IMG/VR virus record: IMGVR_UViG_3300049046_000039 | Coordinates: 51,802 to 115,801 of that record | Direction: 5' to 3' (one strand) | DNA length: 64,000 nt | Source: a virus | Shown here: piece by piece, positions 1-64,000 of the stretch | How the letters are laid out: each line of letters opens with the position of its first letter | How positions within the stretch are numbered: position 1 is the stretch's first letter | The notes under the pieces: generated by a model | Databases searched by the model: none | What the model was told of the DNA's origin: nothing | Seen by the model: the letters and a program-made list of their open reading frames with translations, nothing else | Position numbers and translations under genes: made by a program

Positions 1-229
1 ACTTGTCGTTATTAGGCCCGCCCCACTTTTGGTCGACCCACTCGATGACGACCTTACACTGGTCGTCACCTTCGTTAATGCCGATAGTAAAGTTAATGCG
101 TTCGCGAAAGCGATCAAAGACTTCGGGCGACCCCCATCCGTCGTTACGCTCTCCGCTGTTGTAGGTCTCGTTATAGATACGAGCTACTTCAGAAGCATCA
201 GCTTGATTAATAAGCTGGCCGACTTTCAT
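1..229 (-). CDS. hypothetical protein, 3'-truncated by window edge (MKVGQLINQADASEVARIYN...)
   Basis: ATG at 229-227 overlaps the TAA of the upstream gene (TAATG); frame open to position 1. Confidence 0.7.
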   Translation of the reverse strand, partial: MKVGQLINQADASEVARIYNETYNSGERNDGWGSPEVFDRFRERINFTIGINEGDDQCKVVIEWVDQKWGGPNNDK

Positions 230-708
230 TATATAACTCCTAGTTCTCTCAGTTGTCTGATGCTGTTTTCAGCCGAAGTGTGGTGGATGAATACGTCACC
301 GTTCTCCTCCCAAGCGTCCTTATACTTAGTCCAGTCGTCGACTAGAACGTTAGTAACGCTAGGGTCCTTAGCTAGCTTCTTGTCCTTCGAAGCGCAGCAG
401 GTCATCGGAAGATCGGGATAGTTATCCATCCTCCACGTCAGCTTCTCTTTGATAGCCCACGAACCGTTAGGTATGCCAGTAAGGATAGTGGGACGAGTAT
501 GTCTAACAGCTTCAACGAGATTATCAGCATCTGGCATCTTCTTTAGTTGGTTGAAGAACCCTCCCTTAGCATGAGAGATGATCTTCCAGAACGGACCAGT
601 TCCATGGCGCTCTTCGTAGCTGCGCGGATTGTGTCCAGTCAGTTCTTCGAAGTGTCTGTCAAAGTCAGCCAGAACACCGTCACAGTCTAAAAAGAGCTTA
701 AACGTCAT
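229..708 (-). CDS. HAD-family 5'(3')-deoxyribonucleotidase-like protein
   Basis: DxDGVLADF motif I and LVDD motif IV. Confidence 0.8.
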   Translation of the reverse strand: MTFKLFLDCDGVLADFDRHFEELTGHNPRSYEERHGTGPFWKIISHAKGGFFNQLKKMPDADNLVEAVRHTRPTILTGIPNGSWAIKEKLTWRMDNYPDLPMTCCASKDKKLAKDPSVTNVLVDDWTKYKDAWEENGDVFIHHTSAENSIRQLRELGVI

Positions 709-1037
709 AATACTTCCATATCTACTCTAGCTACTCCTCGATTGAGGATGCCTATCGCTCTCGCCGCGCCTCGAGACAAGTCTATCTCTCGATGCTTATT
801 AAACGGACCGCGATCATTGATGGTCACTACTACAGACTTATGGTTAGAGATGTTCGTCACTCTAACTTTAGTACCGAACGGAAGAGTTCGGTGTGCGGCC
901 GTCAGGCCGTCTGGTTTGAATCTCTCACCACTGGCTGTAGTATGTCCGTGGTGATAGTAAGATGCTACAACTTCCTTAGCTGCAGTTGGGAATGCAGCTA
1001 AAGTAATAGCTGCTGCGATGATACACACTTTGCGCAT
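705..1037 (-). CDS. rlpA: RlpA-family lytic transglycosylase (DPBB domain), secreted
   Basis: signal peptide; ASYY...TASGE...TAAHRTLPFGT...NDRGP...IDLS. Confidence 0.9.
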   Translation of the reverse strand: MRKVCIIAAAITLAAFPTAAKEVVASYYHHGHTTASGERFKPDGLTAAHRTLPFGTKVRVTNISNHKSVVVTINDRGPFNKHREIDLSRGAARAIGILNRGVARVDMEVL

Positions 1038-1087
1038 CGTTGGTCCTTTCCTTGTTTAAGGGATTGGTCAACGGCCTTAGGTTGTAC

Positions 1088-1357
1088 TCAGGGAGCAGGA
1101 TTAAAGACGTGGTTGACTCGGTCTAACCGGAAAGCTCTCCAGTCGGACTTATCCATGTCCCAGACAGAAACAGAAAGATCGCTGTCATTAGCAGACCTCT
1201 GTTCGTATGCTGGGGTGTATGTTTCCATTTCCTTTTCGAGAATGGTTGGGTTTAGGGTGCAGCGCATGTCGCGCTTGCTACCGTCGGCTTTTGTAAAGTT
1301 TACGAGGATAACACCCTGGCGGAGTTCATTAAGCATTTCTTCACGATTTAGTAACAT
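1088..1357 (-). CDS. SH3-like/WYL_2-type conserved phage protein
   Basis: FTKADGxxRxMRCTL ... WDxxxxxWRAFRLD pattern. Confidence 0.7.
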   Translation of the reverse strand: MLLNREEMLNELRQGVILVNFTKADGSKRDMRCTLNPTILEKEMETYTPAYEQRSANDSDLSVSVWDMDKSDWRAFRLDRVNHVFNPAP

Positions 1358-1581
1358 TATTTTAAGTGCTCTCTCAATTCAGTAAATCCTCCGATGTAAG
1401 TTCCATCTTCGGTTTCAATTTGCGGAAAAGTTTTCGCGTCGGGAAACTTTTCCAGAAGCTCTTCACGAGTAAAGTCTTCGTCTAGACTCTTGTACTCGTA
1501 AGTGTGTCCAGCGCTCTTTATAGCGATAATCGCTCTAGTGCAGAACTGACACTGTGGTTTACCATAAACAACGTATTGCAT
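1357..1581 (-). CDS. glutaredoxin
   Basis: CQFC, TFPQI, IGGF motifs. Confidence 0.9.
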   Translation of the reverse strand: MQYVVYGKPQCQFCTRAIIAIKSAGHTYEYKSLDEDFTREELLEKFPDAKTFPQIETEDGTYIGGFTELREHLK

Positions 1582-1631
1582 GTGTTCTCTAACATTAAGG
1601 GGCGCCAGACAAACTAGCGCCCCTGAAGGTA

Positions 1632-1705
1632 TGGTGCTTTCTAACAGAATCGAACTGTTGATCCCGGGTTACAAAGCCGGTGTTATACCACTTAACTAAG
1701 AAAGC
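1632..1705 (-). tRNA. tRNA-Thr(UGU)
   Basis: cloverleaf, loop TTTGTAA, CCA end; late promoter TATAAATA at 1714-1721. Confidence 0.9.
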
Positions 1706-1722
1706 GTGTCGGTTATTTATAC

Positions 1723-2328
1723 TCAGAGATTGTGAGTATACTGACCGAAGTTCGGATGGCCGTATTGCTCTCGACGAGCCTTGATCTTGGCGCGAAGCTC
1801 GCTGAGCTCGATAGGACGATAGTCGATCTGCTCGACAGAGACGTTCATGTACAGAGGATCTGGCCAGTATGTGTACTCATTGTCGAATGAGTTAAAGTCT
1901 CGCTTCATTACTTCATTAGCGTGAAGGTGACCGTGAACGTTAACGTTCCAGCGCTGAGTTACCGACTCGGGGTGAAGTGGGACGTGCGAGAGGACCATGT
2001 CTTCCAGAACACGAACGCCATAGACTTCCTTGAAGTACTTCAAGTAGTCTTTGATCTTTCCATTGTCGTGGTTGCCACGAATCAGACGCTTAGAACCGTT
2101 AAGTCTCTCGAGAGTCGAGAGAAACTTAAGATTGATCACTACGTCTCCGAGGTGGTAGACCTTATCCTGCTCTCGTACCACCTCGTTCCAGCGACGCACC
2201 ATCTCTTCGTCCATCTCCTGAGCATTAGCGAAGGGACGAAGTGGCGAACCATCTTTGCGCTTGAACGTCGTGCAACACTTTTCGTGGCCGAAGTGAGTGT
2301 CAGAAATAAAGAAGATGTTCGCCGACAT
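1723..2328 (-). CDS. calcineurin-like metallophosphoesterase
   Basis: DTHFGH, LGD, GNHD, HGHLH motifs. Confidence 0.9.
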   Translation of the reverse strand: MSANIFFISDTHFGHEKCCTTFKRKDGSPLRPFANAQEMDEEMVRRWNEVVREQDKVYHLGDVVINLKFLSTLERLNGSKRLIRGNHDNGKIKDYLKYFKEVYGVRVLEDMVLSHVPLHPESVTQRWNVNVHGHLHANEVMKRDFNSFDNEYTYWPDPLYMNVSVEQIDYRPIELSELRAKIKARREQYGHPNFGQYTHNL

Positions 2329-2406
2329 AGTTACGTTCTCAGATGTTTTCTAAAAGCTTTGCGGCAGCAAAACCGATAATGCCGCCAATGATTAGCCCAG
2401 TGATCA

Positions 2407-2436
2407 TAGTATATACTCTTTTCTTGGAAATGTCAA
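2407..2436 (-). promoter_or_regulatory. sigma70-like early promoter; similar copies near 6.2, 9.1, 10.6, 12.55, 34.2, 37.0, 45.5, 47.2, 48.1, 50.1, 50.2, 52.2, 52.4 and 56.2 kb
   Basis: TTGACA-N17-TATACT; recurring TTGACATT...TATAAT/TATATT motif on minus strand. Confidence 0.75.
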
Positions 2437-3590
2437 ACAATAATGTGAGGAACGAATTTTGCAGTATTGCTAGTAATGAGGCCGTCCTCACGAATGCCCA
2501 TACCTACTGCAGCACCGTCGACCGACCAGACGCCGAGTACGGGATACTTACCACTGAACTCAGGAAGAGAGTAGCGCTCTTGATAGACGTAGCCGTCAGA
2601 ACCGTACTCGCCACCGGTCGCGCTAAGAGTCTTACCGAACTGGTCCTTGACAAGGATGTTCGAACCTTCGCGAGCCAGAATAGGCTTCGAGACGTATCCG
2701 CTGGAGAAGTCACGATTGTTGACCGGAACTTCGAAGCTTGCGGCAAGGAGGTTCTTATGATTTGGGAACATCTTCCACAGAATCGGAAGAATCGCCTTGT
2801 TAGACCAGATCATCTTCCAGACAGGTTCGATCCACGTGGTGATGTCGGCTGAAGCGAGAATGTTGTTAGCGAACTTCTCGTTGACCATCCACTCCCAAGG
2901 ATAGAGATGCTGAATCGTCGACATATGGTAATTGTCGAGATCAACGAAAGCTTCGCCATCCCAACCGATGTCGTTGATCAGAATACCGTGACTGATGATG
3001 CCGGCTTCTTCTGCCATATCTCGCATGTAGGAGACATTGACGGCATCTTCACCGGCACCATCGTCGGCGTGAGTAAACCAGACGTGCTTCTCAGGAAGCA
3101 GAGGAGCGATGTACTTCCAGCGCTCGACGATAGCTTCGTGAATGCCATTGAACTGATCCACGCCCTCGCCGAACATGTCGTTCTTCCAGTGCCATTGGAC
3201 TACCGAAGCTTCGAGAAGACTGGTCGGAGTGTCGCAGTTGAACTCGAACATCTTGGGGTCGGTGCGACCGTCATAACCAAAGTCGAAGCGACCGTAGTTA
3301 AGAGCCGGTGGCTCGCTATCCCAAGTGTCGATAATGTACTGGTGGAAGTGAGGAGGAATCCCAAACTGGTTGAGGATGTGGTAGTTAGAGACGATATAGT
3401 CTCCAGCTACAATCATCATCTTGTAGCAGTTGTTAGCCGCTTCCTCAATTCTCTCGATGTCTGAAGACGAGAATGCGTAGTATGCGTCCTCGTTCCAGTA
3501 AGGTTCGGCCGAAGCACTGTGCCAGAGAAGACCCTGACCCTCGACGATCGCCTTCCAATTGTGGCGAGGAGTTGAAGAGTGACGCAGCAT
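2433..3590 (-). CDS. glutathionylspermidine synthase-like ATP-grasp protein (YgiC family)
   Basis: YGRFDF, EFNCDTPTSLLEAS, YPWEW, EPxWK, SNKAILP, KPILAREG motifs. Confidence 0.93.
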   Translation of the reverse strand: MLRHSSTPRHNWKAIVEGQGLLWHSASAEPYWNEDAYYAFSSSDIERIEEAANNCYKMMIVAGDYIVSNYHILNQFGIPPHFHQYIIDTWDSEPPALNYGRFDFGYDGRTDPKMFEFNCDTPTSLLEASVVQWHWKNDMFGEGVDQFNGIHEAIVERWKYIAPLLPEKHVWFTHADDGAGEDAVNVSYMRDMAEEAGIISHGILINDIGWDGEAFVDLDNYHMSTIQHLYPWEWMVNEKFANNILASADITTWIEPVWKMIWSNKAILPILWKMFPNHKNLLAASFEVPVNNRDFSSGYVSKPILAREGSNILVKDQFGKTLSATGGEYGSDGYVYQERYSLPEFSGKYPVLGVWSVDGAAVGMGIREDGLITSNTAKFVPHIIV

Positions 3591-3967
3591 TACGAAGACG
3601 CCGAACCGTACGAGCTGGCCGAAGAGCCGAAGCCGCCGCGCTGGACGGTGCTGTTGCTCTTGGTGTAGCTGGTAGAGGAAGGCTTGTTGTATGTGCCATA
3701 GCTGCGAGGAATGGTAGAGCCGTACGCAGGAACTCGCTGGCCATTGTTCATGAAGAACATGCCGTAGTATCCGCCGCCACCACCCGAAGAACCACGGCAG
3801 TAGCTGTCAGCTACACGCTTGTTAGTGCGCTTGTCGACACATGCGGCGTTGCGACGCTTATCGTCATCATCGTCGTCGTAGTAGTCCGTACGAGGCTGAC
3901 CACATCCAGCAACGGTCACTGCGAGAGCGGTAGCGACCGCCGTGGTAATATTCAGAGTCTTCTTCAT
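3590..3967 (-). CDS. YgiB/DUF1190-like lipoprotein
   Basis: lipobox VAGC; Ser/Gly-rich C-terminus RGGFGSS; coupled to YgiC-like gene. Confidence 0.75.
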   Translation of the reverse strand: MKKTLNITTAVATALAVTVAGCGQPRTDYYDDDDDDKRRNAACVDKRTNKRVADSYCRGSSGGGGGYYGMFFMNNGQRVPAYGSTIPRSYGTYNKPSSTSYTKSNSTVQRGGFGSSASSYGSASS

Positions 3968-4022
3968 AATATCTCCTATTGTGGAGTGGCGATTACTACC
4001 ACCACTCCCATTTAGAATTCAC

Positions 4023-4706
4023 TTAGTACTGGTCGAACTTAAGCAAATTATATCCTCTTAGCAAGCCGCGCTTATGTTCTTCCAGAGGATATACTCCAAT
4101 CGAAGTCTTTTGATTTCCGATGTCCGGTTCTCTAAACACTACGTATGGAACTTTCATGCTCCCCAGAACTTTCTCTACTTCTTCGAGCTCGTACGCGTTA
4201 CGTACTCCGCAGCAAGTAAAGTGTAAGCCCTTAACGAGTTCTGGAGACTTTTGAGCGATGAGTGCGCCAAGTTCGAGAGCAGCGTGAGACGTCTGAACCA
4301 GCTGATACTCGTCGAAGATGTCTTGACGAGTGAAGAAGTAGGAGTACCTCCTGATCAGGAGCGCTCTATTTACGCTTAATCTAAGCGCGTGAAGCTCGGC
4401 GTGCTCTTCTTCGGTCAGAACTTCAGCAGCGTTTTGACCTAGAACAAAGTTCTTCAGACCAATGAGCATGCCGTTGTAGTTGTTGGTGATTGCGTCGAAT
4501 GGAACTCTACCGTTCGCCAGCTTGGACACCTTACTGACCGGAGGAAATGCTCGACGGAGAAGGTGAATGGCGATGTCTCTCTTATCGTCGAGAGATTCTG
4601 CACGGGAGTTGATAGCCTTTAGAAGACAGTAGTCGATCATGTCTCGCGTAGTGTTCTTCTTTTGAGAGGCGAGAGTCTTCCAGGCGGTTTTGTAATCAAA
4701 GTTCAT
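4023..4706 (-). CDS. protein with C-terminal peptidyl-tRNA hydrolase 2 (Pth2)-like domain
   Basis: QLVQTSHAALE ... VVFREPDIGNQKTSIGVYP; start moved to ATG 4706 behind AAGGA and a TTTACA-N17-TATATT promoter. Confidence 0.7.
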   Translation of the reverse strand: MNFDYKTAWKTLASQKKNTTRDMIDYCLLKAINSRAESLDDKRDIAIHLLRRAFPPVSKVSKLANGRVPFDAITNNYNGMLIGLKNFVLGQNAAEVLTEEEHAELHALRLSVNRALLIRRYSYFFTRQDIFDEYQLVQTSHAALELGALIAQKSPELVKGLHFTCCGVRNAYELEEVEKVLGSMKVPYVVFREPDIGNQKTSIGVYPLEEHKRGLLRGYNLLKFDQY

Positions 4707-4777
4707 TATTGAATTCCTTAATCTTGAGTAATATAACACGTAATAAAACAAATGTAAATAACATTTTTACGGTAAGA

Positions 4778-4807
4778 TTAAGGCGGGCCGGTTGAGTTCT
4801 AACGCAT
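4778..4807 (-). CDS. amber-containing mini-ORF M-R-(TAG)-N-S-T-G-P-P
   Basis: ATG CGT TAG AAC TCA ACC GGC CCG CCT TAA; AGGAG SD; ATG overlaps upstream TAA. Confidence 0.6.
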
Positions 4808-5058
4808 TACTCTTCTCCTGATATTGTTGCGACACCGTCAACAATTTCTACCGAGCACTTCTTGAGCTTGATAGAGCCTTTGGTGTGTGAGTTGTCTGGA
4901 GTTTCTTTTGTAGAGAAGCCGATGTTACAGTCGACATGGTCTACGTAAAACGTCTGCCCTTTTAGTTTAAGAACCCACATGGGAATCTTAGGATCGGCTA
5001 GGTGACCCTTATTGAAGTGAAATACTACTTCTTTACAGTTCTAAAAAGTCTGCTTCAT
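4807..5058 (-). CDS. 83-aa phage protein with in-frame TAG at codon 6 (MKQTF*NCKEVVFHFNKGHL...KETPDNSHTKGSIK...)
   Basis: AAGGA SD; single TAG at 5041-5043, then 77 open codons to TAA; absent from ORF track. Confidence 0.75.
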
Positions 5059-5062
5059 TTTG

Positions 5063-5527
5063 TTATTCCTTAAATTCGCTAGTAACATTTACCAACTCTG
5101 TTGGCAGATAGAATACTTCAAAATCTTCAACTACTCTCCAGTATTCGCCGTCAGCCCACGATCCTACTAGTTCTGTTACAGCATCGCGAAGAATGTCTTC
5201 TACGTACTTAGAGTCTTCCTCAGAAAGAATGTGATAGTCGAATTCTTTTGGAACTGACACGTTATTCTGGTTATATGAGTCTACAATCTTCTTAAGATCT
5301 GGAACAAGCTCCGAGTCATTTTCACGACCCTCGTAGTCGCTATGTCTATCGACATTTCCATACTTACCACCATCGTAAGTCGACCTAAACATAAGAGCGA
5401 CGTCGACGTAGAACTTAACATGGTCTACTTCCAGACCAGTGAATTCTTTAGTCATGTAGTTGTCGGCGTCATTTTCCCAAGTGGTCAGCTTAAGAATGTA
5501 TCCAGGCTTAATGTTTGTCATAATCAC
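5063..5527 (-). CDS. hypothetical protein
   Basis: 154-aa ORF with SD, in operon. Confidence 0.75.
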   Translation of the reverse strand: MIMTNIKPGYILKLTTWENDADNYMTKEFTGLEVDHVKFYVDVALMFRSTYDGGKYGNVDRHSDYEGRENDSELVPDLKKIVDSYNQNNVSVPKEFDYHILSEEDSKYVEDILRDAVTELVGSWADGEYWRVVEDFEVFYLPTELVNVTSEFKE

Positions 5528-5535
5528 CTTAGTAA

Positions 5536-5612
5536 TGGTGCGCGTGACGGGACTCGAACCCGTGACGTCATGATTTTAGAGATCACCGCTCTTCCAACTG
5601 AGCTACACGCAC
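5536..5612 (-). tRNA. amber suppressor tRNA(CUA)
   Basis: GTGCGTG TA GCTC AGTTGGAA GAGC G GTGAT CTCTAAA ATCAT GACGTC ACGGG TTCGAGT CCCGT CACGCGC A CCA. Confidence 0.92.
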
Positions 5613-5851
5613 ATATTGTTTCTTATGTATGATGCTACCGAACTTGGCGTCATCACGTTTACAGAACATTCATCGTCTGGATATCGGAACTCCGAAGTTT
5701 CGAGTTCTACCGCGTCCACTAACTTCTTAGTGCCAGTCTCTGAGTTTACTATCTCGACGTAAGAGCTACCACGATAGTAGTAATAGTCAGTGCCGTCGAC
5801 GTTAATCGTTCTAGCACCCTTGCGCTTATTTGTCTTGCTCGGTTTACTCAT
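5603..5851 (-). CDS. hypothetical protein (MSKPSK...)
   Basis: GAGG SD before ATG 5851; TAG stop lies in the 5' end of the suppressor tRNA. Confidence 0.65.
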   Translation of the reverse strand: MSKPSKTNKRKGARTINVDGTDYYYYRGSSYVEIVNSETGTKKLVDAVELETSEFRYPDDECSVNVMTPSSVASYIRNNMCV

Positions 5852-5867
5852 GACTGCCTCTTTAATA

Positions 5868-5960
5868 GCGGGTTGCCGTGTTTTCCACCATTGGAAAACG
5901 CCTGTTTTGGCGGCGTTTATTGGAATCGAACCAATTAGTACGGTTTGCTGTAAGCAACCC
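5868..5960 (-). ncRNA. CAGCAA-scaffold RNA 1, permuted tRNA-like (T-acceptor-D)
   Basis: GGGTTGC/GCAACCC stem, TTA CAGCAA, TTCGATT T-loop, AAACGCC GCCA..GGCGTTT. Confidence 0.75.
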
Positions 5961-5968
5961 ATTTTTTT

Positions 5969-6077
5969 ACAGGATCAACTTGGTTTGTTGCCTTTACCGT
6001 TTGGCTATTCGTCGAAGTCGACAAAATGGGAATCGAACCCATAATACACAAATTGTGTGATTTGCTGAACTGATCCT
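5969..6077 (-). ncRNA. CAGCAA-scaffold RNA 2, permuted tRNA-like
   Basis: AGGATCA/TGATCCT stem, CAGCAA, T-arm, closed acceptor hairpin, D-arm. Confidence 0.78.
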
Positions 6078-6085
6078 AAATTAGT

Positions 6086-6183
6086 ACAGGCTTCAGATTT
6101 AGGTGGGAATCGAACCCACACAGATCGATTAGAAGTCGATTGCTCTACCTTTGAGCTACTGAAAGGTTTGCTGTAAGAAGCCT
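6086..6183 (-). ncRNA. CAGCAA-scaffold RNA 3 carrying D, anticodon (UCU) and T arms
   Basis: AGGCTTC/GAAGCCT stem, CAGCAA, ATCGA CTTCTAA TCGAT; no CCA. Confidence 0.78.
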
Positions 6184-6234
6184 TATAACCTAATTATATA
6201 ACTTTTGTCTAAGAATGTCAACTAGTTTTTTGCG

Positions 6235-6738
6235 TTAGCTAGTCGGCAGCTTAAGAGATTTTAGAGCAGCGATGCTCAGCGAGTTCTCGATCTTAAAGAT
6301 TCGATTGAGCTGAAGCGTAGAGCGTCTCCAGTGTGGAACCTTAAAGCTCTCGTACTCGTCCTTAATCTTTGATATGAAGTCTTGGCGAGCTACACCAGCA
6401 GCTCGATACTTATCCATCGCTTCTTTGTATTCTGGAGTTCCGGCCGGTGCCAGAGCCGCGTAGTCGGCCCACTTAGGATAGGCGTAGTCTTTAATGCGCT
6501 TATCGCTGTAGTAGTTCGGCACTTCAATACCAGTCTCGACGTGACGCCACTTAGTAGTGGGTTCGTACATCATTACTGTTACTGACTTACTGGTTCCAGT
6601 GGTAACAAATCCAGCGTAGACTGCAACTCTGGTATTGACATTGTGAGCGTATCCAGTGGTTACTGCTAGAACTTCTTCACCGACGTTAATAGTCTGCCCG
6701 ATACTGTTAGTAAAGGGTTCACGAATTAACTTCTTCAT
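6235..6738 (-). CDS. hypothetical protein
   Basis: 167-aa ORF with AGGA SD. Confidence 0.75.
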   Translation of the reverse strand: MKKLIREPFTNSIGQTINVGEEVLAVTTGYAHNVNTRVAVYAGFVTTGTSKSVTVMMYEPTTKWRHVETGIEVPNYYSDKRIKDYAYPKWADYAALAPAGTPEYKEAMDKYRAAGVARQDFISKIKDEYESFKVPHWRRSTLQLNRIFKIENSLSIAALKSLKLPTS

Positions 6739-6754
6739 AATGATCCTATTGTTA

Positions 6755-6883
6755 GCAGGCTAGCTTTTGTGCTTTACGCGCTCTATCCAGCTGAGCTACT
6801 CTCCCGCATGGTGGGAGAGGTGGGATTCGAACCACACGACCTCGTCCTTCTAATGGAATGCAATGAGTTGCTGAAACTAACCT
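6755..6883 (-). ncRNA. CAGCAA-scaffold RNA 4, permuted tRNA-like with internal ACCA
   Basis: AGGTTAG/CTAGCCT stem; CTCTCCC ACCA TGC GGGAGAG; canonical D-arm after it. Confidence 0.78.
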
Positions 6884-6890
6884 AAAGTTA

Positions 6891-7017
6891 ACAGATTCGC
6901 TTTTTTATCTAACGTGCTACTATTACACCACACCCCGATAGATGGCCGGGGTGCCAGGAATTGCACCTGGACCTTTCCTTTAACAGAGGAATGATAGAGA
7001 GTTGCTGAAACGAATCT
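6891..7017 (-). ncRNA. CAGCAA-scaffold RNA 5, permuted tRNA-Asn-like with internal GCCA
   Basis: AGATTCG/CGAATCT stem; TTCCT CTGTTAA AGGAA; T-arm; CACCCCG GCCA TCTAT CGGGGTG; D-arm. Confidence 0.78.
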
Positions 7018-7020
7018 AAA

Positions 7021-7140
7021 TCACAGTGACCAGACGTCGGCGTCGTCTAAGCCGTCATCGTAGCCTTTTCGGTTTGTTGGATCGATAGCTGCGGCCAGAA
7101 CTATGAGGCCGAAAGAAACCAAGATAATGGTAGCAATCAT
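7021..7140 (-). CDS. 39-aa membrane protein
   Basis: GGAGG SD; MIATIILVSFGLIVLAAA hydrophobic N-terminus. Confidence 0.5.
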   Translation of the reverse strand: MIATIILVSFGLIVLAAAIDPTNRKGYDDGLDDADVWSL

Positions 7141-7144
7141 ACTA

Positions 7145-7309
7145 TTAACCCTCCAAAACTCGTGTTAGCACTATAAGTGCAGCGTTGAACTGCTTTCCCT
7201 TATTGTGTCGAATATCGTGAGCGAACCAAGGTTTGCCCTCGGCGTCGTATTGATCAGCCAGGAGGTTTCGTGCCTCCTGGCTGATCAGAGATGACTTACC
7301 TGAAGTCAT
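7145..7309 (-). CDS. 54-aa hypothetical protein
   Basis: ATG overlaps the end of the DUF2828 gene; contains a 15-bp hairpin at 7251-7287. Confidence 0.4.
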   Translation of the reverse strand: MTSGKSSLISQEARNLLADQYDAEGKPWFAHDIRHNKGKQFNAALIVLTRVLEG

Positions 7310-8747
7310 ACTTAGACTGCATGACAGTCTTACGCATGATACCTTCGGGAGTCATGTCGTCGTAGTTAGCGCCGAGAACGGCCTTCATGATCGCTGGCGA
7401 GAAGCCAGAGACGAGGGCAGTTCCAGTCTCGTCGAATGAAACCGGCACGTTACCGTGAGAGTTGAGGTTCCAGAAGACTACTGCCGGAGCTTCGTAACCA
7501 GCACGACGGTACTCGTTACGGATCATCTCGATTGCTCGAGGGTCGTGAGCTTTCGCGCTAGAGCTCCAGCCGCCGCCACCAGTGCCTACGCACTGGTTGA
7601 ACTGCATGTCAGACATGATTAGGAGCATCGTTGGCATTTCTGCCGCAGGCACCTTACCCTTGACTGCAGTATCGAGGATGCGATGGAGCGCCTTCTCGAG
7701 GTCGGTAGACATGTTCCAAGACGATCTCGCCATGGCGTTGTATCGCTGAGACAGCGTACCCTTGACGGTCACGAACTCAGGCTCACTGGAGAAGGTAAGG
7801 AACATGTCCTTGAACTTACCAGTGTTCTTGCTCGCGCAATAGAGACCTAGAGAGATCGCTACGTCGAGACAGGTGACATCCACGCCCTTCGTACCACCGC
7901 CGGCGCGGCAGCCCATAGAACCTGAAACGTCTACCAGAGGCAGAACGTTAGCGTCGCCGATAAAGTTAGGTAGAGCGTCCCACTGAGCGTTAGCCACGGT
8001 AGAGTCACCGTATCTCACGGTCTTGATGATGTCGTAAGGGTATACGGCACCAGCGTTGACCTTGACACCCTTGTCGCCACGCTTGAGAGCTTCCTTGTAT
8101 GCAGTGAACTGCGTAGGAGCCTTCTTAGCGAAAGCCTTGGTGTAGCGAGACATAGCCAGAGAAGGAACGTGGTTGAAGTTGATAGCTTCAAACTCACGGT
8201 TACACATCTGAGTCTCGACAACTCTCGTGAGGTTCACGAGCAGCTTGCGGTACTGCTTTGGAGACATTGCCATGAAGTTGCGCAGCTCTACAGCCTTAGC
8301 GCCCTTACGTGGCATCCACTTAGCGGCCAGACCATTACCGTTCTGGAGGTTCTCCTGAATGAGAGAGAACGCTACAGACTTCACTTCCTCGGTGTTGAAC
8401 ACGAGAAGGTCGTCGAAGCGGCCCAGATCAGGAACACGCGACAGAAGGTTAGTCTTGGTGAGGTAGTCAGGGTTGACTTTCTCGAGATGGAGAAGGATGT
8501 CGCGGAAGAGCTTACGCTCACCGGCGCCGCCGCGGATGTCGCGAGCCCAGAGGGCGATACGGATAGCCAGTTCGCTGTCTTCTACCAGCGCCTTGTTGAA
8601 GAGGCCGGTAACGTCCTTGCCACGCATAGCGCCGATCTGACCAAAGAGGTCTACGTTGGCGCGCATGGTTGACTTGTATGCAGCCATGCCATTCGTGGTC
8701 TTGGTTTTTACAGGAGTGTTGTTTACTGCATTCGCAAAAGTATTCAT
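7296..8747 (-). CDS. DUF2828-type Ro60/TROVE-like vWA protein
   Basis: TTNG, RDIRGGAGER, GRFDDL, LAAKWMPR, HVPSLAM, MIDAS DVSGSM, SDMQF, FWNL, LVSGFSP. Confidence 0.85.
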   Translation of the reverse strand: MNTFANAVNNTPVKTKTTNGMAAYKSTMRANVDLFGQIGAMRGKDVTGLFNKALVEDSELAIRIALWARDIRGGAGERKLFRDILLHLEKVNPDYLTKTNLLSRVPDLGRFDDLLVFNTEEVKSVAFSLIQENLQNGNGLAAKWMPRKGAKAVELRNFMAMSPKQYRKLLVNLTRVVETQMCNREFEAINFNHVPSLAMSRYTKAFAKKAPTQFTAYKEALKRGDKGVKVNAGAVYPYDIIKTVRYGDSTVANAQWDALPNFIGDANVLPLVDVSGSMGCRAGGGTKGVDVTCLDVAISLGLYCASKNTGKFKDMFLTFSSEPEFVTVKGTLSQRYNAMARSSWNMSTDLEKALHRILDTAVKGKVPAAEMPTMLLIMSDMQFNQCVGTGGGGWSSSAKAHDPRAIEMIRNEYRRAGYEAPAVVFWNLNSHGNVPVSFDETGTALVSGFSPAIMKAVLGANYDDMTPEGIMRKTVMQSKYDFR

Positions 8748-8765
8748 GTTGTATTCTCCTAATTC

Positions 8766-8821
8766 ACGGGCTCAGTTTGGTTTGCTGTTTTCCGAAAGCT
8801 ATGAGTTGCGGAATTGAGCCC
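8766..8821 (-). ncRNA. CAGCAA-scaffold RNA 6 (minimal, CCGCAA variant)
   Basis: GGGCTCA/TGAGCCC stem + GT tail, directly upstream of DUF2828 RBS. Confidence 0.65.
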
Positions 8822-8828
8822 TAATAAA

Positions 8829-9015
8829 ACGGGATGCGCGGCTTGCTTACTGCCTGCTGAACTAGCCACACGTCGCAGTGACCTCGATCTCTTATTCGGA
8901 GGAGCACCTACACCGTTTATGCTCATGAAACGGTACAATTGGGACGGCGGCCGAAGCCCCGCCGATCGCTAGAAGACCTCGTTAGAGGCCGGTCAGTTTT
9001 TGCTGAAGTCATCCC
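8829..9015 (-). ncRNA. CAGCAA-scaffold RNA 7 (long, multi-hairpin cargo)
   Basis: GGGATG/CATCCC stem, CAGCAA, GT tail. Confidence 0.65.
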
Positions 9016-9023
9016 ATGACTTG

Positions 9024-9097
9024 TGGAGCGGATAGCGAGACTCGAACTCGCCTCATCTGGTTGGAAGCCAGGTGCTTTACCTCTAAGCTATACCCGC
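9024..9097 (-). tRNA. tRNA-Gly(UCC)
   Basis: loop CTTCCAA, U73, CCA. Confidence 0.93.
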
Positions 9098-9166
9098 CCT
9101 ATTGGATTATGTGCTAATATATATACCCGTTCCAAATAAATGTCAACAGGTTTTTAACATTTTTTC

Positions 9167-9721
9167 TTAATCGTGATCGTAATCACTGACTTCGATGCCG
9201 TTAGCTCGAGTGATCATTACAGTAACGTGATCGCCGAACATAGCGCGCATAATGTCTTCGTTATTAGACACCAGACCGTTAAACCTACGCATGGCTTCTC
9301 TCTCGGACTCAGGAATGGCCATGTCCTTCTTAAGTCGATCGATCGCGTCCTGCCAGTACTGAGAGTCTCGATCCTGATTGAGGTACCCCTCGTATCGCTT
9401 TACTTCAGACTCACTGGCGTCGAAGTTAATATGAACGCCGTAGTAGCGGTCTGCGTAGCTCTCGTCTTCATCTTCACTGAAGAGATCCTCTTCTCGAACA
9501 AAATAGAGAGTGTTTACGCTAAATACGCACTCCTCACCGTCATTGAAGTAGGGTGTGTACTGCGTCCAAGTAACTGCTGCTACTGTCGGAGCTTCATTGA
9601 AGAATGCTTCAACGACAGACTTAAACTTTTCTTGAACAGAAGCCTGAAATGCTTCGGCCTGAGCCTGAAGCGTGGCCTGATGCGCGCTGATGGCGTCGGT
9701 AATTTGCTTAAGCTCACTCAA
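9167..9721 (-). CDS. conserved phage hypothetical protein
   Basis: WTQYTPYFNDG motif; overlaps neighbour. Confidence 0.8.
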   Translation of the reverse strand: MSELKQITDAISAHQATLQAQAEAFQASVQEKFKSVVEAFFNEAPTVAAVTWTQYTPYFNDGEECVFSVNTLYFVREEDLFSEDEDESYADRYYGVHINFDASESEVKRYEGYLNQDRDSQYWQDAIDRLKKDMAIPESEREAMRRFNGLVSNNEDIMRAMFGDHVTVMITRANGIEVSDYDHD

Positions 9722-10085
9722 CTTTCTTACCCTTTTCCTCAGGCGTCTTATGCGCCATCTTATGCTTCATTGTTCCAGACATCCAACCCTCGATTGGCAT
9801 GGTGCCTAACCACTTCTCGACTGTTGGAATGAAGCCCAAGTCCTCGATGATGTGCTCTTCGGCGATGTCTCGAGTACTGACTTCCTTACCGTCGAGATTG
9901 ATGATAGTCTTACCGAACACTTGCTCTACGAGATAGCATCCGAAAGACGAGTGAAGAATAGCTCTATGCCGAATGTCTGGCATAGCGATCTTCGTCTGAT
10001 CGATAAAGTCGTGAATCGGCATGTAGTCAGAAGGAGTTCCACCCCATCGCTTTACGCTAATTCTCGCGTGAAGAAAGGGCTTCAT
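9714..10085 (-). CDS. DUF6915-like His-rich protein
   Basis: PxxHA..WGG..DY..IH..D..RHRA..H..EEHI.ED. Confidence 0.7.
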   Translation of the reverse strand: MKPFLHARISVKRWGGTPSDYMPIHDFIDQTKIAMPDIRHRAILHSSFGCYLVEQVFGKTIINLDGKEVSTRDIAEEHIIEDLGFIPTVEKWLGTMPIEGWMSGTMKHKMAHKTPEEKGKKVE

Positions 10086-10459
10086 TACCAGTCTCCGCTA
10101 GAGCCGCCACCGCCAAAGTCTCCACCGCCGCCAGAGAAGCTACTCGAAGAGTCTGAGGAACTAGAAGAGTCCGAAGAACTCCATCCGTAGTCGCTCGAAG
10201 AGTCTGAGCTGCCAGATGATCCACCAAAGATCATAGCGCTGGAAGTGGGTGTGTAGTCGTCGTCAGATCTACGCGAGTAGCTCGATCCGTAAGTAGAAGT
10301 CTTTCTCTTCGGCTTTGACTTGTAAGAGTCTAGGCGAAGCCGAGCCGCATTGATGCTGTCGCGAAGCTGCTCTTTGCTCTCGAGAGTCTTAGCGACTTCA
10401 GAAGTAGAGTAGACGCGCTCTGACTTATTGCGCTTAAACAAGCGCTTGAGGAAACACAT
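10085..10459 (-). CDS. Ser/Gly-rich protein with FSGGGGDFGGGGSSGDW tail
   Basis: GGAGA SD before ATG 10459; C-terminus typical of TPM-domain proteins. Confidence 0.7.
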   Translation of the reverse strand: MCFLKRLFKRNKSERVYSTSEVAKTLESKEQLRDSINAARLRLDSYKSKPKRKTSTYGSSYSRRSDDDYTPTSSAMIFGGSSGSSDSSSDYGWSSSDSSSSSDSSSSFSGGGGDFGGGGSSGDW

Positions 10460-10469
10460 ATTGTTCTCC

Positions 10470-10605
10470 AAAAAAGAAGGTGGGGCATCACTCTCGCGTT
10501 AAGAGAAGGAGAAAACGCAGCAAGGAGGTGATTAGAGTGATGCCCCGTTTAGCCGTGCCTGCCAGCACCGGCTAAACTCGTTATCAAGCCATCTAGTCTT
10601 GATGG
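10470..10605 (-). ncRNA. putative sRNA/leader with anti-Shine-Dalgarno loop
   Basis: promoter 10610-10638; 13-bp stem GGGGCATCACTCT enclosing ATCACCTCCTT; U-tract. Confidence 0.55.
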
Positions 10606-10736
10606 AGTGATTATACTATAGTCACGGGAAAATGTCAACAGGTTTTTAGCGACTATTCAATATTTGCTTTCGTATTTCGTTCACTATATGTTCCGTTTTG
10701 GAGGTTTCCGACCGGTTTTACGGGCACTCAACAATA

Positions 10737-10994
10737 CTAGAAATATTCGCTAGCGCGAAGCAGCGCGTCCTCACAATCTTCCAGTTCAGACTCGGATATG
10801 CGCTTCCACATAGCGTCGGTGATGGGATGATCGGAAAGAAACGCGATGTCGTCTATCTCGGGTGTTGGATAGTCTACGCCCACGTCTGGCTCGGGTGGAT
10901 GAACTCGACCGTACACTAGTACCGGAAGACCACCTAATATTCTAGCTTCGGCTTCTACAGTGTTGTAGTAGATTCTGCGGTGCTTCTTCTTCAC
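10737..10994 (-). CDS. hypothetical protein
   Basis: ORF in operon. Confidence 0.65.
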   Translation of the reverse strand: MKKKHRRIYYNTVEAEARILGGLPVLVYGRVHPPEPDVGVDYPTPEIDDIAFLSDHPITDAMWKRISESELEDCEDALLRASEYF

Positions 10995-10995
10995 G

Positions 10996-11265
10996 CTACT
11001 TACCGAACGTGTTCTTGAACGGACTGGGCATAGTGGACTGCTTCTTGGGAGTAGCGTCCTGCCACTCCTGGTAGTAGTCCTCCAGCTTCTTCCACTCCTT
11101 GTCGAAGTCTTTCTTGCCGTTCGAGCTGAGAGTCTCTTTGTAGGCGGCGATCCACTCTTCGGCCTCGATCCAGAAGCGGATGTTCTTACCGTTGATTCTG
11201 TTCGCCTCGTCCATCTGGACCGCTCGGCGATACCTCTCCCAGAAGAACCTTACTATATCCTGCAC
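10996..11265 (-). CDS. hypothetical protein
   Basis: GGAGG SD, GTG start. Confidence 0.65.
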   Translation of the reverse strand: MQDIVRFFWERYRRAVQMDEANRINGKNIRFWIEAEEWIAAYKETLSSNGKKDFDKEWKKLEDYYQEWQDATPKKQSTMPSPFKNTFGK

Positions 11266-11266
11266 G

Positions 11267-11584
11267 CTAACCTCCCGTGTATCCCCAAGTCTTAGTGATG
11301 TCGTTTACTGTAGACGAGTACTTGATGTCGTCTAGAAGCAGAGTGCAGAACGCAAGAAGAACTAGCGAGTCTCGATCTTCTACTCCGTCTATCTGAAAGT
11401 GCCTCGCTTCGACGCCACACCGCATCATTCGTTCTTGAATTGCTGGAGTCAAGCTGTCCATGCTCGGAGAAGCTGGAGTGTTGTTAAACGTCTCAGTCCA
11501 GCGAGACTTTACGTCTTTAACCCAGCTACGAAATTCAGCCTTCTTGCTTACCGACGATGCTATATCCGGCATACGGACCTCCAA
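11267..11584 (-). CDS. hypothetical protein
   Basis: ORF in operon; start uncertain. Confidence 0.55.
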   Translation of the reverse strand: MEVRMPDIASSVSKKAEFRSWVKDVKSRWTETFNNTPASPSMDSLTPAIQERMMRCGVEARHFQIDGVEDRDSLVLLAFCTLLLDDIKYSSTVNDITKTWGYTGG

Positions 11585-11670
11585 AATGACATCTTGACGA
11601 ACCCTTCTCGCGATAGCACTTATCGCACACCGGGCAACTGCACTCTTCGTACTCTGGCTCTACTCGCTTC

Positions 11671-11790
11671 TTACTCATCGTCTTCTCCTGGCCAGTAGAC
11701 CGGATGTCCCGGCGGTAAGTGGAAAGCGTTAGAGCAGAACTGGCCGCCCTCGTAAGGCTCGCCGCAGGTAGGGCACACTTTACTCTCCAT
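11671..11790 (-). CDS. 39-aa zinc-ribbon-like protein
   Basis: MESKVCPTCGEPYEGGQFCSNAFH. Confidence 0.5.
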   Translation of the reverse strand: MESKVCPTCGEPYEGGQFCSNAFHLPPGHPVYWPGEDDE

Positions 11791-12262
11791 GGTAGAAGTA
11801 CAGTATCTCTGAGAAGCCCTCGCTCTCGTGCGGCGGCTGCATTCTCTTTCTCATGTTCTCTACCACTTCGTGTGAGACCACCTTCTCGGGTCGTCTCGCT
11901 CTGCGATGGAGTAGGACTTCGTACTCGACGTCGTGAAACACTGCCACTACGTCGTATCCAGCTTTCCTAAGCGGAGTAATGAGCGCGGCTCTGGCATCTC
12001 TACTCAAGTTTGTACGATCGATTACTAAATTCTTATCGGTCTCGATAGCTCGATCTATGTCTCTGTTGAAGACTCGGTTAGCGAACTGGATGAGATCGTG
12101 AAACACTTCGTTGTAGCCAAAGTCGTACTTCGAGGATACGAAGTCTATGACGTGATCGCTAGAAGCTGCTATATAACTGCCATCGTGGAAAGCATTGTTC
12201 TTTCTAACCCAAGTAGACTTGCCGGAGTAAGGAAGTCCGATCATCATGTATGCAGTCTTCAT
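11780..12262 (-). CDS. polynucleotide kinase-like P-loop protein (AAA_33)
   Basis: GLPYSGKST, IDRTNL, RxxR lid. Confidence 0.85.
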   Translation of the reverse strand: MKTAYMMIGLPYSGKSTWVRKNNAFHDGSYIAASSDHVIDFVSSKYDFGYNEVFHDLIQFANRVFNRDIDRAIETDKNLVIDRTNLSRDARAALITPLRKAGYDVVAVFHDVEYEVLLHRRARRPEKVVSHEVVENMRKRMQPPHESEGFSEILYFYHGE

Positions 12263-12567
12263 CTATTCTCTTTTCGTATAGATCGCTGGCAGTGACCCAT
12301 CTTACCCTCGATCATGAAGAACATTCTGTCTATAGCGTACTCGGCTATCTTAGCCCAAGTGAATCCCTGGTTAGAGTAGCTACCTACTACGGCACTTATC
12401 GTCGTGTACGCGCAGGGCGCGGGGTGACCTAGTATCACGTAGAACGGAATGCATATGATAAGTCCGAGACCGATGTCTATCCACACTAGTATCTCAAGCA
12501 GACATTTAAGTATTCTATTCCTTATTGCCAGAAGCATTATAACAAGGCTAGAAAAAAATGTCAACAT
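12259..12567 (-). CDS. membrane protein
   Basis: hydrophobic segments; start uncertain. Confidence 0.6.
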   Translation of the reverse strand: MLTFFSSLVIMLLAIRNRILKCLLEILVWIDIGLGLIICIPFYVILGHPAPCAYTTISAVVGSYSNQGFTWAKIAEYAIDRMFFMIEGKMGHCQRSIRKENR

Positions 12568-12571
12568 GTGT

Positions 12572-12991
12572 TTAAACCTTTTTTGGCAAATGCCTTGCGT
12601 GAATCTTACAATTGATGATACCGTTGTAGTACGAGTCAGTTAACAGAACTTCACGAATTATCTGCTCTTTGATCTCGAGATAAGACATCTCTCCCTTAGC
12701 AGTACAGATGTGTAGTATCTCTCGCTTGAAGTTCTTTACGCCGAGCTTCTCGACGTCCTCCTGCAGCTCCTTATTCGAGCCGTAGTACTCTTTCCAGTCA
12801 GACGGAACTAGAACACGACGATTTCGGCCCTGAATCTTTTTCTTACGAGAGAAAAAGAAGAGCTTCTTACCAACGTACTTGCGCTTGGTCTTTTTATTTG
12901 TTATGAGATAGACGAAGCCAACTTTACCTTCAGCATCAGCGTCAGTAAAGTTGGCTCCTTTGTAGGTCCATGGGTTTATATAGTCTTCCAT
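12572..12991 (-). CDS. GIY-YIG endonuclease (endonuclease II-like)
   Basis: GFVYLIT...YVGKK...YYGS...E...YYN. Confidence 0.85.
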   Translation of the reverse strand: MEDYINPWTYKGANFTDADAEGKVGFVYLITNKKTKRKYVGKKLFFFSRKKKIQGRNRRVLVPSDWKEYYGSNKELQEDVEKLGVKNFKREILHICTAKGEMSYLEIKEQIIREVLLTDSYYNGIINCKIHARHLPKKV

Positions 12992-13011
12992 GGACTATTT
13001 ATGTAGTTCGA

Positions 13012-13239
13012 TTAGGCGGTTGGTGTTACCGGCAGAATCGTGGTCTTAGAGTCCGCCTGGTGACGGAAGACGATGGTAAGAATACCGAGTGCACCAACTA
13101 CGATTTCACCGATGACGGTTTCAGTAATAACTGGTGGAAGAATAATGCCGAAAGCATTTAGAAAAGCGATAAGAGCTGTTAGGAAGCCCATCCATACAGT
13201 CTTAGACATCCATAGTGGCTTAGTTGTTTCCATCTTCAT
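13012..13239 (-). CDS. two-TM holin-like membrane protein
   Basis: KPLWMSKT + two hydrophobic helices. Confidence 0.5.
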   Translation of the reverse strand: MKMETTKPLWMSKTVWMGFLTALIAFLNAFGIILPPVITETVIGEIVVGALGILTIVFRHQADSKTTILPVTPTA

Positions 13240-13729
13240 TTTCCTTTTTTGGTCGCCAAGTTGGATCTAAACCCTTTACTTGGACTTCGTTAAACGTTAT
13301 ACTCATTGCTGGGTAGTCAGTCGGAAGTTCACCCACGTAGTCATAAGAAACTGTAATGTGCGCTATATAGTCAGGATAGTCTGACGTAGCTCCATAGTCT
13401 CTTTTCAGGTCTGCATTAATCTTCTGCAGCTGATCAGAGTGCACGTGAGCTACTAGACACCTGCCTATTGGCGCGTCAAATATCTTCCAGCCGACAATAT
13501 CGCCGTGAATTGGTAAGTTAAAGTCGTACTCTTTTGCATCGGGGCAAGGAGTCTTACTGTAAATTACCGTCACGTGATATTCGTGCTTGTCCAACGGATT
13601 ACTTATCTTATTAAGAACCACCCAATTGTACAAATTATCTTTGTCTACATCGGTTGGCTTAACATTTATGTAAGTGCCGTTAGAATGATCGTCTTGTTCT
13701 TCAGCTATAAACTGCTTAAAGCTCATCAT
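13220..13729 (-). CDS. acb1: gp57B/Acb1-like 2H phosphoesterase (anti-CBASS candidate)
   Basis: two HxT motifs: HVTVIYS and DYxxYIAHITVSYD. Confidence 0.75.
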   Translation of the reverse strand: MMSFKQFIAEEQDDHSNGTYINVKPTDVDKDNLYNWVVLNKISNPLDKHEYHVTVIYSKTPCPDAKEYDFNLPIHGDIVGWKIFDAPIGRCLVAHVHSDQLQKINADLKRDYGATSDYPDYIAHITVSYDYVGELPTDYPAMSITFNEVQVKGLDPTWRPKKENEDGNN

Positions 13730-13955
13730 CCTCATCTTCTTCATCATCGTCCTTCCAGTCTGGAAAGACTTCATATAGTGCGTCGTCAAACGCAGGGTCG
13801 ATACCTAGACACTCGTCTAGAGTATCGCAGTCAAAGTCAGTTGCAGCCTCGATCATGACCATGTAGACATCTTTTCGAGTATCTTTGTCGTCGACAAGAT
13901 CTTTAATGCCACTGACCATCTGAGCTACAAGCATAGATCCGCTTGCCCATCCCAT
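13716..13955 (-). CDS. hypothetical acidic protein
   Basis: ORF in operon. Confidence 0.65.
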   Translation of the reverse strand: MGWASGSMLVAQMVSGIKDLVDDKDTRKDVYMVMIEAATDFDCDTLDECLGIDPAFDDALYEVFPDWKDDDEEDEDDEL

Positions 13956-13966
13956 TAGCGTGTTCC

Positions 13967-14323
13967 TTAGTATTGATGGTAGACAGCGTGTCCGCTGTTA
14001 ACCAGTGTGTCGTTTACGGACTGCTCTTTACCTTCAATGTATATTGTAGCAATCCATCTTCCATACTTGTCGCGAGTATCTCTATGGCTGTCAATGACAA
14101 CTTTAGTTCCTACTGGAAGTAACTCTTTAAGAAAAACTGTTGATGCCTTTCCTTCGACAGTAAATCTTTCTGGCGCGTTTATGTCGTTCAGTCTAAATCT
14201 TTCGGTAAAGTTTATTCTGAAGCCTAAGTCAACTACAAGATCTACGGTGTCTCCGTCTACGATGTTATGTACTGTTGCTTGATATCTGTAGTTGAATGGT
14301 TCCACGCTATTATCTTTCGTCAC
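13967..14323 (-). CDS. thermonuclease (SNase)-like protein
   Basis: IVDGDT, DLGF, RLxxINAPE, DKYGR. Confidence 0.88.
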   Translation of the reverse strand: MTKDNSVEPFNYRYQATVHNIVDGDTVDLVVDLGFRINFTERFRLNDINAPERFTVEGKASTVFLKELLPVGTKVVIDSHRDTRDKYGRWIATIYIEGKEQSVNDTLVNSGHAVYHQY

Positions 14324-14660
14324 CGCTTCCGCTAAGAGTGCCTCGCTCCTGTCTAGAGCGAAGCTTCTCTAAATTGATCTTGGCTACGTCGTTTAGATCT
14401 ACACCTAGCTCATTACAAGCCGCCGCCAAGTACCAAAGTACGTCGCCGACTTCCTTAACTAAAAGAGCGTGTCTCTCATTACTTAAGTCGCTCTTACCAA
14501 CACCAAAAGCTTCGTCTCTTATAGACTTGCCGACGTGTTCTGCGAACTCTCCGGCTTCGCCGTTCATCTTTAACGCCACGTACATTAATCCCATCGGCAT
14601 CTGCTTTCCAGGATATACTGCAGTTTTAGTCGCAGCGTTTTGATAGTCATTAAGCTCCAT
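14310..14660 (-). CDS. mazG: MazG-like nucleotide pyrophosphohydrolase
   Basis: GEAGE, KEVGDVLWY, N..KL..R..RG...GSGD.R. Confidence 0.9.
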   Translation of the reverse strand: MELNDYQNAATKTAVYPGKQMPMGLMYVALKMNGEAGEFAEHVGKSIRDEAFGVGKSDLSNERHALLVKEVGDVLWYLAAACNELGVDLNDVAKINLEKLRSRQERGTLSGSGDER

Positions 14661-15742
14661 TATAATACGAATCCTTTGAATGTTTCTTTGTTAACGTCGT
14701 TGTCCACTCCACCCACTACGTACTGAGTCTGTTGAGTCTCCTGCGGCGCGATCTGAACTTCGGCGCCACCGATCCACTTTCCAGTCCAAGGAAGAACATT
14801 TTCTCTAGCCTTAACAGGATAGTCTACACCAATAGCGTTAGCGCACTTCCAAGTTCTATGGTCTACGAAGGAGCTGAGTAGATCGACATTAAGACCAAGC
14901 ATAGAACCCTGGTTGAACAGGTACTTAGCCCAGTCCTTTTCTTGAGCAGCAACGTCAACGAAGATCTTAGTGGTTTCTGGTGCGCACTCTTCCTTAATCT
15001 TAGCGAAGTCTGGATCGTCCTTAGGTAGAGCTCGAATAGTCTGCTGTGTAAACGCTAAGTGCACGTTCTCGTCGCGGCAGATAAGCTTGATGATCTTAGC
15101 GTTACCCTCCATCTTCTTGAGCTCGGCAAAAGCCCAAGAGCACGCGAAGCTTACGTAGAATCTCACACCCTCTAGCGCGTTAATAGCGTGCAAACACAGC
15201 CAAAGAGCTTTCTTGTGCTCATATTGGTTGTAGTCCTTGGTTGAGATATCGTTTGCAGGATACTTGTTCTTGCACTCTAGACGCCAGTTCCAGTACTTTA
15301 GATTATCGTAGTACTTCTGAATGTCGCGACGACACTCCTGGATTTGTGGAATTGTGTCGATCGTGTCGTACACCTCGGTCGTGTCTGGAAACACGTTCTC
15401 GAGAATGTACTGATAAGAGCGAGCGTGAATGTTCTCCTCAAAGTCCTCCCACTTCTTGACGAAAGAGCGGAACTCTGGTAGAGACCAGATAGGACCGAAG
15501 ACCTCACTTGGCTCGGACCCCTGAACAGAGTCTAGAAGAATCTGTCTCTTTAGATTTGCGGTAAAGATGTGCTTCTCGTTATCAGAAAGTGTCTTGAACT
15601 CCTTCTGATCTCGAGACAGCTCAACCTCTTCTGGTTGCCATAGGAAACCTTGCTGCTTCATGAGCAGCTTGCGCATCCATGGATACTTTACTTTGTCGTA
15701 CCTACTGATGGCAATAGGACCGCCGAAGAATATATTACTCAT
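14660..15742 (-). CDS. nrdB: class Ia ribonucleotide reductase beta subunit
   Basis: WQPEEV, ENIHARSY, LEGVRFYVSF, RDENVH. Confidence 0.96.
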   Translation of the reverse strand: MSNIFFGGPIAISRYDKVKYPWMRKLLMKQQGFLWQPEEVELSRDQKEFKTLSDNEKHIFTANLKRQILLDSVQGSEPSEVFGPIWSLPEFRSFVKKWEDFEENIHARSYQYILENVFPDTTEVYDTIDTIPQIQECRRDIQKYYDNLKYWNWRLECKNKYPANDISTKDYNQYEHKKALWLCLHAINALEGVRFYVSFACSWAFAELKKMEGNAKIIKLICRDENVHLAFTQQTIRALPKDDPDFAKIKEECAPETTKIFVDVAAQEKDWAKYLFNQGSMLGLNVDLLSSFVDHRTWKCANAIGVDYPVKARENVLPWTGKWIGGAEVQIAPQETQQTQYVVGGVDNDVNKETFKGFVL

Positions 15743-15863
15743 GTACTGTTTCTTTCTATGTCTTTTCTAACATGGTTGATATATTTTAGCATGTGGTCAC
15801 GTTCTGGAGGTTGAAGCTCTTCTAGCTGACTCTTCAGACTCCTCAATAGTAAGTCACTGTCTA

Positions 15864-16049
15864 TCATTCAGATAAAAACTTCTGCTTTGTTAACTGGTTA
15901 GTTGAGACTACCACGCTGTTGCCGTCTTCTAAAAGCACGCGAACCGCAGTTGTTCCCGGGCTCAAGTGAATAATTCTTCCGACTTTACCGTTAGTGTCGA
16001 AACTGTCAGTGTCTAGTCTTACGGTATCACCTTCGTTTAAATCTTGCAT
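15864..16049 (-). CDS. small KOW/SH3-like protein
   Basis: EGDTVRL...GKVGRI. Confidence 0.55.
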   Translation of the reverse strand: MQDLNEGDTVRLDTDSFDTNGKVGRIIHLSPGTTAVRVLLEDGNSVVVSTNQLTKQKFLSE

Positions 16050-18334
16050 CCGTCGCAGTCCTCTTCAAATTCTTCATCTTGTGATAGCAGAGCGCTACCT
16101 TCTTCTTCGATCTCACCAGCTTCATCGTTGGTGTTAAAGTAATAAGCGGTCTTTCCACCCCACTTGTAGTGCAGCAACATGTGCTGAAGTAGTTCTGACA
16201 TCGGTATCTTCGAGTCAGGGTAGAACTTAGGGTTGTATGAAGTGTTAACAGAAATACACTGGTCGATGTACTTCTGAAGCACTGCCATGATCTTTAGATA
16301 TCCTACGGGAGACTTCTGGTCCCATAGTAGATCGTATTTATTCTTGTACTTTCTTACCTCTGGTACGACCTGCTTTAAGTGGCCGTCCTTCGATCCCTTG
16401 ACAGACACCAGAGCTCTTGGAGGCTCGATGCCGTTCGTAGAGTTTGATACCTGAGCTGAAGTCTCGGCTGGCATTAGAGCCATGAGAGTAGAGTTGCACA
16501 TTCCAGTCTCGAGGATCTGCTCGATGAGCTCGTCCCACGGCATCGTCCAGTCCTTAGCGCCAGTCAGCTCGTCGACTGTCTTAGCGTAGGTGTGGATAGG
16601 TAGGATGCCCTTCGAGTACTTCGTCTCGTTAAAGCCAGGGCAAGCACCCTTCTCCTTAGCTAAGTCTGCCGAAGCCTTAATCAGATAATACGACCAAGCT
16701 TCAGCATAGTCGTCAATCATCTTAAGCTGCTCTTGCGTTACGTCCTGATACTTGATGTTGTTCTTAGCCAGGAAGTAGGCGAAGTTGATGATGCCAATTC
16801 CAAGAGGACGACGCTTCATGGTAGCGTTATAAGCCGCTACAACTGGGTAGTCCTGGAAGTCTAGCAGCTCGTCTAGAGCTCTAACTAGAAGCTTAGCGCC
16901 TCGCTCAAAGTCTTCTGGACGACGCACCTTACCCCAGTTCTGAGCTGCTAGAGTGCAGAGAGCTACTTCAGCTTCAGCGTCGTGAAGATCGTCCTGTGGT
17001 ACAGTCGGAAGGCCGATTTCTGCGCATAGGTTAGACATCCTGATAGGAGCTACCTTCTCGAGGAACGGACCCTGAGTATTGACGTTGTCTACATTGTGAA
17101 TGTAGATTCGACCAGTGTCCTTACGCTCCTGCATGAACATCGTAAAGAGTTCGAAGGCAGAAACGACTTCCTTCTTGATCTTAGGATTCTTTTCTGCTGC
17201 TTCGTATAGACGCTTGAACTCGTCCTGGTCTGAGAAGAAAGCTTCGTAGAGACCTGGAACATTCTTCGGTGAGAATAGCGTAATGTTCTCACCATTGATT
17301 AGTCTCTCGTACATGAGACGATTGAACTGGACTCCGTAGTCTACGTGCCTGATTCGATTGTCTTCGGTTCCCTTGTTGTTCTTGAGAACAAGGAGCGACT
17401 GTATCTCACTATGCCAAATAGGATGATAGATGGTCCCAGAACCACCGCGAACACCACCCTGCGAGCAGGACTTAAGTGCCGCCACCAGAAGCTTATAGAA
17501 AGCCGTATTGCCCGTGTGAATCGCATCTCCCTCTCGAATAACTGCGTCGAGGCCTCGAAGAGCGCCCATACCCAGACCAATGCCAGCGCGATTTGCCACG
17601 TACTTAACAGTAGTACCAGTAGAAGCGATAATAGAGTCAAGGGAGTCACCTACTTCGATAAGAACACATGAGCTGAACTGGCGCTTAGGAGTTCTAACAC
17701 CAGCCATGATAGGAGTTGGAAGACTTACGTCAAACTCGGACACTGCATCGTAGAGATCGCAGACCCACTTGAGTCGCTCCTTCTTAGGATACTTGTGGAA
17801 GAGAGACGCCGCGATCAGCATGAAAGAGATCTGTGGAGTCTCGTAGAACCTCTTAGTGTCTCTGTTTCTTACAAGATACTTGCCGCGCATCTGCTCCATA
17901 CCGGCGTACGCGATATTGAAGTCTCTATCGTGGTCGATCCACTTATCGAGCTTGTCGAACTCTTCTTCGGTATACCACTCTAGCAGCTGCTCGTCATAGA
18001 ACCCTGCTTCTACCACCCTCTTAACGTGATCATATAGTCTCGGCGGTGTTATGCTGTCGTATACTTCTTTGCGCAGAGCGTAGTTTACTAGGCGACCTGC
18101 TACGTACTGATAGTTAGGAGTGTGCTCGCTGATCAGCTCGTGAGCTGCCTTGATTAGAGCTTCCTGAATGTCTTTAGTCTTGATGCCGTCGTAGAAGTGC
18201 ATCTGAGTCTTGAGCTCGATCTCAGATTCGGAAACACCGGCGATATCCTCACACGCCCAGTTAACTACCCGATGTACCTTCGATACGTCTAGCGGTTCTT
18301 TACTGCCATTTCTCTTTGTGACGTTTATCGCCAT
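16037..18334 (-). CDS. nrdA: class Ia ribonucleotide reductase alpha subunit
   Basis: ATP cone, SSCVL, SNLCAEI, C-terminal CxxC. Confidence 0.97.
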   Translation of the reverse strand: MAINVTKRNGSKEPLDVSKVHRVVNWACEDIAGVSESEIELKTQMHFYDGIKTKDIQEALIKAAHELISEHTPNYQYVAGRLVNYALRKEVYDSITPPRLYDHVKRVVEAGFYDEQLLEWYTEEEFDKLDKWIDHDRDFNIAYAGMEQMRGKYLVRNRDTKRFYETPQISFMLIAASLFHKYPKKERLKWVCDLYDAVSEFDVSLPTPIMAGVRTPKRQFSSCVLIEVGDSLDSIIASTGTTVKYVANRAGIGLGMGALRGLDAVIREGDAIHTGNTAFYKLLVAALKSCSQGGVRGGSGTIYHPIWHSEIQSLLVLKNNKGTEDNRIRHVDYGVQFNRLMYERLINGENITLFSPKNVPGLYEAFFSDQDEFKRLYEAAEKNPKIKKEVVSAFELFTMFMQERKDTGRIYIHNVDNVNTQGPFLEKVAPIRMSNLCAEIGLPTVPQDDLHDAEAEVALCTLAAQNWGKVRRPEDFERGAKLLVRALDELLDFQDYPVVAAYNATMKRRPLGIGIINFAYFLAKNNIKYQDVTQEQLKMIDDYAEAWSYYLIKASADLAKEKGACPGFNETKYSKGILPIHTYAKTVDELTGAKDWTMPWDELIEQILETGMCNSTLMALMPAETSAQVSNSTNGIEPPRALVSVKGSKDGHLKQVVPEVRKYKNKYDLLWDQKSPVGYLKIMAVLQKYIDQCISVNTSYNPKFYPDSKIPMSELLQHMLLHYKWGGKTAYYFNTNDEAGEIEEEGSALLSQDEEFEEDCDGCKI

Positions 18335-18344
18335 CTGTTATCCT

Positions 18345-19010
18345 TTATTGTGTAGCAACTACTTCAGTAAGATACTGGAAGTACTTGGTAAGTTCGTCCC
18401 ATGCTGACTTAGCGACCAGCATATGTTCTTTTTGAGTTCCGTTTGCCATTCTTAACTCGCAGTAGTGAATCCAAGAGCGAAGAGTTCCTGCCATGTACAT
18501 CCTAGAGACTGTAAGTCCTTCGGGCAGTACGGCTCGAGCCTGCTCCTTAGCTATACCGTTCTGGATCGCCCAGTTGTAAGCCTTAAGAGCCTTCTTCCTC
18601 ACTTCATCTTGAAACACTTCCCACTCTCGCTGAAGCGCAGGGTTGTCTAACTCGATGCTGTTCTGCCTGTTCTTACTGTCTTGAAGTCTAGCTTCACGGT
18701 CTACGATGAGACCTAAGTCAGAAGTCGGGTCGGCGTATCTCTGGCTGAACTCTTGGAATGAGAACGACCTGTGTCTTAAGATCTGCCTGGCGATGTCTCG
18801 AGTTGTATTGATCTCCATTACGACGTGCACCATCTCTAGTGGAGACCAGTGAGAGTGCTTGATCAGATACTTTAGTAGTTTTTCAGACGTCTCGTGGTTC
18901 ATCTGATTTGACGGGTTAGATACTCTGGCGCAGTATGCTGCGAACTCAGTAGCATTACCCAAAGAAGCATCGACCGGAGTGGTCAATGCTATAAGCTTCG
19001 CGTCGTTCAT
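18345..19010 (-). CDS. thyX: flavin-dependent thymidylate synthase
   Basis: HWSPLE, RQILRHRSFSFQEFSQRY, TQKEH. Confidence 0.96.
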   Translation of the reverse strand: MNDAKLIALTTPVDASLGNATEFAAYCARVSNPSNQMNHETSEKLLKYLIKHSHWSPLEMVHVVMEINTTRDIARQILRHRSFSFQEFSQRYADPTSDLGLIVDREARLQDSKNRQNSIELDNPALQREWEVFQDEVRKKALKAYNWAIQNGIAKEQARAVLPEGLTVSRMYMAGTLRSWIHYCELRMANGTQKEHMLVAKSAWDELTKYFQYLTEVVATQ

Positions 19011-19231
19011 TATTTCTTCAATCTTACTTTGTAGTTAAGTTTGGAACTCAGATAGTCTTCAAAGTACTCCACTCTCGTAGAATAGAGCTTATCATCGTAT
19101 GAAAAGTTAACCATCGGATACATAGTTCGTGGTGACATAGTCAGCGACTGTATCGTTGGTAGAGTATCGAACTGTTCTAGATTATCCTCGACGTCGATAT
19201 ATCGAGATAGTACTTTTACACTTTCTTCCAT
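19010..19231 (-). CDS. hypothetical protein
   Basis: ORF between primase and thyX. Confidence 0.6.
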   Translation of the reverse strand: MEESVKVLSRYIDVEDNLEQFDTLPTIQSLTMSPRTMYPMVNFSYDDKLYSTRVEYFEDYLSSKLNYKVRLKK

Positions 19232-20226
19232 AAGTTAAGTCTTAGTTCAGCTTCTAGTCCACTGAATGTATTCCTATCTATAATTTCTCGAACTTGATCT
19301 GGCGTAAATCCGCCGAGGACCATGTCGTTTACGTCCTTAAAGTTCAATCCGTTAGGCCAGATGCACACCTTAAGACCGTGCTTGATGCACTTATTTATTT
19401 TTGCCACTGTCTCTTTAGAGCGAGGCTCATTATCGAATACGATAACGTTGTTCTCAAGATTAAGATGCCGTAGAGTTGAGATTTCTACACCACCAGCAGT
19501 AGCTACAGCATTTGGTAGAAACATCGTGTCGATAGGTCCTTCTAGAGTGTAGGACTTATTTCCACGGTCATACTCGTCGAGTCCGTATATCTTAGGAACA
19601 GACTCGTCTAGCTGGATAGTGATGTAGCGTACGTCGCCCTCGAAGTATCGAGCCTGCATAGCGTGCATTCTTCCGTCCTTGTTGACGAAAGGTATGACCA
19701 GCGCGGGTCCGTCGTGCTTTAGCGCTTCTTCTTTAAACTTTCCAGGGACGATGGTGTTAGCCCACGACATAAACTTAGGAGCGAAGAACAGCTTAGCGTG
19801 ATACTTGTTAGGTATCGCTCTGTTCTGAACGTACTCTTTAGCGTAGTGTCCTTGCTTAAGCTGGCTGATCTTGCGAAGGTTCTTCAGCTCAGTCTCACCG
19901 ATGTACTTTGGTTTATTGTAGTGTGTTACTGGATCGACAGTCTTAGGACCGCCAGACTCCATAACTTTTTCGACTAGAAAGTCATTGTAGACGAACTCGT
20001 CTACTTCCTTAAGGAAGTTTGGAATGCTTCGAGTTCCACATCCATTGTGGCAGTGAAACAGTAGCTTACCCTTCTTTTCGTAGATGTACGCTCGAGCTTT
20101 TCTCTGATCTTTAGACGAGTCGCCGCATAGAGGACAGCTAAAGTTGTATAGAGTTCCAGACTTACGCTTAAAGTTTCTTAGGCGTGTACTGAGCACACCG
20201 ATATACTTGGTTTCTAACCAACTCAT
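19216..20226 (-). CDS. 61: T4 gp61-like DNA primase
   Basis: CPLCGDS Zn finger, EGPID, DNEPR, KDVND TOPRIM. Confidence 0.96.
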   Translation of the reverse strand: MSWLETKYIGVLSTRLRNFKRKSGTLYNFSCPLCGDSSKDQRKARAYIYEKKGKLLFHCHNGCGTRSIPNFLKEVDEFVYNDFLVEKVMESGGPKTVDPVTHYNKPKYIGETELKNLRKISQLKQGHYAKEYVQNRAIPNKYHAKLFFAPKFMSWANTIVPGKFKEEALKHDGPALVIPFVNKDGRMHAMQARYFEGDVRYITIQLDESVPKIYGLDEYDRGNKSYTLEGPIDTMFLPNAVATAGGVEISTLRHLNLENNVIVFDNEPRSKETVAKINKCIKHGLKVCIWPNGLNFKDVNDMVLGGFTPDQVREIIDRNTFSGLEAELRLNLWKKV

Positions 20227-20291
20227 AATTACTCACTTAAATGGATAACCCACTTATATCATAGTTTGGATTCATTGTAAAGGTAAATCCG

Positions 20292-21020
20292 TTATTTCCA
20301 GAACTGCCACCATGATTTTTTTTCACCAATGTTATCGATAGTGCTTAGCTTATCGACTGCAACTCTTCCGGTAGAACTTATCTTAGACTCTAGCGAAGGA
20401 TGTGGAGAAGGAAACTCTCTGTTTTCAGTAGTAGACGTCGCTTCAATTATGCCTACGACCATTCCCTTGTCGTCGATAAGAGGACACATGACAGACTGAA
20501 TGACTTTGTATCTCTTTAGATACGCTTCGTACATTTCGTCTGGAATGTCATCGACTGCAAATCGCACGCACTTAGGTTCTACACCCTTTGGTACGATGAA
20601 CATTCTGTTAAGAGTTTGAGACATCGTAGACACTGGATAGCTCATCCACGACTCTTGGTCGGTAAGACCTTGGCCTGGAGCTGATACAGCATACGTCGTC
20701 TGAATGAACATAAATGGAATGCCAGTTATACCTTTACGTCCGTTGTGAAATTGACGTATCAGTATGCGATCAGCCTTGATGTCATTTCTTAGAACTTCGA
20801 GTCTGTTCGGTATCTCTTCGTTGAGTTGAACCACGCGAAGAAAGCGCTCTTGCTCTAGAGCAGGCGAGTCGGGTGGATTCGAGAGAATATTATTGTTGTC
20901 TATAGTAATATAGAGAAGAAGACACGTTATGATGATGATTACGAATGCTAGAGGCGACTTGAGCCAGGCTTCGTGTAGGGTAGCAAAAAGTTCTTTAACA
21001 GCGTTGATGATATCAGCCAT
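20292..21020 (-). CDS. single-TM protein with GAF-like periplasmic domain (holin T-like candidate)
   Basis: N-terminal TM; ADRILIRQFHNG. Confidence 0.45.
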   Translation of the reverse strand: MADIINAVKELFATLHEAWLKSPLAFVIIIITCLLLYITIDNNNILSNPPDSPALEQERFLRVVQLNEEIPNRLEVLRNDIKADRILIRQFHNGRKGITGIPFMFIQTTYAVSAPGQGLTDQESWMSYPVSTMSQTLNRMFIVPKGVEPKCVRFAVDDIPDEMYEAYLKRYKVIQSVMCPLIDDKGMVVGIIEATSTTENREFPSPHPSLESKISSTGRVAVDKLSTIDNIGEKKSWWQFWK

Positions 21021-21067
21021 TATGTATTTCCTATAGTGTAGAACATAATAACTGAACGACGCTTAGA

Positions 21068-21226
21068 TCAAGTTTTTGGTGTGCCCCTTCTAAGCATCTG
21101 TGCGTCTTTGAGTATAACACTAAGTTTTTTCTTCTTAACACCTGGCTCTGAGTTCGGGTAGCTTCCAGTCCCAGTACCAGCGATAGCGCCGGAACCCACA
21201 TTATTTATTGCTACGTCTTCGTTCAT
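21068..21226 (-). CDS. 52-aa conserved-type phage protein
   Basis: MNEDVAINNVGSGAIAG...EPGVKKKK; TGATG coupling. Confidence 0.6.
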   Translation of the reverse strand: MNEDVAINNVGSGAIAGTGTGSYPNSEPGVKKKKLSVILKDAQMLRRGTPKT

Positions 21227-21615
21227 CAGATCTTCCTTAAAGCTTGAATGACGTTGTCATCCATCGGAATAATATCGGTCTCATATGCTGGTATATCACG
21301 AACGTTATAAACTACTTCGGGCATTATACTGAGCATAATCAAGAAGGGCTTAATGTAAGTCAATTGGCTCTCCATCTTTAGAAAGATCATCCTGACTAAA
21401 GGTGTAGGGCCGAATACATTGTTTAGAATTATTAGGTGGTTTAATATAAGCCGTTCTTTTAGATCACCTGTCTCTACATATCGAGTTATCAGCTTCTTAA
21501 TGTACTTGAATCGATTCAAGTCTTCATTAAATTCCTCGACTGAACAACACTGCGGATTATCGTAGTGTTTCATGGCGTACATAATGAAGTTAGAGTCAGT
21601 TAATTTATCGACCAT
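21226..21615 (-). CDS. conserved T4-like hypothetical protein
   Basis: YAMKHYDNP...EF.EDL.RFKY...LKERLILNH. Confidence 0.8.
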   Translation of the reverse strand: MVDKLTDSNFIMYAMKHYDNPQCCSVEEFNEDLNRFKYIKKLITRYVETGDLKERLILNHLIILNNVFGPTPLVRMIFLKMESQLTYIKPFLIMLSIMPEVVYNVRDIPAYETDIIPMDDNVIQALRKI

Positions 21616-21624
21616 ATATTTTAA

Positions 21625-21648
21625 TGACGGGGACTGAAGTCCCCGTCA
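21625..21648 (-). terminator. intrinsic terminator-like hairpin
   Basis: TGACGGGGACT/AGTCCCCGTCA. Confidence 0.6.
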
Positions 21649-21650
21649 AA

Positions 21651-22166
21651 TTAACCTGCTAGCGTTGAGTTGTTGGCAGTCATTCCAGAAAGAGCTACTA
21701 GCGTTTCGACTTGAACTCTTCCAGCTCTACCACCAAGAACAGGTGTCACAGTAGCGCCAGTTCCCCCAGATGCAGCACCGCCAACAGAAACTCTGATAGC
21801 CGTAGTAGTTGAGGAAACGTTAGCGAAACCAGAGCCGCTTTCAGTAATCGTAAGCGAAGTAATACCTCCAGAACCGTTAGTTGCGACTGTAGCTACAGCG
21901 TTCACCGTACCTCCAGAAACAACAGCAACGTGCCCGTTAGTATATCCAGTTCCAGCCGCGCCGATAGTAAAGCTCGTTACTGGACCTGTTCCGCGCTGAA
22001 CTCTCGTCCAACCGGTGTGATTTGCTCTAGGACTAGCCGCAACTTCGCCGTCGTCTAAGCCTACAACCTGAGTACCGAACAGCTGAATGCCAGTATTCGG
22101 ACTGGTAGAATTGATAGCGTACTTAGGCGCGTTATTAGCTTGGTCTATTTTACCCCATAGTGGCAT
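21651..22166 (-). CDS. putative virion structural protein
   Basis: MPLWG...HTGW...GR...ETLVA; late promoter TATAAATA at about 22186. Confidence 0.7.
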   Translation of the reverse strand: MPLWGKIDQANNAPKYAINSTSPNTGIQLFGTQVVGLDDGEVAASPRANHTGWTRVQRGTGPVTSFTIGAAGTGYTNGHVAVVSGGTVNAVATVATNGSGGITSLTITESGSGFANVSSTTTAIRVSVGGAASGGTGATVTPVLGGRAGRVQVETLVALSGMTANNSTLAG

Positions 22167-22202
22167 TTGTAATCTCCTTTTGTTTTATTTATAGATTACG
22201 AA

Positions 22203-22634
22203 TTATTTGTATTCAGAGCTGGCGTCGTCTACGACGTTGCCCATCATATCGCGCTTCTTCTTGGGACGTCCTCGACCGCGCTTCATCTCGGCTAGAAGAT
22301 CTTCCAGAGCTAGCACTCCAGCAGAAGGTGCGTCTTCTTCAGTCTCAACGACTTCACTAGACTCTTCTACTGTTTGCTGCACTTCAACGTCTTCATCGAG
22401 AGTCTCGCCTCTTGAGAGAGCTCTCGAGACAAATCTCTTACGAAGGCTCTCGTTTATTTCTTCGAGACTCTCTTCACTCATAACTCTTAGGTGGTCGTTA
22501 GCCATATTCTTGTATTCCTTACCGTAATGTCTTCTCTTGTAGGTCTTAACTATCTCACCTTTAGAGTCTATCACGTGAGCTGAGTCTTCATGAGGTAGTC
22601 TACCTAGTTCATACTCGACTCTTGGTTTGTTCAT
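22203..22634 (-). CDS. hypothetical protein (AT-hook-like GRGRP)
   Basis: ORF; KRGRGRPKK. Confidence 0.7.
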   Translation of the reverse strand: MNKPRVEYELGRLPHEDSAHVIDSKGEIVKTYKRRHYGKEYKNMANDHLRVMSEESLEEINESLRKRFVSRALSRGETLDEDVEVQQTVEESSEVVETEEDAPSAGVLALEDLLAEMKRGRGRPKKKRDMMGNVVDDASSEYK

Positions 22635-25090
22635 TTGCCTAGCTTCTTTGACATGCTGTCAATAAACTTAAGGCGAACTGCATTAGAAAGCTCTTCGTGC
22701 TCTTCCTTCGTTAGAAGTCTCTGACCACGACGATCGGCGATCATCTTATCAGACTTACGACCGAAGCCCTGGTTGAAGAGAATGTTTTGAACGTCTTTTC
22801 TGTCCATGCCCTTACGATCAGCAATCTTAGCTACTCTTTCTGCAGCAGGAGCTTTCATTCTCTTCGAAGGAACTCTGGCTGGTCTAGCGTAGGTGTCGCC
22901 TAGCTCGTCGAGCTGTTCTACTTCTTCTTTCTTAAGAGTACGATTTAGCTTCTTCTTCTCAGAGATAGACTTGTCGTTCTTCTTAGTACCGCCGGTGTAA
23001 GGACGAGTTATACCGATAGCCGCTTCGTGAAGAGCGCCCTTGAAGTTGTCCTTAGTAAGCTGAGCGTGAACATTTTCAGAGCTGTCGTGGAATGACTTTA
23101 CGACCTTACCCTTACGAACTAGAACGTGATGCTTCTTGTCTTCTGGGTGCTGGTGTAGAGTTACAGTCTCACCTGCCCTGTCCGTGTAGGTTCCGACCTT
23201 ATGCACACCTTCTTCAAGCTGCTCTGCTTCTTCCTTGAGACCTGCTCTACGAAGATTCTGATCAGTCAGACCCTTGTAGTTAGTTACGTGAGATCCTAGG
23301 CTTCTATTGCCGTACTTCTCTAGCTTCTTGTCGTCGGCCCAAGGAGCTAACTTATTTGCAGCCTTCTTTACGTAGTTTCTGCGTACGTCAGCCTTTGTCT
23401 GCATCGCGATAGATGCTTCTCTATTACCGTCAGCTCCAAGCTTGTCGGCTTTGTGCTCGAGATCGGTAGCAGACTTCATGGCCTTAGGACCGAAGTTCAT
23501 AAGTAGCGCCTTAGAAACTTCATCTAGCTGCTCGTAGTGCTCTTCGCAAATAGTGGCGATGTCGTCTTCGTGAGCTTCCTTAAGAGCGCCGTTCAGCTTA
23601 GTCATGCGTGATAGCTCGAGCTTTGCCGTGCCGTGCGCGTCGTGATAGTCGTTAGTGTGGTAGTCAGCTGGCTCGTGGTGCTTGCCGTTGATGTGAAACT
23701 TTACGACGTGCTCACCCCACTCAGAGTCCTTGTAGATCTTAGCGCTGTGCTTGCCGCAGTCAGAGTGAATTACTGCTGACAGCTTCTGACCCTTAGCTTC
23801 GTCCAGAAGAACCTTCTCTACGAGAGATCTTACAGTCTTAAGAGCTGGCGACACGTAGTCTTCTCTAGCGTTAACCTTAGCGGTTCCACCTAGCTTACTG
23901 TAAGCCATCTTACGGCCAGCTTCTCTCTTGACGTACTTCTTAAGGTCGCCACGCGAGGTTCTACCACCATCCATGTTAGTAGCAGTATCGATTTCGGCCT
24001 GCTGAGAGTCGTTCTTAGCGAGGTAGTTCTTAAGAAGCATTCTAGAAGTTTCATCTAGAGCGCGAATATCTTCAGCTTCTGCTTCCTGGAATAGAGCGTC
24101 GAACTCAGGATCGTTATCGAGGTTTTCTTCGTCGATCTTCTTAAGCTGGTTCTCCATGCGATTTACGATAGAGCGCTTATTGAGCGTGACGTTAACGCCA
24201 GCAATTTCAGCTTCGACCTGCTCGATGTCGCGATACTCTTCGCCTTCTGGCTCCTGATCTAGGTGCTTAGAGTTTAGAGTGTCGCAGTCTTCCTTAAGAC
24301 CGTGAGTCTTAGCTGCTAGCTTTGCGGTCTGGTGATATACACCGTCGTCAAAGTTGTGGATGTCCGTACCATCCTTGAAACTGTGTAGCGTCTTGCTGGT
24401 ACCGTGAATCATGGTTGGCCAAGCGCCAAGAAGAGCGGCAACGCCACCCTTTACGTGAAGAACGTCGCCGTCCTTAATCTTTTCGTTAGTCTGAGTGTGA
24501 TCGTAGACTTCACCATGGCTCATGTGACGAAGATCGTGAACCTGCGGTTCTCTAGACTGAATGTCAGCCTTTCTCTTCTCGTCGTAGCGACGCATAGACT
24601 CTTTGCTGTGATCGTTTGTAGCCTTATTGAAAATCTTCTTGCGCGCTTCTGGCATAGGTGGCTTATTACCACGCTCGTGGGGCTTATCGTCTATATGATC
24701 GAGGTGCTTCTTCCACGTAGCGGTAATCCACTTGCCGCGAGTCTCATGAGAGATTTCGTCTAGCTGAACTACTTCTTCAGCAATCTTCGCTGGCTCTGGT
24801 TCTGGCTGAGTCTGAAGGTCTGGAGTGTCTACAGCATTAGAAGAAACGATCTTTGGAGCAGCGTGAATGCTGCCGTGGAAGAACGAGTTGTTAAGGATGT
24901 TGATAGCCTTTTCCGTGTCTGCCGGATCGACGGCGATAGTTCCGTCGTCCTTTCTAGTAGCAGTCACGCCATTAGCGCTGAGCGCCTTAAGAGCTTCAGC
25001 AACGCGGTCTGGTTCAGGAATCTTGAGAGTTGGAGCTGCACTCTCAGACATGATCTGCCTGATTAGATTTTCAGGTGTACGATAAGACAT
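22631..25090 (-). CDS. large putative head-packaged protein
   Basis: many L-x-E sites (LDE, LKE, LEE, LHE); late promoter CATAAATA at about 25116. Confidence 0.65.
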   Translation of the reverse strand: MSYRTPENLIRQIMSESAAPTLKIPEPDRVAEALKALSANGVTATRKDDGTIAVDPADTEKAINILNNSFFHGSIHAAPKIVSSNAVDTPDLQTQPEPEPAKIAEEVVQLDEISHETRGKWITATWKKHLDHIDDKPHERGNKPPMPEARKKIFNKATNDHSKESMRRYDEKRKADIQSREPQVHDLRHMSHGEVYDHTQTNEKIKDGDVLHVKGGVAALLGAWPTMIHGTSKTLHSFKDGTDIHNFDDGVYHQTAKLAAKTHGLKEDCDTLNSKHLDQEPEGEEYRDIEQVEAEIAGVNVTLNKRSIVNRMENQLKKIDEENLDNDPEFDALFQEAEAEDIRALDETSRMLLKNYLAKNDSQQAEIDTATNMDGGRTSRGDLKKYVKREAGRKMAYSKLGGTAKVNAREDYVSPALKTVRSLVEKVLLDEAKGQKLSAVIHSDCGKHSAKIYKDSEWGEHVVKFHINGKHHEPADYHTNDYHDAHGTAKLELSRMTKLNGALKEAHEDDIATICEEHYEQLDEVSKALLMNFGPKAMKSATDLEHKADKLGADGNREASIAMQTKADVRRNYVKKAANKLAPWADDKKLEKYGNRSLGSHVTNYKGLTDQNLRRAGLKEEAEQLEEGVHKVGTYTDRAGETVTLHQHPEDKKHHVLVRKGKVVKSFHDSSENVHAQLTKDNFKGALHEAAIGITRPYTGGTKKNDKSISEKKKLNRTLKKEEVEQLDELGDTYARPARVPSKRMKAPAAERVAKIADRKGMDRKDVQNILFNQGFGRKSDKMIADRRGQRLLTKEEHEELSNAVRLKFIDSMSKKLGK

Positions 25091-25135
25091 TAGGGTCTCC
25101 CACTGGTTTTTGTTTTATTTATGTGATGGGAATCT

Positions 25136-25744
25136 TTAGATATACGAGTAAGTATGTCTCTTTTCTGATTCGTTAAGTATCTGCTTGCTTACGATATACC
25201 TATTCGTTATCTTAATCTTGTTGGCGTCGTATGCGAGATACACGTTATGACGAGTAGCCATTCCCATGTTTCTACCGCCGTCGTATCTGAGTCCGTCGAA
25301 GCCGAGCGACATGAGCTTCTTGCGAGCTATAGCGGTGTTCTTCATGCCGTTCGACAAACCACGAAACACCTGATCGCCAGTAAGTCTCATAGAGCCGCTA
25401 GTGAGCTGAGACTTAACCTTTATAGCGTCGGCGCCAAGATTTAGAAGGTTAGCACCTCTAGCAAACTGATCGGGCTTGTCGGAAACTAATCTCTGAAGTA
25501 TCTCACCCGTGTAGATGTTATTGACGTCGAAGAGTCTGTTAAAAGACAGTCTAGTCTCGTAGACGTACATACCGTCGCCACCGTAGCGATTGTACATAGT
25601 TCTAGCATAGCTCTTTGCTACTTCGATATTGTCGGTAAAGTAGGCTACGCCGCCGCCGTAGAAGTCATTCACGATTCTAGACATGTTCTGCTCGAACACG
25701 TTGAATCGCGTTCTAGTGCCGTGGTAGCCTATTACGACTGTCAT
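25136..25744 (-). CDS. ADP-ribosyltransferase-like (ART-PolyVal type) protein
   Basis: YHGT...F...G.AYFTDN...A..YA...VYE...GFDG. Confidence 0.6.
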   Translation of the reverse strand: MTVVIGYHGTRTRFNVFEQNMSRIVNDFYGGGVAYFTDNIEVAKSYARTMYNRYGGDGMYVYETRLSFNRLFDVNNIYTGEILQRLVSDKPDQFARGANLLNLGADAIKVKSQLTSGSMRLTGDQVFRGLSNGMKNTAIARKKLMSLGFDGLRYDGGRNMGMATRHNVYLAYDANKIKITNRYIVSKQILNESEKRHTYSYI

Positions 25745-28278
25745 TTCTTCTTGGTCTTCATAGTGAGAAGTCTGTCTAGGACTAGAGCCGCGTGAGCGTG
25801 CTTCTTAGAGCGGTGAAGATCCATAACCTTAAGTTCCGGATGTCTCTCCTTACCTGCAAGAGACTTACCGACTTCGGCGTGCATGTCGTGGATCATCTTT
25901 CTCTTCTCGATGTAAGCAGACTCTCCGATGTGCTTTGAGCGAAGTTGCTGCACTCTCTTACGACGCTCTTGACCGATTCTGTCAGTAAGTCTGTTACCAG
26001 ACTTGTCAGTAAAGAGGTTACCTCTCTGCTGAGCTCTGAATCCGTAGGTGTGAGCCATGTTAGTTCGAGTAGTGTGATACATCGACTTCTCGCGCTGGTT
26101 GTGGCGCTGAATAACGTTTGGTCTCTTGGTAGCTCTCTTAGTAACCGAAAGATACTGAGCCGGGTCGGTCTGATACTTAAGCTCGGTGAGCATCGTTGGT
26201 ACGTATTTCTTAAGCATCGTCTGCTCCTGTACTGGCTTCTTTGTATTCCAGCTGTCTATGTTGTTTAAGTTTCTATCCATGATCTTCTTCTGAACTTCGT
26301 CAAAGTTGTGACCATGGTCGGCGTAAGCTTTCTTAATAGCGCCATAACGTTCTGGGTCTGTCGCGTGAGCTGGAAGCATAGTCTCTATCTTACGCACGTC
26401 GTTGTTCTTTATGTGGTGCGCCGCGATCTCATATACGTGCTCCGGCTTTAAGTACGAGTGCTTGAGCATCTCGTTATCGTCATAGTAGTTACTCTTTGGA
26501 AACTGCTTGAAGTACGACTTAAAGTGATCGGCTGTCAGAGGACTATCCTCAGAGGTGTGGTACATACCTCGTACATACTTTGGAAAGTTAGTAGCTGACT
26601 CTCGGTGACTCATCATATTATCAAGGTCGTCTTTGTTGATCATCTCAGGATCGACTTTAGAGACGACGTTAGCAGTCATGCGAGCGTGATCTTCTCTAGA
26701 CAGTAAGTTTCTAGACTTCTCGAAGTGAGACGCGTCGAAGTTCTTATTATTCGTCGCGTTTTCTATATTCGTCGCTCTACTGTCAGTGTCAGGCTTGTCG
26801 AACTCGTCGTGAATGTCTTGAGCGCTAGCGAAGCGAGACCAGTAGTGGTTGTTAAACAGAGGGTGTTTAGCCTTACCTGACTTTACTAACTCTCTAGTCT
26901 CGTCGTCCTTCATCATAACGTGATAGTAGTTGCCGCTCTGAGTAGCTCGCTGAACGTACCTTAGAATACTGTCTTTCTTAGAGTCCTTCATGCTGTAGTT
27001 CTTAACTATGTCTTTGATGTGATCTTGAGACGCTAAGTCAGAACCATACCACGAGCTAACTTCACTGTCGATATTATTCTTTCTAAGAGCGTCGATAGTA
27101 AAGTGCTGACCGTGACGGCCGTGGTCGAAGTTAGTGTTGTCGAATCCAGCAATCTGAGCGGCGTTTCTTATATCTTCACTCTTAAACGTGTGCTTGTCGC
27201 TGTACAGATCGTGAAGCTCATCACTCGTAGCGTGATTAGAATAGTAGTTTGCCGTGGTGTAGTATGGATTGTCGAGCTTCGATATTCTCTCTCTTAGCTT
27301 AGAGCGATGCTCTTCTCCGAAGTTAGGATTCTTTAGTGCAGAATCGTAGTACACGTGCTCGGAAGAATCTTCTAGGTGCTTGTGCAGCTCTTCGGCCGAA
27401 GCGTAGTTTGCGGCGTGAGCGCCACGAACCTTAGTCTCAGGGTGGTCCATAGTCGGATTGCTCATAGCGCTGTCTGCGTGCTGCTTGTATAGTGCTATGT
27501 TGTTACCCATCTCAGGATGCGCGCGAGCTACGTCTCTAATAGAGACCTCGTGATCCTTCTCGTTCATAAGAGAGTTAGTACCGTAGTGGTACTGGTACTT
27601 CTCGCCAGGATATGCCGGAGTCTTTGGCGTGTAGATGTGCATTGGCCCGAGCTTATTGTACGCCGGGAACATGTTGTTATTGTCTGCAGCCGTGCACCAG
27701 CGAGTGCCCTTGCCAAAGTGGCAAGAAGCTTCTTGAGTTTTGGGCGTTACCTTAGTGAACGTGTGGTAGTCTTCACTCGAAGAGTGCTCGGGACTCTTCA
27801 TCTTGTCGTGAAGCTGTCTGTTCTCTTCCTTACCACTCAGGCTGCCAGCGTGCTTCTCTACTACGTCTTCGAGATCAGACAGAGTCTTGTATCGACCGAG
27901 GTCTCTGTGCTCGGCAGGTATGATCTTACGTCTAGAAAGATCGTGAAACTTCTCTAGCGCCGGAGTCATGCGAGAGTGCATGTCTTCCATCTTGACGCCA
28001 CCCTTGCCGTACATTCTGGCTACGTGCTGAACGTACTGCTTGTTTGGAGTAGGATCGGTCTTCTCGATGTGATCCATCACCACGGCCATACCCTTGTGGC
28101 TCTGGTTTCTAGAGTGGTGAACGCCGGCGTTGACTTCTACTGGGTGAGCGTTCTCGTCATTGTGTGCGACGTGGATAGCGCGATCGTATACCGACGACCC
28201 GTGTCTCTGGATCGTCTTATCTCTGTCGTATTCGAGTAGAAGAACTGACTCTGCTACGTATTTTCTAAGCTTAGACAT
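25741..28278 (-). CDS. large hypothetical protein
   Basis: DPTPNKQY, SCHFGKGTRWCTAA, KYQ conserved-type N-terminal domain. Confidence 0.75.
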   Translation of the reverse strand: MSKLRKYVAESVLLLEYDRDKTIQRHGSSVYDRAIHVAHNDENAHPVEVNAGVHHSRNQSHKGMAVVMDHIEKTDPTPNKQYVQHVARMYGKGGVKMEDMHSRMTPALEKFHDLSRRKIIPAEHRDLGRYKTLSDLEDVVEKHAGSLSGKEENRQLHDKMKSPEHSSSEDYHTFTKVTPKTQEASCHFGKGTRWCTAADNNNMFPAYNKLGPMHIYTPKTPAYPGEKYQYHYGTNSLMNEKDHEVSIRDVARAHPEMGNNIALYKQHADSAMSNPTMDHPETKVRGAHAANYASAEELHKHLEDSSEHVYYDSALKNPNFGEEHRSKLRERISKLDNPYYTTANYYSNHATSDELHDLYSDKHTFKSEDIRNAAQIAGFDNTNFDHGRHGQHFTIDALRKNNIDSEVSSWYGSDLASQDHIKDIVKNYSMKDSKKDSILRYVQRATQSGNYYHVMMKDDETRELVKSGKAKHPLFNNHYWSRFASAQDIHDEFDKPDTDSRATNIENATNNKNFDASHFEKSRNLLSREDHARMTANVVSKVDPEMINKDDLDNMMSHRESATNFPKYVRGMYHTSEDSPLTADHFKSYFKQFPKSNYYDDNEMLKHSYLKPEHVYEIAAHHIKNNDVRKIETMLPAHATDPERYGAIKKAYADHGHNFDEVQKKIMDRNLNNIDSWNTKKPVQEQTMLKKYVPTMLTELKYQTDPAQYLSVTKRATKRPNVIQRHNQREKSMYHTTRTNMAHTYGFRAQQRGNLFTDKSGNRLTDRIGQERRKRVQQLRSKHIGESAYIEKRKMIHDMHAEVGKSLAGKERHPELKVMDLHRSKKHAHAALVLDRLLTMKTKKK

Positions 28279-28811
28279 CCGTTACGAACTTCCCTAAAAA
28301 TATCTTCGGCGCGGTGCCGCAGTTTAATAGGTAAGAATGCCTCGAAAAGTTCTAAGTCGTTCTTTACTGCCGCGTCTCTAAGCTGCGTAGCAGATATGTT
28401 TGAGATGATGTTCTTCTCACCTCGCGGAACTTCCAGCACTTCTATCGAGTAAAAATTGTACAACTTACCTGGTCCATTGTACATATTTAGGCGTTTACGA
28501 AGTTCTTCGGCTCTGTCCGATCCAACTACGACAGTAAGCTGGTAGTATCCGTGATCGTAGACTGACTTCACGGCGTCGAAGAAGTCCTTCTTCGGCTGCT
28601 CCATGACCATCACGTCGACGCTGTTGAACGCTTCCTTACAGAGCTTCAGCTTGTAGTCAAACGACAGAGGATTCTTCTTGTCGCCCTCGCTAGCCGAAAG
28701 GAAGACAAACTTGTCGTTACACCAGAAAGTCTTCGCCATGACCTGAACTAGGCGCTCGTGGCCGAGTGTAGGAGGATTCATTCTAGCGTACGTGATGGCT
28801 ACGTGAGTCAT
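28254..28811 (-). CDS. cytidylyltransferase-like (HIGH) protein
   Basis: RMNPPTLGH, KNPL, VVGSDR, ISAT..R. Confidence 0.88.
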   Translation of the reverse strand: MTHVAITYARMNPPTLGHERLVQVMAKTFWCNDKFVFLSASEGDKKNPLSFDYKLKLCKEAFNSVDVMVMEQPKKDFFDAVKSVYDHGYYQLTVVVGSDRAEELRKRLNMYNGPGKLYNFYSIEVLEVPRGEKNIISNISATQLRDAAVKNDLELFEAFLPIKLRHRAEDIFREVRNGCLSLENT

Positions 28812-28981
28812 TTTACTACCGTGAGGTGAGGTGTCTTAACTTCGTTCATCTGCTCGTAGATAGACACGGCCTCGTCGTAACCCTCCCAGTTGTCGACTCC
28901 GGCATGCTCCAGAGCACCGAGCCACGCGGCCGACTCTAGAAGTTCTTCATACTCGCTTAAGCTAATAGTTACCGTTGACAT
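28808..28981 (-). CDS. small conserved phage protein
   Basis: LEHAGVDNWEGYDEA. Confidence 0.7.
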   Translation of the reverse strand: MSTVTISLSEYEELLESAAWLGALEHAGVDNWEGYDEAVSIYEQMNEVKTPHLTVVK

Positions 28982-30042
28982 ACGAATCTCATGTTGTGAA
29001 AGTTGCGCCGACTGAACTCCATTCGGTCGACTAGTTTGGTCGGAATGCCGTGATAGGTCACGACGTAACCCTCGCCAGCAGTGGTGTCTCCCGAGCACTC
29101 GTGGTAGAACGGAAGACCGTCGTTCATCACCATCATCATGGTGCGCTTGACGTAGTCTAGAGTGTACCTGCTCTGAAGAGCGTACTTGATAGTGAGAGTC
29201 TCGGACGACCTGATCTGATCCTCCTCGCCCTTTATCTCGACGAAGCGCCTGTACATGGTGGTGTTGGGATTGTGCTCGCCGATGCGAATGCAGTAGTTGG
29301 TGAACTGCTTTAGAAGAGCGCAGTGAGAGTTGAGTATCGGCGCTTCCAGAACTTTCTGCATCTTCTCGGCGCCGACCAAGCAGCTGCTGATGACGCTGTG
29401 CTGAGCTGGATTAAGTGCGAACTTCGACACGTCGTATGCGGTATCGATCCAGTACACTTCTGTCGACTTGAACTGACTCACGTCGGGACTTCCGATAGAC
29501 TTCATCTCTCGAAGAACCGGGCCGTAGTACTGAGTGTGAAGAGCTATACCGATAGTAGAGCGACACAGCGCTTCGTACTGCTCAGTCCCCTTCACTGCGC
29601 CGTAAGTGATCGTGTTAGGCGTGAACAGTATCATGCTTCCGACGTTGACCATCAGGTCAGGATGATACATGAAGTCGCCCTGATAGACTCCTGGCGGAAT
29701 TAGTCCCTTGTCGAAGTCTCGCTTGATTATGCCGATGGCCAACCAAAGCTTAATGGCGTAGTCTTCTCTGTCGCCGTAGTACTTCTGCACGTCGTTCTCG
29801 TCGTAGCAGATGATGGGTCTCAGCTTATTGAAGACCGACTTAGTGCCGACGAAGAACTTGCCGTTCTCAGGATTGACTCCAAAGACAATAGCCGGAGCAC
29901 CGTCGTACTTGACGCTAACCTTAAGATACTTTTGCGGCTTACCCGAAAGCGCGTCCTTAAGAGACTCTAGGACGTCTATGCTCTGATAGATGTGTCCGGT
30001 GTAGACGTAATCGTCTACGTGTTCAAGATGCTTTATTAACAT
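28969..30042 (-). CDS. conserved T4-like protein (DUF6267-like)
   Basis: HLEH, KYDGAPAIVFG, FFVGTKSVFN, QGD, EGYV, KLVDR.EFS..NF. Confidence 0.75.
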   Translation of the reverse strand: MLIKHLEHVDDYVYTGHIYQSIDVLESLKDALSGKPQKYLKVSVKYDGAPAIVFGVNPENGKFFVGTKSVFNKLRPIICYDENDVQKYYGDREDYAIKLWLAIGIIKRDFDKGLIPPGVYQGDFMYHPDLMVNVGSMILFTPNTITYGAVKGTEQYEALCRSTIGIALHTQYYGPVLREMKSIGSPDVSQFKSTEVYWIDTAYDVSKFALNPAQHSVISSCLVGAEKMQKVLEAPILNSHCALLKQFTNYCIRIGEHNPNTTMYRRFVEIKGEEDQIRSSETLTIKYALQSRYTLDYVKRTMMMVMNDGLPFYHECSGDTTAGEGYVVTYHGIPTKLVDRMEFSRRNFHNMRFVCQR

Positions 30043-30099
30043 AGATACTATACCTTCAAAGCCCAGAGGCATTATATACAAGTTAAGCCGGCGTGTAAA

Positions 30100-30813
30100 C
30101 TATAAAAATGGATTACGCTTCTTAGTATTTGGCAAAACTGAAAATGCGCTATTGGCTACTGACGTAAGCTTTAGTTCGGCTTGAACTTCGTAGAATCTAC
30201 TTCTGTTCGACACACGAACTCGAAACTTACCTGTGCCAGTAAGCTGAGGAATCTCGCTAGACAGTCCCAGTGGATTGGTGTTCGATATCATGAAGAAGTC
30301 GTCGCCTGCCTGCATGTAGTAAGCTGGCTCGGTCTTACCTTGAGTGTAGTGCATCGTGACCAGATCGCTTAGATCGTAGTCCTTGTGATCTAGAATGTAC
30401 GCTCCGTTCTCTCGACAGAACTTGCGCATGACGTCGCGTGGAACGGCATTATCCGTGTCCATCTCACCGCGATTTGTTGGTATGTATATCGTCTCGAAGG
30501 CTAGACCGCAATAGTCTGAGATTGAGTAAACAAACTCTAGAGAAACTTGCGACTTATTTAATTCTTGGACAATGTTACCCGCAATAGGAGTGCTATACCT
30601 TGTTTTCCATGCTTTCTCGTGAAAGTAAACCCTTGGATTAGCAAGGTTATCTGAATGGTTCATCTTCACTTCTAGCCAACTAGACCTGTTATTAAAATTG
30701 ACTAGCACGTCAGAATAGTCAGTTCCGACCTTAGGTCTTACTGCACTAACGTGGTGCATCGAGTCTAGATGCTCGGCGATAATGCGTTCGTGTTTATCTG
30801 AAGCTTTGCTCAT
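30100..30813 (-). CDS. PD-(D/E)XK-like nuclease
   Basis: E...YSDV...WLEVK. Confidence 0.55.
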   Translation of the reverse strand: MSKASDKHERIIAEHLDSMHHVSAVRPKVGTDYSDVLVNFNNRSSWLEVKMNHSDNLANPRVYFHEKAWKTRYSTPIAGNIVQELNKSQVSLEFVYSISDYCGLAFETIYIPTNRGEMDTDNAVPRDVMRKFCRENGAYILDHKDYDLSDLVTMHYTQGKTEPAYYMQAGDDFFMISNTNPLGLSSEIPQLTGTGKFRVRVSNRSRFYEVQAELKLTSVANSAFSVLPNTKKRNPFL

Positions 30814-30829
30814 ATCTATGTTTGTTACA

Positions 30830-31008
30830 AAAATGGAGGGACCCTCCGTCGAGAGTACCCTCCAATGTTATTAACGCGGACGAGAGGAACCACCACCTGC
30901 TCTTAAGAGCGACCTCGTCATTTCCTTTATGCTTGCATTAGCAACTTGCCACTAGGGCTGCAGACCCTAACGCGTTATGGGAACGCGCGGTAACGCGTTC
31001 CCTGAATA
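30830..31008 (-). ncRNA. putative structured late ncRNA
   Basis: TATAAATA at 31015-31022; nested stems; terminator hairpin + U-tract. Confidence 0.6.
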
Positions 31009-31017
31009 ACATCTTAT

Positions 31018-31209
31018 TTATACAGATTCGGCGAGTCGGTTAAGAAAAAAGTCAGGTGTGAATCCATCAAATCCACCGCCGTAGTTTAGATTGAAAGACA
31101 TCTTACGAGCTTTCTTTTCCGAGAGGTTAGACATTATAGTCTTTACCTCACCATTGTTAACTTCTACGACCTTAAAGTCTTTAGCTTCTTTATGAACTCT
31201 GTATCCCAT
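31018..31209 (-). CDS. conserved small phage protein
   Basis: LNxGGGFDGFTPxFF. Confidence 0.7.
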   Translation of the reverse strand: MGYRVHKEAKDFKVVEVNNGEVKTIMSNLSEKKARKMSFNLNYGGGFDGFTPDFFLNRLAESV

Positions 31210-31409
31210 TACGAACTCTTACCCTGGAGTGATTCCTTGATGGCCTTAGCCACGGTGTCGATGTCAACTGCGACTAGAAGTGTTCCCTTGAGTCCGCTGA
31301 GATAGACTCTGGTGTAGTTGTTATTTTCTGTTTCGACAGGCTCTAGAAGAACTACTTTAAGAGCGTTGATGTAGTGCTGGTCGATTTTTACGATATAGCC
31401 TGAATGCAT
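31209..31409 (-). CDS. hypothetical protein
   Basis: coupled ORF. Confidence 0.6.
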   Translation of the reverse strand: MHSGYIVKIDQHYINALKVVLLEPVETENNNYTRVYLSGLKGTLLVAVDIDTVAKAIKESLQGKSS

Positions 31410-31548
31410 TATGACTTTCTCATCTTTGTTAGTTCTGATTTCGCCGCGGCGCTCGTCTTATAAGGGCCGAAGCATATGCTACCGTCAGGCCAGACAATGT
31501 AGAACTTGTCCTTAATCTGATCCGTAGTTAAGTGGTACAGATAGTTGA

Positions 31549-32967
31549 TCATCTAAAGTCCGTAAACTTGTTTGTTCCTGGGTATGCGTTTTCTGGTCTT
31601 CTCCATCCGTTCTCTTCGGCAGTTCTTCTTCCTATGTCTCCTCTGTCCATGACTGGTGAGTCGTCTACAAGATCTTCTTGAGCGTTCTGCTCGACGTCGT
31701 AGAGTCTCATCTTAGACTTATGAACGCCAACCACGAAGCGCTTGCACTTGTTCTTGTCGGCGTACCTGTTCTTAAGTTGCTTGAACAGATACTGACCGAG
31801 TTCGGCAAGTTCTTCAGTCTCCATAACACCGAGCATGAGGTCGGCAGTAGCTGGTAGACCGAAAGATTCGGAAGTATCGCCGAGCTCCAGATCACTAGAA
31901 GCGTAACCACTTCTGGTAGTCTGAGTAGCCGAAACGATAGGAACTCCAAACTCTACAGCCAAGCCACGAAGTTCTTCGGCAATAGACTTAACGAGTGTGT
32001 AAGAGTTAACGGACGAAAGATTCTTAAAGCGAGACGAAGCGCAGATGTTAAGATAGTCTACGTAGATGATGTCGGGCTTGAAGTTCTTCTTGATGCGAAG
32101 TTCGTTAAGAAGGTGACGAATGTTACCAGCGTGAGCTGACGCAGTCGGGAACTCTTTAACGATAAGACGACTCTTGGCCTTGGCCTTGACCTTGTCTGCT
32201 CTCTTCTTGAGAACAGACACGTCAATAGTCTCGAGGTCGTCAAGAGCGATGTCGAGTAGGTTACCATCGATACGTCTAGATACTTCTTCTTCTGACATTT
32301 CAAGAGTAACGTACAGGACGTTATATCCCATCGTAAGATGAGATGCAGCCCAGTCGCACATAATCAGAGACTTACCGACGTTAGTGCCGGCCATGATTAT
32401 GTTTAGAGTCTTGTTGGCGAGGCCGCCCTTAGTGATGTTATTGAGTAGCTCGATAGCGAAAGGTATCTTGCTGATCTTCTTACGGTAGTTCTCAAAGCGC
32501 TCTTCGAAGTTTTCGAGATACTCGTGACCGATGTTAGTATCGAATCCGACCGAAAGAGCGTCCGTAAAGAGTTGAGGAAGAGTTCCCGTGCCCTCGCTGC
32601 TCTCGGGGTCGTCCATGATGTGGATGGCCTTCCTGACAGCGTTAAATAGAGCTTTCTCTTGACAGAACTTTTCGGTAGTCTGGAGAAGCCATTCTTCTGA
32701 GTCGACGTTCTCCTTGGTCATGTACTCGACTACTTGTCGAGCTGAGCCGAAGTCCTGTTCGTTCAGGTTATCCTTGTTGCCCAGCTCGACGAGTAGCGAT
32801 GACTTCGTCGGAGCACTATTAAACTTGGTGTAGTACTCGTCAATGATCTCGAACACGACTCTTTCAGACTTATCGTGAAAGTAGTCGCTCTTAATGAAGG
32901 GGAGAGTCTTGCGAGTAAAGTCTTCGTTATGAACTAGATTGTTTAGTAGTACTTGTTCGAAATTCAT
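31549..32967 (-). CDS. 41: T4 gp41-like replicative helicase
   Basis: AGTNVGKS, TLEM, DYLNIC, SATQ, SESFGLPATAD. Confidence 0.97.
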   Translation of the reverse strand: MNFEQVLLNNLVHNEDFTRKTLPFIKSDYFHDKSERVVFEIIDEYYTKFNSAPTKSSLLVELGNKDNLNEQDFGSARQVVEYMTKENVDSEEWLLQTTEKFCQEKALFNAVRKAIHIMDDPESSEGTGTLPQLFTDALSVGFDTNIGHEYLENFEERFENYRKKISKIPFAIELLNNITKGGLANKTLNIIMAGTNVGKSLIMCDWAASHLTMGYNVLYVTLEMSEEEVSRRIDGNLLDIALDDLETIDVSVLKKRADKVKAKAKSRLIVKEFPTASAHAGNIRHLLNELRIKKNFKPDIIYVDYLNICASSRFKNLSSVNSYTLVKSIAEELRGLAVEFGVPIVSATQTTRSGYASSDLELGDTSESFGLPATADLMLGVMETEELAELGQYLFKQLKNRYADKNKCKRFVVGVHKSKMRLYDVEQNAQEDLVDDSPVMDRGDIGRRTAEENGWRRPENAYPGTNKFTDFR

Positions 32968-33027
32968 TTACTTTTATATTCCTTAGACTTGCATTATAAC
33001 ATGATATGGAACAAAAGTAAAGGAGTA

Positions 33028-34191
33028 TTAAGCTTCGTCTCTTCTAGCTAGGACACCACCCATAGAGTCTGGGCCGCCTGGCCAGTATTCGTGCGAGGAC
33101 GAGCCGGTCATGCTCTCGACTTCCTCGTCGGCAAGAACACCTGATAGATCTAGTTCTTCGTCGGCTAGAAGCTTAGCCTGTGGCAGACGATACTTTGTCT
33201 CGAGGTACTTGGCGAAGTCGGTGTCGAGAAGGATCTTACCCCATACTTCGTTGGATGTAGCTATCTCGGCTTCACGGTAGCTCTTACCGATCAGCTCTCC
33301 AGTAGAGCGATCTACGATCTGATACCAGCCCGCCTTTGGCTTAGCTACGTATCCGCCTTCGAGCGCGTTCTCGAGGAAGCCAGACCACTTGTTAATGCCG
33401 CCGTTATAGAGAACGTGGATAGGAATCTTGGCCTTCTCCTTAACGTAGCGTGACTTCTCGACGTTAAGGATGAATTCGTAACCTTGGATTTCTGTTCCAG
33501 CCTTATCCTGTCTACGACCGATAATGAAGATGTTATCTGCCGAGTAGTAGATGCCAGTACCGCCAGAGACTACGGCCTTGGAGAACATTTCCTGAGTCTG
33601 ATAAGTGTGGTTGACCACGATCATCGGAATGTTCTTAAGAGTGAGATGTGGTGTGACCATACGGAACAGCGACTTAAGCTGTCTAGCTCTGGTCATGTCC
33701 GCGACAGACTTACCGTCGATAGCGTCTTCAACTTCCTTCTTAGAAGCTAGGTTACCGACAGAGTCGATCATGATAAGAACGTGGTCCTTACGCTGCAGCT
33801 GATCTAGCTGCTGCATAATGTCGAACTTTAGCTCTTCGATGTTGGTGATTGGAGTGTGTACGACCTTCTCTGGATCGACGTTAAGAGAAGCGAAGTAAGA
33901 GTCCGGTGAGCCAAACTCAGAGTCGTAGAACAGAATGATGCCGTCGCTATACTTCTCGAGGAATGCCGAAGCGGCAAGTAGCGTAAAGCCAGTCTTAAAG
34001 TGCTTAGACGGACCAGCAAAGATGGTAAGACCAGAAGTAATACCACCGTCAGCGAGACCACTGAAAGCGACGTTAATCATCGGGACTCGAGTCTGGACAA
34101 CGTCTTTGTTGTTGTAGATTTCCGACTCGCTGAGTACGGAAGTAGCTTTGATAGTAGAGTTTTTAATGAGTCTAGAACGTAGATCTGACAT
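33028..34191 (-). CDS. uvsX: UvsX RecA-like recombinase
   Basis: AGPSKHFKT, YDSEFG, DMTRA, SGGTG. Confidence 0.97.
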   Translation of the reverse strand: MSDLRSRLIKNSTIKATSVLSESEIYNNKDVVQTRVPMINVAFSGLADGGITSGLTIFAGPSKHFKTGFTLLAASAFLEKYSDGIILFYDSEFGSPDSYFASLNVDPEKVVHTPITNIEELKFDIMQQLDQLQRKDHVLIMIDSVGNLASKKEVEDAIDGKSVADMTRARQLKSLFRMVTPHLTLKNIPMIVVNHTYQTQEMFSKAVVSGGTGIYYSADNIFIIGRRQDKAGTEIQGYEFILNVEKSRYVKEKAKIPIHVLYNGGINKWSGFLENALEGGYVAKPKAGWYQIVDRSTGELIGKSYREAEIATSNEVWGKILLDTDFAKYLETKYRLPQAKLLADEELDLSGVLADEEVESMTGSSSHEYWPGGPDSMGGVLARRDEA

Positions 34192-34259
34192 GTATGTTTC
34201 CTTATGACAGTGTGTGGCAATATAACATAGTTTGACTAAAATGTCAACTAATTATGCTG

Positions 34260-34475
34260 TCACGCTGCCTTATTCTCAAGCTTGTACATAGTGTTACGCG
34301 TACGAACGTAACCATCTTCTTCATTAAGATCAATAGCTACAGAAGTCTTAATGACATCACCATCGTTAAACCTAGACTTACTGTCATCGTAGATCTTACC
34401 AATAATCACCTTATGGCGTGGTCCTAGTTCTAGTACGCTATAGTCACGTATTATTGCGTCGTATTTAATCATCAA
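34260..34475 (-). CDS. hypothetical protein
   Basis: G.IYDD...RF.DG..I.TS...TRNT.Y.L. Confidence 0.65.
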   Translation of the reverse strand: MMIKYDAIIRDYSVLELGPRHKVIIGKIYDDSKSRFNDGDVIKTSVAIDLNEEDGYVRTRNTMYKLENKAA

Positions 34476-36982
34476 AAGAAACTATCCAGTGTTGCTTTCT
34501 TTTCGGTAGACCAACCGATCACCGAGAGAATATCGTTAAGAGGGTCGAGGTAGGTCTTTGAGAACTGTCGATTGTAGTCGACGTGTCTGTCTAGACCGAA
34601 CTCTTTAGGAAGTGCCGACGTGATAGCGATCACGTCTTGTTTGCTGTGGTTCGGAATCTTGAGATAGCCGAACTTAACTTTGTCGCCGCTGTAGATGTAT
34701 TCGTAAGTGTCTTCTAAGCCGAGGTCCTTCACGAGCTTGTTGTAGACTAGAGAAGCTCTAGCGTGAATTGGAGTCGCTGGCTTGCACAGATTAGCAGCGT
34801 CGGCATACTTCTCTAAGTTGTTGACACCTCTAGGCATCGCGATCTTTTCGAACGAGTATTGATCGAACTCTTCTCGGAAGTCGGCGATAAACTTATGAAG
34901 CTTCTCTTCGCCATCGTTCATCATGATCTTGAAGGTCTCCTTCATAGCCTCGCGAACTACAGCAGGAGTCGAAGGCATCACGGCTTTAATACCAACGACT
35001 TTAAGCTCTGGCTCTTCTGGTCTGAATCCTTCGATGTCTCGAGCATTCAGCATGTAGTTCTTAGCTGCTACCCACATTCCCTTGTCGGCAATAGTCTCGC
35101 GCTTCATCTTAAGCGCTTTACTGTAGACGTTAAGCTGAGTGTAGAGGTCTTCGCACGCGTCGTTAATGACTTGCTGCAGCTTCTCCTTGGCTACCTTATC
35201 AACAAAGTCAGTGATCTTTTCCGGATCGCCGCCGTTAGGGAAGACCTTCTTGACGAGATCGTCGACGGTGAGATAGACCGAGTCTGTATCGCAAGCGATC
35301 ACGTAGTCTTTGTCAGTCTTTAGAAGACCGTTAAGGTATCTGTTGAGAGCTCTCTCGACCGTACGAGTAGCGAGCTGACCAGTCATAGTGATAGCTTCAG
35401 CGCAGTCGAGATCGAACCACCTGAACCATAGGTTACTTACAGCACCATAGGCTGAGTTCAGCTGAATCTTTCGAGCCATCTGAAGACCGTCGAACTTAGC
35501 GTACAGATTATCGTACTGCTGCTTCTTTACGGGGTCGTTCTCTTTTGAGGCTAGCTTCTTGTACTCTTTAGCCTTGTCCTTGAACTCCTTACGATCCTTA
35601 TACTTACTCTCCATGAGCTTCGACAGGATGCTCTGGCGATCTTTTCTAAATTGAGTCAGATTAGCGCCGAGTGCATAGTCCCCCTTGTTAGGTAGGTCTA
35701 CATGGCTAAAGCCCGTCGCCAAGGCAGAGGCCACGGTCCAGCCCGGGCTCCATCCCTTTCCGGCAATAGTGTCTGGCCCGATATTGAGAAGCATGATGAT
35801 GTGAGGATACAGCGAGTCGAAGTCGAATGACAGCACCCAGTTGTACATGCCAGGCTTGACTTCCTTAACGTAGCCACCGACGAGTTCTCGATCCATATGC
35901 TTAACCTCTTTAGGAGGAACGCAGATCTTATCGTTCATGAGCTCGTTATGAATGATGACGTCCCACGGCTTAACTGTCGCGAGAGTATCGTTATAGTTTA
36001 CCTTAGCATCGTACGCTAGGTAGAAGACTAGTTCGATGAACTTACACTTCTCTTCGAGCTTGTAGACTAGATCGACGTCATGGATGTTATAGTCGATGAA
36101 CTTAACGAAGTCTTTCTCGTACAGCTCGAAGATGTCCTCGAACTCTGAGTAGTCTACCTTCTTCTCACCTAGCTCCTTGTGAGCGATCGTGTTGAGCTTC
36201 CAGTCTTCAGAGTTAGAGAAGCTGAACTTCTTGTAGAGGTGTTGGTAGTCTAGAATCGTAATGCCGAGTGGAACGTACGTCTGATTAGACTTACCACGGA
36301 TTACGATCTCATGCTCCTGCATCATCTTCCAAGGAGAGAGTCTTGCAGCCGCGTCTTGGCCGAGTAGCATGGTAATGCGATTTACGATGTATGGAATATC
36401 GAAGAACTCGACGTTCCATCCGCTGATTACGTCGAGATCGAATGCTTCCCAGACCTTGATGAACTTAAGTAGAAGTTCGTGCTCGTCCTTGCACTTGATA
36501 TAGACCACGCTCTCGCTCTTGGGAGTGTAGTCCTTGTAGCCGAGCGTCACTGTCTGGTTGCGACGTCGAATCGATATTGCAGTGATTGGAGCAGTCGGAT
36601 TAGCAGGATTGATGCCACCCTTCTGCTTGTCGGTCTCGATATCGAGATATCCGACGTTGATGACGTTACTGTCAAAGTTGATGTCACCGCGATACTTGTC
36701 GTAGAGATACGTGTAGAGAAAGTCGGTAGAACCGAAGATGTTAAAGTTCTCGATTCCCTCGTACTCTTTAGCGAAGTCTCTCGCCTCACGAATACTGTTG
36801 AAGTGTATCTGATTTAGAGGATGACCGTAGATCGATTTGAACTTCGTCTCTTGGCCAGGCTTAGCCGGAATGAAGAGATAAGGTTCGTAGTTATCTTGAT
36901 ACTGAAAGCGCTTACCGTCTTTATGGCCGCGCACTAGAATGCGCCCACGGTACAAGTGCGCGTGAGTGTAGAATTTAGACAT
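34472..36982 (-). CDS. 43: T4 gp43-like family B DNA polymerase
   Basis: DIET exonuclease, DFDSLYPHII, KIQLNSAYG, DTDS. Confidence 0.98.
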   Translation of the reverse strand: MSKFYTHAHLYRGRILVRGHKDGKRFQYQDNYEPYLFIPAKPGQETKFKSIYGHPLNQIHFNSIREARDFAKEYEGIENFNIFGSTDFLYTYLYDKYRGDINFDSNVINVGYLDIETDKQKGGINPANPTAPITAISIRRRNQTVTLGYKDYTPKSESVVYIKCKDEHELLLKFIKVWEAFDLDVISGWNVEFFDIPYIVNRITMLLGQDAAARLSPWKMMQEHEIVIRGKSNQTYVPLGITILDYQHLYKKFSFSNSEDWKLNTIAHKELGEKKVDYSEFEDIFELYEKDFVKFIDYNIHDVDLVYKLEEKCKFIELVFYLAYDAKVNYNDTLATVKPWDVIIHNELMNDKICVPPKEVKHMDRELVGGYVKEVKPGMYNWVLSFDFDSLYPHIIMLLNIGPDTIAGKGWSPGWTVASALATGFSHVDLPNKGDYALGANLTQFRKDRQSILSKLMESKYKDRKEFKDKAKEYKKLASKENDPVKKQQYDNLYAKFDGLQMARKIQLNSAYGAVSNLWFRWFDLDCAEAITMTGQLATRTVERALNRYLNGLLKTDKDYVIACDTDSVYLTVDDLVKKVFPNGGDPEKITDFVDKVAKEKLQQVINDACEDLYTQLNVYSKALKMKRETIADKGMWVAAKNYMLNARDIEGFRPEEPELKVVGIKAVMPSTPAVVREAMKETFKIMMNDGEEKLHKFIADFREEFDQYSFEKIAMPRGVNNLEKYADAANLCKPATPIHARASLVYNKLVKDLGLEDTYEYIYSGDKVKFGYLKIPNHSKQDVIAITSALPKEFGLDRHVDYNRQFSKTYLDPLNDILSVIGWSTEKKATLDSFF

Positions 36983-37076
36983 CTATTCTCCATTTGGGAT
37001 ATTGTGCATTATAACATGATTTTGAAAAAATGTCAATGCCTAAATAGTGATGAACCATTATAATTGGAGATTGAAA

Positions 37077-37553
37077 ATGGGTTACGTATTAGGAAGTCGT
37101 TCTAAGTCTAGACTTGTCGGTGTTCATCCAGACTTAGTTAGAGTTGTAGAAAGAGCAATTCAAATTACATCACAAGACTTTACCGTTCTGGAAGGTCTTA
37201 GAACTCTAGCAACACAAAGAAAGTACGTCGCTAAAGGTGCTTCAAAGACAATGAACTCAAAGCACTTGAGGCAACCAGACGGGTACTCTCACGCCGTGGA
37301 CATAGTTCCTATCGTGGCTGGTAAGCCTCGTTGGGAGTGGCCTGTTATATATCCGATGGCGGCGGCTATGGCTATTGCCGCTAAGGAGTTAGGCGTCGAA
37401 CTAATCTGGGGTGGCGTCTGGGACAGAGAGCTAGACGATCTGCCAAAGGACGCGGCGGGAATTAAAGCTGCGGTTAACGCGTACGTCGACAGACGTAGAG
37501 CTATGGGTCGTTCTGCTTTCATCGACGGTCCTCACTTCCAGCTCAAGAGGTAA
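37077..37553 (+). CDS. endolysin, peptidase M15 (L-Ala-D-Glu type)
   Basis: EGLR, SKH, HAVD, WGG.W, DGPHFQL; GGAG SD. Confidence 0.92.
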   Translation: MGYVLGSRSKSRLVGVHPDLVRVVERAIQITSQDFTVLEGLRTLATQRKYVAKGASKTMNSKHLRQPDGYSHAVDIVPIVAGKPRWEWPVIYPMAAAMAIAAKELGVELIWGGVWDRELDDLPKDAAGIKAAVNAYVDRRRAMGRSAFIDGPHFQLKR

Positions 37554-37556
37554 GTC

Positions 37557-37952
37557 ATGGCAATACCACTACTAGCCGCTGCAGGCGCTCTTCCTTGGAA
37601 GACTATATTAAAGTGGGGAGCTGTCGCTGCTGTTCTTATTGGTATTGCGGTCATTGGTTATCGTGCAGTTAGTTCCTACAACGCTGCACTAACTAACAAC
37701 GCTATATTAGAGAGCAACAACGAGCAGCTTCTTCAGAACATCAAAGACAAAGAAGACTACATCGATAAGATGAACCAGCTTCAAGAAGCGACTAACAACA
37801 TTCTAGCTCAAACTGAAGCTCGTAATAATGTAGTCGTCGAGAGACACAGCCAAGTAACGGAATACATCCAGAGCCCTGAAGCTCAAGCCAGCAACAGAGA
37901 AAGCTCTGACGTAATTAAGAACACAATCAGGATGCTAAGAGATGAAGAGTAA
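37557..37952 (+). CDS. i-spanin (Rz-like)
   Basis: TM + coiled coil after endolysin. Confidence 0.7.
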   Translation: MAIPLLAAAGALPWKTILKWGAVAAVLIGIAVIGYRAVSSYNAALTNNAILESNNEQLLQNIKDKEDYIDKMNQLQEATNNILAQTEARNNVVVERHSQVTEYIQSPEAQASNRESSDVIKNTIRMLRDEE

Positions 37953-38238
37953 GATGATGATCGTATCAGCGCTGTCGCTACTGCTAGTAGCGTGTGGGCC
38001 TAAGACTGAGGAGCCAGTTCTAACGAAGACTGTGTACAAGGTCGTCGAGATCGACAACAAGTACTACGAGTGCGATAAGATACAGCTTCCAAATCCAGAA
38101 ACACTAGACGACGCTGCAGTAGCTGCGCTAATTAACGATTTAGTGAAAGCTAACAGAGTCTGCTACAATAACATGCAAGCTATTCAGCTCGCTATCGAGA
38201 CTTCAAAGAAGATTCTCGAAGATAGAAACAGCGACTAG
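37942..38238 (+). CDS. o-spanin lipoprotein (Rz1-like)
   Basis: lipobox LVAC; overlaps i-spanin. Confidence 0.75.
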   Translation: MKSKMMIVSALSLLLVACGPKTEEPVLTKTVYKVVEIDNKYYECDKIQLPNPETLDDAAVAALINDLVKANRVCYNNMQAIQLAIETSKKILEDRNSD

Positions 38239-38396
38239 ATTAGGTCTATGAGGCGACCGTGAGAGTCTATAGCACGAACACGGTCGTACTTACTACTAAA
38301 GTCTTTTAGACGATTAGAAATTACGCTCTCACTGTTCTTGCATGTAGCGACATTAAACCACTGACCGTTAGTGCGTTGTGCTTGAATCGTTACCAT
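38235..38396 (-). CDS. 53-aa hypothetical protein
   Basis: GAGG SD; RVRAIDSHGRLID. Confidence 0.55.
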   Translation of the reverse strand: MVTIQAQRTNGQWFNVATCKNSESVISNRLKDFSSKYDRVRAIDSHGRLIDLI

Positions 38397-38605
38397 TTCA
38401 ACCTCAGTTTCTAGCTATATATACAACAAAGGGGCCTAAGCCCCTTTGCCTTCTAGCTGTAAGATCTTAACGTCTTCAAAAGCTATCCAGAATGCGCTAA
38501 TGCGCTCTGCCACTTCCTTATGGCTAAGACCTAGAGGAGCACTTACATACGAATGTACTCTATGCTCTCTATCTCGTACTCTGCCGCTAAGATGTAGTTT
38601 TACTA

Positions 38606-39256
38606 TCAAGGTACTGGAAGTCCTAGAGCTTCGTTAAGTTCTGCTACTGGAATCGATAGTTCCTTAGAAGGAATCTTAGCCGTAGAGTCGCCAAACACCT
38701 TAGTGACGAAAGGCTTGCTCTCTGGCCATACTTCGACTAGCTTCTTAGTAGTCGTTACGCTGCTTAGTGCAGCGGTAATCTTACGATAGAGAGTAGTAAC
38801 TTCGCTCGAAGTCGTGTTGATCTTGTTAACGTGGTTGGTGATTCGGTTAGACAGATCTGTGTCTTTGATCAGGATAGTTGATCTGTTAAACTTTTCTAGC
38901 ATTCGACGCTGAACGGTCTCTTCTACACTAAACATCTTATGTCCGACGAGAGATGTTACTCTGTATCCGATATGGTTGTAGATAGAGCCGTTGAAGTTTA
39001 GACTGGTGTAGTCGCTATAACCGTAACTTATATTGATTCTTTCAGTCATCGGCAGCCAGCCGTCAGGAAGAGCGTCTATTTGCTCTCTTTCCTTCTCGGT
39101 ATAGATGCTATTGTATACCGCGAGAGCGATGGAAGCGTGATCTTTCTTAAGTTCCGCGATGTTGGTGCTCTCAAACTTATAGAGAAGAATATCTTTAGCG
39201 ATGCGCTCTCTAGTGCTATTCGTTAGACGATAATTTCCTGGTGCTAAGTTACCCAT
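38606..39256 (-). CDS. Nmad5-like protein
   Basis: RLT...RE.I ... ALSSVTTTKKLVEVWPE. Confidence 0.7.
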   Translation of the reverse strand: MGNLAPGNYRLTNSTRERIAKDILLYKFESTNIAELKKDHASIALAVYNSIYTEKEREQIDALPDGWLPMTERINISYGYSDYTSLNFNGSIYNHIGYRVTSLVGHKMFSVEETVQRRMLEKFNRSTILIKDTDLSNRITNHVNKINTTSSEVTTLYRKITAALSSVTTTKKLVEVWPESKPFVTKVFGDSTAKIPSKELSIPVAELNEALGLPVP

Positions 39257-39279
39257 TGTGTATCCATAATGTATGTTGA

Positions 39280-39355
39280 TGGTGCCGCTAAGAGGAGTCG
39301 AACCCCTGGCCTCTCGAGTACGAAACGAGCGCTCTCCCGACTGAGCTATAGCGGC
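39280..39355 (-). tRNA. tRNA-Thr(CGU)
   Basis: loop TTCGTAC, CCA. Confidence 0.9.
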
Positions 39356-39356
39356 G

Positions 39357-39431
39357 TGGTGCTCCAGGAGGGAATCGAACCCTCGGCTGATCCGTACCAA
39401 GGATCTGTTTTAGCCATTAAACTACAGGAGC
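39357..39431 (-). tRNA. tRNA-Thr(GGU)
   Basis: loop TTGGTAC, CCA. Confidence 0.92.
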
Positions 39432-39896
39432 ATTAACTATATTGATAGTGTATCCGTTCGTGTTTATCGTAAACGGAGTGTTTAATTTTCTGTCAGTGAT
39501 GACGTTGAACATCATGACGCTATTTCTAATGTTGACCATGAAGTTAAATCTGGTCTTAGGTTCTATAACGTCGGTGTAAACTCGACACGTAGTACTGTTA
39601 CCGTTCTCGTTAAGAGTGAAGTAGTAGTCTTCGTATATGTCAGACTTCTTCTTCTTCGGAGCTGGCTTCGGACTTGTCTGTGCCGTGTTGGCATGTCTTA
39701 CATGTGGTAAACTGACGATAAGCTTAGCGTCCTCGTAAGCGCGAGTTATGCGCTTAAACTTCTCGAGAGCTTCAGGATCGCTGTTGATGTCTGGATGATA
39801 CTGCTTCGCGAGCTTTCGATAAGCTGACTTTATCTCGCTTAGAGTCGCGGTGCTTTGCAGATTTAGAACTTCAAACGGGTACATTCTCATACTCAC
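39417..39896 (-). CDS. DnaJ-domain protein
   Basis: [15 protein letters not shown]. Confidence 0.88.
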
Positions 39897-39913
39897 TGTT
39901 TGAAGTATTTATA

Positions 39914-39989
39914 TGGTGCGTCCAGTAGGGATTGAACCTACGACCTCTTCGATGTCAACGAAGCGCTACTACCACTGAGCTATGGACGC
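39914..39989 (-). tRNA. tRNA-Val(GAC)
   Basis: loop TTGACAT, CCA. Confidence 0.92.
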
Positions 39990-39992
39990 ATA

Positions 39993-40159
39993 TAAGTCGA
40001 AAACCTATTACACCAGATGGCACCCGCCATCCCCTTAAGCGAATCGGGACCTACCGGATTAAGAGTCCGGTCGCGCTATTTACAGCTCGGCAAAGCTGAT
40101 CGCTTCAGTCTTTCATGGTATTGTAAGATTGCCGTCTTACAAGAACCACTATCGACTTA
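39993..40159 (-). ncRNA. structured RNA displaying a tRNA-Lys(CUU) anticodon stem-loop
   Basis: TAAGTCGA/TCGACTTA closing stem; ACCGGA CTCTTAA TCCGGT AGGTC. Confidence 0.6.
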
Positions 40160-40420
40160 ATCACTGTAGTCTATACTGTTTTCCCAGAAGTAGCAGATCT
40201 TGTGCTTGTCAGAAAGATTCGACCACCACTCTTCTGCTCTGGCTAGTTCTTCTGGAGAGAACGTCTTGTACTTTTTCTCTTTGCGATCGTATGATTCGCA
40301 GGATTCGCAAGTGTAACTCTGACCAACCTCGCCAGAAACTACTGGGCAGTCGTTGTCACCGTACTTGCATCCGTGTACGTAGCAGCAGTGGGACTGATGC
40401 ACGCCATAATTGTTAGCCAT
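40157..40420 (-). CDS. Cys/His-rich hypothetical protein
   Basis: HCC..HGCKYG...CPV. Confidence 0.7.
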   Translation of the reverse strand: MANNYGVHQSHCCYVHGCKYGDNDCPVVSGEVGQSYTCESCESYDRKEKKYKTFSPEELARAEEWWSNLSDKHKICYFWENSIDYSD

Positions 40421-40429
40421 ATCGAATTC

Positions 40430-40759
40430 TTAAGGTTGAGTTGGATGAAACCTACCGTACATACAGTGTACGACCTCGTGACCTATCCACTCTGGTTCGT
40501 AGGACACATCAGGATCGACTATGTAGATCGTGCACTTGTCACTCTGTATAGTAGCGAAAGCTTGAAGGTCTCTATCTTGAAGAGGAGGATTATACTTCTC
40601 GTACTCTTTGACGAGAGCTCTCTTGCTCTCTAGAGTTACGAACTGTATATTTGGGGAGAGCTTCTCGTATTCTTTAGTCTCGAACTGATATCCATCAGCA
40701 GAACCGCTGTTACATGAAACTAAGAGGAGAGCTGCGATTGGTGCTAGTATTTTCTTCAT
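40430..40759 (-). CDS. lipoprotein with HExxH motif
   Basis: LVSC lipobox; GHEVVHC. Confidence 0.75.
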   Translation of the reverse strand: MKKILAPIAALLLVSCNSGSADGYQFETKEYEKLSPNIQFVTLESKRALVKEYEKYNPPLQDRDLQAFATIQSDKCTIYIVDPDVSYEPEWIGHEVVHCMYGRFHPTQP

Positions 40760-40771
40760 ACTAGTAATTAT

Positions 40772-40837
40772 ACAGGCTGCGTTTTTTGCGTTTTTCTATC
40801 CAAAAGAAATGCTAAAACTTTTTGCTGAATGCAGCCT
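40772..40837 (-). ncRNA. CAGCAA-scaffold RNA 8
   Basis: AGGCTGC/GCAGCCT, ATT CAGCAA, GT tail. Confidence 0.7.
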
Positions 40838-40843
40838 TAATTC

Positions 40844-40921
40844 TGGTCGTGCCGACGGTATTCGAAACCGCATTAACCTGATTGAAAGTCAGGGCTCTTA
40901 GACCAATTAGAGGACGGCACG
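40844..40921 (-). tRNA. tRNA-Glu(UUC)
   Basis: loop CTTTCAA, CCA. Confidence 0.9.
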
Positions 40922-41236
40922 TTATTTCTTATAGACCATCTTAACGTTAGAAGATACTTCCCAACATAAGATAGCTATCTGATCGTAGTATTCCAAAGTT
41001 ATGTCTATGACTCTATCGCACTCTTCTTCGGTCGCGACGAACATGACTGGAATCATTCTCTCGTCATATATGTCGCCGTTAGGAGCTAGCCACTTACCCT
41101 TGTTCGGCGGCTGGATAGTAAGACCTCCGGTGATAGACTTTATCTTCGCGTCCCAGACGCGGTGGAATCTAGTCTTTATCGGTCTTCCATCGTTCCTCTG
41201 AGTGGGAACTAGTATAGTCCACATCTTCTTAATCAT
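40922..41236 (-). CDS. hypothetical protein (possible PII-like fold)
   Basis: GGLT....G.W...G....ERMIPV. Confidence 0.7.
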   Translation of the reverse strand: MIKKMWTILVPTQRNDGRPIKTRFHRVWDAKIKSITGGLTIQPPNKGKWLAPNGDIYDERMIPVMFVATEEECDRVIDITLEYYDQIAILCWEVSSNVKMVYKK

Positions 41237-41303
41237 ACAGATTAGTCTTTGTCCGCTAGGTCAAATGCAAATTGGTAGCGTAATGAATTGCTGTAACTAA
41301 TCT
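41237..41303 (-). ncRNA. CAGCAA-scaffold RNA 9
   Basis: AGATTAG/CTAATCT, TTA CAGCAA, GT tail. Confidence 0.7.
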
Positions 41304-41309
41304 AAACTC

Positions 41310-41398
41310 TGGTGCTCTCGCCGGGACTCGAACCCGGAAGACAAATCAATGCCTATAACCCCTCAAGCTACTGCGTTTACCAGTTTCGCCACGAGAGC
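41310..41398 (-). tRNA. tRNA-Leu(GAG)
   Basis: loop TTGAGGG, long V-arm, CCA. Confidence 0.9.
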
Positions 41399-41405
41399 AA
41401 TATGA

Positions 41406-41494
41406 TGGTACCGGTGACAGGGGTCGAACCTGCCCGGGACTTCCGTCCCACTAGGACCTAAACCTAGCGCGTCTGCCAAATCCGCCACACCGGC
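41406..41494 (-). tRNA. tRNA-Leu(UAG)
   Basis: loop TTTAGGT, long V-arm, CCA. Confidence 0.92.
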
Positions 41495-41501
41495 ATTAAC
41501 T

Positions 41502-41696
41502 TTAATTGTTGTTCGAGCTGACGTTGAAGTTAAACAGCAGCGAACAGAGGATGTTAATACCCCAAGCCTGAAGCCACGTTACCGTGCTCAGAATCGATAC
41601 TGCAGGGACGAGGCAAGCGTTCCAGAGAAGCATCGTGGGTAGTGCCAACAGCAAGCTGAAGACTAAAACAATTATGAGTGCGATCACGTATTGCAT
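41502..41696 (-). CDS. small membrane protein
   Basis: LLWN...WLQAWG. Confidence 0.7.
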   Translation of the reverse strand: MQYVIALIIVLVFSLLLALPTMLLWNACLVPAVSILSTVTWLQAWGINILCSLLFNFNVSSNNN

Positions 41697-41710
41697 AATT
41701 AAAAACTCCG

Positions 41711-41785
41711 TGGTAGCCCCAACGGGACTTGAACCCGTTTTGTCGGCGTGAGAGGCCGATCTCTTAACCCATAGAGGATGGGGCC
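41711..41785 (-). tRNA. tRNA-Glu(CUC)
   Basis: loop CTCTCAC, CCA. Confidence 0.9.
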
Positions 41786-41786
41786 A

Positions 41787-41873
41787 TGGTGGGTAGTATA
41801 GGGTTCGAACCTATCATCTGCAACCGCAGGCCAGTTTTACAGACTGGTGCCCGTCCACTCAGGCGTACTACCC
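41787..41873 (-). tRNA. tRNA-Tyr(GUA)
   Basis: loop CTGTAAA, V-arm, CCA. Confidence 0.9.
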
Positions 41874-42017
41874 ATTAATGACTTCCCAGCACGTATAGCT
41901 ATCGTTACTGAGAAAGCTTTTATCTTCTTTGGCATGCTCTTCGCATAGAGGATGAGAACCTGCAAACTGAGTATGTCTTACGTATTCAGCTTCTCTATCA
42001 CAATCTATACAAATCAT
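41868..42017 (-). CDS. small Zn-binding-like protein
   Basis: CxxC...CxxH. Confidence 0.6.
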   Translation of the reverse strand: MICIDCDREAEYVRHTQFAGSHPLCEEHAKEDKSFLSNDSYTCWEVING

Positions 42018-42028
42018 ACCGTAAACCT

Positions 42029-42104
42029 TGGAGGACGAGGTGGGGTTCGAACCCACGACACGAAGATTAAGAGTCTCCTGCTCTACCTACTGAGCTACAC
42101 GTCC
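42029..42104 (-). tRNA. tRNA-Lys(CUU)
   Basis: loop CTCTTAA, CCA. Confidence 0.9.
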
Positions 42105-42105
42105 G

Positions 42106-42456
42106 TTATTCTTTTAGAGCTTTTAGCTTCGCTCTATAAAATTGTCTGAGCTTAGCTCGTCTCATCTTCTTCAGATAGTATACGTCCGGCTTATACTCGA
42201 GGTAGTAAGTAGGATACGCACTAATCTGTTCTAGAGAGACTCTGTCTTCATCGGTCAGAACGTAGTCTTTAGGATAAGACACGTTGCCGATGAAGTAGCT
42301 AGCTTCTTTCTTCGTATTGCAGTAGGAGCAGTCACACTCGCGGTGATTCTTCCTAGACTGTAATACGTGCCTATTTATCGCGGCTGGAAGGAGATGCTCT
42401 AAAAAGTTTTCAGAGACTCTCCGATCGACCTCTTCGAGCATCTCCTTAGTGTTCAT
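42106..42456 (-). CDS. hypothetical protein
   Basis: ORF with CDCSYC. Confidence 0.65.
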   Translation of the reverse strand: MNTKEMLEEVDRRVSENFLEHLLPAAINRHVLQSRKNHRECDCSYCNTKKEASYFIGNVSYPKDYVLTDEDRVSLEQISAYPTYYLEYKPDVYYLKKMRRAKLRQFYRAKLKALKE

Positions 42457-42457
42457 G

Positions 42458-42811
42458 TTACTTCAGCTCGTAGAGCTTGGACATGTCACCCTTGTCGATA
42501 GCCTTATCCAAGGCCGACTCGATCTTGGTGATCTGCTCGAGGAGCTTCTTGCGCTCTTCGAACTTGGCCTTGCTGTACTGCGTAGGCTTGGTCTCGTTAC
42601 CGTCCTCGTCGAAGTATCCACCGACATCAGGACGAATCTTTTGCAGATCCTTCTTGAGTGCCGAGAGCTTGTCGAGGCCGTTGAGAATAGCCTCGCTGCG
42701 CTTTTCGAGTTCCCGATTGACGAGAGCGTCGATTACTTTATCGTTAACCGCCGGCGAGATTTCGGCGATCTTGGTTGCCACAGCTTCAGTAATAGTCTTT
42801 GTCATACTCAC
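42458..42811 (-). CDS. coiled-coil hypothetical protein
   Basis: ORF in operon. Confidence 0.7.
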   Translation of the reverse strand: MSMTKTITEAVATKIAEISPAVNDKVIDALVNRELEKRSEAILNGLDKLSALKKDLQKIRPDVGGYFDEDGNETKPTQYSKAKFEERKKLLEQITKIESALDKAIDKGDMSKLYELK

Positions 42812-42821
42812 TTCTCTTTCA

Positions 42822-43043
42822 TTACGATTTGAACCAGAGGATATGTGTTACGTCTTCTGGAACGTCCATATAGAAGGCTACGTCTGAAGGACTGAACTCG
42901 GTGGTGTCGAGAGTGTCCTCTTCATACACCAGCTGAGCCATTCCATCGGAATCGTCTATCTCTCCTTCCACTACCATACCGACAAACTCGTCGATATCGA
43001 TAAGTTCTGCTACGTCTGTGTCTTCTTCAGTAAGTGCTCTCAT
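42822..43043 (-). CDS. acidic hypothetical protein
   Basis: TAATG coupling. Confidence 0.65.
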   Translation of the reverse strand: MRALTEEDTDVAELIDIDEFVGMVVEGEIDDSDGMAQLVYEEDTLDTTEFSPSDVAFYMDVPEDVTHILWFKS

Positions 43044-43297
43044 TAGAACCTCTTCTGCCAAGCGGAACCAGTAGTGTAGAGTCCCTCGCCAGCAAGATAG
43101 ACGTTCCACATGATGCGGGAAATCTCTCGACTGCTAGGAGCTGAATCGATATCTCGAAGAAGAGCGTTCTTCTTCTTGTCTCGAGTAGAAGTACTCGTAA
43201 TAATGTCCTTGCATGTGAGTCTAGCCTCACTTAAGTCCATCTTTTCGATACCTTGAAGCATCGAAGCATCGAAGGTATCTTCGTTTACCTTTTTCAA
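43043..43297 (-). CDS. hypothetical protein
   Basis: AAGGAGG SD; WNVYLAGEGL. Confidence 0.7.
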   Translation of the reverse strand: MKKVNEDTFDASMLQGIEKMDLSEARLTCKDIITSTSTRDKKKNALLRDIDSAPSSREISRIMWNVYLAGEGLYTTGSAWQKRF

Positions 43298-43382
43298 GTA
43301 AGGCCTCCTTATTAGGATACCTTAGCTTTATAACATGTTTGGAAACAAAAGTAAACAAGTATTTTTGAGTGGCGCAAAGTTT

Positions 43383-43682
43383 TTAATCGAATTTCCAGCG
43401 ATATCTACCACAATACTCTGCAGTACCGTCAGCGCGAAGTCTCACCGTACCGACTTTCGTGCAGTTGTATCGAAAAGGTCTCTGATGTTCTGGAGGAAGG
43501 TCTGCTCGAATGACAGTATGGAAGTCTTCGCTCCAGTCATACTCGCCGTCGTATAGCAGAACTCGCTTGTATCCCATGAACGTCGTCTTGACGAGCATGT
43601 TAACGTAGTCAGACAACCAGTATGGCGACACAACTAGAACAAGAGCCATCAGCACGATGGGAAGGAAAGCAAGAAATTCCAT
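43383..43682 (-). CDS. membrane-anchored hypothetical protein
   Basis: GGAGA SD before ATG 43682. Confidence 0.65.
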   Translation of the reverse strand: MEFLAFLPIVLMALVLVVSPYWLSDYVNMLVKTTFMGYKRVLLYDGEYDWSEDFHTVIRADLPPEHQRPFRYNCTKVGTVRLRADGTAEYCGRYRWKFD

Positions 43683-43695
43683 GATATATCTCCAG

Positions 43696-43772
43696 TGGAT
43701 GCCCGCGTGGGACTCGAACCCACACGCACTCGGGTCAAAGCCGAGCCGCCTTACCAGGTAGCGCAACGGGCA
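43696..43772 (-). tRNA. tRNA-Gln(UUG)
   Basis: loop CTTTGAC, U1-A72, CCA. Confidence 0.9.
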
Positions 43773-43808
43773 TTAGAGGTGGGTAGGTTTCGCCTACCCA
43801 CCAACGTA

Positions 43809-44828
43809 TTAGTTTTCGTAGTAGACCAGACTCGTTCCAGCCTTGAGCTTTCGATTTACCGAAGTCGACTGGATAAAGATGTCGTAGTTGCCGTGACTTC
43901 CAGGCGCCAGTCTGATGTTTCCGTAAGTCGGAAGACCGAGCATCTGTCGAGCAGCAGCACCTTCGTAGACTGCCTGTGAAGACTTGTCTCGAATGAGAAT
44001 CTTCTTGTAGTCCTGAACTACAGGTTCGGTCTTGGTCAGCTGGTAGAAGCCAGCACCCTTAACCATCTCACGACCAAGTCTCTTCTCGATGAAGGGCTTG
44101 ATTTGAGTGTCGTTCTCGTTAGAAGCTACAGGCCAGATCGTTACCTTGTTAGATACGTCGACCAGAGCTTCCTTGATCTCTTTTTCAGAGATGTTAGAAA
44201 GGTCGGCGTAGAACTTGCCGGTAGACTTCATACCGCTAGAGCGTTGAGTGAAGTACTCAGTGAACGCTTCTTCGTCGCGCTGTGCTGCAACAGCAACACC
44301 TCTCTCGGTCTGGTCCCACTCTAAGATGTTTCCAGAAGGGATGCCTAAGCGAGCGAGTGAGCCGGCGTGACCGCGAGGAACGCGGAATACGAAAGTCCAG
44401 CGATCAGTAGCTGTAAGCTCTCTGATCTTCTTGGCCAGCTTCGTGGCGTCGTATTTCTGCGAGTAGTTCTCGTAACCGTCGGTGATAGCCATCACGAGGA
44501 ACGAGACTGAAGCGTCGTCGTAGTCGGGGACAGACTCGAACTGCTCGATAAGATCTCCAACGGAGTCGAAGAGCGGAGTCCCTGGTCCGTCACAGACGTA
44601 GCTGGTGATCGGCGTGAGAGTGTTGACGTTCGAGTTGGTTATGACTCGCTTGACCGAAGCTGTTCGGCCGTGACCACACTCGACAACCGAGACGATAGTA
44701 TCCTGGCTGTTGGTGTTCGAAGCTTTCTTGATTGACTCGATTTTCGAGTTGTAGTCCTTAGCGGCTACGTGAGCGATGCACCTCATAGAGCCCGAGTGAT
44801 CGCGCGATATTCCAATATAGTTCTTCAT
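43809..44828 (-). CDS. vWA-domain protein
   Basis: DHSGSM MIDAS, TPLFD, ITDGYENxS. Confidence 0.85.
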   Translation of the reverse strand: MKNYIGISRDHSGSMRCIAHVAAKDYNSKIESIKKASNTNSQDTIVSVVECGHGRTASVKRVITNSNVNTLTPITSYVCDGPGTPLFDSVGDLIEQFESVPDYDDASVSFLVMAITDGYENYSQKYDATKLAKKIRELTATDRWTFVFRVPRGHAGSLARLGIPSGNILEWDQTERGVAVAAQRDEEAFTEYFTQRSSGMKSTGKFYADLSNISEKEIKEALVDVSNKVTIWPVASNENDTQIKPFIEKRLGREMVKGAGFYQLTKTEPVVQDYKKILIRDKSSQAVYEGAAARQMLGLPTYGNIRLAPGSHGNYDIFIQSTSVNRKLKAGTSLVYYEN

Positions 44829-44920
44829 CGTATTTCTCCGTATGTTTTATATGCGATGTATTATAGTATAGCAACGTATTGCAATCTATTTATAAGTCGC
44901 GACGGACACTGAACTAAAAA

Positions 44921-45011
44921 TGGTACTCCCTGCAGGAGTCGAACCTGCATAAGCCGCTAATCTGGCGCTACGGGATATAAGTCCGCTGCTTTACCGTTAA
45001 GCTAAGGGAGC
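44921..45011 (-). tRNA. tRNA-Ile(UAU) with long variable arm
   Basis: loop CTTATAT, about 21-nt V region, CCA. Confidence 0.85.
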
Positions 45012-45020
45012 ATTAAGTAG

Positions 45021-45097
45021 TGGCGCGCCTGGAGGGACTCGAACCCCCGACACCAAGTTTAGAAGACTCGTACTCTATCCAACTGAGCTACAGGCGC
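45021..45097 (-). tRNA. tRNA-Arg(UCU)
   Basis: loop CTTCTAA, CCA. Confidence 0.93.
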
Positions 45098-45106
45098 ACT
45101 ATAAGG

Positions 45107-45182
45107 TGGTGTGACATATGAGATTCGAACTCATTAACACTCGGACCACAACCGAGCCGCTATCCACGTTGCGTTATGCCAC
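45107..45182 (-). tRNA. tRNA-His(GUG), A73
   Basis: loop TTGTGGT, ACCA. Confidence 0.88.
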
Positions 45183-45193
45183 CATAAATTCTA

Positions 45194-45315
45194 TTTGCAG
45201 CCGAGGGATTGCGTTTCCTGTATTTGTCACCCAGCGCTAGGTGCAGGAATTTAGCCTCGTGATTGTCAACTACGACATACTTCCCCTACGGCATAAGGAC
45301 GCTAACGACTGCAAA
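45194..45315 (-). ncRNA. putative structured RNA
   Basis: TTGCAGTCG/CGGCTGCAA closing stem, inner TTCCTG/CAGGAA stem. Confidence 0.45.
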
Positions 45316-45333
45316 ACTCTAAAACTCTAAAAT

Positions 45334-45409
45334 TGGAGCACCATGAGGGATTCGAACCCCCGACCTAGCCGTTATGAGCGGCCAGCTCTAACCGCTGAGC
45401 TAATGGTGC
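45334..45409 (-). tRNA. tRNA(CAU), Met or Ile2
   Basis: loop CTCATAA, U73, CCA. Confidence 0.88.
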
Positions 45410-45415
45410 GATTCG

Positions 45416-45500
45416 TGGTAGGGGTAGCCGGACTCGAACCGGCACGAGCATAACTCAAAGGTTTTTAAGACCCATACGTCTACCATTCCGCCATACCCCC
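45416..45500 (-). tRNA. tRNA-Leu(UAA)
   Basis: loop CTTAAAA, V-arm, CCA. Confidence 0.9.
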
Positions 45501-45633
45501 ACTGGAATATGATAAGCTTATAATCCAGCTAGAATAAAATGTCAATTACTTTTATTCTACAAAAGTAGGTCTCTGTGCGCGAAGAATACTTTCTACCATG
45601 CCAGACGTTACTGTATTCTCAACCTACGAATTT

Positions 45634-45721
45634 TGGCGGAGCGTCCGGGAGTCGAACCCGGTCAACCCGTTAAGGTTGTACGCATTAGCAGTGCGCTGCA
45701 TTACCATCCTGCCCACGCTCC
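45634..45721 (-). tRNA. tRNA-Ser(GCU)
   Basis: loop CTGCTAA, long V-arm, GCCA. Confidence 0.92.
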
Positions 45722-45722
45722 A

Positions 45723-45899
45723 TTACTTCTTACCGACCTGTCCTTTGTCGATCATGTCTTGAAAGTACTCGTTCCAGCTGCTAAATCCTGGAAGTCCTAC
45801 TCTAAATTCGTATGGATCGGTCTTATGCTTGTAGATCTTACGCTCTACGCCGTCTATACCGAAGATTGACATCTTATATTCGAACTCATCTTCTTCCAT
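45723..45899 (-). CDS. 58-aa hypothetical protein
   Basis: MEEDEFEYKMSIFGIDG...; start codon inside a 16-bp inverted repeat. Confidence 0.5.
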   Translation of the reverse strand: MEEDEFEYKMSIFGIDGVERKIYKHKTDPYEFRVGLPGFSSWNEYFQDMIDKGQVGKK

Positions 45900-45914
45900 A
45901 AGACCGATCCATTG

Positions 45915-45989
45915 TGGTAGCGGAGGGCCGAATCGAACGGCCGTAAGGGTAGCTTATGAGACTCCCGGAGATCCAACACTCTCCCCGCA
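45915..45989 (-). tRNA. atypical tRNA(CAU), initiator-like
   Basis: U1:U72 mismatch, loop CTCATAA, ACCA; irregular D-arm. Confidence 0.7.
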
Positions 45990-45992
45990 GCT

Positions 45993-46070
45993 TGGAGGAC
46001 CATCTGGGGCTCGAACCCAGGACACGCGGATTAAAAGCCCGCTGCTCTAAACCTACTGAGCTAATGGTCC
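45993..46070 (-). tRNA. tRNA-Lys(UUU)
   Basis: loop CTTTTAA, CCA. Confidence 0.92.
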
Positions 46071-46076
46071 AATCTT

Positions 46077-46147
46077 TGGTACCTGTTAGGAGACTCGAAC
46101 TCCCCGACGCAGCCTTATGAGAGCCGCACGCTCAACCTGAGACAGGC
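46077..46147 (-). tRNA. atypical tRNA(CAU) with reduced D-arm
   Basis: 71 nt, loop CTCATAA, T-arm and ACCA intact. Confidence 0.65.
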
Positions 46148-46150
46148 AAA

Positions 46151-46624
46151 TCAGTGAAACCAAGGATTCGCGTACCAGAGGCGACGCGACTTGATTCCGT
46201 ATTCTTTTTCGTCAGCCTGAGCCGCAGCCCAGTCTCTAGCGCGCTTACCGTTACCGCTGTTCTTCTTGGCGGGAGCGTTCTGCTTCCAACCAGCTTTACA
46301 GCAGCGAGTGTAGGGAATAGTGCAGCCGCGAAGATCGCGGTTCTGACGCTTCTTCTTTCGAGAAGGTTTGTTGTAGCGAGAGTACTTGTACTCGAAAGCA
46401 GTAATGTCGACCATACGTCCGCGATCGTCGCGGAGAATCCAGTCGTTTACGACTTCGACGTACTCGTAAGACTTGACGAGGTAGTTGTACTTTCTAGTGG
46501 TACTCTTACGGTAAGTACCGACTCTGTTGCTTCTACAGAAGCTCTTGACCGCGCTCTCGTTGTAGAGAAGCACGACAGTCTTACCGTCCTTATGGACGGC
46601 GTTGACGGGATAGAGGTATTGCAT
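46151..46624 (-). CDS. basic hypothetical protein
   Basis: GGAG SD; Lys/Arg-rich; uORF at 46645-46680. Confidence 0.7.
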   Translation of the reverse strand: MQYLYPVNAVHKDGKTVVLLYNESAVKSFCRSNRVGTYRKSTTRKYNYLVKSYEYVEVVNDWILRDDRGRMVDITAFEYKYSRYNKPSRKKKRQNRDLRGCTIPYTRCCKAGWKQNAPAKKNSGNGKRARDWAAAQADEKEYGIKSRRLWYANPWFH

Positions 46625-46697
46625 TGGTCATCTCCATAGGTTACCTAACCTATAGTGTGACCGGTTCCAATCGGATTCATGTTTAATTCCTTAACTG

Positions 46698-46788
46698 TGG
46701 AGGAAGGCATGGGATTCGAACCCATGGAACACTCGTCGCGTTCGTCTGTTTTCTAGACAGATGCCTTAGACCGCTCGGCCAGCCTTCC
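46698..46788 (-). tRNA. tRNA-Ser(AGA)
   Basis: TCTGT CTAGAAA ACAGA, long V-arm, U73, CCA. Confidence 0.88.
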
Positions 46789-47148
46789 TTAATTTCTTCG
46801 CATCTTAGCGATGTCCTCGGCGTCTTCCTGCTTGAAGACAGGAACCATGTTGGACTTGTGCATGGTAGCGATACCCATGAGCTTGTCGCCTGTGTACTTG
46901 TTCTCGGACTTCTTAGGTATTGCCGAACCGATGCCGGCTCCAGACTCTACCTTAGGTGTCTCTCGCCTGAGAGACTTAGCGTCGAGAGGACTACTAACGA
47001 CTCTAGGCTTGTACCTAGACTTGCCAGCGCGCTTAGCTACATACTGCTTCAGAGTAATCTCATCGAGACCGAAGCGCTTCTGGCGCTTGTTGTACTCGAG
47101 GAAGTCCTGCATGAAGCGGTCTGCTTTTGTAACTTTTCTCTTTGGCAT
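46789..47148 (-). CDS. conserved T4-like hypothetical protein
   Basis: YTGDKLMGIATMHKSNMVPVF...IAKMRR. Confidence 0.8.
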   Translation of the reverse strand: MPKRKVTKADRFMQDFLEYNKRQKRFGLDEITLKQYVAKRAGKSRYKPRVVSSPLDAKSLRRETPKVESGAGIGSAIPKKSENKYTGDKLMGIATMHKSNMVPVFKQEDAEDIAKMRRN

Positions 47149-47190
47149 GTGAATATTATAACACGCTATAGAAAATTGTCAATCACTTTT

Positions 47191-47283
47191 TGGCGGAAGC
47201 GCTGGGATTCGAACCCAGGGAACGCTCGTCACGTTCGGCGGTTTTCAAGACCGCTGCCTTAAACCAGACTCGGCCACGCTTCC
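47191..47283 (-). tRNA. tRNA-Ser(UGA)
   Basis: loop CTTGAAA, long V-arm, GCCA. Confidence 0.93.
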
Positions 47284-47290
47284 TTAATTC

Positions 47291-47611
47291 TTACTGCTTC
47301 ACGTCACCGCAGTGAATGCAGACGTCGTGAGCCGGCTCTACGAGATTACCGTCGTCGTCTACTGCTTCGTGATATTCGTGATCGCACTTGGACTCGACAA
47401 AGTCCTTGAACCTCTTAACCATATCTTCCTCCTTGAGTGGTCGGCCAAAATAGCGGCGCTGATTGCCGCAAGCCCAGCAGCTGCAGCATTGAAGATGGTT
47501 AGCGAGCTTTCGGGCGTTCTTGCGAGGGAGATAGTAGTAAACCCTCTCGGCCTTCTTCTTCATTCTAGCCAGATGATGGCGACGAAGTGCTCTCTTGGTG
47601 TCTTTATTCAT
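47291..47611 (-). CDS. basic Cys-containing hypothetical protein
   Basis: CSCWACGN.RR; uORF at 47628-47645; possible internal start at MVKRFKDFVE. Confidence 0.7.
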   Translation of the reverse strand: MNKDTKRALRRHHLARMKKKAERVYYYLPRKNARKLANHLQCCSCWACGNQRRYFGRPLKEEDMVKRFKDFVESKCDHEYHEAVDDDGNLVEPAHDVCIHCGDVKQ

Positions 47612-47663
47612 ATGAACTTCCTCTACTTTAGGTGAGTATGTTCATATAGACCTCCCTTGTTTG

Positions 47664-47737
47664 TGGATGCCCCTTAAGGATTCGAACCTTAATTGACGGA
47701 TTCAGAGTCCGCGCTCTTGCCGTTAGAGGAAGGGGCA
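47664..47737 (-). tRNA. tRNA-Gln(CUG)
   Basis: loop CTCTGAA, U1-A72, CCA. Confidence 0.9.
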
Positions 47738-47880
47738 GTATTTCTATTGATGATCTCTAGAACGATGCCGAACGCTAAGAGCGCCATGGCACCAGAACTT
47801 AAAGCTTCGCTAGGTATCATAGATGCTAGAACCATTATGAGCGACCACTTGAAGTATACGTACGGCTCATAGAGTTTCAT
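47689..47880 (-). CDS. small membrane protein, 3' end overlaps tRNA-Gln
   Basis: two hydrophobic segments. Confidence 0.45.
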   Translation of the reverse strand: MKLYEPYVYFKWSLIMVLASMIPSEALSSGAMALLAFGIVLEIINRNTAPSSNGKSADSESVN

Positions 47881-47906
47881 GCAGCATTCCCGATGTAGAA
47901 GTTAGT

Positions 47907-47978
47907 AGGCCGCCTGAGATTCGATTCTCAGACTCTTCTCGGCTGAAATCCGAGTGTCCTCTATTAGACGAGCGGCCT
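47907..47978 (-). pseudogene. degenerate tRNA-Glu(UUC)-like element
   Basis: intact stems; ATCG T-loop; ends ACTA, not CCA. Confidence 0.6.
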
Positions 47979-47980
47979 AA

Positions 47981-48086
47981 GGAGAGGAAGGGAATCGAAC
48001 CCTACGACAGGACTGAAAGCAGACGCGGATGGGTACCAGCCGACGCGTCGATGCGATCAGAATGCTCTACCACTGAGCTACTCTCC
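47981..48086 (-). ncRNA. tRNA-like RNA with greatly extended anticodon arm
   Basis: acceptor, D and T arms canonical; about 50-nt hairpin replaces the anticodon arm; own promoter. Confidence 0.7.
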
Positions 48087-48140
48087 ATTCTTATATAATA
48101 ATCAAGAAGAGTAAAAATGTCAATGGCTTTTTAATCGAAA

Positions 48141-48275
48141 TCAGTACCGACACTCGCCACAACATCGAGTATCTTTATCGTCCTATTTGAAGCGCCGGAC
48201 AGTAGGGATGACTGCCTAAGCCGCGCCCTGGCCGGGGCTCGAATTTAATCAGCTGCTTAGATTCGTCGGTACTGA
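48141..48275 (-). ncRNA. putative structured RNA
   Basis: 11-bp closing stem TCAGTACCGAC/GTCGGTACTGA. Confidence 0.5.
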
Positions 48276-48278
48276 AAC

Positions 48279-48352
48279 TGGAACACGGTGGGAGAATCGA
48301 ACTCCCGTCGGCCGCTAATCAGGCGGCTGCCTTACCACTAGACGAACCGTGC
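48279..48352 (-). tRNA. atypical tRNA(GAU) with U37 and U73
   Basis: GCCGC CTGATTA GCGGC; TCCA end. Confidence 0.75.
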
Positions 48353-48358
48353 GTGGTG

Positions 48359-48634
48359 TTAGAAGATCGAGAAGATCAGGATAAGAACGATTACCGTTCC
48401 AACGATAGGAAGAATAGTGCTCCAGTCGATTCCTCTACGCTCGTTGAACGGAGGAAACTCGAGTGGCTGAGGGTATGCGTCTACCGGAGGAAGTTCCTCG
48501 ATAGTGTTGGTAGTCTCGTTAAGATTAGCGAGACCGACGATAGCTACTTCTTCAGTAGATTCCGCAGCGGGCCCAACTGGGTTAGACGCGGCCTGTACTT
48601 CAGTTTCAGCAACAACTTTCTTCTTACGTGCCAT
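48359..48634 (-). CDS. C-terminally anchored membrane protein
   Basis: MARKKK...; TM at C-terminus. Confidence 0.65.
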   Translation of the reverse strand: MARKKKVVAETEVQAASNPVGPAAESTEEVAIVGLANLNETTNTIEELPPVDAYPQPLEFPPFNERRGIDWSTILPIVGTVIVLILIFSIF

Positions 48635-48653
48635 AATATCTCTCATTTGAAGT

Positions 48654-48730
48654 TGGCTCTCTAGACAGGACTCGAACCTGTAACGGCCTGATTAACAGTC
48701 AGGTGCCTGTACCAGTCAGGCTCCTAGAGA
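48654..48730 (-). tRNA. tRNA-Asn(GUU)
   Basis: loop CTGTTAA, GCCA. Confidence 0.92.
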
Positions 48731-48740
48731 ATATAGTTTG

Positions 48741-48816
48741 TGGTACCGGTGGTGGGAATCGAACCCACCTTAAACTGCGTGTAAAGCAGGCGGCCTCTCC
48801 AGAAGTCGACACCGGC
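48741..48816 (-). tRNA. tRNA-Val(UAC)
   Basis: loop TTTACAC, ACCA. Confidence 0.88.
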
Positions 48817-48821
48817 ACTAA

Positions 48822-48899
48822 TGGTCTAGGTAGAGGGATTCGAACCCCCGGCCCCCTGCTCCCAAAGCAGGTGCTCTGACCCGACTGAGCTACACCTAG
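48822..48899 (-). tRNA. tRNA-Pro(UGG)
   Basis: loop TTTGGGA, C1-G72, ACCA. Confidence 0.93.
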
Positions 48900-48902
48900 A
48901 TA

Positions 48903-48983
48903 TGGAGCCCCCGACAGGATTCGAACCTGCATGTGATCCGGTTAACCTTTCAACTGGTTCGTAGCCAGAGGGTGTACGGGGGC
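48903..48983 (-). tRNA. D-armless tRNA-Arg(ACG)-like
   Basis: GCCCCCG TACACCC TCTGG CTACGAA CCAGT + 22-nt V region, T-arm, TCCA. Confidence 0.75.
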
Positions 48984-49080
48984 TTATAAAAACTTGGAGT
49001 GAGTCTACGTAGACTATATCTCACTCAGCCAGTCCCTAAGTCTACTCGGGAGTAGTCCTGGCGAAAATTATCGTTTAACG

Positions 49081-49092
49081 ATGTCAAAGAAC
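49081..49092 (-). promoter_or_regulatory. boxA-like antitermination element
   Basis: GTTCTTTGACAT immediately 3' of tRNA-Phe. Confidence 0.5.
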
Positions 49093-49168
49093 TGGTGGTG
49101 CTGGACGGGATCGAACCGCCGACACGAGGTTTTTCAGACCTCTGCTCTACCTGCTGAGCTACAGCACC
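49093..49168 (-). tRNA. tRNA-Phe(GAA)
   Basis: loop CTGAAAA, ACCA. Confidence 0.93.
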
Positions 49169-49176
49169 AACTATAT

Positions 49177-49638
49177 TCATCCGCCTAGTCTCACTAAGTG
49201 GTCTGCTGCGTGCATTGCTGCGAATGCGTGCGGCTTGATCTTAGCCTCGATACCAAGCGTTCCCATTACGTAGCCTAAAGCTTCCTTAACGGCAGGATTA
49301 GACTTGTACTTCGGGTTGGGGTTAACGTCGATGTGGAGCTCGAACTTTCGATTGCCGACGTACGGCATAATCTCGTGAGCAGCGTTCACAGCGAACATAA
49401 CCTCATTTATCAGACGCATCTTCGGATTCTTGATAGTACTGTAATCCTCTAACACGTTTGATTCGTGGAAAAGAACGCAGCCCTTCGAACTGTCTCGATG
49501 GACGATAATGACCGTAACGTAACGGGCATACCATCTTCCAGACTTTCTGAATCTCTTAGAGTCGCAGCCAACGTAGACTGAAGACTCTTGCGAAGACTCT
49601 ATGATAGCTCTAGTAGCCTTCTCGATGAAAGTACTCAC
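49177..49638 (-). CDS. RNase H-like YkuK-family protein
   Basis: YVGCDS, RLINEV, ELHIDVN, IKP.AFAA..AAD. Confidence 0.85.
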   Translation of the reverse strand: MSTFIEKATRAIIESSQESSVYVGCDSKRFRKSGRWYARYVTVIIVHRDSSKGCVLFHESNVLEDYSTIKNPKMRLINEVMFAVNAAHEIMPYVGNRKFELHIDVNPNPKYKSNPAVKEALGYVMGTLGIEAKIKPHAFAAMHAADHLVRLGG

Positions 49639-49653
49639 GTTCTTTTTCCTAAC

Positions 49654-49729
49654 TGGCATGGGTGGAGGGAGTCGAACCCCCGACACGCGGTTTTGGAGAC
49701 CGCTGCTCTGACCTCTGAGCTACACCCAT
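49654..49729 (-). tRNA. tRNA-Trp(CCA)
   Basis: loop CTCCAAA, GCCA. Confidence 0.93.
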
Positions 49730-49745
49730 ACATAACAAAAAATCG

Positions 49746-49821
49746 TGGTGGAGGATACGGGGATCGAACCCGTCACCTCCTGCTTGCAAGGCAGGCGCTC
49801 TCCCAAATGAGCTAATCCCCC
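49746..49821 (-). tRNA. tRNA-Ala(UGC)
   Basis: G3:U70, loop CTTGCAA. Confidence 0.95.
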
Positions 49822-49829
49822 ACTAACTG

Positions 49830-49912
49830 TGGCGCCCATGACGGGACTCGAACCCGCCTAGCATTTCTGCACCGGTAGACAGCCGGTTCCCGTCCCCGAC
49901 GGGTACATGGGC
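49830..49912 (-). tRNA. tRNA-Asp(GUC) with U37 and extended V-arm
   Basis: loop CTGTCTA, GCA GAAA TGC arm, GCCA. Confidence 0.82.
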
Positions 49913-49914
49913 AC

Positions 49915-49989
49915 TGGAGCGGACGAAGGGAATCGAACCCTCAACGATCTCGTTGGCAACGAGGCATTCTACCTTTGAATTACGTCCGC
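49915..49989 (-). tRNA. tRNA-Gly(GCC)
   Basis: loop TTGCCAA, TCCA. Confidence 0.93.
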
Positions 49990-49996
49990 ATAAGAA

Positions 49997-50071
49997 TGGA
50001 GGCGCGAACAGGAATCGAACCTGTGTAGCCGGGGTTGCAATCCGGTGCGTTAGCCACTCCGCCATCGCGCC
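49997..50071 (-). tRNA. tRNA-Cys(GCA)
   Basis: loop TTGCAAC, TCCA. Confidence 0.93.
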
Positions 50072-50224
50072 ATTATTCTTTCATGATTAAGTGCTAATAT
50101 ATATACTCGTTTCATGATAATGTCAACAAGTTTTTTAGCACTTAATCATTTTTTCAAGGTTAGGTTTAGTTCCTAACTACTTGCTCTTGATTATGTGAGC
50201 ATTATATCATAGTTTGGAAAAATG

Positions 50225-50758
50225 TCAACTAAAAAAATTAGCGTAATTACATTTTTTTAGAGCGAGGTCTACGATAAGCTTCCTACCAGCGTCATTACCA
50301 TTAACTCGATAGTGTCCTACCTTATAGTCTGACAGCAGGTTCTGAATCTCCACTCCCTTGGCGTCGCTTTCTTCTTCGGTCTGGTTGCGGCCCTTAGGAT
50401 TGTATGGCTTGACTCGATTGACGTAGAAGTTGAGATTGTTGTACTGGTCGAAAGCCCACTTGACTGTCTGCTTGAAGCAGTCAGGATAGTGTTCGGCGTA
50501 GGCCAGCCCGAGAAGGATGGGACTGTCTACTACCACTACGTCTACGTCGTTCTTGAGACGGTGGATGCGGTAGTGCTGCTTTCCGAAGACGTACAGCTGG
50601 TCTCTTAAGCAGTTCTGTCTTCCGGCCCAGACTAAGTCCTTAGCAAACTCTCCAGCCAGCTCGGCGTTAACTCCCTGGCTCTTAAGATCGTAGAACACTC
50701 CGGCAGCCAGAGTAGACTTACCGCTTCCTGGCGGTGCGAATAGGTTTATAACTAGCAT
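50225..50758 (-). CDS. P-loop kinase/ATPase (AAA_28/NadR-like)
   Basis: INLFAPPGSGKST, EFAKDLVW, DSP, GRNQ. Confidence 0.85.
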   Translation of the reverse strand: MLVINLFAPPGSGKSTLAAGVFYDLKSQGVNAELAGEFAKDLVWAGRQNCLRDQLYVFGKQHYRIHRLKNDVDVVVVDSPILLGLAYAEHYPDCFKQTVKWAFDQYNNLNFYVNRVKPYNPKGRNQTEEESDAKGVEIQNLLSDYKVGHYRVNGNDAGRKLIVDLALKKCNYANFFS

Positions 50759-51054
50759 TAGTACTTGGTGAATCCTCTTACAGTGCGCTTGAATCGATCG
50801 CTGGTAGCTAAGTCTCTCACGTGTATAGCCTTATCGTAAGTCCAGTCTCCAGAACCGTTTCCTTTGTACTCGTCTACTCTACCGCAAGCGTTGCTAAGTT
50901 CGATAGTAAGGTCGCTTATTATATTCTGGATAAGATGCTCTGAAGCACCTACCTGAGCTAGAAGTATAGCCAGGAACGCAGCTTCTTGGGGATTCAGCGT
51001 GATGACTATGTCTTGCGGTTCGCGATGAGGCGACTTAAACTCTACACTAGACAT
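50758..51054 (-). CDS. hypothetical protein, apparent paralog of 51570-51869
   Basis: shared LNPxEA..(L/I)A.L and V(R/K).FT.Y. Confidence 0.65.
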   Translation of the reverse strand: MSSVEFKSPHREPQDIVITLNPQEAAFLAILLAQVGASEHLIQNIISDLTIELSNACGRVDEYKGNGSGDWTYDKAIHVRDLATSDRFKRTVRGFTKY

Positions 51055-51056
51055 TA

Positions 51057-51554
51057 TTAAGCTCCGTTTCTTCTTGAGTACACTCGTTCTAGAGCGGCGC
51101 GGTTACGAGCTAACCACTTTACGGCTCGCTCTTCGCGACTAATAATTTCTGCCTTGATAGTCTCGATAGGAACGGCTCCGCGAAACTGACCGTATCCGCT
51201 CAGCTGGCTGGCTAGTAGGTCGATGTCTCCGCCCGCCGCTACGTCTACGGCTCTACCCCAGTACTCGATGCGGCGAGTTCCAGACACTAGGTTGTTCGTT
51301 ATTACTGCCAGAGCCACCGTAGCGATGAACCCGAAGAGCACCGCGCCGTACAGTCCGATAGCGAACCATCCTGCAGTAGCTCCAAGAGCCAGACCGACTA
51401 CGGCCGCTGGGATCCAGACGACTGCCTTACTCTGCCATTCTGCTACTTCCTGAGCCAGAGTGCCGAAAGGTCTGTCAGGCTCGATCTCGATAAGAAGCAT
51501 GTGATTTCGCGCGTTAGCGTTCTTTACTTCGCGCCACTTGACTGGTGGAATCAT
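51057..51554 (-). CDS. membrane protein
   Basis: two TM segments. Confidence 0.7.
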   Translation of the reverse strand: MIPPVKWREVKNANARNHMLLIEIEPDRPFGTLAQEVAEWQSKAVVWIPAAVVGLALGATAGWFAIGLYGAVLFGFIATVALAVITNNLVSGTRRIEYWGRAVDVAAGGDIDLLASQLSGYGQFRGAVPIETIKAEIISREERAVKWLARNRAALERVYSRRNGA

Positions 51555-51569
51555 AACTCGACACTCCGA

Positions 51570-51869
51570 TTAAGCATTGGAGTACCTCGTGAAAGCCTTC
51601 ACTCCATCTCTATAAGCTGGGCTCTCGTAGAGCGTCTTACTTATTTCGGCAGTTCTTTCGGCCATAAGATCGTGGCAGTGGTTGAAGCTGAATCCTTCAG
51701 TACTGCCTGCGTCTAGAGCCATACCGATGTTATTGATCATTCGCTGCACTTCGACGCAGGTACTTCCAGTGTTGCAGATCAGCGTAGCGATAAGCATCGC
51801 CTCTTCGGGGTTGAGCTCTAACTTAATCTTAAGCGGCTCTTCTATCTTCTCATATTCTACTCTAGCCAT
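51570..51869 (-). CDS. hypothetical protein
   Basis: coupled ORF. Confidence 0.65.
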   Translation of the reverse strand: MARVEYEKIEEPLKIKLELNPEEAMLIATLICNTGSTCVEVQRMINNIGMALDAGSTEGFSFNHCHDLMAERTAEISKTLYESPAYRDGVKAFTRYSNA

Positions 51870-52162
51870 TACTCACTCTCGTTAAAAAGGTTGGTGTACT
51901 TCATCAGCTTAGCTCTCTTACTCTCGATTCTAGAAGCTATAGCGTCTTCGTCTATAACTCCGTTCTCGATCAGTATCTCTATAATCAAGAGAGTGTCGCC
52001 TATCTCGTCTTCTAGAAGCTGGATGTTAGTCCTCTTGCTAGTATCTTCGGGATGATAGCTGTCTAGTCCGAACCGACGTATCTTAGATACCGTCTGGATG
52101 ACTTCAGCACACTCCTCTTGGAGCAAGTCTAGAGCTTCATAGTCTTTATTCTTTAGTGCCAT
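51869..52162 (-). CDS. MazG-like protein
   Basis: LQEECAEVIQ..SK..RFG...LEDEIGD. Confidence 0.8.
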   Translation of the reverse strand: MALKNKDYEALDLLQEECAEVIQTVSKIRRFGLDSYHPEDTSKRTNIQLLEDEIGDTLLIIEILIENGVIDEDAIASRIESKRAKLMKYTNLFNESE

Positions 52163-52232
52163 AGCAATTATAATATAGCTCTCTATAAATGTCAACAAAA
52201 AAAGGGAGCGAGATCTAACTCGCTCCCTGTCG

Positions 52233-52397
52233 TTATTCAGGTTCAGTAAGATGAACCTCTATGGTCTCGGAGTCTCTATATTCGTCTTCCATTTGTCGAT
52301 ACACGTTGTACGCACTGTTAGCATCGTTAAACGTTTCTCTGATTATAGTTAGACCCTTTATATAGTCGTACACTTCTACTTTATAATCGTATTCCAT
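52233..52397 (-). CDS. small hypothetical protein
   Basis: ORF between promoter and terminator (52201-52228). Confidence 0.5.
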   Translation of the reverse strand: MEYDYKVEVYDYIKGLTIIRETFNDANSAYNVYRQMEDEYRDSETIEVHLTEPE

Positions 52398-52455
52398 AGC
52401 ACCACTCATCCAAGACTGAATAAAATAGTATATATACCACAAAACTAGAAAAATG

Positions 52456-52779
52456 TCAACCAGTTTTTAGAGTCTTGTCCCTTAATCTTTCGGCAATCAA
52501 CTCGTCGGAAATACTAAGTTGAGTACTTCCGTTGTAGTAGTCTTTGATTACAGCACCAAGAATATCTACGGCAGTAGCTTTTCTATCGTAGCGCTTTAAG
52601 ATTCCGGTGAAGTGTATGGGTGAGCCGAACAGAGGGCTCGGCTCGTCTATAGTGTAGACGTAGTCGCACCTGTCTGCCTGCTCGCTGTTGATGCCAACGT
52701 TAGCTATGTTGATCGTAACTAGTCGCTTAGACATGTCACTGTAGCCATAAGGCCACAGCTCCATACTCATAGTTAACAT
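52456..52779 (-). CDS. hypothetical protein
   Basis: coupled to regA. Confidence 0.65.
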   Translation of the reverse strand: MLTMSMELWPYGYSDMSKRLVTINIANVGINSEQADRCDYVYTIDEPSPLFGSPIHFTGILKRYDRKATAVDILGAVIKDYYNGSTQLSISDELIAERLRDKTLKTG

Positions 52780-53165
52780 TACTTCTTCTTTCCAATACTA
52801 TACTTAGCCACAAGCTGCCAACTGCTCTTCTCGCGATATGGAAGAACCTTTACGTGCGACTTCTGTGCTTTTCTGTCGATTTGACTAACTATCTTGATGA
52901 GTCCCCACTCTTCAAGAAGAAGAGCGATAGAGTCGCGTCTGGCTCTATCCTCGTCAGTATAGTTCGTCGGTTTACCGTCAAGAGCGAAAAGCTCCTTGAA
53001 GTGAGTTATGTAGTACTTGCCCTGCTTATGCAGAATGTGACAAGACTGATATAACTTCTTGTCTTTTACTGACGCTACGCCGATACGCGTGAGCGTTTCT
53101 TTTATCTTTAGAAAGTCTTCCTCGTGTCCGATTTCGACTTCTAAAAATGTTTCTACTAGGCTCAT
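52779..53165 (-). CDS. regA: RegA translational repressor
   Basis: DFLKIKETLTRIG...LYQSCHILHKQG.YYI.HFKEL. Confidence 0.97.
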   Translation of the reverse strand: MSLVETFLEVEIGHEEDFLKIKETLTRIGVASVKDKKLYQSCHILHKQGKYYITHFKELFALDGKPTNYTDEDRARRDSIALLLEEWGLIKIVSQIDRKAQKSHVKVLPYREKSSWQLVAKYSIGKKK

Positions 53166-53548
53166 TTGCCACCCTTTTCTAACCTTTGTTTTATGTTATC
53201 CAGTTGCTGGGTGGAAAGAACAGTTAATGCTTGCTGTGCCTTAGCGTATCCATAACCAAAATACTCTTTTACAGCTTCAATGTCACTATCTTCCCGTTTC
53301 TTAACCCACTTGCTAAAGCGCTTCCTGGGTCTGATACTATTTAGTAGATAGTCGAACTGAAGAATGTGATCTACATGCGCTAACATGTTCATTTCGTTAG
53401 CGTAAAGTATAGTGTCTGGAAAGTACGACAGACCGCGATTGACCATGTACGGCGAGTACTCTTTCTCGGCTAGCTCAGGGCTTTCCGAGCTACGAATGAT
53501 GTCTTCGTTCTTGTTGATAGCGTTAATGTAGTCGAATGGATTCGCCAT
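53162..53548 (-). CDS. 62: clamp loader small subunit gp62
   Basis: PFDY, Y.PYMVNR.LS, RKRFSKW. Confidence 0.93.
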   Translation of the reverse strand: MANPFDYINAINKNEDIIRSSESPELAEKEYSPYMVNRGLSYFPDTILYANEMNMLAHVDHILQFDYLLNSIRPRKRFSKWVKKREDSDIEAVKEYFGYGYAKAQQALTVLSTQQLDNIKQRLEKGGK

Positions 53549-53934
53549 TATACAATACTACTACCTCCAAGGATAGAAACAGCCTTATTGAAACCCGCTA
53601 TGAACTGCTCTTTAGTTATCTCGACCGCGCCATCGCGCAAGTATGTTCCAACCTCTCGAGCGTCATACGTGGTTCTGTATATGCTAGGCATCGAGTTGTC
53701 GTCTGCATACATATAGACAATAACGCATCGACGTGATTCGTTCAGCTTTTCGAATGAGTAGTATGATTCGTATCTGTCGTCTATTTCTGCGAAGAACTTA
53801 CCTTCAGCAGACTCTCCAAGAGCTTGCAGCTCTTTGTCTTGCTGCTCTCGCTCTTCTTTTTCGACGTCAGTTAACATCTCTTTGTAGCTGTCAATAATGT
53901 GTCTGAGTTGTTCTTTACTTAATTTCGCCATCAT
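53548..53934 (-). CDS. hypothetical protein between genes 44 and 62
   Basis: coupled on both sides. Confidence 0.7.
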   Translation of the reverse strand: MMAKLSKEQLRHIIDSYKEMLTDVEKEEREQQDKELQALGESAEGKFFAEIDDRYESYYSFEKLNESRRCVIVYMYADDNSMPSIYRTTYDAREVGTYLRDGAVEITKEQFIAGFNKAVSILGGSSIV

Positions 53935-54872
53935 ACGAACTCACAGTCTACCATAACCTCTACCATGCACGAAGCGAGGTTGATCTCAGGGTCTGCACAG
54001 AATGCAGCCTGATACTGGTACTTACCGAGGATTAAAACGAGCTGAGGAATGCTGTGCGGCTTGAGATACTCTACTGCATTGTCGTAGAAGTTACGATAGA
54101 TGCTGTTCTGGTCGGCGTCGGAGTTGAGACCAATCCACTTACGAACGTTAGTGAAGTCCTTAGTCTTCATGTATCCGACGAGCTCTTTAAGAGTGACTTC
54201 CTCTAGGTTTGCTAGAATGCCGCTGTCGATAGAACCAGTAGCACTGTAGCGCTGAAGCTCGTTAAGAACTCGGCGCCAGTCTGGGAAGTGCTTGGTAATA
54301 ACTTCAGCAACTACCTTCGGTTCATACTTGATATTTTCTTTTTCGAGGATTCCCTTCGTTCGAGCGAAGAACTCTGCCGCAAGCTTGGGAGTCTGCTTCT
54401 TCTCGATCTTGAAGTTGATCACTGAACACCTCGAGTGAAGAGGTGTGATGAGTCGGTTAACGAAGTTACATGTAAGAATAAAGCCACAGTTCTTCGAGAA
54501 CTCTTCCATGAAGTTACGAAGAGCTGGTTGTGTGGAGTTAGCGTTGAGATAGTCTGCCTCGTCGAGGATGACGTACTTACGACCGCCCATCAGTGATACC
54601 GAGGACGCGAAGTTCATGATCTCGTTACGAAGAGTATCGATATTACCGTTAAGCGATCCGTTAATAACGATGTAGTCGCACTCTAGCTCTTCAAGCATAG
54701 CTCGTGCGATAGTGGTCTTACCTACACCAGGACCACCAGTGAGGATGAGATTTGGAACGCTCTTATTGTCTACGAACTGTTGGAAGGTAGCTTTAAGATC
54801 TTCAGGGAGGATAGTGTCGGCAACTTTGCTGGGACGATACTTCTCGACCCAGAGTGGATTATCATTCATCAT
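53931..54872 (-). CDS. 44: clamp loader large subunit gp44
   Basis: WVEKYRP, GPGVGKTT, DEAD, SRC. Confidence 0.97.
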   Translation of the reverse strand: MMNDNPLWVEKYRPSKVADTILPEDLKATFQQFVDNKSVPNLILTGGPGVGKTTIARAMLEELECDYIVINGSLNGNIDTLRNEIMNFASSVSLMGGRKYVILDEADYLNANSTQPALRNFMEEFSKNCGFILTCNFVNRLITPLHSRCSVINFKIEKKQTPKLAAEFFARTKGILEKENIKYEPKVVAEVITKHFPDWRRVLNELQRYSATGSIDSGILANLEEVTLKELVGYMKTKDFTNVRKWIGLNSDADQNSIYRNFYDNAVEYLKPHSIPQLVLILGKYQYQAAFCADPEINLASCMVEVMVDCEFV

Positions 54873-54888
54873 ATTGTGAGTTCACTTA

Positions 54889-55107
54889 TTAAATAAAGCT
54901 GATGTCGCCTTTGGTGTAAGGCTCGGGGAGATTGGAAGGTTCGTCAATCTCTAACACGTCAAAGTAGACGTAACACTTGCCATTGACTACTTCATCTGGC
55001 ATGTATTGAACAACCATAGCTAGAAGATGCTGTTCAGTGGGCTTCTGTAGATAGACGCCCATAAATCCTCTGTCACCACTTTCGGTGGTGTAAGTTACTG
55101 CGTACAT
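54889..55107 (-). CDS. hypothetical protein
   Basis: ORF with GGA SD. Confidence 0.6.
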   Translation of the reverse strand: MYAVTYTTESGDRGFMGVYLQKPTEQHLLAMVVQYMPDEVVNGKCYVYFDVLEIDEPSNLPEPYTKGDISFI

Positions 55108-55126
55108 AATAAATCCATAACATTAC

Positions 55127-55222
55127 AAAAAAGGGAGCGTGGTAGGGTCTGCAGTTGACTACCACGCTCCCACTGGTTTGACTGGGGCGTCATACCAGCG
55201 CACTTAGACCGTCGTCTAGTGC
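55127..55222 (-). terminator. three-hairpin structured region ending in an intrinsic terminator after gene 45
   Basis: GGGAGCGTGGTAG/CTACCACGCTCCC + T-run. Confidence 0.65.
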
Positions 55223-55885
55223 TTAACCATTATACTCGCTGTTGCTTTCGATAGCAACGTAATACTCCATGTCCTTAGACTTGAAGCGCGAGATACCGAC
55301 CGAAGCGAGATCGACCGTATAGGTGTCTGGAAGAAGGCGAATGTTTTCGGCCTTGAAGATGAACTTGAAGTTCTTGGTAGTCTCACCTACGTCTACCGAA
55401 TAGACGTCAGACGTCGGGTCCTTTGAGTTGATAGTCTGGAGAGTGATAGTCTCACCGTTACCGACGATAGCGATCTCTGGCTGACGAAGAACACCAAGAG
55501 CCTTGGTAACGTCAGCGAGGTTCTCGGCCGTAAGCTCGAAGCTTACGTCTGCATCAGGGAACTTGATCTGCTTGTCGGCACTTGGAGCGACGATGGTATT
55601 CTCGTCAGCAAAGACGTAGTTTACCTTCTTCTTGCCAGAGCGAATGACTACCGAAGTCTCGCCGATCTCGAGATCGGGACTGTCGAAGAGGCTTAGAACG
55701 GAGAGGAACTTGTTGAGATCGTAGATCGCAAACTTAGAAGAGAACTCCTGCTCTAGAGTAGCCTGAGCGAGAATAGTCTTGGTTACAGTTACGGTCTTAA
55801 TTACGTTGCCTGGTCTAACTAGAATGCTAGGATTAATCGACGCAAAGTTCTTAAGGACCTGGATTGTGCGCTGGTCAAGCTTCAT
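55223..55885 (-). CDS. 45: sliding clamp gp45
   Basis: LKNFASINPS, FAIYDLN.FL. Confidence 0.96.
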   Translation of the reverse strand: MKLDQRTIQVLKNFASINPSILVRPGNVIKTVTVTKTILAQATLEQEFSSKFAIYDLNKFLSVLSLFDSPDLEIGETSVVIRSGKKKVNYVFADENTIVAPSADKQIKFPDADVSFELTAENLADVTKALGVLRQPEIAIVGNGETITLQTINSKDPTSDVYSVDVGETTKNFKFIFKAENIRLLPDTYTVDLASVGISRFKSKDMEYYVAIESNSEYNG

Positions 55886-56169
55886 TAGTTAATTTCAACC
55901 TTATCATTATCAGTGTTTTTCTTGTGACGGCTCATCACTTCCTTGTAGGTGCCCTTGAAGAACTCTTCGAAAGAAACCTTGATGAACCGACGATTCGTTT
56001 CCTGCTTGTTAGGATTCTCGATGGTGACCCAACCACGCTTACCCTTCATCCACGCGTGAACTTTGTTCAGCATGTTAGTACCTTCACTCATAAGTCTGAG
56101 AGTCTTATTAGAGACGTTAGGTCTCTGACCCTTAGACGTGTAGCCCTTACGACAGCGCTTCTTACCCAT
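55885..56169 (-). CDS. conserved basic hypothetical protein
   Basis: YTSKGQR, TIENPNK.ETN.RFIKV. Confidence 0.75.
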   Translation of the reverse strand: MGKKRCRKGYTSKGQRPNVSNKTLRLMSEGTNMLNKVHAWMKGKRGWVTIENPNKQETNRRFIKVSFEEFFKGTYKEVMSRHKKNTDNDKVEIN

Positions 56170-56239
56170 AATGTATACTCCAATGTTCGGGAATTAAGGA
56201 ACTTATACTATATTTCTTAAAAAATGTCAACAAGTTTTG

Positions 56240-57097
56240 TTATTTCTTTTTCTTCAGCGTGTTCGAGTCTGCGGTTGCAGGAGCACCGATCGAAGCGATG
56301 TGGCTTAACGATCCACCAAAGATGTAAGACCCAACGTGCTTTAGTTGCATCCACGGACAGAACCAAACGCTACCACCCATCTTGTTAACATTGTAACAGA
56401 ACATATAGTCTTCTGAGAGATAGCGCTTAGTGTCTGGATCGATAATAGTATCGAAGAACGCGTGAATATCTCTAGAGCCGTCAAAGGCTTCAGTTCTAAT
56501 GTGGTCTGGCTTATACTTCAGTTCAGGATAAGCCTGCTCGTATCTACGCAAAACGTCCTTGTTGAGCATCATAAATCCGGTGCCGATCTCTGCAACCTCG
56601 ACTGGTTCGATAAGAGAGATCTCGGTAGCACCGGACTTAGGATTAAAGACGTAGTCGCCGACGAAGTTCTCCAGAATGTTAGGATCTTCGTCAGCGACTC
56701 CCTTGTCTACAGCGAGCTTGATCTTCTCCCAAGAGATACACTTCTTGGGATATGGACCGCCGATCACTTCGTACTGGGGATTTTGAATAGATAGGGCTAG
56801 AAGTGCTAGCACGTCGCGCGCGTCGAATCCGATGTCCGAATCGATAAACACCATGTGCGTAGCATCACTGCGTAAAAACTCGTCGCAGCAATAGTTTCTA
56901 GCCCTAGTTATGAGAGACTCATTGAAAAGAAAGTAATACTGAACCTGAAGACCGTGCTGCGCGCACAGTGCAGACAGATCGATCATAGATCTAGTGTACA
57001 TACCGGCACACTGACCGCCGTACATCGGAGTTGCTATAAAGAGCTTGTGTCTGCGTAAGTCTTCGTGGGATATATTAATTTCAATGTTATGAGACAT
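56240..57097 (-). CDS. GT-A-fold glycosyltransferase-like protein
   Basis: ATPMYGG, ESLITRARN, FIDSDI, GTGFM, LSEDY, HVG. Confidence 0.8.
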   Translation of the reverse strand: MSHNIEINISHEDLRRHKLFIATPMYGGQCAGMYTRSMIDLSALCAQHGLQVQYYFLFNESLITRARNYCCDEFLRSDATHMVFIDSDIGFDARDVLALLALSIQNPQYEVIGGPYPKKCISWEKIKLAVDKGVADEDPNILENFVGDYVFNPKSGATEISLIEPVEVAEIGTGFMMLNKDVLRRYEQAYPELKYKPDHIRTEAFDGSRDIHAFFDTIIDPDTKRYLSEDYMFCYNVNKMGGSVWFCPWMQLKHVGSYIFGGSLSHIASIGAPATADSNTLKKKK

Positions 57098-57101
57098 TAT
57101 G

Positions 57102-57698
57102 TTATTTCTTTGCTCTCATTCTGTCTTCGTCAGTAAAGACTGTTCTAGCGCCGGTCGTTGCGTACGCTGTAGTTGCTGAAGCCATCCACTTCATCTCGTT
57201 GGCTAGGTTCTGAGTAGACACGCTGTAAGCCTTGCCTACACTGAGTCCAACCATCTTAGCCTGATCAGTAACGCTGTCAAAGTTAGCGCCCATGAAGACT
57301 ACTTCCCACTTACGATCTTCAGCACGAGCTAGCTTTTCGGCGATAGTCTGCTTGCTGAACTGTCGGCTAGTGTTCTCATGACCATCAGTCATAACGACAA
57401 CGTATGCCTTCTCAGGATTCTCTTCAAATGCCTTGTCGAGCATACGACCCATAGCGTCTAGAAGAGGAGTGCCACCTCTTGGTTGAAGCTCACTCTCATT
57501 AATCTGAGTGAAGCCCTGGCTGGTTGTATTTCTTAGTACGTCGTATGAGATTGAGCTATTGTAGTCGCTATCGAAAGCCGCGATGTATACGTTAGTATCT
57601 TTTGGGAGTTCTTTAACGTAGGTATTAATAGCACCAATAGTATCGGACCACTGGCTCGCCATAGAGCCCGAGCGGTCAAGTAGAAGATAAACTCTCAT
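57102..57698 (-). CDS. vWA-domain protein
   Basis: LLDRSGSM, GTPLLDA, TDGHENTS. Confidence 0.88.
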   Translation of the reverse strand: MRVYLLLDRSGSMASQWSDTIGAINTYVKELPKDTNVYIAAFDSDYNSSISYDVLRNTTSQGFTQINESELQPRGGTPLLDAMGRMLDKAFEENPEKAYVVVMTDGHENTSRQFSKQTIAEKLARAEDRKWEVVFMGANFDSVTDQAKMVGLSVGKAYSVSTQNLANEMKWMASATTAYATTGARTVFTDEDRMRAKK

Positions 57699-57699
57699 C

Positions 57700-58053
57700 T
57701 TATTCTTTCTCGTTTTGGTCGTGCACGTGTAGCATCATGATCGCATAATGGCACACCTTTAGCAGATCGGCGCGGTTCTTGCCGGCCTTTTTACCGTATC
57801 TCTGTGCGTATTTGATGATGTTGCCGATGCAGAATCCCTCGCCATGCCCGGCGTCCATGATGAATTCTGTTGACTGGATTTTGGATTTTGCGTAGTGCTG
57901 ACCATAGGTTTTGTCGATGTATTGCTTCAATTCTAGGATTAACTTATCCTCATTGAAACAATAGTCGATCTCAGGAGTGTCTCGATCGTTTTCGGTCGAG
58001 ACGGCTTGAACGGGACTATTTTCTCTGTCCTCGTGATATTTATATGCGCTCAT
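57700..58053 (-). CDS. DUF3310 (SaV-like) protein
   Basis: HY...GFCIGNIIKYAQRYGKK...DLLK. Confidence 0.8.
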   Translation of the reverse strand: MSAYKYHEDRENSPVQAVSTENDRDTPEIDYCFNEDKLILELKQYIDKTYGQHYAKSKIQSTEFIMDAGHGEGFCIGNIIKYAQRYGKKAGKNRADLLKVCHYAIMMLHVHDQNEKE

Positions 58054-58059
58054 TGAGTC

Positions 58060-59286
58060 TCACTGCATAAAGTCTACGATTGTGGTAGGTTCTTTCTCCT
58101 CCCAGATCTCGTAGCGTCGGTTAACATTTTGCTGATACGTGTAGTTAGACTTTACGTATGGTCTATTACCGAGAAGAACTTCGTTAACTTCTCGAGCCAT
58201 ATCTCTCGCGGTCTTAACTGGAACGTTCTGACAGATATGATTCGCTGACTTCTTTGGATTAAGAAGCTCGAAGTCTTCTGGCATACCCATGATGCTCAGC
58301 GCTTCTCTGTACGTGATGTATCTATCTTGATCAGGATGAGTAAGCATGCTAGGATAGTGACCCACAAAGGCACCAATGAAGTCTTTAGGAACAATAGTCC
58401 CGCGCCGCATAATATTGCCACCGCTAGCCAGTTTATCGTACTTGTACTTACACTTCTCGGCTTCATTCTCGTATCCGTTCTCTTCAAGCCACTTGCCGAC
58501 TTGCTTGTAGTCGTATCCCTGCTGTTCGATAAACGAGAACACGTCGTTAGAACGAACTTTAAGGAACTCCATCTTGCTGTGAGAGAAGTCGTAGTGACTG
58601 ATGCCGCCGTACATCTCTTCAAGAATGAATCGGTAGTAGGGATCGTCCTTCGAAGGAATCTTCGAGTTGATGACGTCCTGCATGGTGTTAGACTTAGCGT
58701 TACGAATAACGTCTTCGATCTTTTCCCATGGCGTATTGTAGTAGTTTAGAAGAGGAGTCTTATCGCCCTTCCAGAAGAAGTAGAAAGATCTCTCGCGAGT
58801 CTGAGCGGTGCCGTGAAGTAGAGACTTGGTACGATAGATTGACATAGAGTAACCATTGTCTAAGCCGATCTTGCGAACTTGCTCTCGAATGTCCTTGCCG
58901 ATCTTGCCGGCGAAGCCAGGAGCGTTCTCACCCCAGAACACGTCAGGCTTAAGCTCTCCCAGTACGTACTGAGCTGTCTTGATCATCCACTGGTTGTTTT
59001 GGTTGTGAGTGCCGAAGCCGTGAGACAGCTGGCTGAGTCCTGCGCACGGACACGTAGTGTTGACTACGTTTACTCTCTTACTAGGACGCTCACCTCTATC
59101 GATATAGTGATAGGGTATGTCCATACCACGCTGAGCGTAGTAGTTTAGAAGATGCGACTCGTTAGCCTGGAAGCCTTCGTAAGTCATGAAGTACTCAGGA
59201 GGAGTTCCGTTCTCTAGTTCCTGAGCTATAGTCATTCCACCGATGAGAGGTATAATTGACGCGTGTGTTATGTTATTTGGAGTCAT
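58060..59286 (-). CDS. DNA cytosine-C5 methyltransferase-like protein
   Basis: CPCAGLS (IV), ENAP (VI), QTRERSF (VIII), REAL.IMG.P, QNVP; motif I atypical. Confidence 0.8.
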   Translation of the reverse strand: MTPNNITHASIIPLIGGMTIAQELENGTPPEYFMTYEGFQANESHLLNYYAQRGMDIPYHYIDRGERPSKRVNVVNTTCPCAGLSQLSHGFGTHNQNNQWMIKTAQYVLGELKPDVFWGENAPGFAGKIGKDIREQVRKIGLDNGYSMSIYRTKSLLHGTAQTRERSFYFFWKGDKTPLLNYYNTPWEKIEDVIRNAKSNTMQDVINSKIPSKDDPYYRFILEEMYGGISHYDFSHSKMEFLKVRSNDVFSFIEQQGYDYKQVGKWLEENGYENEAEKCKYKYDKLASGGNIMRRGTIVPKDFIGAFVGHYPSMLTHPDQDRYITYREALSIMGMPEDFELLNPKKSANHICQNVPVKTARDMAREVNEVLLGNRPYVKSNYTYQQNVNRRYEIWEEKEPTTIVDFMQ

Positions 59287-59503
59287 TATTGTCTCTAGTT
59301 AGTAGTCTGTGTGAAGGCCATTTCTTGTTTTCATCACCGCTTCCCCAGCACCTATCACATACACCACTGGTTAATGTTTGACCACCGGCTCCACCGCGCC
59401 ATGTTGCAGTACATCCATACGTCTTAACACCCCAGCCTCCACACTCTTTACAAGGGGTGTCTATACCTCGAATATCTAGCATCACCTGATAGATATCGCT
59501 CAT
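59273..59503 (-). CDS. DnaJ-type zinc-finger small protein
   Basis: CKECGG.G ... CDRCWGSG. Confidence 0.7.
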   Translation of the reverse strand: MSDIYQVMLDIRGIDTPCKECGGWGVKTYGCTATWRGGAGGQTLTSGVCDRCWGSGDENKKWPSHRLLTRDNNDSK

Positions 59504-60648
59504 TAGAAGAAGCTCTCTAAGTTAGCTTTAGGCACCACTGGATTTGCTGGGAGCCCCTGCTTTTTAGGGTCCTTAATCTGAGTGGTGTTGTACTCGACTC
59601 CTGTCCAATGCGGATAAGACATTCGACTAAGATGGACGGACTTCTTGTACTCCATAGCGTGGAGATTAAGTTCTCCCTTCTTGTTGAGGAGGTAGTCTGT
59701 CCACTCGATAAACTTAAGCGCGTCACTTGGAATCGAGTCGCAGAGTTCTTTAAGTCGAGCATTAAATCTCTTTCGTGCATCCATTCTCTCCTGCCACGTT
59801 CCCCAGAACGGCTGCTTCATAAAGTATCCAGATTGTGGAAGCTTACGAGCTTCCTCCTCACACGGAAGCAGTTCGTAGAAGCCGACAGTCTTTAGCTTAG
59901 GGTAAGTCTTAAAGAGTTCAGCACCTGCATTGAAGTACTCGAGAGCTAGATCTTCTGGTGACGGCCATAGGTCTACACCCTCCTTAGTCTCTTTTCTACA
60001 GAGGTGATGGCGTAAGTCGATGTTGCCGAAGTACAGCTCGACGTTCTCGACTTGATTGTTAGACTCATATGGGTCTGAGATGTACTTCTCAAATCCGTCT
60101 CGAATAGCTCCCTTGAGCGTCTTAAACGGTCTGGAGTTAACGACCCAGCCGGGTCGATACATGCAGATGCTGTGACTGTCGCCGATGACGATGTTAGGCG
60201 TAACGTAAGGATAGCGAAGAACTACTGAGCTCTCCATTCTCTTTAGGTTGTCCCAGTCTACTTCGTCAAACTCTGGTTGAGGAGTGTGACCGTTAGCTCT
60301 GTCTTGAGCTAGCTTTTCAGTCAGCTGTCGGTGGTAGTCCGGAAACGGAATGGCCAGCGAAATAACTTCGCCTTTGAACTTGGTGAGGTTTCGGAAGTTC
60401 CACGCATAAGGGAAGCCCTTAGTGCCCCCATAGAGATTAAGTCCACCAGACCAGTCATTCCCATGATACACATAGACCTTATCAAATTCGTTAAAATCGT
60501 GGCAGACATTTCCGCCGAAGTTTACTACTACGTCTTCACCCGTAGCTTGCTTTACCATGTCAGCATAGATAACGCCTTGCGCTGCACGATGGCTGGCCAG
60601 GAATGCTGCAATGGGAATAAATGGAGCTACTACTAACGATCTAGTCAT
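59503..60648 (-). CDS. conserved protein with SGNH-like C-terminal domain
   Basis: IGDSHS, FGNIDLRHH, SVHL. Confidence 0.6.
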   Translation of the reverse strand: MTRSLVVAPFIPIAAFLASHRAAQGVIYADMVKQATGEDVVVNFGGNVCHDFNEFDKVYVYHGNDWSGGLNLYGGTKGFPYAWNFRNLTKFKGEVISLAIPFPDYHRQLTEKLAQDRANGHTPQPEFDEVDWDNLKRMESSVVLRYPYVTPNIVIGDSHSICMYRPGWVVNSRPFKTLKGAIRDGFEKYISDPYESNNQVENVELYFGNIDLRHHLCRKETKEGVDLWPSPEDLALEYFNAGAELFKTYPKLKTVGFYELLPCEEEARKLPQSGYFMKQPFWGTWQERMDARKRFNARLKELCDSIPSDALKFIEWTDYLLNKKGELNLHAMEYKKSVHLSRMSYPHWTGVEYNTTQIKDPKKQGLPANPVVPKANLESFF

Positions 60649-61919
60649 TATAAAAAGAAACCTTCAATTGTTGAAGCACCACCGCCGACCTCTTTAGAGA
60701 TCGGTGCATTAGCTCTAGCCGCAGCAGCATTTGCGTTGGTGCTTAGTCTCTGGAAGACGTTAAACTGGCAGCAGGCGATCTCTACACCGAAGGTAGTATA
60801 TTGACCTAGCTCTGTAGCCTCTCTCATATACTTATAATCCATCTCCGAAGAAATGTCAAGGTATTTGTGCTGGTTGTCCCTTAAGTGTAGAATGAGATGC
60901 ATGCTGGTAGATGCATTAATAGCAACATTAGGGAATAGACATTTGAGAGTAGCGCAGGCGCCTGGACCAGCAACCACGTAGTCAGCATTCTCGTCAAGGT
61001 TTCCATGATCAATTCCTAGTTTACTAAAAGCGACAGCGTACTCTCTGTCGATAAGAGATGCGGCACCGATGCCTGGCATTCGAGCTAAGTTAGAAGAAAA
61101 GTGGTAGCCGTAGTAGGGACCAATACCACGAGTAGCAGTTAAGTACTCGTAGCTCTGCTTCATGGTCGGCTTAGTCTTATAGAACTCGATCCACTGAGGA
61201 GCCATGCTCTTAATCCATACGATCATGTCGGAAGTTCTCATCTTCCTAGTCTCGTCTGGATTCTTAGATGCAGCGATGATGGTCTTATTGTTAAAGCTCA
61301 GACCGCGCTTATCGAGCGTAGTGAGTCTGCTTCTAGCGTAGTTTCTAGAAGCTACCTGCAGTGAGGTGCGAAGTTCGGTAGTACCCCAAATCTGCTCTTT
61401 GTGATGAGATGCTAGTTCGATGTTACTTACGAGAGTGTACTCGTAGTCCTCATCTTCTCGCAGTCGATTAAAGTCAATGTAGGGGGTTTCGGTCTTTGTG
61501 AGATACGGGATGTCTGATGCATATCCCGTAATGATGTCGAGGGTTCTTGAAGGACCGTAGAACTTAACGATAGCGGAGTTGATGAGCTTATTCTCAAAGC
61601 TGACACTCGTGTCGTAATATAACCTTCCATTGAGCCAGATGACTTCATCGTGAAAGCTACGGTTGGGGTGGAAGTATGGAACCGGCTTTCCAGCCACGAC
61701 GAATCCAGTCCCAAATTCACTATCGTGGGTGTACCCGTTTTGGGCGTAATCTTCAAATGACTCATGAGTCTTTCCAATTCGGACAGACCATTCTCGCTTA
61801 TTAAACTCTCGAATGAAGTTACCCCACTGCTTTCTTACAATGTGGTCACATCTGTCCCATATTTGTTCTGAATTAAGTTGTAGTACTTGGTCTGTCTTCA
61901 GGACTTCCATGCCAAACAT
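60648..61919 (-). CDS. aGPT-Pplase1-like (amino acid:DNA transferase family) protein
   Basis: F..NR..D, GIGPYYGYH, VVAGPGA, VEIACCQF resemble the clade-1 motifs. Confidence 0.6.
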   Translation of the reverse strand: MFGMEVLKTDQVLQLNSEQIWDRCDHIVRKQWGNFIREFNKREWSVRIGKTHESFEDYAQNGYTHDSEFGTGFVVAGKPVPYFHPNRSFHDEVIWLNGRLYYDTSVSFENKLINSAIVKFYGPSRTLDIITGYASDIPYLTKTETPYIDFNRLREDEDYEYTLVSNIELASHHKEQIWGTTELRTSLQVASRNYARSRLTTLDKRGLSFNNKTIIAASKNPDETRKMRTSDMIVWIKSMAPQWIEFYKTKPTMKQSYEYLTATRGIGPYYGYHFSSNLARMPGIGAASLIDREYAVAFSKLGIDHGNLDENADYVVAGPGACATLKCLFPNVAINASTSMHLILHLRDNQHKYLDISSEMDYKYMREATELGQYTTFGVEIACCQFNVFQRLSTNANAAAARANAPISKEVGGGASTIEGFFL

Positions 61920-62277
61920 TCTCTTTCTCGACCAAGTCGTGCACTAGTAATACTACAGGAACATCTACAATCTTACGAATCTCTTCGGCTTGAACTGGAT
62001 CGTCCTCGAAGTGAACTCCGACCTTTATGCCATAGCTAAGAAGAAGCTTTAGAGTCTCTCCCTTATGCTTACCAGATGCTTCGCGAGTCTTCTCGGTAAA
62101 CTTTAGTGGACTGTAGAATACAGTATTGTAGACGCCAACACTATGAAGCCACTCGTTAGTATACTTAGCTTCTTCGAAAGAACGGCCGGTGATGATAATG
62201 TCACCATACATTGGAGTAAGTCCTCGGTAGTCTGGACCGAGGTTGATTACACCGTCAATGTCGTATGTGTTGATCAA
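61873..62277 (-). CDS. HAD-superfamily phosphatase
   Basis: YDIDGV, ITGRS, K, FEDD. Confidence 0.8.
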   Translation of the reverse strand: MINTYDIDGVINLGPDYRGLTPMYGDIIITGRSFEEAKYTNEWLHSVGVYNTVFYSPLKFTEKTREASGKHKGETLKLLLSYGIKVGVHFEDDPVQAEEIRKIVDVPVVLLVHDLVEKENVWHGSPEDRPSTTT

Positions 62278-62456
62278 GAGTACGCATCCTTCGCTCTTTC
62301 TCTAGCCTGATCGATTAGATCAGCAACGTAGTCTTTATAGCGCTCGTTGACGTGTTTTTCAGCATACTGTTCAGCTTCATCTTCAGTGCACTCAGGGTTT
62401 TCGAGAGTGTACTCTTCGATAAGATCTTCGTAAGCAAGAATCCACATGTCTTTCAT
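62274..62456 (-). CDS. hypothetical protein
   Basis: coupled ORF. Confidence 0.6.
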   Translation of the reverse strand: MKDMWILAYEDLIEEYTLENPECTEDEAEQYAEKHVNERYKDYVADLIDQARERAKDAYS

Positions 62457-62761
62457 CGGTCAGTCCATTCGTAAATAGAGTTGTGAGTTCTAAACTTAAC
62501 GTAGCGATACTCGCCTTGCTCGTCTTCTCGCATCTCGTCTTCGAGTATCTCTTGAACTTCTGTAGTCTGCCACCAGTCTTGTCCTGAGTAGGACCTCGCA
62601 AATAGAGATCCTACTCGAACACAATAACCTACTACTGGAATTTCAGATTGAATGTATTCAATCTCAACCTGATCGTTTTCGTTCAAGGAGTACTTGAAAA
62701 ATTGACACATAGGTCCGCTGTCGCCGCCGATGCCGCCGGCGCGCCATAACGAATATACCAT
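62453..62761 (-). CDS. hypothetical protein
   Basis: coupled ORF. Confidence 0.65.
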   Translation of the reverse strand: MVYSLWRAGGIGGDSGPMCQFFKYSLNENDQVEIEYIQSEIPVVGYCVRVGSLFARSYSGQDWWQTTEVQEILEDEMREDEQGEYRYVKFRTHNSIYEWTDR

Positions 62762-62762
62762 G

Positions 62763-64000
62763 TTACTTTACGCTTTCGAGATTCTTTACAGTAACGCTTC
62801 CGTCTGAGTGAGTAGTTACTTCAGCCACGTCAGGAAGATTATGAGTCGCGAGACTGTTAGTGAGACGACGGTTAGCCAGAGCTTCACACTCGCGGTGTGC
62901 GTCGTCGATCATCATCTGCGTAGGAGGCGTCTTTTGAGTCGCTGCAGAAGGACCTCGAAGAGAACCAACAAGACCCATTTCGCGAGCCACCTGAAGATAA
63001 CGGATAGCATCGATCACGACTCCTGCACTGTTTGGAGAGTCTTGAACTGATAAACGAGCGTCAAAGATGACTGGGGCGCCACCAAAGCCCTCGGCTTCAA
63101 TTCGGAAATGCGCGACCTTGTTGTCTCCATGGTACGCAATGTAGCTAGAAGGTCCCGCGTAAATACCATTCTTAGGGACAGGGATTCCTCGAATGTCATT
63201 CTGACTCCTGATAACGTTTTCCTTACTGATCTTCTTCGAGGCCAGACGAGTCTGGTCCATCATGTTGAGGAAGTCAGTGTTACCACCATGGTTGGTCTGC
63301 TCGTGGAACTTAACCTTCATACCACGATTGAAGAAGAGCTCTTGAAGAGCTTGAGACATGATCGAAGCGCCGAGCTGCGATCTCATGTCGTCGCCAATAG
63401 CAGGAATGCCGGCAGCTTTAATGCGCTTCTCCCACTTAGGGTCAGAAACGATAAAGACTGGAATGCAGTTAACGAAAGGAACTTTAGCCTTGAGGCATCC
63501 CTCGACGTAAAACTCCGTAGCTTCCTGAGAGCCGACTGGCAGGTAGTTAAGAACTACGTCTACTTCATGGTCGATAAGGTCTTGAACGAGCTGCTCTTTA
63601 GTAAGCTGCTCGCTTACTTCATCGATGCGGAAAGACTCGTCCTCGTCCCAGTTAATCATGTGAGAAGCAACACCGTCGAGTACTCGACCCATCTTAACTT
63701 CTGTTCTGATGATGTGACCTTCTCTAGTCTCACCGACACAGCAAATGTCTGGCAGACTGTCTTTGTCAATCTGCATGTCCATGGCGCAGTTAGGCTTTGC
63801 GTAGATAGCATCGTCTAGATACTGTCCAACCTTACGGGGGTCGACGTCATAAGCTAGAACAAACTCGATGTTGTCTGCTGTATAGCCACCAATTTCAGGA
63901 AATGCTAGACCAGCTGTCTCGCCAGTCTTAGAGTATAGAGCTACGCCTTCGATAAGGCTCTTAGCACAATTGCCGACACCAATGACGGCGACGCGAATTT
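62763..64000 (-). CDS. ino1: myo-inositol-1-phosphate synthase, 5'-truncated by window edge
   Basis: frame open to 64000: IRVAVIGVGNCAKSL; YLPVGS, FVNCIP, GDD..SQ.GA, GGNTDFLN, SKKISK, DSPNSAG. Confidence 0.95.
   Translation of the reverse strand, partial: IRVAVIGVGNCAKSLIEGVALYSKTGETAGLAFPEIGGYTADNIEFVLAYDVDPRKVGQYLDDAIYAKPNCAMDMQIDKDSLPDICCVGETREGHIIRTEVKMGRVLDGVASHMINWDEDESFRIDEVSEQLTKEQLVQDLIDHEVDVVLNYLPVGSQEATEFYVEGCLKAKVPFVNCIPVFIVSDPKWEKRIKAAGIPAIGDDMRSQLGASIMSQALQELFFNRGMKVKFHEQTNHGGNTDFLNMMDQTRLASKKISKENVIRSQNDIRGIPVPKNGIYAGPSSYIAYHGDNKVAHFRIEAEGFGGAPVIFDARLSVQDSPNSAGVVIDAIRYLQVAREMGLVGSLRGPSAATQKTPPTQMMIDDAHRECEALANRRLTNSLATHNLPDVAEVTTHSDGSVTVKNLESVK

What the first reader, a model, noticed from the sequence alone, without database searches (positions are those of the whole stretch)
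4023..5612. Candidate amber-gated translation module: tRNA(CUA), two TAG-interrupted ORFs and Pth2-like hydrolase
Seen: within 1.6 kb on one strand lie a complete amber suppressor tRNA, an 83-codon gene with TAG at codon 6, a coupled 9-codon ORF with TAG at codon 3 ending Gly-Pro-Pro-stop, and a Pth2-like gene. Both TAGs have the same context, TAG-AAC-T. Long genes in the window contain no internal TAG, so this is local programmed readthrough, not genome recoding. Inference: expression depends on competition between RF1 and the phage suppressor, acting as a timer or a sensor of termination or tRNA state, with Pth2 clearing peptidyl-tRNAs from the minigenes.
Basis: partly seen in the sequence, partly recalled or inferred. 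Interest (0 to 1): 0.92.

Follow-up and report, generated by a model that had tools for sequence, protein, structure and literature searches.

The report
Suppressor-tRNA-gated phage gene module
A large phage that otherwise uses the normal genetic code carries its own UAG-reading tRNA next to one small gene and one tiny leader peptide that each contain an early UAG stop, so that this gene and a neighbouring peptidyl-tRNA-hydrolase-like gene are probably made only when the tRNA overrides the stop; I found no published description of such a natural switch.

Summary
The tRNA(CUA) at 5536-5612(-) is a normal elongator-type tRNA. The 83-codon gene (4807-5058) has UAG at codon 6. In 84 of 87 distinct relatives the same family carries TAG, never TAA or TGA, 7-11 codons before its invariant motif. 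63 of those loci have a same-strand tRNA(CUA) within 4 kb.

The 9-codon ORF (4778-4807) is a conserved leader. Its peptide after the UAG is kept through synonymous changes. Its Pro-Pro-stop end is complementary to the Shine-Dalgarno site of the next gene, with compensatory changes across 8 loci.

That next gene (4023-4706) has a Pth2-fold C-terminal domain (Z 13.8). In one relative with an ochre tRNA(UUA), both gating stops are TAA and the leader ends in TAG.

The genome itself is not recoded. My reading is a suppression-dependent switch with two outputs. The biological purpose and the amino acid inserted at UAG are unknown. This scan has reported the same kind of module on other DNA. I found no paper describing it.

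The parts
6193..6221 (-). Consensus sigma-70-like promoter (TTGACA-17-TATAAT) that could drive the tRNA-like RNAs, the tRNA(CUA) and the genes downstream
   Evidence: 12 of 12 hexamer matches. A pattern match only; function not shown.
5536..5612 (-). tRNA with anticodon CUA (amber suppressor), CCA encoded
   Evidence: 59.2 bits. Nearest paralogue in the window is tRNA-Arg(UCU), 79% identity. Homologous CUA tRNAs lie beside the target genes in 57 of 83 loci.
5063..5521 (-). 152-aa ORF between the tRNA and the gated gene (phrog_2290, unknown function). Not a conserved member of the module.
   Evidence: E 6e-22. No homologue in the related loci.
4807..5058 (-). 83-codon gene of the 'FHFNK...PMWV' family with UAG at codon 6 (5041-5043); SD AAGGAA at 5066-5071
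   Evidence: AlphaFold pLDDT 90, with strand 1 spanning residues 3-15.
4778..4807 (-). Leader ORF M-R-UAG-N-S-T-G-P-P-UAA (UAG at 4799-4801), overlapping the upstream stop as TAATG, with AGGAG SD
4774..4783 (-). Anti-SD segment CCUUAAUCUU: last Pro codon, leader stop and 4 nt
   Evidence: (duplex -12.5 kcal/mol, reached by 0 of 200 shuffles)
4730..4758 (-). Promoter-like TTTACA-17-TATATT (with TG) inside the loop of the anti-SD:SD helix. Transcripts starting here would lack the anti-SD.
   Evidence: Similar -35/-10 pairs are readable in the same place in L004, L143, L144 and L145 (sequences printed).
4716..4725 (-). SD region AAGAUUAAGG of the Pth2-like gene, the partner of the anti-SD
4023..4706 (-). 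227-aa protein: helical N-terminal domain of unknown fold plus a Pth2-fold C-terminal domain (residues 117-222)

Best explanation
This is a self-contained amber-suppression switch with two outputs.

The phage tRNA(CUA) competes with host RF1 at two early UAG codons placed just downstream of it on the same strand.

Output 1. The 83-codon gene starts at a strong SD-AUG, meets UAG at codon 6, and yields a foldable protein only if the UAG is read. The residues after the UAG form the first beta-strand and the invariant FHFNK motif. No other start codon is available before Met27.

Output 2. The 9-codon leader meets UAG at codon 3.
- If RF1 wins, the ribosome leaves about 18 nt before the anti-SD. 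The 10-bp anti-SD:SD helix stays closed and the Pth2-like gene is not translated from read-through transcripts.
- If the tRNA wins, the ribosome runs to Pro-Pro-UAA. That is a poor termination context (my recollection of Hayes, Bose and Sauer 2002). The ribosome then sits on the anti-SD and frees the SD.

Shown: the sequence anatomy, its conservation, covariation in the helix, and the stop codon following the anticodon.

Inferred: that the tRNA is charged and active, that the ribosome pauses at Pro-Pro-stop, and all biology.

My best guess for purpose: both proteins act on the suppressor's own business, namely tRNA ends, peptidyl-tRNA or read-through level. They would therefore be licensed by, or feed back on, suppression.
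For: - Family-wide TAG. 84 of 87 distinct loci have TAG, never TAA or TGA, 7-11 codons before the motif, after SD + ATG + 1-5 codons.
- Linkage. 63 of those 84 have a same-strand tRNA(CUA) within 4 kb. It is often the only tRNA in the locus and ends 24-50 nt upstream.
- Cultured relative. Rhizobium phage RHph_I1_18 has TAG at the same codon 6, an adjacent tRNA(cta), and leaves the gene unannotated.
- The stretch after the UAG is coding. F13, H14, F15, N16, K17, H19 and L20 are invariant or nearly so in 47 sequences, and strand 1 covers residues 3-15.
- Leader conserved. S-T-G-P-P is kept in WIN, L146 and L216 with only third-position changes. TAG-first mini-ORFs ending PP-stop number 20 of 1298 on the gene strand, against 0 of 1588 TAA-first and 2 of 1158 TGA-first. 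The leader precedes 8 of 12 two-domain genes.
- Helix. 87.5% of cells are paired against 10-48% when slid, with 3 compensatory pairs, including UAA/UUA changing to UGA/UCA.
- Ochre relative L232. tRNA(UUA), the gene gated by TAA, and the leader M-T-TAA-I-F-K-P-P-TAG.
- Terminal stops. 15 amber leaders end in TAA or TGA, never TAG.
- A second gated family. 41 of 117 Pth2-like genes are gated by TAG, 1 by TAA and 0 by TGA.
Against: - Nothing is experimental. Expression, charging and the inserted amino acid are unknown.
- 18 ordinary ORFs of the phage end in TAG, and presumably many host genes do too, so a strong suppressor should have costs.
- A promoter-like site lies inside the helix loop. Transcripts from it would escape the leader control.
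- The fold of the leader region is not better than shuffles overall (z -0.75). The case rests on the specific helix and its covariation in only 8 sequences.
- A few family members lack the TAG but keep the tRNA nearby (L070, L140).
- In about half of the relatives TAG is followed by ATT, a weak start codon.
Confidence: 0.7

Rival explanations
1. Start-stop mini-ORF with re-initiation. The ATG-(1-5 codons)-TAG unit is a tiny upstream ORF. The ribosome terminates there and re-initiates at an adjacent non-canonical codon, so the tRNA is not needed.
For: TAG is followed by ATT in 44 of 83 family members. Some members have an ATG or GTG a few codons after the TAG (for example L063, whose database protein P0035 starts at that ATG).
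Against: - Re-initiation would work with any stop, yet the stop is TAG in 84 of 84 gated family loci and 41 of 42 gated Pth2-like genes.
- The one TAA case has a tRNA(UUA).
- In this window the codon after TAG is AAC, and there is no start codon before Met27.
- The leader peptide after the UAG is conserved at amino-acid level.
Confidence: 0.07
2. The tRNA(CUA) exists mainly for another purpose, and the gated genes merely borrow it as a timing cue. Such purposes could be read-through of host or phage TAG-terminated genes, a decoy or replacement in a tRNA-directed host defence, or a remnant of a code-15 ancestry.
For: - TAG-ended ORFs of the genome have longer in-frame extensions than TAA- or TGA-ended ones (median 24.5 codons against 6-9; n = 18).
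- The module lies beside tRNA-like and Y-RNA-like elements.
- Suppressor tRNAs are common in recoded phages (PMC11210395).
Against: - The tRNA is often the only tRNA in the locus and directly abuts the gated gene or leader, 17-50 nt away, on the same strand.
- True TAG terminators are followed by T or C in 13 of 18 cases, whereas gated TAGs are followed by A in 70 of 83. This suggests ordinary stops are kept hard to suppress.
- This rival is compatible with gating. It differs only on which function is primary.
Confidence: 0.15
3. The phage uses genetic code 15 (TAG as a sense codon) throughout or in a block, and the two TAGs are ordinary sense codons.
For: Presence of a tRNA(CUA). Some database proteins of this family were translated with Q at the TAG, for example P0026, which equals L023.
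Against: - Table-11 ORFs cover 91% of the contig.
- 18 of 178 ORFs end in TAG.
- No long gene has an internal TAG. The 614-codon open frame at 28969-30813 is two adjacent genes.
- Only one direct UAG gene and one UAG leader occur in 115.8 kb.
Confidence: 0.03
4. The TAGs are assembly errors, private mutations or pseudogene lesions.
For: None beyond the bare presence of stops. Read mapping could not be done.
Against: The same TAG placement recurs in about 80 independent assemblies and in a cultured phage genome. Purifying selection is evident on both sides of it.
Confidence: 0.01

Closest known systems
Stop-codon-recoded phages with phage-encoded Sup-CTA tRNAs (code 15: crAss-like, Lak and others; PMC9523058, PMC11210395, PMC7886860)
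   Same: A phage-encoded tRNA(CUA) lets ribosomes read UAG in phage genes inside a standard-code host. It has been proposed there as a way to time gene expression.
   Different: - Here the genome is standard-code.
- UAG occurs once in one small gene and once in one leader, always within the first 2-10 codons.
- The tRNA is physically coupled to its targets.
- Structural and lysis genes are not involved.
Leader-peptide translational attenuators (ermC, cat/cmlA, secM-secA type)
   Same: A short upstream ORF whose ribosome, when held at a defined site, melts a helix that sequesters the SD of the downstream gene.
   Different: Here the input would be whether a UAG at codon 3 is suppressed, not a drug, an amino acid or secretion. 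The holding site would be Pro-Pro-stop, whose codons are themselves the anti-SD.
prfB (RF2) autoregulation through an early in-frame UGA
   Same: An early in-frame stop codon makes synthesis of a translation-related protein depend on how efficiently that stop is recognised.
   Different: - prfB uses +1 frameshifting and the product is the release factor itself.
- Here the escape is by a dedicated tRNA.
- Whether the products act back on suppression is unknown.
Lambda bar minigenes and Pth dependence
   Same: In the OFF state the units are SD-AUG-1 to 5 codons-stop minigenes. A peptidyl-tRNA-hydrolase-fold gene is linked.
   Different: bar minigenes end in UAA and are not read through. No evidence here of toxicity or drop-off. 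The hydrolase is Pth2-fold, not bacterial Pth1.
Suppressor tRNAs of jumbo phages with no known target (XacN1: two CUA tRNAs; Atu_ph07: one UCA tRNA)
   Same: Large standard-code phages with a large tRNA set, a suppressor tRNA and Pth genes.
   Different: The XacN1 authors extended annotated TAG-terminated genes and found no targets (PMC5852040). Here the targets are at the N-termini of unannotated or mis-started genes.

Membership tests
Amber suppressor tRNA | Canonical elongator cloverleaf | tested here: met
   ARAGORN. Rfam RF00005 59.2 bits against 29. G18G19, T-loop and encoded CCA read.
Amber suppressor tRNA | 7-nt anticodon loop with U33-C34-U35-A36-A37 | tested here: met
   Loop CU-CUA-AA. 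The same loop occurs in 39 distinct homologous-context tRNAs.
Amber suppressor tRNA | Is aminoacylated and inserts an amino acid at UAG | not testable with these tools
   Identity unclear. The nearest paralogue is tRNA-Arg(UCU) at 79%, with A73 and A20. TAG-less homologues have D, E, M or I at or near the position.
Code-15 recoded phage | In-frame TAG in many genes, typically late or structural ones | tested here: not met
Pth2 (Pfam PF01981) | Reaches the Pfam gathering score | tested here: not met
   13.5 bits against 23. 11 of 46 family members hit PTH2, all below threshold.
Pth2 (Pfam PF01981) | Pth2 alpha/beta fold | tested here: met
   Residues 117-222 against 1wn2: Z 13.8, rmsd 2.2 A, 106 aligned. 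The next unrelated match is Z 5.1. Foldseek 2zv3, 3erj, 1xty and 1q7s: E 2e-6 to 1e-4.
Pth2 (Pfam PF01981) | Catalytic residues and peptidyl-tRNA hydrolase activity | tested here: inconclusive
   R-x-D-[LI] and Q-x-x-H-A are shared with the canonical-looking L002 and L003 genes, but their M..GK segment is absent here. The E-P-D-x-G-N motif is invariant. Activity was not tested.
Leader-peptide translational attenuator | Short translated ORF 50-80 nt upstream of the regulated gene | tested here: met
   Leader with SD, 55-76 nt upstream, in 8 of 12 two-domain genes. The peptide is conserved through synonymous changes.
Leader-peptide translational attenuator | Leader 3' end pairs with the SD of the downstream gene | tested here: met
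   10-bp helix in the window. Duplex energies are reached by 0 to 2 of 200 shuffles in the 8 loci where the leader precedes a two-domain gene. Covariation count.
Leader-peptide translational attenuator | Ribosome arrest at a defined codon | not testable with these tools
   Pro-Pro-stop is invariant in 15 amber leaders. It could also be kept only because CCN-CCN is the anti-SD.
prfB-type autoregulatory stop | The product controls decoding of its own in-frame stop | not tested
   Function of the 83-aa protein is unknown. No Pfam, PHROG or PDB match.

The most novel reading that the evidence does not exclude
The module is a natural closed-loop read-through controller. The phage tRNA(CUA) switches on, through two early UAGs arranged in series, a Pth2-fold enzyme and a small beta-barrel protein. 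The two UAGs are linked because the leader is translationally coupled to the gated gene. These two proteins in turn act on the suppressor tRNA or its peptidyl or aminoacyl forms. UAG read-through in the infected cell would thus be measured and held at a set level, or locked on: a tRNA-based analogue of RF2 autoregulation.
Probability: 0.2. Interest if true: 0.92.

Novelty: new variant of a known kind. Interest (0 to 1): 0.8.

Why it matters
It gives concrete, testable targets for the suppressor tRNAs that many standard-code large phages carry. One published genome paper looked for such targets and did not find them (PMC5852040).

It shows that gene callers and family databases systematically miss or truncate two widespread phage protein families, because the families begin with a stop codon.

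If the leader works as proposed, it is a natural riboregulator whose input is stop-codon suppression. That is a compact part for genetic-code-expansion circuits, and a window on how phages monitor or reshape host translation termination.

Tried and rejected
- Near-identity DNA search of 4000-9000 in GenBank phages: no match.
- The 83-aa protein has no Pfam or PHROG family. Its model has no significant match in PDB (Foldseek best E 1.1; VIA best Z 3.4, OB-like, not meaningful) or in BFVD beyond a truncated family member.
- The long form of the family (about 185-200 aa) has no consistent Pfam hit and no usable ESM Atlas hit.
- Sequence searches of the 227-aa protein and its profile against PDB found nothing real. 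Only the fold search worked.
- BLASTP of the 227-aa protein against the annotated Phosso Pth: E 0.14.
- Other possible amber-gated genes in the genome were rejected. Genome 33862-34053 and 20794-20961 are overlapped by longer ORFs. Window 28969-30813 is two same-frame genes, the second looking to me (by eye, not searched) like an RNA ligase.
- Whole-region RNA fold z-score is unremarkable.
- tRNA identity by similarity to other phage tRNAs gave no consistent answer across loci.
I therefore could not fetch contigs of TAG-less database proteins. Several of them proved to be code-15 translations or internal-Met calls.
- I did not use complex prediction, because I do not claim that the proteins bind.
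- Five literature searches found no description of the module.
Full report
**What is there**

The window is the right-hand 64 kb of a single 115.8-kb contig with 48% G+C. It belongs to a large phage with 34 ARAGORN-called tRNA genes in the window. Its cultured relatives are only distant jumbo phages. All parts of the finding lie on the minus strand, in this order:
- tRNA(CUA), 5536-5612
- a 152-aa ORF of unknown function (phrog_2290), 5063-5521
- an 83-codon gene, 4807-5058, with TAG at codon 6
- a 9-codon ORF, 4778-4807, with TAG at codon 3
- a 227-aa ORF, 4023-4706

The tRNA is a regular elongator type: Rfam 59.2 bits, loop CU-CUA-AA, CCA encoded. A perfect sigma-70 consensus lies upstream at 6193-6221, and no terminator-like site lies on this strand in between.

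**The genome is not recoded**

With table 11, a greedy non-overlapping ORF set covers 91% of the contig. 18 of 178 ORFs of at least 60 aa end in TAG. I scanned for SD-ATG, a short leader, a stop and then a long open frame. Apart from the 83-codon gene this gave two TAG candidates, and both are overlapped by longer ORFs. The 614-codon frame at 28969-30813 is two adjacent genes in the same frame. Only one TAG mini-ORF ending Pro-Pro-stop exists in the whole contig.

**The UAG in the 83-codon gene is conserved and linked to the tRNA**

tblastn found four GenBank records (three phages; Atu_ph07 is deposited twice).
- In Rhizobium phage RHph_I1_18 the homologue is unannotated. It has a strong SD, ATG, four codons and TAG at codon 6, like the window. 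A tRNA(cta) starts 12 nt after it.
- In Atu_ph07 and Phosso the domain is the C-terminus of a longer protein without TAG. D or E sits at the aligned position.

In IMG/VR, 399 stretches encode relatives. Across the loci fetched with two queries:
- 84 of 87 distinct genes have TAG, never TAA or TGA, 7-11 codons before the FHFNK motif. The TAG is preceded by an SD and ATG plus 1-5 codons.
- 63 of those 84 have a tRNA(CUA) within 4 kb. It is always on the same strand, often the only tRNA in the locus, and often ends 24-50 nt upstream.

The residues between the UAG and Met27 are the most conserved part of the protein: F13, H14, F15, N16, K17, H19, L20. The AlphaFold model (pLDDT 90) puts residues 3-15 in the first strand of a small all-beta domain. 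A Met27-initiated product would lack this strand.

The base after the gated TAG is A in 70 of 83 genes. True TAG terminators of this genome are followed by T or C in 13 of 18. From memory of the classical context studies (Bossi 1983; Miller and Albertini 1983), a 3' purine favours suppression. That is a lead, not a test.

The family has a short form (about 80 aa, as here) and an abundant long form (about 185-200 aa; 405 database proteins). Neither has any Pfam or PHROG family or a solved-structure match.

**The 9-codon ORF is a conserved leader for the next gene**

Its closest relative, L004 (the same contig as L146), has M-L-R-TAG-N-S-T-G-P-P-TGA at the same place, with the same TAATG overlap. 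L216 has M-T-TAG-L-S-T-G-P-P-TGA. The S-T-G-P-P codons differ among the three only at third positions. That points to selection on the peptide after the UAG.

More distant two-domain homologues carry M-R-TAG-F-K-P-P, M-R-TAG-L-K-P-P, M-M-TAG-V-F-K-P-P, M-N-TAG-Q-L-A-Q-P-P and a longer variant. Each lies 55-76 nt before the start codon. In all, 8 of 12 genes with enough upstream sequence have such a leader.

Over all fetched loci, TAG-first mini-ORFs ending PP-stop number 20 of 1298 on the gene strand. The controls are 3 of 864 on the other strand, 0 of 1588 for TAA-first and 2 of 1158 for TGA-first.

**The anti-SD:SD helix**

In the window the last Pro codon, the stop and four more bases (CCUUAAUCUU, 4774-4783) are the exact complement of AAGAUUAAGG (4716-4725). 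That segment contains the SD of the 227-aa gene. The duplex is -12.5 kcal/mol and none of 200 shuffles reaches it. The same arrangement is found in the other seven loci.

On an 8-sequence alignment, 87.5% of cells pair, against 10-48% when the partner is slid. Three pairs have compensatory changes. One of them is the middle base of the stop codon (UAA with UUA, UGA with UCA).

Geometry from the coordinates:
- A ribosome with the final UAA in its A site covers the whole anti-SD.
- A ribosome terminating at the UAG has its A site 18 nt upstream of the anti-SD.

**A caveat on the helix**

A promoter-like TTTACA-17-TATATT lies in the loop. Similar hexamer pairs are readable in the relatives. The leader control would therefore apply only to transcripts that come from upstream.

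**The 227-aa protein**

About 60 full-length homologues exist, none with a Pfam family. The model has pLDDT 92. Residues 117-222 match archaeal and human Pth2 structures:
- Foldseek: E 1.8e-6 to 1e-4, target TM 0.70-0.76
- VIA: Z 13.8 against 1wn2 and 11.4 against 2gax, with the next match at 5.1

Sequence-level membership in PF01981 fails (13.5 against 23 bits; 11 of 46 members hit, all below threshold). The M..GK segment of the canonical-looking Pth2 genes of Atu_ph07 and Phosso is replaced. So the fold is shown and the activity is not. The helical N-terminal domain has no clear match.

**The Pth2-like domain is itself a second stop-gated family**

Among 117 distinct genes from viral and metagenome contigs:
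- 41 begin ATG + 1-8 codons + TAG, with no later canonical start
- 1 begins in the same way with TAA
- none begins with TGA

25 of the 41 have a tRNA(CUA) in the fetched stretch.

The single TAA case, L232, lies about 70 nt after a tRNA(UUA). Its downstream leader reads M-T-TAA-I-F-K-P-P-TAG. So the gating stop follows the anticodon, and the terminal stop is a different one. Conversely, the 15 distinct amber leaders end in TAA (12) or TGA (3), never TAG. For me this natural swap is the strongest single argument that the tRNA reads these stops.

**Synteny**

The order tRNA(CUA), then 0-2 small genes, then the leader, then the two-domain Pth2-like gene, and further on tRNA-Thr(UGU), is shared by the window, L146, L216, L143, L144 and L145. 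In L143 and L182 the leader starts 17-20 nt after the tRNA.

**How it most likely works**

See Best explanation. One added inference: the leader's ATG overlaps the stop of the gated 83-codon gene. Ribosomes arriving by coupling have therefore already passed one UAG, which would make the second output steeper than the first. The early position of the UAGs makes the OFF state cheap, since only a 2- or 5-residue peptide is made. That link is plausible and untested.

**What is known**

The literature I could search describes the following:
- genome-wide or block-wise TAG recoding with Sup-CTA tRNAs
- suppressor tRNAs of unknown purpose in jumbo phages; the XacN1 authors report finding no target

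It does not describe a cis-linked tRNA and N-terminal-stop pair, or a UAG-sensing leader.

**Earlier notes of this scan**

This scan has noted the same kind of module in many other genomes. I re-derived three of those claims here on independent loci: the pairing, the stop following the anticodon, and the stalling leader. I treated the notes as leads only.

**Limits**

- No expression or read data were available.
- The amino acid inserted at UAG is unknown.
- The function of both proteins is unknown.

Noticed in passing
window 5983-7018 (-): tRNA-like elements that ARAGORN does not call. 6095-6165 scores 55 bits as tRNA, with a UCU loop and a flawed acceptor stem. 6772-6845 and 5983-6050 resemble YrlA (Y-RNA-like) below threshold, with a permuted T-arm/acceptor/D-arm layout. 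6812-6937 is a tRNA with a 68-nt insert. Other first-reader notes of this scan describe a Ro60-like gene and an RNA array here.
   Followed up: partly
window 2433-3590 (-): Full-length glutathionylspermidine synthase pre-ATP-grasp protein (Pfam E 2e-130), just downstream of the module.
   Followed up: no
L001 (GenBank MN988519, Rhizobium phage RHph_I1_18) 2980-3228 and 3867-3890: The deposited annotation has no gene at the TAG-interrupted family member next to tRNA(cta). A second amber leader, M-L-TAG-F-K-P-P-TAA, precedes the hypothetical gene at 3956-4339.
   Followed up: partly
L232 2115-2700: Ochre version of the module: tRNA(UUA), a Pth2-like gene with TAA at codon 4, then a leader with TAA at codon 3 that ends in TAG.
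   Followed up: yes
L186, L198, L202, L203, L206, L209: Amber leaders ending [KR]-P-P-stop also precede other, unrelated genes (N-termini rich in K, N, Q, R). The device is therefore not specific to Pth2-like genes.
   Followed up: no
whole contig (genome coordinates): ORFs ending in TAG have longer in-frame extensions to the next stop (median 24.5 codons) than those ending in TGA (6) or TAA (9). With n = 18 this could be chance.
   Followed up: no
window 5603-5612 (-): The 82/119-aa ORF upstream ends with a TAG that lies inside the 5' part of the tRNA(CUA) gene (the U8-A9-G10 region).
   Followed up: no
window 28969-30099 (-): The ORF that follows a TAG-terminated 237-aa ORF in the same frame looks to me like an RNA ligase. 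This is a reading by eye, not searched.
   Followed up: no

What the first reader, a model, noticed from the sequence alone, without database searches (positions are those of the whole stretch)
4778..4807. Mini-ORF M-R-amber-N-S-T-G-P-P-stop
Has an AGGAG SD and a TAATG overlap. Without suppression it is a two-codon minigene, a known source of peptidyl-tRNA drop-off. With suppression it ends in Pro-Pro-stop, an established stalling and poor-termination context. Either outcome could generate a Pth substrate.
Basis: partly seen in the sequence, partly recalled or inferred. Interest (0 to 1): 0.8.

Follow-up and report, generated by a model that had tools for sequence, protein, structure and literature searches.

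The report
Amber-gated leader of phage Pth2 gene
A ten-codon leader gene interrupted by a UAG stop sits in front of a phage peptidyl-tRNA-hydrolase-like gene and most likely lets that gene be translated only when the phage's own UAG-reading tRNA overrides the stop; all 21 related phage loci that carry the same N-terminal domain keep the design, and I found no paper describing it.

Summary
All 21 related loci whose Pth2-like gene has the same N-terminal domain, fused or as a separate gene, carry a Shine-Dalgarno-led short ORF or gene tail just upstream. In each case it holds an in-frame TAG, then a few codons, then Pro-Pro. The peptide sequences are otherwise unrelated.

Codons after the TAG change almost only at third positions, so they are translated. 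The second Pro codon, the stop and the bases after them pair with the ribosome-binding site of the Pth2-like gene. This hairpin is kept in all 21 loci with different stem sequences. A tRNA(CUA) gene lies upstream in most of the loci with enough flank. One locus has tRNA(UUA) instead, and there the gating stop is TAA.

Best reading: a translational switch that senses stop-codon readthrough. Suppression carries the ribosome onto the Pro-Pro-stop, the hairpin opens, and the Pth2-like gene is translated. This mechanism is inferred, not shown.

This scan has already reported the same design in at least 37 other genomes. I found no publication.

The parts
5536..5612 (-). tRNA with anticodon CUA (amber suppressor); the presumed trans-acting input of the switch
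   Evidence: ARAGORN; Rfam tRNA model, 59.2 bits, E=5e-12. Its closest paralogue in the phage is tRNA-Arg(UCU) at 79% identity; the amino acid it inserts was not determined.
4807..5058 (-). 83-codon gene with an in-frame TAG at codon 6. Its TAA stop overlaps the leader's ATG (TAATG).
   Evidence: All 48 distinct IMG/VR homologues carry TAG (never TAA or TGA) at codon 2-7, and most have a tRNA(CUA) within 3 kb. The same holds in Rhizobium phage RHph_I1_18.
4815..4819 (-). Shine-Dalgarno AGGAG of the leader, 7 nt before its ATG
   Evidence: Read from the sequence. A purine-rich Shine-Dalgarno sequence precedes most of the related leaders; it is weak or absent in a few, such as L138, L189 and L205.
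4778..4807 (-). Leader mini-ORF M-R-UAG-N-S-T-G-P-P-UAA (the finding)
   Evidence: Homologous leaders occur in 21 of 21 N-domain loci. The post-amber codons evolve as coding sequence.
4799..4801 (-). Gating amber codon (codon 3 of the leader), 15 nt upstream of the start of the stem
   Evidence: TAG is the gating stop in every locus that has tRNA(CUA); it is TAA in the one locus with tRNA(UUA).
4774..4783 (-). 5' arm of the hairpin (anti-SD): second Pro codon CCT, the TAA stop, then TCTT
   Evidence: Perfectly complementary to 4716-4725. It is part of the minimum-free-energy fold of the segment from the Pro-Pro codons to the ATG, z=-3.43.
4730..4758 (-). Sigma-70-like hexamers TTTACA-17-TATATT inside the hairpin loop (status uncertain)
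   Evidence: 1 site found in 1.9 kb against 2.3 expected in shuffles, so there is no enrichment. Similar hexamers occur in L086, L087, L088 and L089. They are absent from L137 and from all short-loop relatives.
4716..4725 (-). 3' arm of the hairpin, AAGATTAAGG, which contains most of the Shine-Dalgarno AAGGA (4719-4715) of the Pth2-like gene
4023..4706 (-). Regulated gene: 227-aa protein with an N-terminal helical domain of unknown fold (1-116) and a C-terminal PTH2-fold domain (117-222)
   Evidence: AlphaFold2 model, pLDDT 84.8. The top Foldseek hits are all PTH2 proteins, TM 0.67-0.74. VIA-align gives 1wn2_A Z=13.5, rmsd 2.4 A over 106 residues, and nothing above Z=5.6 for the N-domain. Sequence-level support is weak: Pfam PF01981 E=0.087, below its cut-off; PDB profile hit E=0.029.

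Best explanation
The mini-ORF is a translated leader peptide that acts as a sensor of UAG readthrough and gates translation of the downstream two-domain Pth2-like gene.

In the resting mRNA, the leader's last Pro codon, its stop codon and the next few bases pair with the Shine-Dalgarno region of the Pth2-like gene and hide it. A ribosome that starts on the leader normally meets UAG at codon 3 and is released 15 nt before the stem, so the hairpin stays closed.

If the phage's tRNA(CUA) decodes the UAG, the ribosome moves on to Gly-Pro-Pro-UAA, a slow peptide-bond and termination context. There it sits on the 5' arm, the Shine-Dalgarno sequence is freed, and the Pth2-like gene is translated. The enzyme is therefore made in proportion to suppressor activity.

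Shown here: the ORF, its conservation, coding-type evolution after the amber, the conserved hairpin, the linkage to tRNA(CUA), and the PTH2 fold.

Inferred: that the tRNA reads this UAG, that the ribosome pauses at Pro-Pro-stop, and that this opens the hairpin (the direction of control).
For: 1. Conservation. All 21 assessable loci whose Pth2-like gene has the N-domain (fused or as the preceding gene) carry the element upstream: a start codon (preceded by a Shine-Dalgarno sequence in most), 1-9 codons, TAG (two TAGs in L141, L142 and the distant L179), 2-8 codons, then Pro-Pro. Examples are MN*QLAQPP*, MR*FKPP*, MLR*NSTGPP*, MT*LSTGPP*, MTRIRDIPR*SIRAPP* and MRNKQL*QVRGPP*. The viral loci that have only the C-domain gene (L090-L110) show no such ORF.

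2. Translation past the amber. Within three groups of close relatives, 14 of 18 variable sites after the TAG fall at third codon positions (P=1.4e-4). Window, L089 and L137 keep S-T-G-P-P while every third base is free to vary.

3. Hairpin. In 21 of 21 loci the minimum-free-energy fold of the segment from the Pro-Pro codons to the ATG pairs CCNCC(U) with the AAGG/AGGAG of the next gene. z is -3.3 to -8.7 in 19 of them (window -3.43), and the inner stem sequences differ from locus to locus. Only 9% of the 174 upstream regions in this genome reach z below -3.3.

4. Direction of control. In L112, L118 and L125 there is no stop after Pro-Pro, and the readthrough frame runs across the hairpin to a TGA that overlaps or lies next to the start codon of the next gene, which is classic translational coupling. 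In a more distant clade the Pth2-like gene itself carries the stop at codon 3-9. In both cases readthrough is needed for expression.

5. Input. A tRNA(CUA) lies 10-2100 nt upstream in the window and in L004/L005, L006/L089, L086, L093, L111, L112, L114-L116, L118, L121-L124, L137, L138 and L143. About 40 of the 79 metagenome loci also have one. L163 has tRNA(UUA) instead; there the gating stops are TAA and the leader's terminal stop is TAG.

6. The genome uses the standard code. TAG ends 25 of 187 predicted ORFs, and the only in-frame TAGs found are the two next to the tRNA.

7. R-A-P-P and R-G-P-P, which are present in several of the related leaders, are published EF-P-refractory arrest motifs (PMC12992588, PMC10951233).
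Against: No experiment supports any step.

The window's motif is T-G-P-P, not the published RAPP/RGPP, so whether it stalls a ribosome is a guess.

CCNCC is itself the anti-Shine-Dalgarno sequence, so the Pro-Pro codons may be conserved for RNA pairing rather than for the peptide.

When the 123-nt window segment that includes the leader's 5' part is folded, the minimum-free-energy structure is a different one.

The hairpin is weak in the window's closest relative L089 (z=-0.8) and in L138 (z=-1.7).

The window's loop contains a sigma-70-like TTTACA-17-TATATT. If that promoter is real, its transcripts would lack the 5' arm and would escape the switch.

The 21 loci are homologous, not independent.

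The amino acid carried by the tRNA, and whether a host synthetase charges it, are unknown.
Confidence: 0.68

Rival explanations
1. One reading: the element exists to produce peptidyl-tRNA. That would be fMet-Arg-tRNA drop-off from a two-codon minigene, or stalled Pro-Pro-stop complexes. It would act as a substrate or decoy for the Pth2-like enzyme, like the lambda bar minigenes, and not as a cis regulator.
For: In the window, and in L087 and L088, the pre-amber part is exactly two codons behind a good Shine-Dalgarno sequence. The neighbouring gene has a PTH2 fold. Very short nascent chains ending in Pro-Pro are plausible drop-off substrates (established knowledge, not tested here).
Against: The two-codon state is not conserved. 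Pre-amber length is 1-9 codons, and in L142 and L143 the leader is the tail of a normal gene. This reading does not explain the conserved pairing with the downstream Shine-Dalgarno sequence, the coupled ORFs without a stop after Pro-Pro, or the Pth2-like genes gated directly by an N-terminal stop.
Confidence: 0.1
2. The conserved element is only the RNA hairpin, serving as an RNase III or RNase E processing site, a stability element, or constitutive damping of translation. The ORF features around it would be incidental.
For: The hairpin is the most strongly conserved structural feature. The locus lies in a tRNA-rich region where RNA processing is expected.
Against: An incidental ORF would not keep a start codon, a single type of in-frame stop and an in-frame CCN-CCN across 21 loci whose peptide sequences are otherwise unrelated. 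It would not show third-position-biased substitution after the amber. It would not switch its gating stop to TAA where the tRNA is UUA.
Confidence: 0.07
3. The leader is a switch, but with another input or the opposite sign. It might report RF1 or EF-P activity rather than the phage tRNA. Or readthrough might lower expression, for example through tmRNA or mRNA decay triggered by the stalled ribosome.
For: UAG readthrough depends on the balance between RF1 and the suppressor. Pro-Pro pauses depend on EF-P (established knowledge). Phage tmRNA genes lie next to the module in many relatives.
Against: The coupled-ORF variants and the directly gated Pth2-like genes only make sense if readthrough turns expression on. 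A stalled ribosome on the 5' arm sits 35-60 nt from the Shine-Dalgarno sequence, too far to block it sterically. The match between gating stop and tRNA anticodon points to the tRNA as the input.
Confidence: 0.12
4. A chance short ORF in an intergenic spacer.
For: A looser version of the pattern is expected 0.25 times per genome, and a second, clearly meaningless copy exists.
Against: The same design occurs at the same place relative to the same gene in 21 of 21 related loci, at 31-69% protein identity.
Confidence: 0.01

Closest known systems
RAPP/RGPP-type regulatory arrest peptides (ApdA, ApdP, ApcA; SecM with RAGP; Streptomyces RAPP/RGPP uORFs) - PMC10951233, PMC12992588, PMC7897499
   Same: A short upstream ORF ends in X-X-Pro-Pro. 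It lies before a gene whose ribosome-binding site is held in a hairpin that a paused ribosome would open. Several relatives carry exactly RAPP (L111, L142) or RGPP (L121, L124, L141, L143, L189, L205).
   Different: The arrest motif can only be reached after an in-frame stop codon has been read through, so the input is suppressor-tRNA activity and not protein export. The leaders are far shorter (8-17 codons). The window's motif is TGPP. The regulated gene is a PTH2-fold protein. The host is a phage.
erm/cat-type leader-peptide translational attenuation
   Same: A leader ORF with its own Shine-Dalgarno sequence, a hairpin that hides the downstream Shine-Dalgarno sequence, and a ribosome held in the leader that releases it.
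   Different: The signal is decoding of a stop codon, not an antibiotic bound to the ribosome.
prfB (RF2) autoregulation through an in-frame UGA
   Same: An in-frame stop early in the message turns the efficiency of termination at one stop codon into a level of gene expression.
   Different: prfB uses a +1 frameshift within its own coding sequence and senses a release factor. Here there is a separate leader, no frameshift, and a suppressor tRNA as the activator.
bldA tRNA-Leu(UUA) control of TTA-containing genes in Streptomyces (from memory)
   Same: One dedicated tRNA acts as a trans-acting translational activator of a few genes that contain its codon.
   Different: bldA reads a rare sense codon inside coding sequences. 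Here a stop codon is read, in a leader and at gene N-termini.
Stop-codon-recoded phages and their 'code change modules' (10.1101/2021.08.26.457843; PMC9523058)
   Same: A phage-encoded suppressor tRNA makes expression of stop-containing genes conditional.
   Different: Those phages carry in-frame stops throughout their late genes. This genome uses the standard code and has only two gated ORFs, both beside the tRNA. That preprint does not mention peptidyl-tRNA hydrolase or tmRNA.
Lambda bar minigenes (from memory)
   Same: In the unsuppressed state the window's leader is a two-codon ORF behind a Shine-Dalgarno sequence, next to a Pth-type function.
   Different: The two-codon state is not conserved among relatives. 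There is no evidence of toxicity or of action in trans.

Membership tests
RAPP/RGPP-type arrest peptides | C-terminal Arg-Ala/Gly-Pro-Pro core | tested here: not met
   The window's leader ends Thr-Gly-Pro-Pro. RAPP or RGPP is present in relatives L111, L142, L121, L124, L141, L143, L189 and L205. Others end KPP, QPP, IGPP, SPP or DPP.
RAPP/RGPP-type arrest peptides | Ribosome arrest at the Pro-Pro position, refractory to EF-P | not testable with these tools
   This needs toeprinting or in vitro translation.
Leader-peptide translational attenuation (erm/cat type) | Short leader ORF with its own Shine-Dalgarno sequence immediately upstream of the regulated gene | tested here: met
   AGGAG lies 7 nt before the ATG, and the ORF ends 71 nt before the Pth2-like ATG.
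Leader-peptide translational attenuation (erm/cat type) | Hairpin that sequesters the downstream Shine-Dalgarno sequence, with its 5' arm inside or next to the leader | tested here: met
   Bases 4783-4774 pair with 4725-4716 (z=-3.43). The same topology is seen in 21 of 21 loci with differing stem sequences. The genome background is 9% at z below -3.3. Caveat: a longer window segment gives a different minimum-free-energy fold.
Leader-peptide translational attenuation (erm/cat type) | Stalled ribosome opens the hairpin and induces translation | not testable with these tools
   Inferred from the geometry and from the coupled-ORF variants.
Lambda bar-type minigene | Two-codon ORF as the conserved functional unit | tested here: not met
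   The pre-amber part is 1-9 codons in relatives, or the tail of a full-length gene.
Genome-wide TAG reassignment (code 15-type phage) | In-frame TAG in many genes; coding density rises when TAG is read as sense | tested here: not met
   Coding density is 0.876 under the standard code and 0.897 with TAG open, similar to the gain from opening TGA. 25 of 187 ORFs end in TAG. The one candidate long readthrough turned out to be two genes.
PTH2 peptidyl-tRNA hydrolase (Pfam PF01981), for the regulated gene | PTH2 fold | tested here: met
   The top ten Foldseek hits are all PTH2 chains, probability 1.0, TM 0.67-0.74. VIA-align gives Z=13.5 to 1wn2_A.
PTH2 peptidyl-tRNA hydrolase (Pfam PF01981), for the regulated gene | Score above Pfam's gathering threshold | tested here: not met
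   13.5 bits against a 23-bit cut-off. The best E-value among 29 family members is 0.017.
PTH2 peptidyl-tRNA hydrolase (Pfam PF01981), for the regulated gene | Catalytic residues and hydrolase activity | not tested
   The family has its own invariant polar residues (R127, Q128, D129, Q138, H141, E193, D195, T201). I did not map them onto the known PTH2 active site.

The most novel reading that the evidence does not exclude
In phages that use the standard genetic code, the long-unexplained suppressor tRNA is a dedicated trans-acting translational activator of a small local regulon. It gates a PTH2-fold protein, either through a stop-containing, Pro-Pro-ending leader with a hairpin that hides the Shine-Dalgarno sequence, or through a stop at the gene's own N-terminus. 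It also gates a widespread small protein whose gene always carries TAG at codon 2-7. The leader would be a natural ribosome-based sensor of stop-codon readthrough, in which the gating stop co-varies with the tRNA anticodon.
Probability: 0.6. Interest if true: 0.85.

Novelty: new variant of a known kind. Interest (0 to 1): 0.8.

Why it matters
Many large phages that use the standard code encode amber suppressor tRNAs, and nobody has found what those tRNAs read. The XacN1 authors say so explicitly (PMC5852040).

This element offers a concrete, testable set of targets. It also offers a mechanism: a leader peptide that turns "is UAG being read through?" into translation of a peptidyl-tRNA-hydrolase-like enzyme. 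In relatives the module sits beside phage tmRNA genes, which suggests the phage pairs suppression with ribosome-rescue or clean-up functions.

It would add a new input, stop-codon readthrough, to the known class of leader and arrest-peptide switches. It would also be a compact natural part for genetic-code-expansion circuits.

Tried and rejected
- **tRNA remnant.** By eye the start of the leader resembles the 5' end of the tRNA(CUA). Rfam at E up to 10 finds no tRNA-like match at 4740-4840, and the conserved ORF explains the sequence better.
- **Intrinsic terminator or stable local structure in the spacer.** None was found. The 101-nt fold has z=+1.44, and no minus-strand terminator was detected.
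- **Repeated genomic motif.** The leader pattern is unique in the window. Near-matches to the 3' motif are just reverse complements of ordinary ribosome-binding sites.
- **Promoter in the loop.** The hexamers are no more frequent than in shuffles, and they are not conserved in L137 or in the short-loop relatives.
- **Other amber-interrupted genes in the genome.** The 376-codon "readthrough" after 30100 is two separate genes; DUF6267 starts after the junction. The second match to the loose pattern, at about 25520-25586 on the + strand, is chance.
- **First metagenome scan** with the three-sequence alignment confirmed nothing. A 60-sequence alignment then worked.
- **The N-domain alignment A4** was too diverse to scan with. 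The A5 scan returned only contigs already in hand.
- **RNAalifold on a MAFFT alignment of 13 hairpins** predicted no pairs, because the stems are out of register. I relied on per-sequence folds against shuffles instead.
- **N-domain fold.** No convincing structural match, Z no higher than 5.6.
- **N-domain in cultured phages.** No tblastn match. No close cultured relative of the genome was found, so the host is unknown.
- **Identity of the suppressor tRNA.** Its nearest paralogue is tRNA-Arg(UCU), which does not settle what it carries.

Full report
**What is there.** The genes around the finding are on the minus strand. In 5'-to-3' order they are:
- a tRNA with anticodon CUA (5612..5536; ARAGORN; Rfam 59.2 bits);
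- a 154-aa ORF (5527..5063, phrog_2290);
- an 83-codon gene with an in-frame TAG at codon 6 (5058..4807);
- the mini-ORF ATG CGT TAG AAC TCA ACC GGC CCG CCT TAA (4807..4778), whose ATG overlaps the preceding TAA and which has AGGAG 7 nt upstream;
- a 71-nt spacer;
- a 227-aa gene (4706..4023).

The contig is 115.8 kb, the window holds 34 tRNA genes, and the genome uses the standard code. Opening TAG raises coding density no more than opening TGA does, and 25 of 187 ORFs end in TAG. The only other candidate in-frame TAG, at 30100, is an ordinary stop between two genes.

**Is it more than chance?** A single copy would not be. A loose version of the pattern is expected 0.25 times per genome, and a second, meaningless copy exists. 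The argument rests on comparison with relatives.

Relatives of the 227-aa protein were collected from IMG/VR and from metagenomes. Every locus in which the protein's N-terminal domain is present, either fused or as the immediately preceding and often overlapping gene, has the same arrangement just upstream. That arrangement is a short ORF with a start codon (preceded by a Shine-Dalgarno sequence in most), 1-9 sense codons, TAG, 2-8 sense codons, then Pro-Pro. This holds for 21 of 21 assessable loci.

Three of these need a caveat. L136 and L146 are cut at the contig end but still show the 3' part. L141 has two TAGs.

The peptides are otherwise unrelated (MN*QLAQPP, MR*FKPP, MTRIRDIPR*SIRAPP, MMNDKVTTV*IDLKPP, MRNKQL*QVRGPP and others). 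What is conserved is the design, not a sequence. The viral loci that have only the single-domain gene (L090-L110) lack it. More distant loci (L179, L189, L204, L205, L213) have the same leader in front of a different partner gene of about 100-150 aa, followed by the Pth2-like gene.

**Is the part after the amber translated?** I compared three groups of close relatives: window/L089/L137; L112/L118/L122/L125/L114; and L087/L088/L136. In these, 14 of 18 variable sites in the post-amber codons are at third positions (binomial P=1.4e-4). The window, L089 and L137 all encode S-T-G-P-P with different third bases in every codon. That is the signature of selection on an encoded peptide, so the UAG must be decoded at a level that matters.

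**The hairpin.**
- **In the window.** Bases 4783-4774 (the second Pro codon, the TAA stop, then TCTT) are perfectly complementary to 4725-4716, which contain most of the Shine-Dalgarno AAGGA of the 227-aa gene.
- **Across the loci.** Folding the segment from the Pro-Pro codons to the start codon gives, in all 21 loci, a minimum-free-energy hairpin that pairs CCNCC(U) with the AAGG/AGGAG of the next gene. z is -3.3 to -8.7 in 19 of them (window -3.43; L089 -0.8; L138 -1.7). The inner stems differ in sequence from locus to locus, so pairing is kept through compensatory change.
- **Background.** In this genome only 9% of 174 upstream regions reach z below -3.3.
- **What the hairpin is not.** No U-tract follows the stem, so it is not an intrinsic terminator.
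- **Geometry.** The UAG lies 9-27 nt before the stem (15 nt in the window). A ribosome terminating at UAG should therefore leave the stem intact, whereas one with Pro-Pro in its E and P sites and the stop in its A site would cover the 5' arm. This step rests on general knowledge of ribosome footprints, not on a measurement.

**Direction of control.** Two natural variants suggest that readthrough turns the downstream gene on.
- In L112, L118 and L125 there is no stop after Pro-Pro. The readthrough frame crosses the hairpin and the Shine-Dalgarno sequence and ends at a TGA that overlaps or lies next to the next gene's ATG, which is termination-reinitiation coupling.
- In a more distant clade the Pth2-like gene itself carries the stop at codon 3-9.

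**The input.** A tRNA(CUA) lies upstream of the leader, at distances from about 10 nt to 2.1 kb, in the window and in nearly all N-domain loci with enough flank. About 40 of the 79 metagenome loci that hold any relative of the Pth2-like gene have one within 2.5 kb.

L163 has tRNA(UUA) instead. There the Pth2-like gene has TAA at codon 4 with no alternative start, and a downstream leader reads M-T-TAA-I-F-K-P-P-TAG followed by a hairpin. L217 has tRNA(UCA) and a TGA, but an ATG follows that TGA directly, so the case is ambiguous.

The neighbouring 83-codon gene gives independent support for amber gating. All 48 distinct homologues carry TAG, never another stop, at codon 2-7, mostly next to a tRNA(CUA). 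This includes the cultured Rhizobium phage RHph_I1_18, where the gene is unannotated.

**The regulated gene.** Sequence searches barely see PTH2 (Pfam E=0.087, below the cut-off; PDB profile E=0.029). The AlphaFold2 model (pLDDT 84.8) does match PTH2 structures over residues 117-222: Foldseek probability 1.0 and TM 0.67-0.74, and VIA-align Z=13.5 with rmsd 2.4 A over 106 residues to 1wn2_A. The helical N-domain has no convincing match. All 62 fused homologues in the large protein collection are unnamed. Catalytic competence was not assessed.

**Weak points.**
- Nothing here is experimental.
- CCNCC is itself the anti-Shine-Dalgarno sequence, so Pro-Pro may be conserved for pairing rather than for stalling. 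The window has TGPP, not the published RAPP/RGPP (PMC12992588, PMC10951233).
- A longer window segment folds differently.
- The loop contains sigma-70-like hexamers that could give a transcript lacking the 5' arm. However, they are not enriched over shuffles and are absent from L137 and from all short-loop relatives.
- The amino acid inserted at UAG is unknown.

**Comparison with what is known, and novelty.** The parts are familiar: leader-peptide attenuation of the erm/cat type, and Pro-Pro arrest peptides. The closest conceptual parallels are the in-frame UGA of prfB and bldA-type control by a tRNA. New here is that a stop codon, read by a phage-encoded suppressor tRNA, gates access to the stalling and hairpin-opening part of the leader, in a phage that otherwise uses the standard code.

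Full-text searches turned up no description of this. The XacN1 paper states that targets of its amber suppressor tRNAs could not be identified. The main stop-codon-recoding preprint does not mention peptidyl-tRNA hydrolases or tmRNA. PTH2-like genes inside mycobacteriophage tRNA arrays have been noted without any regulatory reading.

Within this scan the same design has already been reported, and followed up with the same conclusion, in at least 37 other genomes. First-stage notes on this genome had also seen the complementarity to the Shine-Dalgarno sequence.

**Verdict.** I rate it a new variant of a known kind of switch, and of high interest.

Noticed in passing
window 4807-5058 (-); L001:2481-2727; L006-L085: The 83-codon gene upstream of the leader belongs to a widespread phage family (...VVFHFNK...MWV.K.KGQTFYV...TKETPDN...). 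All 48 distinct homologues fetched carry TAG, never TAA or TGA, at codon 2-7. The next base is A in 44 of 48, and a tRNA(CUA) usually lies within 3 kb. The family has no Pfam or PHROG match and is unannotated in Rhizobium phage RHph_I1_18. In phages Phosso and Atu_ph07 the domain is the C-terminus of a protein of about 175 aa, two genes downstream of an annotated peptidyl-tRNA hydrolase.
   Followed up: partly
L090, L093, L112-L115, L117, L118, L126, L139-L141, L147, L179: Phage-encoded tmRNA genes lie within 1-2 kb of the Pth2-like gene and the suppressor tRNA in many relatives. This suggests a translation-rescue island made of tmRNA, tRNA(CUA) and a PTH2-fold protein.
   Followed up: no
L163:2115-2640: An ochre version of the system. 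tRNA(UUA) is followed by a Pth2-like gene with TAA at codon 4, then a leader M-T-TAA-I-F-K-P-P-TAG with a hairpin before the next gene. L217 has tRNA(UCA) with a TGA just before the Pth2-like coding sequence, but an ATG follows directly, so that case is ambiguous.
   Followed up: partly
L204:1647-1982; also L156-L158, L170, L172, L174, L190, L191: In several distant metagenome loci the Pth2-like reading frame is interrupted. L204 has a TAG inside the domain. In the others the called ORFs start well after the tblastn match begins. These contigs may carry further in-frame stops or use a recoded TAG.
   Followed up: no
L117:2380-2520: Upstream of a single-domain Pth2-like gene nearly identical to that of L115 there seems to be only the 5' part of a tRNA, joined to the last codons of an N-domain gene. 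It looks like a deletion derivative of the full module.
   Followed up: no
L179:2114-2230; L141:2383-2500; L142:60-165: Some leaders contain two in-frame TAGs before the R-G/A-P-P motif (double gating). In L142 and L143 the leader is the readthrough extension of a full-length upstream gene that ends in TAG.
   Followed up: partly
window 7296-8747 (-) and 2433-3590 (-): A DUF2828/DUF7788 protein (PHROG 'RNA-binding protein', Ro60/TROVE-like; found in more than 700 cultured phages) and a glutathionylspermidine synthase flank the module. Other first-stage notes describe tRNA-mimic RNA cassettes next to the first of these.
   Followed up: no
L004, L005, L006, L086: One or two tRNA-Pro(UGG) genes lie directly upstream of the tRNA(CUA) in several relatives whose leader ends in Pro-Pro. 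In the window the tRNA-Pro(UGG) is far away, at 48822-48899.
   Followed up: no

Follow-up and report, generated by a model that had tools for sequence, protein, structure and literature searches.

A gene set in an uncultured T4-like phage pointing to a predicted inositol-bearing cytosine in its DNA

Results

Layout of the gene run. The window analyzed here is a stretch of 64,000 nucleotides from an uncultured T4-like phage (IMG/VR record IMGVR_UViG_3300049046_000039), and its end is also the end of the contig. The gene run lies entirely on the minus strand, ordered from the myo-inositol-1-phosphate synthase (MIPS) gene, which the contig end cuts at about residue 3, to o285 and then the gp45 sliding clamp gene (55223..55885; PF09116, 1.5e-13). 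Junctions up to o285 are overlaps of 1 to 47 bp or gaps of a few bases. A preliminary description of this run from MIPS to a GT-A enzyme upstream of gene 45 held for coordinates, order, and tight coupling, and its MIPS, HAD phosphatase, SGNH-like, C5-methyltransferase-like, DUF3310, and vWA assignments were confirmed by family, motif, or fold matches. Conservation is given below for 79 viral contigs or loci that carry a relative of o423 (identity down to 23%), with neighbors counted within 10 kb.

Inositol supply. MIPS (62763..64000; 5' end missing) matches PF01658 (1.4e-25) and phrog_33138 (1e-150), and it aligns full-length to TIGR03450 over residues 1 to 373 at 291 bits, a score under the equivalog cut-off. 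Its NAD-binding GxGxxA motif does not vary across A3, nor do its NxGGNTDF and SKKISKENV blocks. The two small open reading frames reported after MIPS are present: o102 (62453..62761), with no Pfam or PHROG match, and the acidic o60 (62274..62456), with no significant family match. Relatives of o102 occur in just 2 of the 79 loci, a Nuc_deoxyri_tr2 gene occupying its position in relative L004, and o60 is not conserved in relatives. The small capless HAD phosphatase o134 (61873..62277) matches phrog_415 (polynucleotide kinase; 3e-09), and its motifs YDIDGV (DxDGV), ITGR, HK, and FEDDP (EDD) are kept across 67 homologues. A phosphatase of this type adjoins MIPS in 73/79 o423-side and 67/80 MIPS-side loci, as well as in Stenotrophomonas phage Marzo. 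We regard o134 as a candidate inositol-phosphate phosphatase, whose substrate could be the group in free form or already attached to DNA.

The candidate transferase and its partner. The product of o423 (60648..61919) is an HhH DNA-glycosylase-fold protein of the aGPT-Pplase1/HMUDK_hel family. It scores 27.7 bits against PF18723 (HMUDK_hel), barely above the cut-off of 25, and its AF2 model has a pLDDT of 92.8, with a disordered C-terminal tail, STIEGFFL. VIA-align ranks QNG1 (Z 9.1) and the PaMx11 5-PmdU glycinyltransferase 8z2m (Z 9.0) ahead of 21 HhH glycosylases, and BFVD matches are the SP10 5-hmdU DNA kinase (5.5e-5) and HMUDK_hel and Pplase1 (clade 1) proteins (prob 1.0). Profile and fold thus agree with the earlier label "aGPT-Pplase1-like." Residues E380 and C384 are invariant within an E-x3-C-Q-F motif, and the form E-x3-C-[QEK]-[FWY] is common to o423, PaMx11 gp46 (ADDT), and gp50; the cysteine and glutamate are essential for ADDT activity (PMC8989533). 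We regard o423 as a candidate base-flipping group transferase. Two observations count against this assignment: the sequence-profile similarity is weak (hhalign E 0.3 to gp46 and 0.04 to gp50), and the M6 pathway could be reconstituted in vitro without the PF18723 clade of aGPT-Pplase proteins, to which o423 belongs (PMC8989533), so that o423 may be a DNA-handling partner only. FkbM-o423 fusions occur among its relatives.

The adjacent o381 (59503..60648) combines an N-terminal alpha/beta domain with an SGNH-hydrolase fold spanning residues 145 to 349 of an AF2 model with a pLDDT of 85.9; phrog_17781 matches the N-terminal half. Foldseek against the PDB returns a sialate O-acetylesterase (3.7e-6, prob 1.0), VIA-align gives Z 14.4 to 2hsj over residues 145 to 348, and GDSH, GN(I)D, and H339 are invariant. 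Aeromonas phages carry homologues of o381 and o423 as a single fused protein, a parallel to SP10 gp186, in which a kinase is joined to a helical domain (PMC5889632). A search for a P-loop activating kinase of the 5-hmdU type, run without a positive control, found none.

Accessory genes. A 76-amino-acid CxxC...CxxC protein, o76 (59273..59503), was missing from the earlier gene list; its sequence reads as zinc-ribbon-like, with weak similarity to DnaJ_CXXCXGXG (E 0.15), and it is kept in close relatives only. The cytosine-C5 methyltransferase-like o408 (58060..59286; PF00145, 5.1e-16) keeps CPCAGLS (PC), GENAPG, QxRxR, RE, and QNVP, with a degenerate motif I, PLIGG, and its type occurs in 19/79 loci. 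DUF3310 (o117, 57700..58053; PF11753, 1.6e-12; phrog_480) is found in nine of the 79 loci and the vWA-domain protein (o198, 57102..57698; PF00092, 3.6e-12) in six, relative L003 lacking the latter. Genes of the o285 type (56240..57097) occur in 8/79 loci, each time directly upstream of gp45. The GT-A enzyme previously proposed here retains an FIDSD (DxD) motif and ESM Atlas features at 0.98 to clusters in which about one-third of members carry GT2 or Anp1, but it has no Pfam or NCBIfam match, only phrog_1574 of unknown function; a tailoring glycosyltransferase is possible, as a lead only. In most other lineages an FkbM O-methyltransferase fills this speculative tailoring position. Outside the core, then, are the methyltransferase-like, vWA, DUF3310, and GT-A-like genes, which belong to particular lineages.

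Proposed clamp-docking tails. The phage's own gp43-like family B DNA polymerase (34472..36982, minus strand; PF00136, 2.3e-21) ends in ...KKATLDSFF, and the C termini of o381 (ANLESFF), o423, and o408 (TTIVDFMQ) are of the same type as this ATLDSFF tail; o285 has no clamp-like tail. In a distant lineage the corresponding ends are STSLF (polymerase), INSLF (o381), and QQTLF (o423). A tail expression was positive for 43/70 o423 and 55/72 o381 proteins, against 0/75 for MIPS, 0/73 for HAD, 0/25 for gp42, and 27/1039 in the background, where 21 of the 27 are DNA polymerase family members; the expression was composed after the tails had been seen, which counts against the reading favored below. We propose from these sequences that gp45 may be a docking platform for o423, o381, and o408.

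Co-occurrence across phages. The o423-side loci hold MIPS in 75/79, o381 in 74/79, and HAD in 73/79, in fixed gene orders, so that the link between MIPS and o423 relatives is borne out across phages. Approached from MIPS, o381 is present in 62/80 loci and o423 in 52/80. Where MIPS occurs without o423, its neighbors are ADDT, TAGT, Tet_JBP (TET/JBP) plus GT4, or QueC. These data strongly tie inositol synthesis to DNA-modifying enzymes, and this much of the earlier proposal stands. That proposal is thereby supported in part: inositol would be a candidate for the group attached to the pyrimidine, and any glycosylation or acylation of it would be speculative. Counting against the favored reading, the cultured MIPS phages (Menderavirus, Cr30, and RP13) have neither o423 nor o381.

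Target base. As described earlier, the window holds no hydroxymethylase, and a thymidylate-synthase-family gene is absent from the whole contig. That description proposed looking for one upstream of position 64000, and in L003, L004, and other close relatives a gp42-type gene sits just upstream of MIPS; the contig itself ends there. These gp42-like genes carry L143D, D169, and N177D, the diagnostic signature of 5hmdCMP synthase (PMC13326640). G000, the complete relative G001, and Aeromonas phage 31 all lack alpha- and beta-glucosyltransferase; on its positive control, RB51, the alpha-glucosyltransferase model (PF11440) scored 786 bits. These sequences narrow the likely target base to 5-hydroxymethylcytosine (5hmC), the presence of which in this phage we infer from synteny.

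Discussion

When these genes are placed together, the locus may be read as that half of a cytosine hypermodification pathway which acts after replication and is fed by phage-made inositol, and inositol or its phosphate is probably, although far from certainly, coupled post-replicatively to 5hmC. DNA containing 5hmC would be made by a gp42-type 5-hydroxymethyl-dCMP synthase, a MazG/PRA-PH pyrophosphatase, DUF1599, and dCMP deaminase, whose genes, judging from relatives, would lie beyond the contig end. MIPS would convert glucose-6-phosphate to inositol phosphate, and the HAD phosphatase would strip the phosphate before or after transfer, as their families suggest. Through their polymerase-like tails, o381 and o423, and here presumably also o408, would dock on the gp45 clamp and act on newly made DNA. 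It is a guess that o381 stands in for the 5-hmdU DNA kinase, perhaps as an acylase of the 5hmC hydroxyl. Without such activation, forming an ether on 5hmC would be thermodynamically unfavorable, which counts against the reading. The o423 cysteine of the Glu-x3-Cys dyad could then attack C6 of the flipped 5hmC, the leaving group exiting the 5-CH2-O position, and addition of an inositol hydroxyl would give 5-(inosityl-oxymethyl)cytosine, which o285 might, speculatively, tailor further. A literature search found no description of an inositol-modified DNA base, in agreement with the preliminary description.

It is conceivable, if rather unlikely, that the DNA is modified with a group other than inositol, MIPS and HAD giving a precursor, or inositol phosphate serving as cofactor or regulator. 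Here o381 would decorate 5hmC with an acyl or some other group, as befits SGNH enzymes, which are typically O-acyl esterases or transferases, and o423 would only flip the base, as is thought for HMUDK_hel with its kinase; PF18723-clade proteins are kinase partners that can be dispensed with in vitro (PMC8989533). The FkbM methyltransferase between HAD and o423 in 62 loci and the o381-o423 pair without MIPS in Aeromonas phages would also fit. However, the near-obligate linkage of MIPS and HAD is hard to explain without stoichiometric use of their product, the E-x3-C dyad is invariant, and import of a sugar-like substrate would suit the SGLT-type symporter found next to the Aeromonas fusion.

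That MIPS and HAD are an auxiliary metabolic pair (osmolyte, inositol lipid, or host-envelope remodeling), sharing no more than a hyperplastic region with the unrelated DNA-metabolism genes, is very improbable. MIPS has many cellular roles, the annotations of Cr30 and RP13 show no recognizable modification enzyme directly beside it, and the vWA, DUF3310, and GT-A-like neighbors are not kept across loci; yet gene order and co-occurrence are fixed across lineages as divergent as the o423 relatives, pairing of MIPS recurs independently with ADDT, TET/JBP, TAGT, and QueC, and the conserved core holds no lipid- or envelope-related gene. Least probable of all is a true glycosylase or QNG1-like nucleotide hydrolase role for o423 in pool sanitation, repair, or anti-defense, since, despite the tie of QNG1 with the transferase as best structural match, the glycosylases ranked next, and the UDG, Pyr_excise, and nucleoside deoxyribosyltransferase-like neighbors in L004, the Cys-Glu dyad is of the transferase type, o423 lies nearest, among viral folds, to HMUDK_hel and Pplase1 proteins, the clamp tail and SGNH/FkbM fusions argue for on-DNA tailoring, and MIPS is left unexplained.

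The inositol reading can be set beside three known systems. In Aeromonas phage 31/44RR2.8t, the uncharacterized ORF233c (795 amino acids) fuses homologues of o381 (58% identity) and o423 (29%). As here, gene 42 has the 5hmdCMP signature and glucosyltransferase is lacking (PMC2993671), whereas MIPS, HAD, and methyltransferase-like, vWA, or GT-A-like neighbors are absent and the sodium:solute symporter gene lies directly upstream of the fusion.

Thymidine hypermodification in M6, ViI, PaMx11, PhiW-14, and SP10 uses a dUMP hydroxymethylase, a 5-hmdU DNA kinase, and an aGPT-Pplase or amino-acid:DNA transferase (PMC5889632, PMC8989533). The predicted pathway would likewise make a hydroxymethyl pyrimidine before replication and afterward use an HhH glycosylase-fold enzyme with a Glu-x3-Cys dyad to transfer a free small-molecule nucleophile rather than an NDP derivative. 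Both also pair or fuse the catalytic domain with an HMUDK_hel-type domain and cluster with a thymidylate-synthase homologue, here seen in relatives. In contrast, the base here would be cytosine (N177D) and not uracil, an SGNH-fold protein takes the partner position of the P-loop kinase, the supplied molecule would be a cyclitol from phage MIPS and HAD instead of an amino acid or polyamine, the enzymes end in clamp tails resembling that of the polymerase, and o423, at 423 amino acids, has an N-terminal extension of about 100 residues and barely reaches the PF18723 cut-off.

The T-even phages glucosylate 5hmC (gp42, gp56, and alpha-/beta-glucosyltransferase), and RB69 and DLP3 contain arabinosyl-5-hydroxycytosine (PMC2993671, PMC13326640). 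The present system differs in having no GT-B DNA glucosyltransferase, in an HhH transferase fold and a donor predicted not to be an NDP-sugar, and, relative to RB69/DLP3, in D169 (5hmC type) in place of D169N (5hoC type). It has a T4-like genome as they do, and would share with them a gp42-type synthase, a dCTPase-type pyrophosphatase, and a dCMP deaminase, after which the new hydroxyl would be decorated on the DNA, presumably to escape restriction and modification-dependent nucleases.

A gene run with an inositol phosphate synthase

Eleven minus-strand ORFs, meeting in overlaps of 1 to 47 bp or across gaps of a few bases, run from position 56240 of the window to the end of the contig and are followed by gp45, the sliding clamp, and gp44. 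The preliminary description had placed a candidate inositol-linked DNA hypermodification cluster here; the genes that it listed are correct, and the interpretation built on them is supported in part. The contig, whose closing 64 kb is the window, is 115.8 kb long, 64% complete (CheckV), and without a terminal repeat. It truncates the gene for myo-inositol-1-phosphate synthase (MIPS) at about residue 3, and continuation of this gene at the contig start through circular permutation is ruled out by the lack of a terminal repeat and by a junction that gives no sensible N terminus. When the region was compared with cultured phages by megablast, there was no match. G+C content is 52 to 55% over the initial ~20 kb (contig positions 1 to 20000, outside the window), versus 45 to 50% for the remainder.

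MIPS (62763 to the contig end) matches PF01658 at 89.9 bits and TIGR03450 over its full length (protein 1 to 373, model 1 to 353 of 355 positions) at 291 bits, which is under the 638-bit equivalog cutoff, and its NAD-binding and catalytic blocks are conserved in an alignment of relatives. Downstream lie o102 (62453 to 62761) and o60 (62274 to 62456), neither with a family, and then o134 (61873 to 62277), a capless HAD phosphatase. Its motifs I to IV (YDIDGV, ITGR, HK, and FEDDP, of the form DxDGV/ITGR/HK/EDD) are conserved in 67 homologues, and it matches phrog_415 at 3e-09, with no Pfam (even at E 10) or NCBIfam match. In the related locus L004 (9150 to 9644), a nucleoside 2-deoxyribosyltransferase-like gene (PF15891) sits between MIPS and the HAD gene, a position taken in the window by o102 and o60, which are unrelated to it.

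On the basis of these assignments, MIPS and the phosphatase would together provide inositol, either in free form or as inositol phosphate whose phosphate is removed once transfer has taken place, as occurs in several cellular inositol pathways. A free polyol acting as a nucleophile fits the mechanism of the amino-acid:DNA transferases (ADDTs), where the electrophile is the base, and not glycosyl transfer from an NDP-sugar. MIPS is absent from the Aeromonas phages that carry a fusion of o381 and o423, the two ORFs considered below. Directly upstream of the fusion gene, these phages encode a sodium:solute symporter (in Aeromonas phage 31, ORF234c; L002, 5304 to 6827) with vSGLT, a sugar transporter of Vibrio, as its best match (351 bits), and it is possible that this symporter serves as an uptake route for the modification substrate.

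Conservation of the module across phages

A profile-guided scan of IMG/VR with o423 recovered 79 viral loci, with identity down to 23%. Within 10 kb of o423, MIPS is present at 75 of the 79 loci, o381 at 74, and the HAD phosphatase at 73, so that the co-occurrence expected of a linked cluster is borne out. The commonest order is DUF6378, o381, MIPS, HAD, FkbM methyltransferase, o423, and NTP pyrophosphatase, and the block adjoins DNA polymerase and ribonucleotide reductase genes. The other genes of the window are lineage-specific extras among these loci (MTase-like, 19; DUF3310, 9; o285, 8; vWA, 6). Viewed from the MIPS side, 534 viral stretches hold a relative, and among the best 80 of these o381 is found in 62 and o423 in 52.

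MIPS loci that lack o423 are also informative. MIPS and HAD genes stand beside ADDT genes in three loci (L121, L122, and L124), the last of which also has a TAGT glycosyltransferase; in L110 (6163 to 10333), MIPS has a GT4 glycosyltransferase gene on one side and a Tet_JBP dioxygenase gene on the other; and it lies beside QueC in L139 (7989 to 11522), like the 7-deazaguanine cluster of Stenotrophomonas Menderavirus. Because of these neighbors, phage MIPS can be said to accompany four or more kinds of machinery that modify DNA bases. No relatives of o423 or o381 were detected by HMM near MIPS in Marzo, Cr30, and RP13. In Stenotrophomonas phage Marzo (L001, 8089 to 13612) and in L139, MIPS and a small HAD gene are placed inside a FolE/QueC/DpdA-type 7-deazaguanine cluster, an arrangement that raises the question of an inositol-decorated deazaguanine.

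The o381-o423 enzyme pair

The assignment of o423 (60648 to 61919) as an aGPT-Pplase1-like protein was confirmed by its match to PF18723 (HMUDK_hel), at 27.7 bits against a gathering cutoff of 25 (E 2.2e-06, with no single stretch significant by itself); PF18723 also appears in the precomputed annotation of most homologues. For comparison, gp50 of phage PaMx11 matches this model at 141 bits, and PaMx11 gp46 matches the ADDT model PF18724. An AlphaFold model of o423, built on an alignment of 54 homologues (pLDDT 92.8), was compared exhaustively with VIA-align, and the top 23 rows all belong to the HhH DNA-glycosylase superfamily (Z 4.3 to 9.1), led by QNG1 (Z 9.1) and the PaMx11 5-PmdU glycinyltransferase gp46 (Z 9.0, rmsd 4.4 over 231 residues). 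In the viral structure library BFVD, the leading Foldseek matches after ORF233c (the Aeromonas phage 31 fusion) include the SP10 5-hmdU DNA kinase, several "HMUDK helical domain" proteins, and "Pplase1 clade 1" proteins, all with probability 1.0. The fold was placed only by these two routes, as Foldseek against the PDB gave nothing below E 0.4, and searching PDB sequences with a profile of the o423 homologues gave no match. Alignment to single PaMx11 sequences with hhalign was weak (E 0.3 for gp46). E380 and C384 are invariant in the 54 sequences, within a motif E-x3-C-Q-F (EIACCQF) that has counterparts in gp46 (EVETILCKW), in gp50 (EHTLCEF), and in the MIPS-adjacent ADDT of L124 (ESVWCQF). 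From the PF18723 match, the two structural comparisons, and the comparison with gp50 and gp46, we conclude that o423 is a member of the aGPT-Pplase superfamily and falls in the clade whose usual partner is a nucleobase kinase. No relatives were found in species-representative bacterial and archaeal genomes with a short-pattern prefilter of limited sensitivity.

The conserved module has no P-loop 5-hmdU DNA kinase adjoining or fused to o423, and its neighbor is instead o381 (59503 to 60648). In the o381 model (pLDDT 85.9), residues 1 to 144 form an alpha/beta domain, and residues 145 to 349 adopt the SGNH-hydrolase fold (Foldseek 3.7e-6; Z 14.4 to 2hsj). S158 (within GDSH), N209 (within GNxD), and H339 are strictly conserved and G185 almost as strictly, which accounts for the four SGNH signature residues; o381 has no Pfam match, including to the GDSL models even at E 10. 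Aeromonas phages 31 and 44RR2.8t encode the pair as one polypeptide of 795 amino acids in the order o381-o423. Elsewhere, o423 homologues carry a fused FkbM methyltransferase domain, which is N-terminal to the o423 domain in L040 to L043 (ORFs of ~600 amino acids) and in P0063 (720 amino acids); this is a second case of a catalytic domain joined to the HhH domain of o423.

The probable target base

No thymidylate synthase homologue is present on the contig, which stops exactly where the sequence of its relatives goes on upstream of MIPS. In L004 (173.6 kb, 100% complete, 69 to 83% identity across the cluster), L003, and others, this upstream region holds gp46, a PRA-PH/MazG pyrophosphatase, DUF1599, a gp42-like gene, and dCMP deaminase, with a UDG gene as well in L004. 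Of the hydroxymethylase and kinase that the preliminary description had left to be sought upstream, the first is thus represented in relatives by the gp42-like synthase gene, and for the second the 5-hmdU DNA kinase model PF18748 had no match in five records, in a search run without a positive control.

The gp42-like protein of L003 is 54 to 62% identical to T4-type gp42, and L143D, D169, and N177D (ThyA numbering) are found in the proteins of L003, L004, L093 to L097, and Aeromonas phage 31; among these carriers are paralogues from five large records and from phage 31. In the published rule for these synthases, L143D/E with D169 and N177D specifies 5-hydroxymethyl-dCMP, and D169N specifies 5-hydroxy-dCMP (PMC13326640). 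It follows from this rule that the predicted product of the relatives' enzyme is 5-hydroxymethyl-dCMP, rather than 5-hydroxy-dCMP or a dUMP product. 5-Hydroxycytosine as the base in lineages with the module is ruled out, since D169 is kept. At the ADDT loci, the thymidylate synthase-like genes combine N177 with L143D, which is the dUMP-hydroxymethylase pattern.

Models of the T4 alpha- and beta-glucosyltransferases found nothing in the contig, the complete relative G001, or phage 31, with RB51 as the positive control for the alpha-glucosyltransferase model PF11440 (786 bits). Phages 44RR, 31, and 25 were previously described as having genes 42, 56, and alc and no glucosyltransferase (Petrov et al. 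2010, PMC2993671).

Clamp-like tails and accessory genes

In T4 and RB69, the C-terminal tail of the polymerase binds the gp45 clamp. The DNA polymerase of the window phage ends in KKATLDSFF, and similar tails end o381 (ANLESFF), o423 (STIEGFFL), and o408 (TTIVDFMQ); in a distant lineage, the polymerase ends in STSLF, o381 in INSLF, and o423 in QQTLF. A regular expression written after the tails had been seen matches 43 of 70 o423 proteins, 55 of 72 o381 proteins, and 7 of 19 o408 proteins. It has zero matches in MIPS, HAD, gp42, dCMP deaminase, and o285, and 27 among 1039 other genes, 21 of which belong to the DNA polymerase family. The tails are disordered in the o423 and o381 models. As enzyme and polymerase tails co-vary across lineages, there is good evidence at the sequence level that o381, o423, and o408 are clamp clients, from which we infer binding. 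In a distant module-bearing phage (record G003, 234 kb; loci L176 and L178), the family-B DNA polymerase is split into two ORFs of 467 and 399 amino acids, ~5 kb apart.

The accessory gene o408 (58060 to 59286) encodes a C5-MTase-like protein whose PF00145 match begins at model position 61. The PC, ENA (ENV-like), QxRxR, RE, and QNVP motifs are present, and the SAM-binding motif I is degenerate (PLIGG for FxGxG). C5-MTases can, in vitro, swap the hydroxyl of 5-hydroxymethylcytosine (5hmC) for other nucleophiles. Next to it, o117 (57700 to 58053) is a DUF3310 protein and o198 (57102 to 57698) a vWA protein. The weakest call of the preliminary description is the GT-A label of o285 (56240 to 57097), a language-model lead only, to clusters partly carrying GT2 or Anp1; the protein has a DSD motif, belongs to no family, and has no Pfam (even at E 10) or NCBIfam glycosyltransferase match. 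Missing from that description was o76 (59273 to 59503), a protein of 76 amino acids with two CxxC pairs, zinc-ribbon or DnaJ-like, which lies between o381 and the MTase-like gene and is kept only in close relatives.

Proposed chemistry and relation to known systems

When these results are taken together, inositol or its phosphate probably ends up on cytosine in the phage DNA. By analogy rather than observation, Cys384 of o423 would attack C6 of the base, a leaving group would depart from the 5-methylene, and an inositol hydroxyl would add. It could be speculated that 5hmC is activated by the SGNH protein o381, with O-acylation as one conceivable route. Since the M6 reconstitution worked without the PF18723 clade (PMC8989533), o423 could alternatively be mainly a base-flipping partner. 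More tentatively than inositol on cytosine as such, a joint reading can be put forward in which phages of many lineages may make a cyclitol ether of 5hmC, 5-(myo-inosityl-oxymethyl)cytosine, which some of them would also methylate or glycosylate; a clamp-tethered enzyme pair would install it behind the fork, with an SGNH-fold activator in place of the nucleobase kinase and with a Cys/Glu transferase of the aGPT-Pplase type acting on cytosine, not thymine. A full-text literature search, covering some but not all journals, turned up no account of a DNA base that carries inositol.

If 5-(myo-inosityl-oxymethyl)cytosine is indeed made, phage MIPS would have a general role, supplying inositol to at least four different DNA modification chemistries. 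Should the chemistry hold, a carbocyclic polyol would be a new class of appended group in natural DNA, and the aGPT-Pplase transferase mechanism would be extended from thymine to cytosine. It would also be a candidate answer to a question open since 2010, namely, what, if anything, decorates 5hmC in gene-42-positive T4 relatives without glucosyltransferases, such as Aeromonas phages 44RR2.8t, 31, and 25 (PMC2993671). The clamp-docking tails suggest a route for coupling hypermodification to replication. Bases of this kind are important to how phages resist restriction, CRISPR, and modification-dependent nucleases, and their enzymes could be tools for 5hmC labeling; as the enzyme pair is present in cultured Aeromonas phages, the idea is directly testable.

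Known systems offer close comparisons. The Cys and the neighboring Glu, both essential in ADDT (PMC8989533), appear from the alignment to be conserved in o423 also, although the Pfam model itself, PF18724, is unmatched even at E 10. In SP10 gp186, the kinase precedes the helical domain (PMC5889632), the same order as in the Aeromonas o381-o423 fusion; in SP10 the fused partner is a 5-hmdU kinase, whereas here an SGNH-fold protein has that position. The system proposed here would be of a known kind, the postreplicative hypermodification of hydroxymethyl pyrimidines, and what would be new is an unprecedented cyclitol supply together with a clamp-tethered SGNH/HhH enzyme pair.
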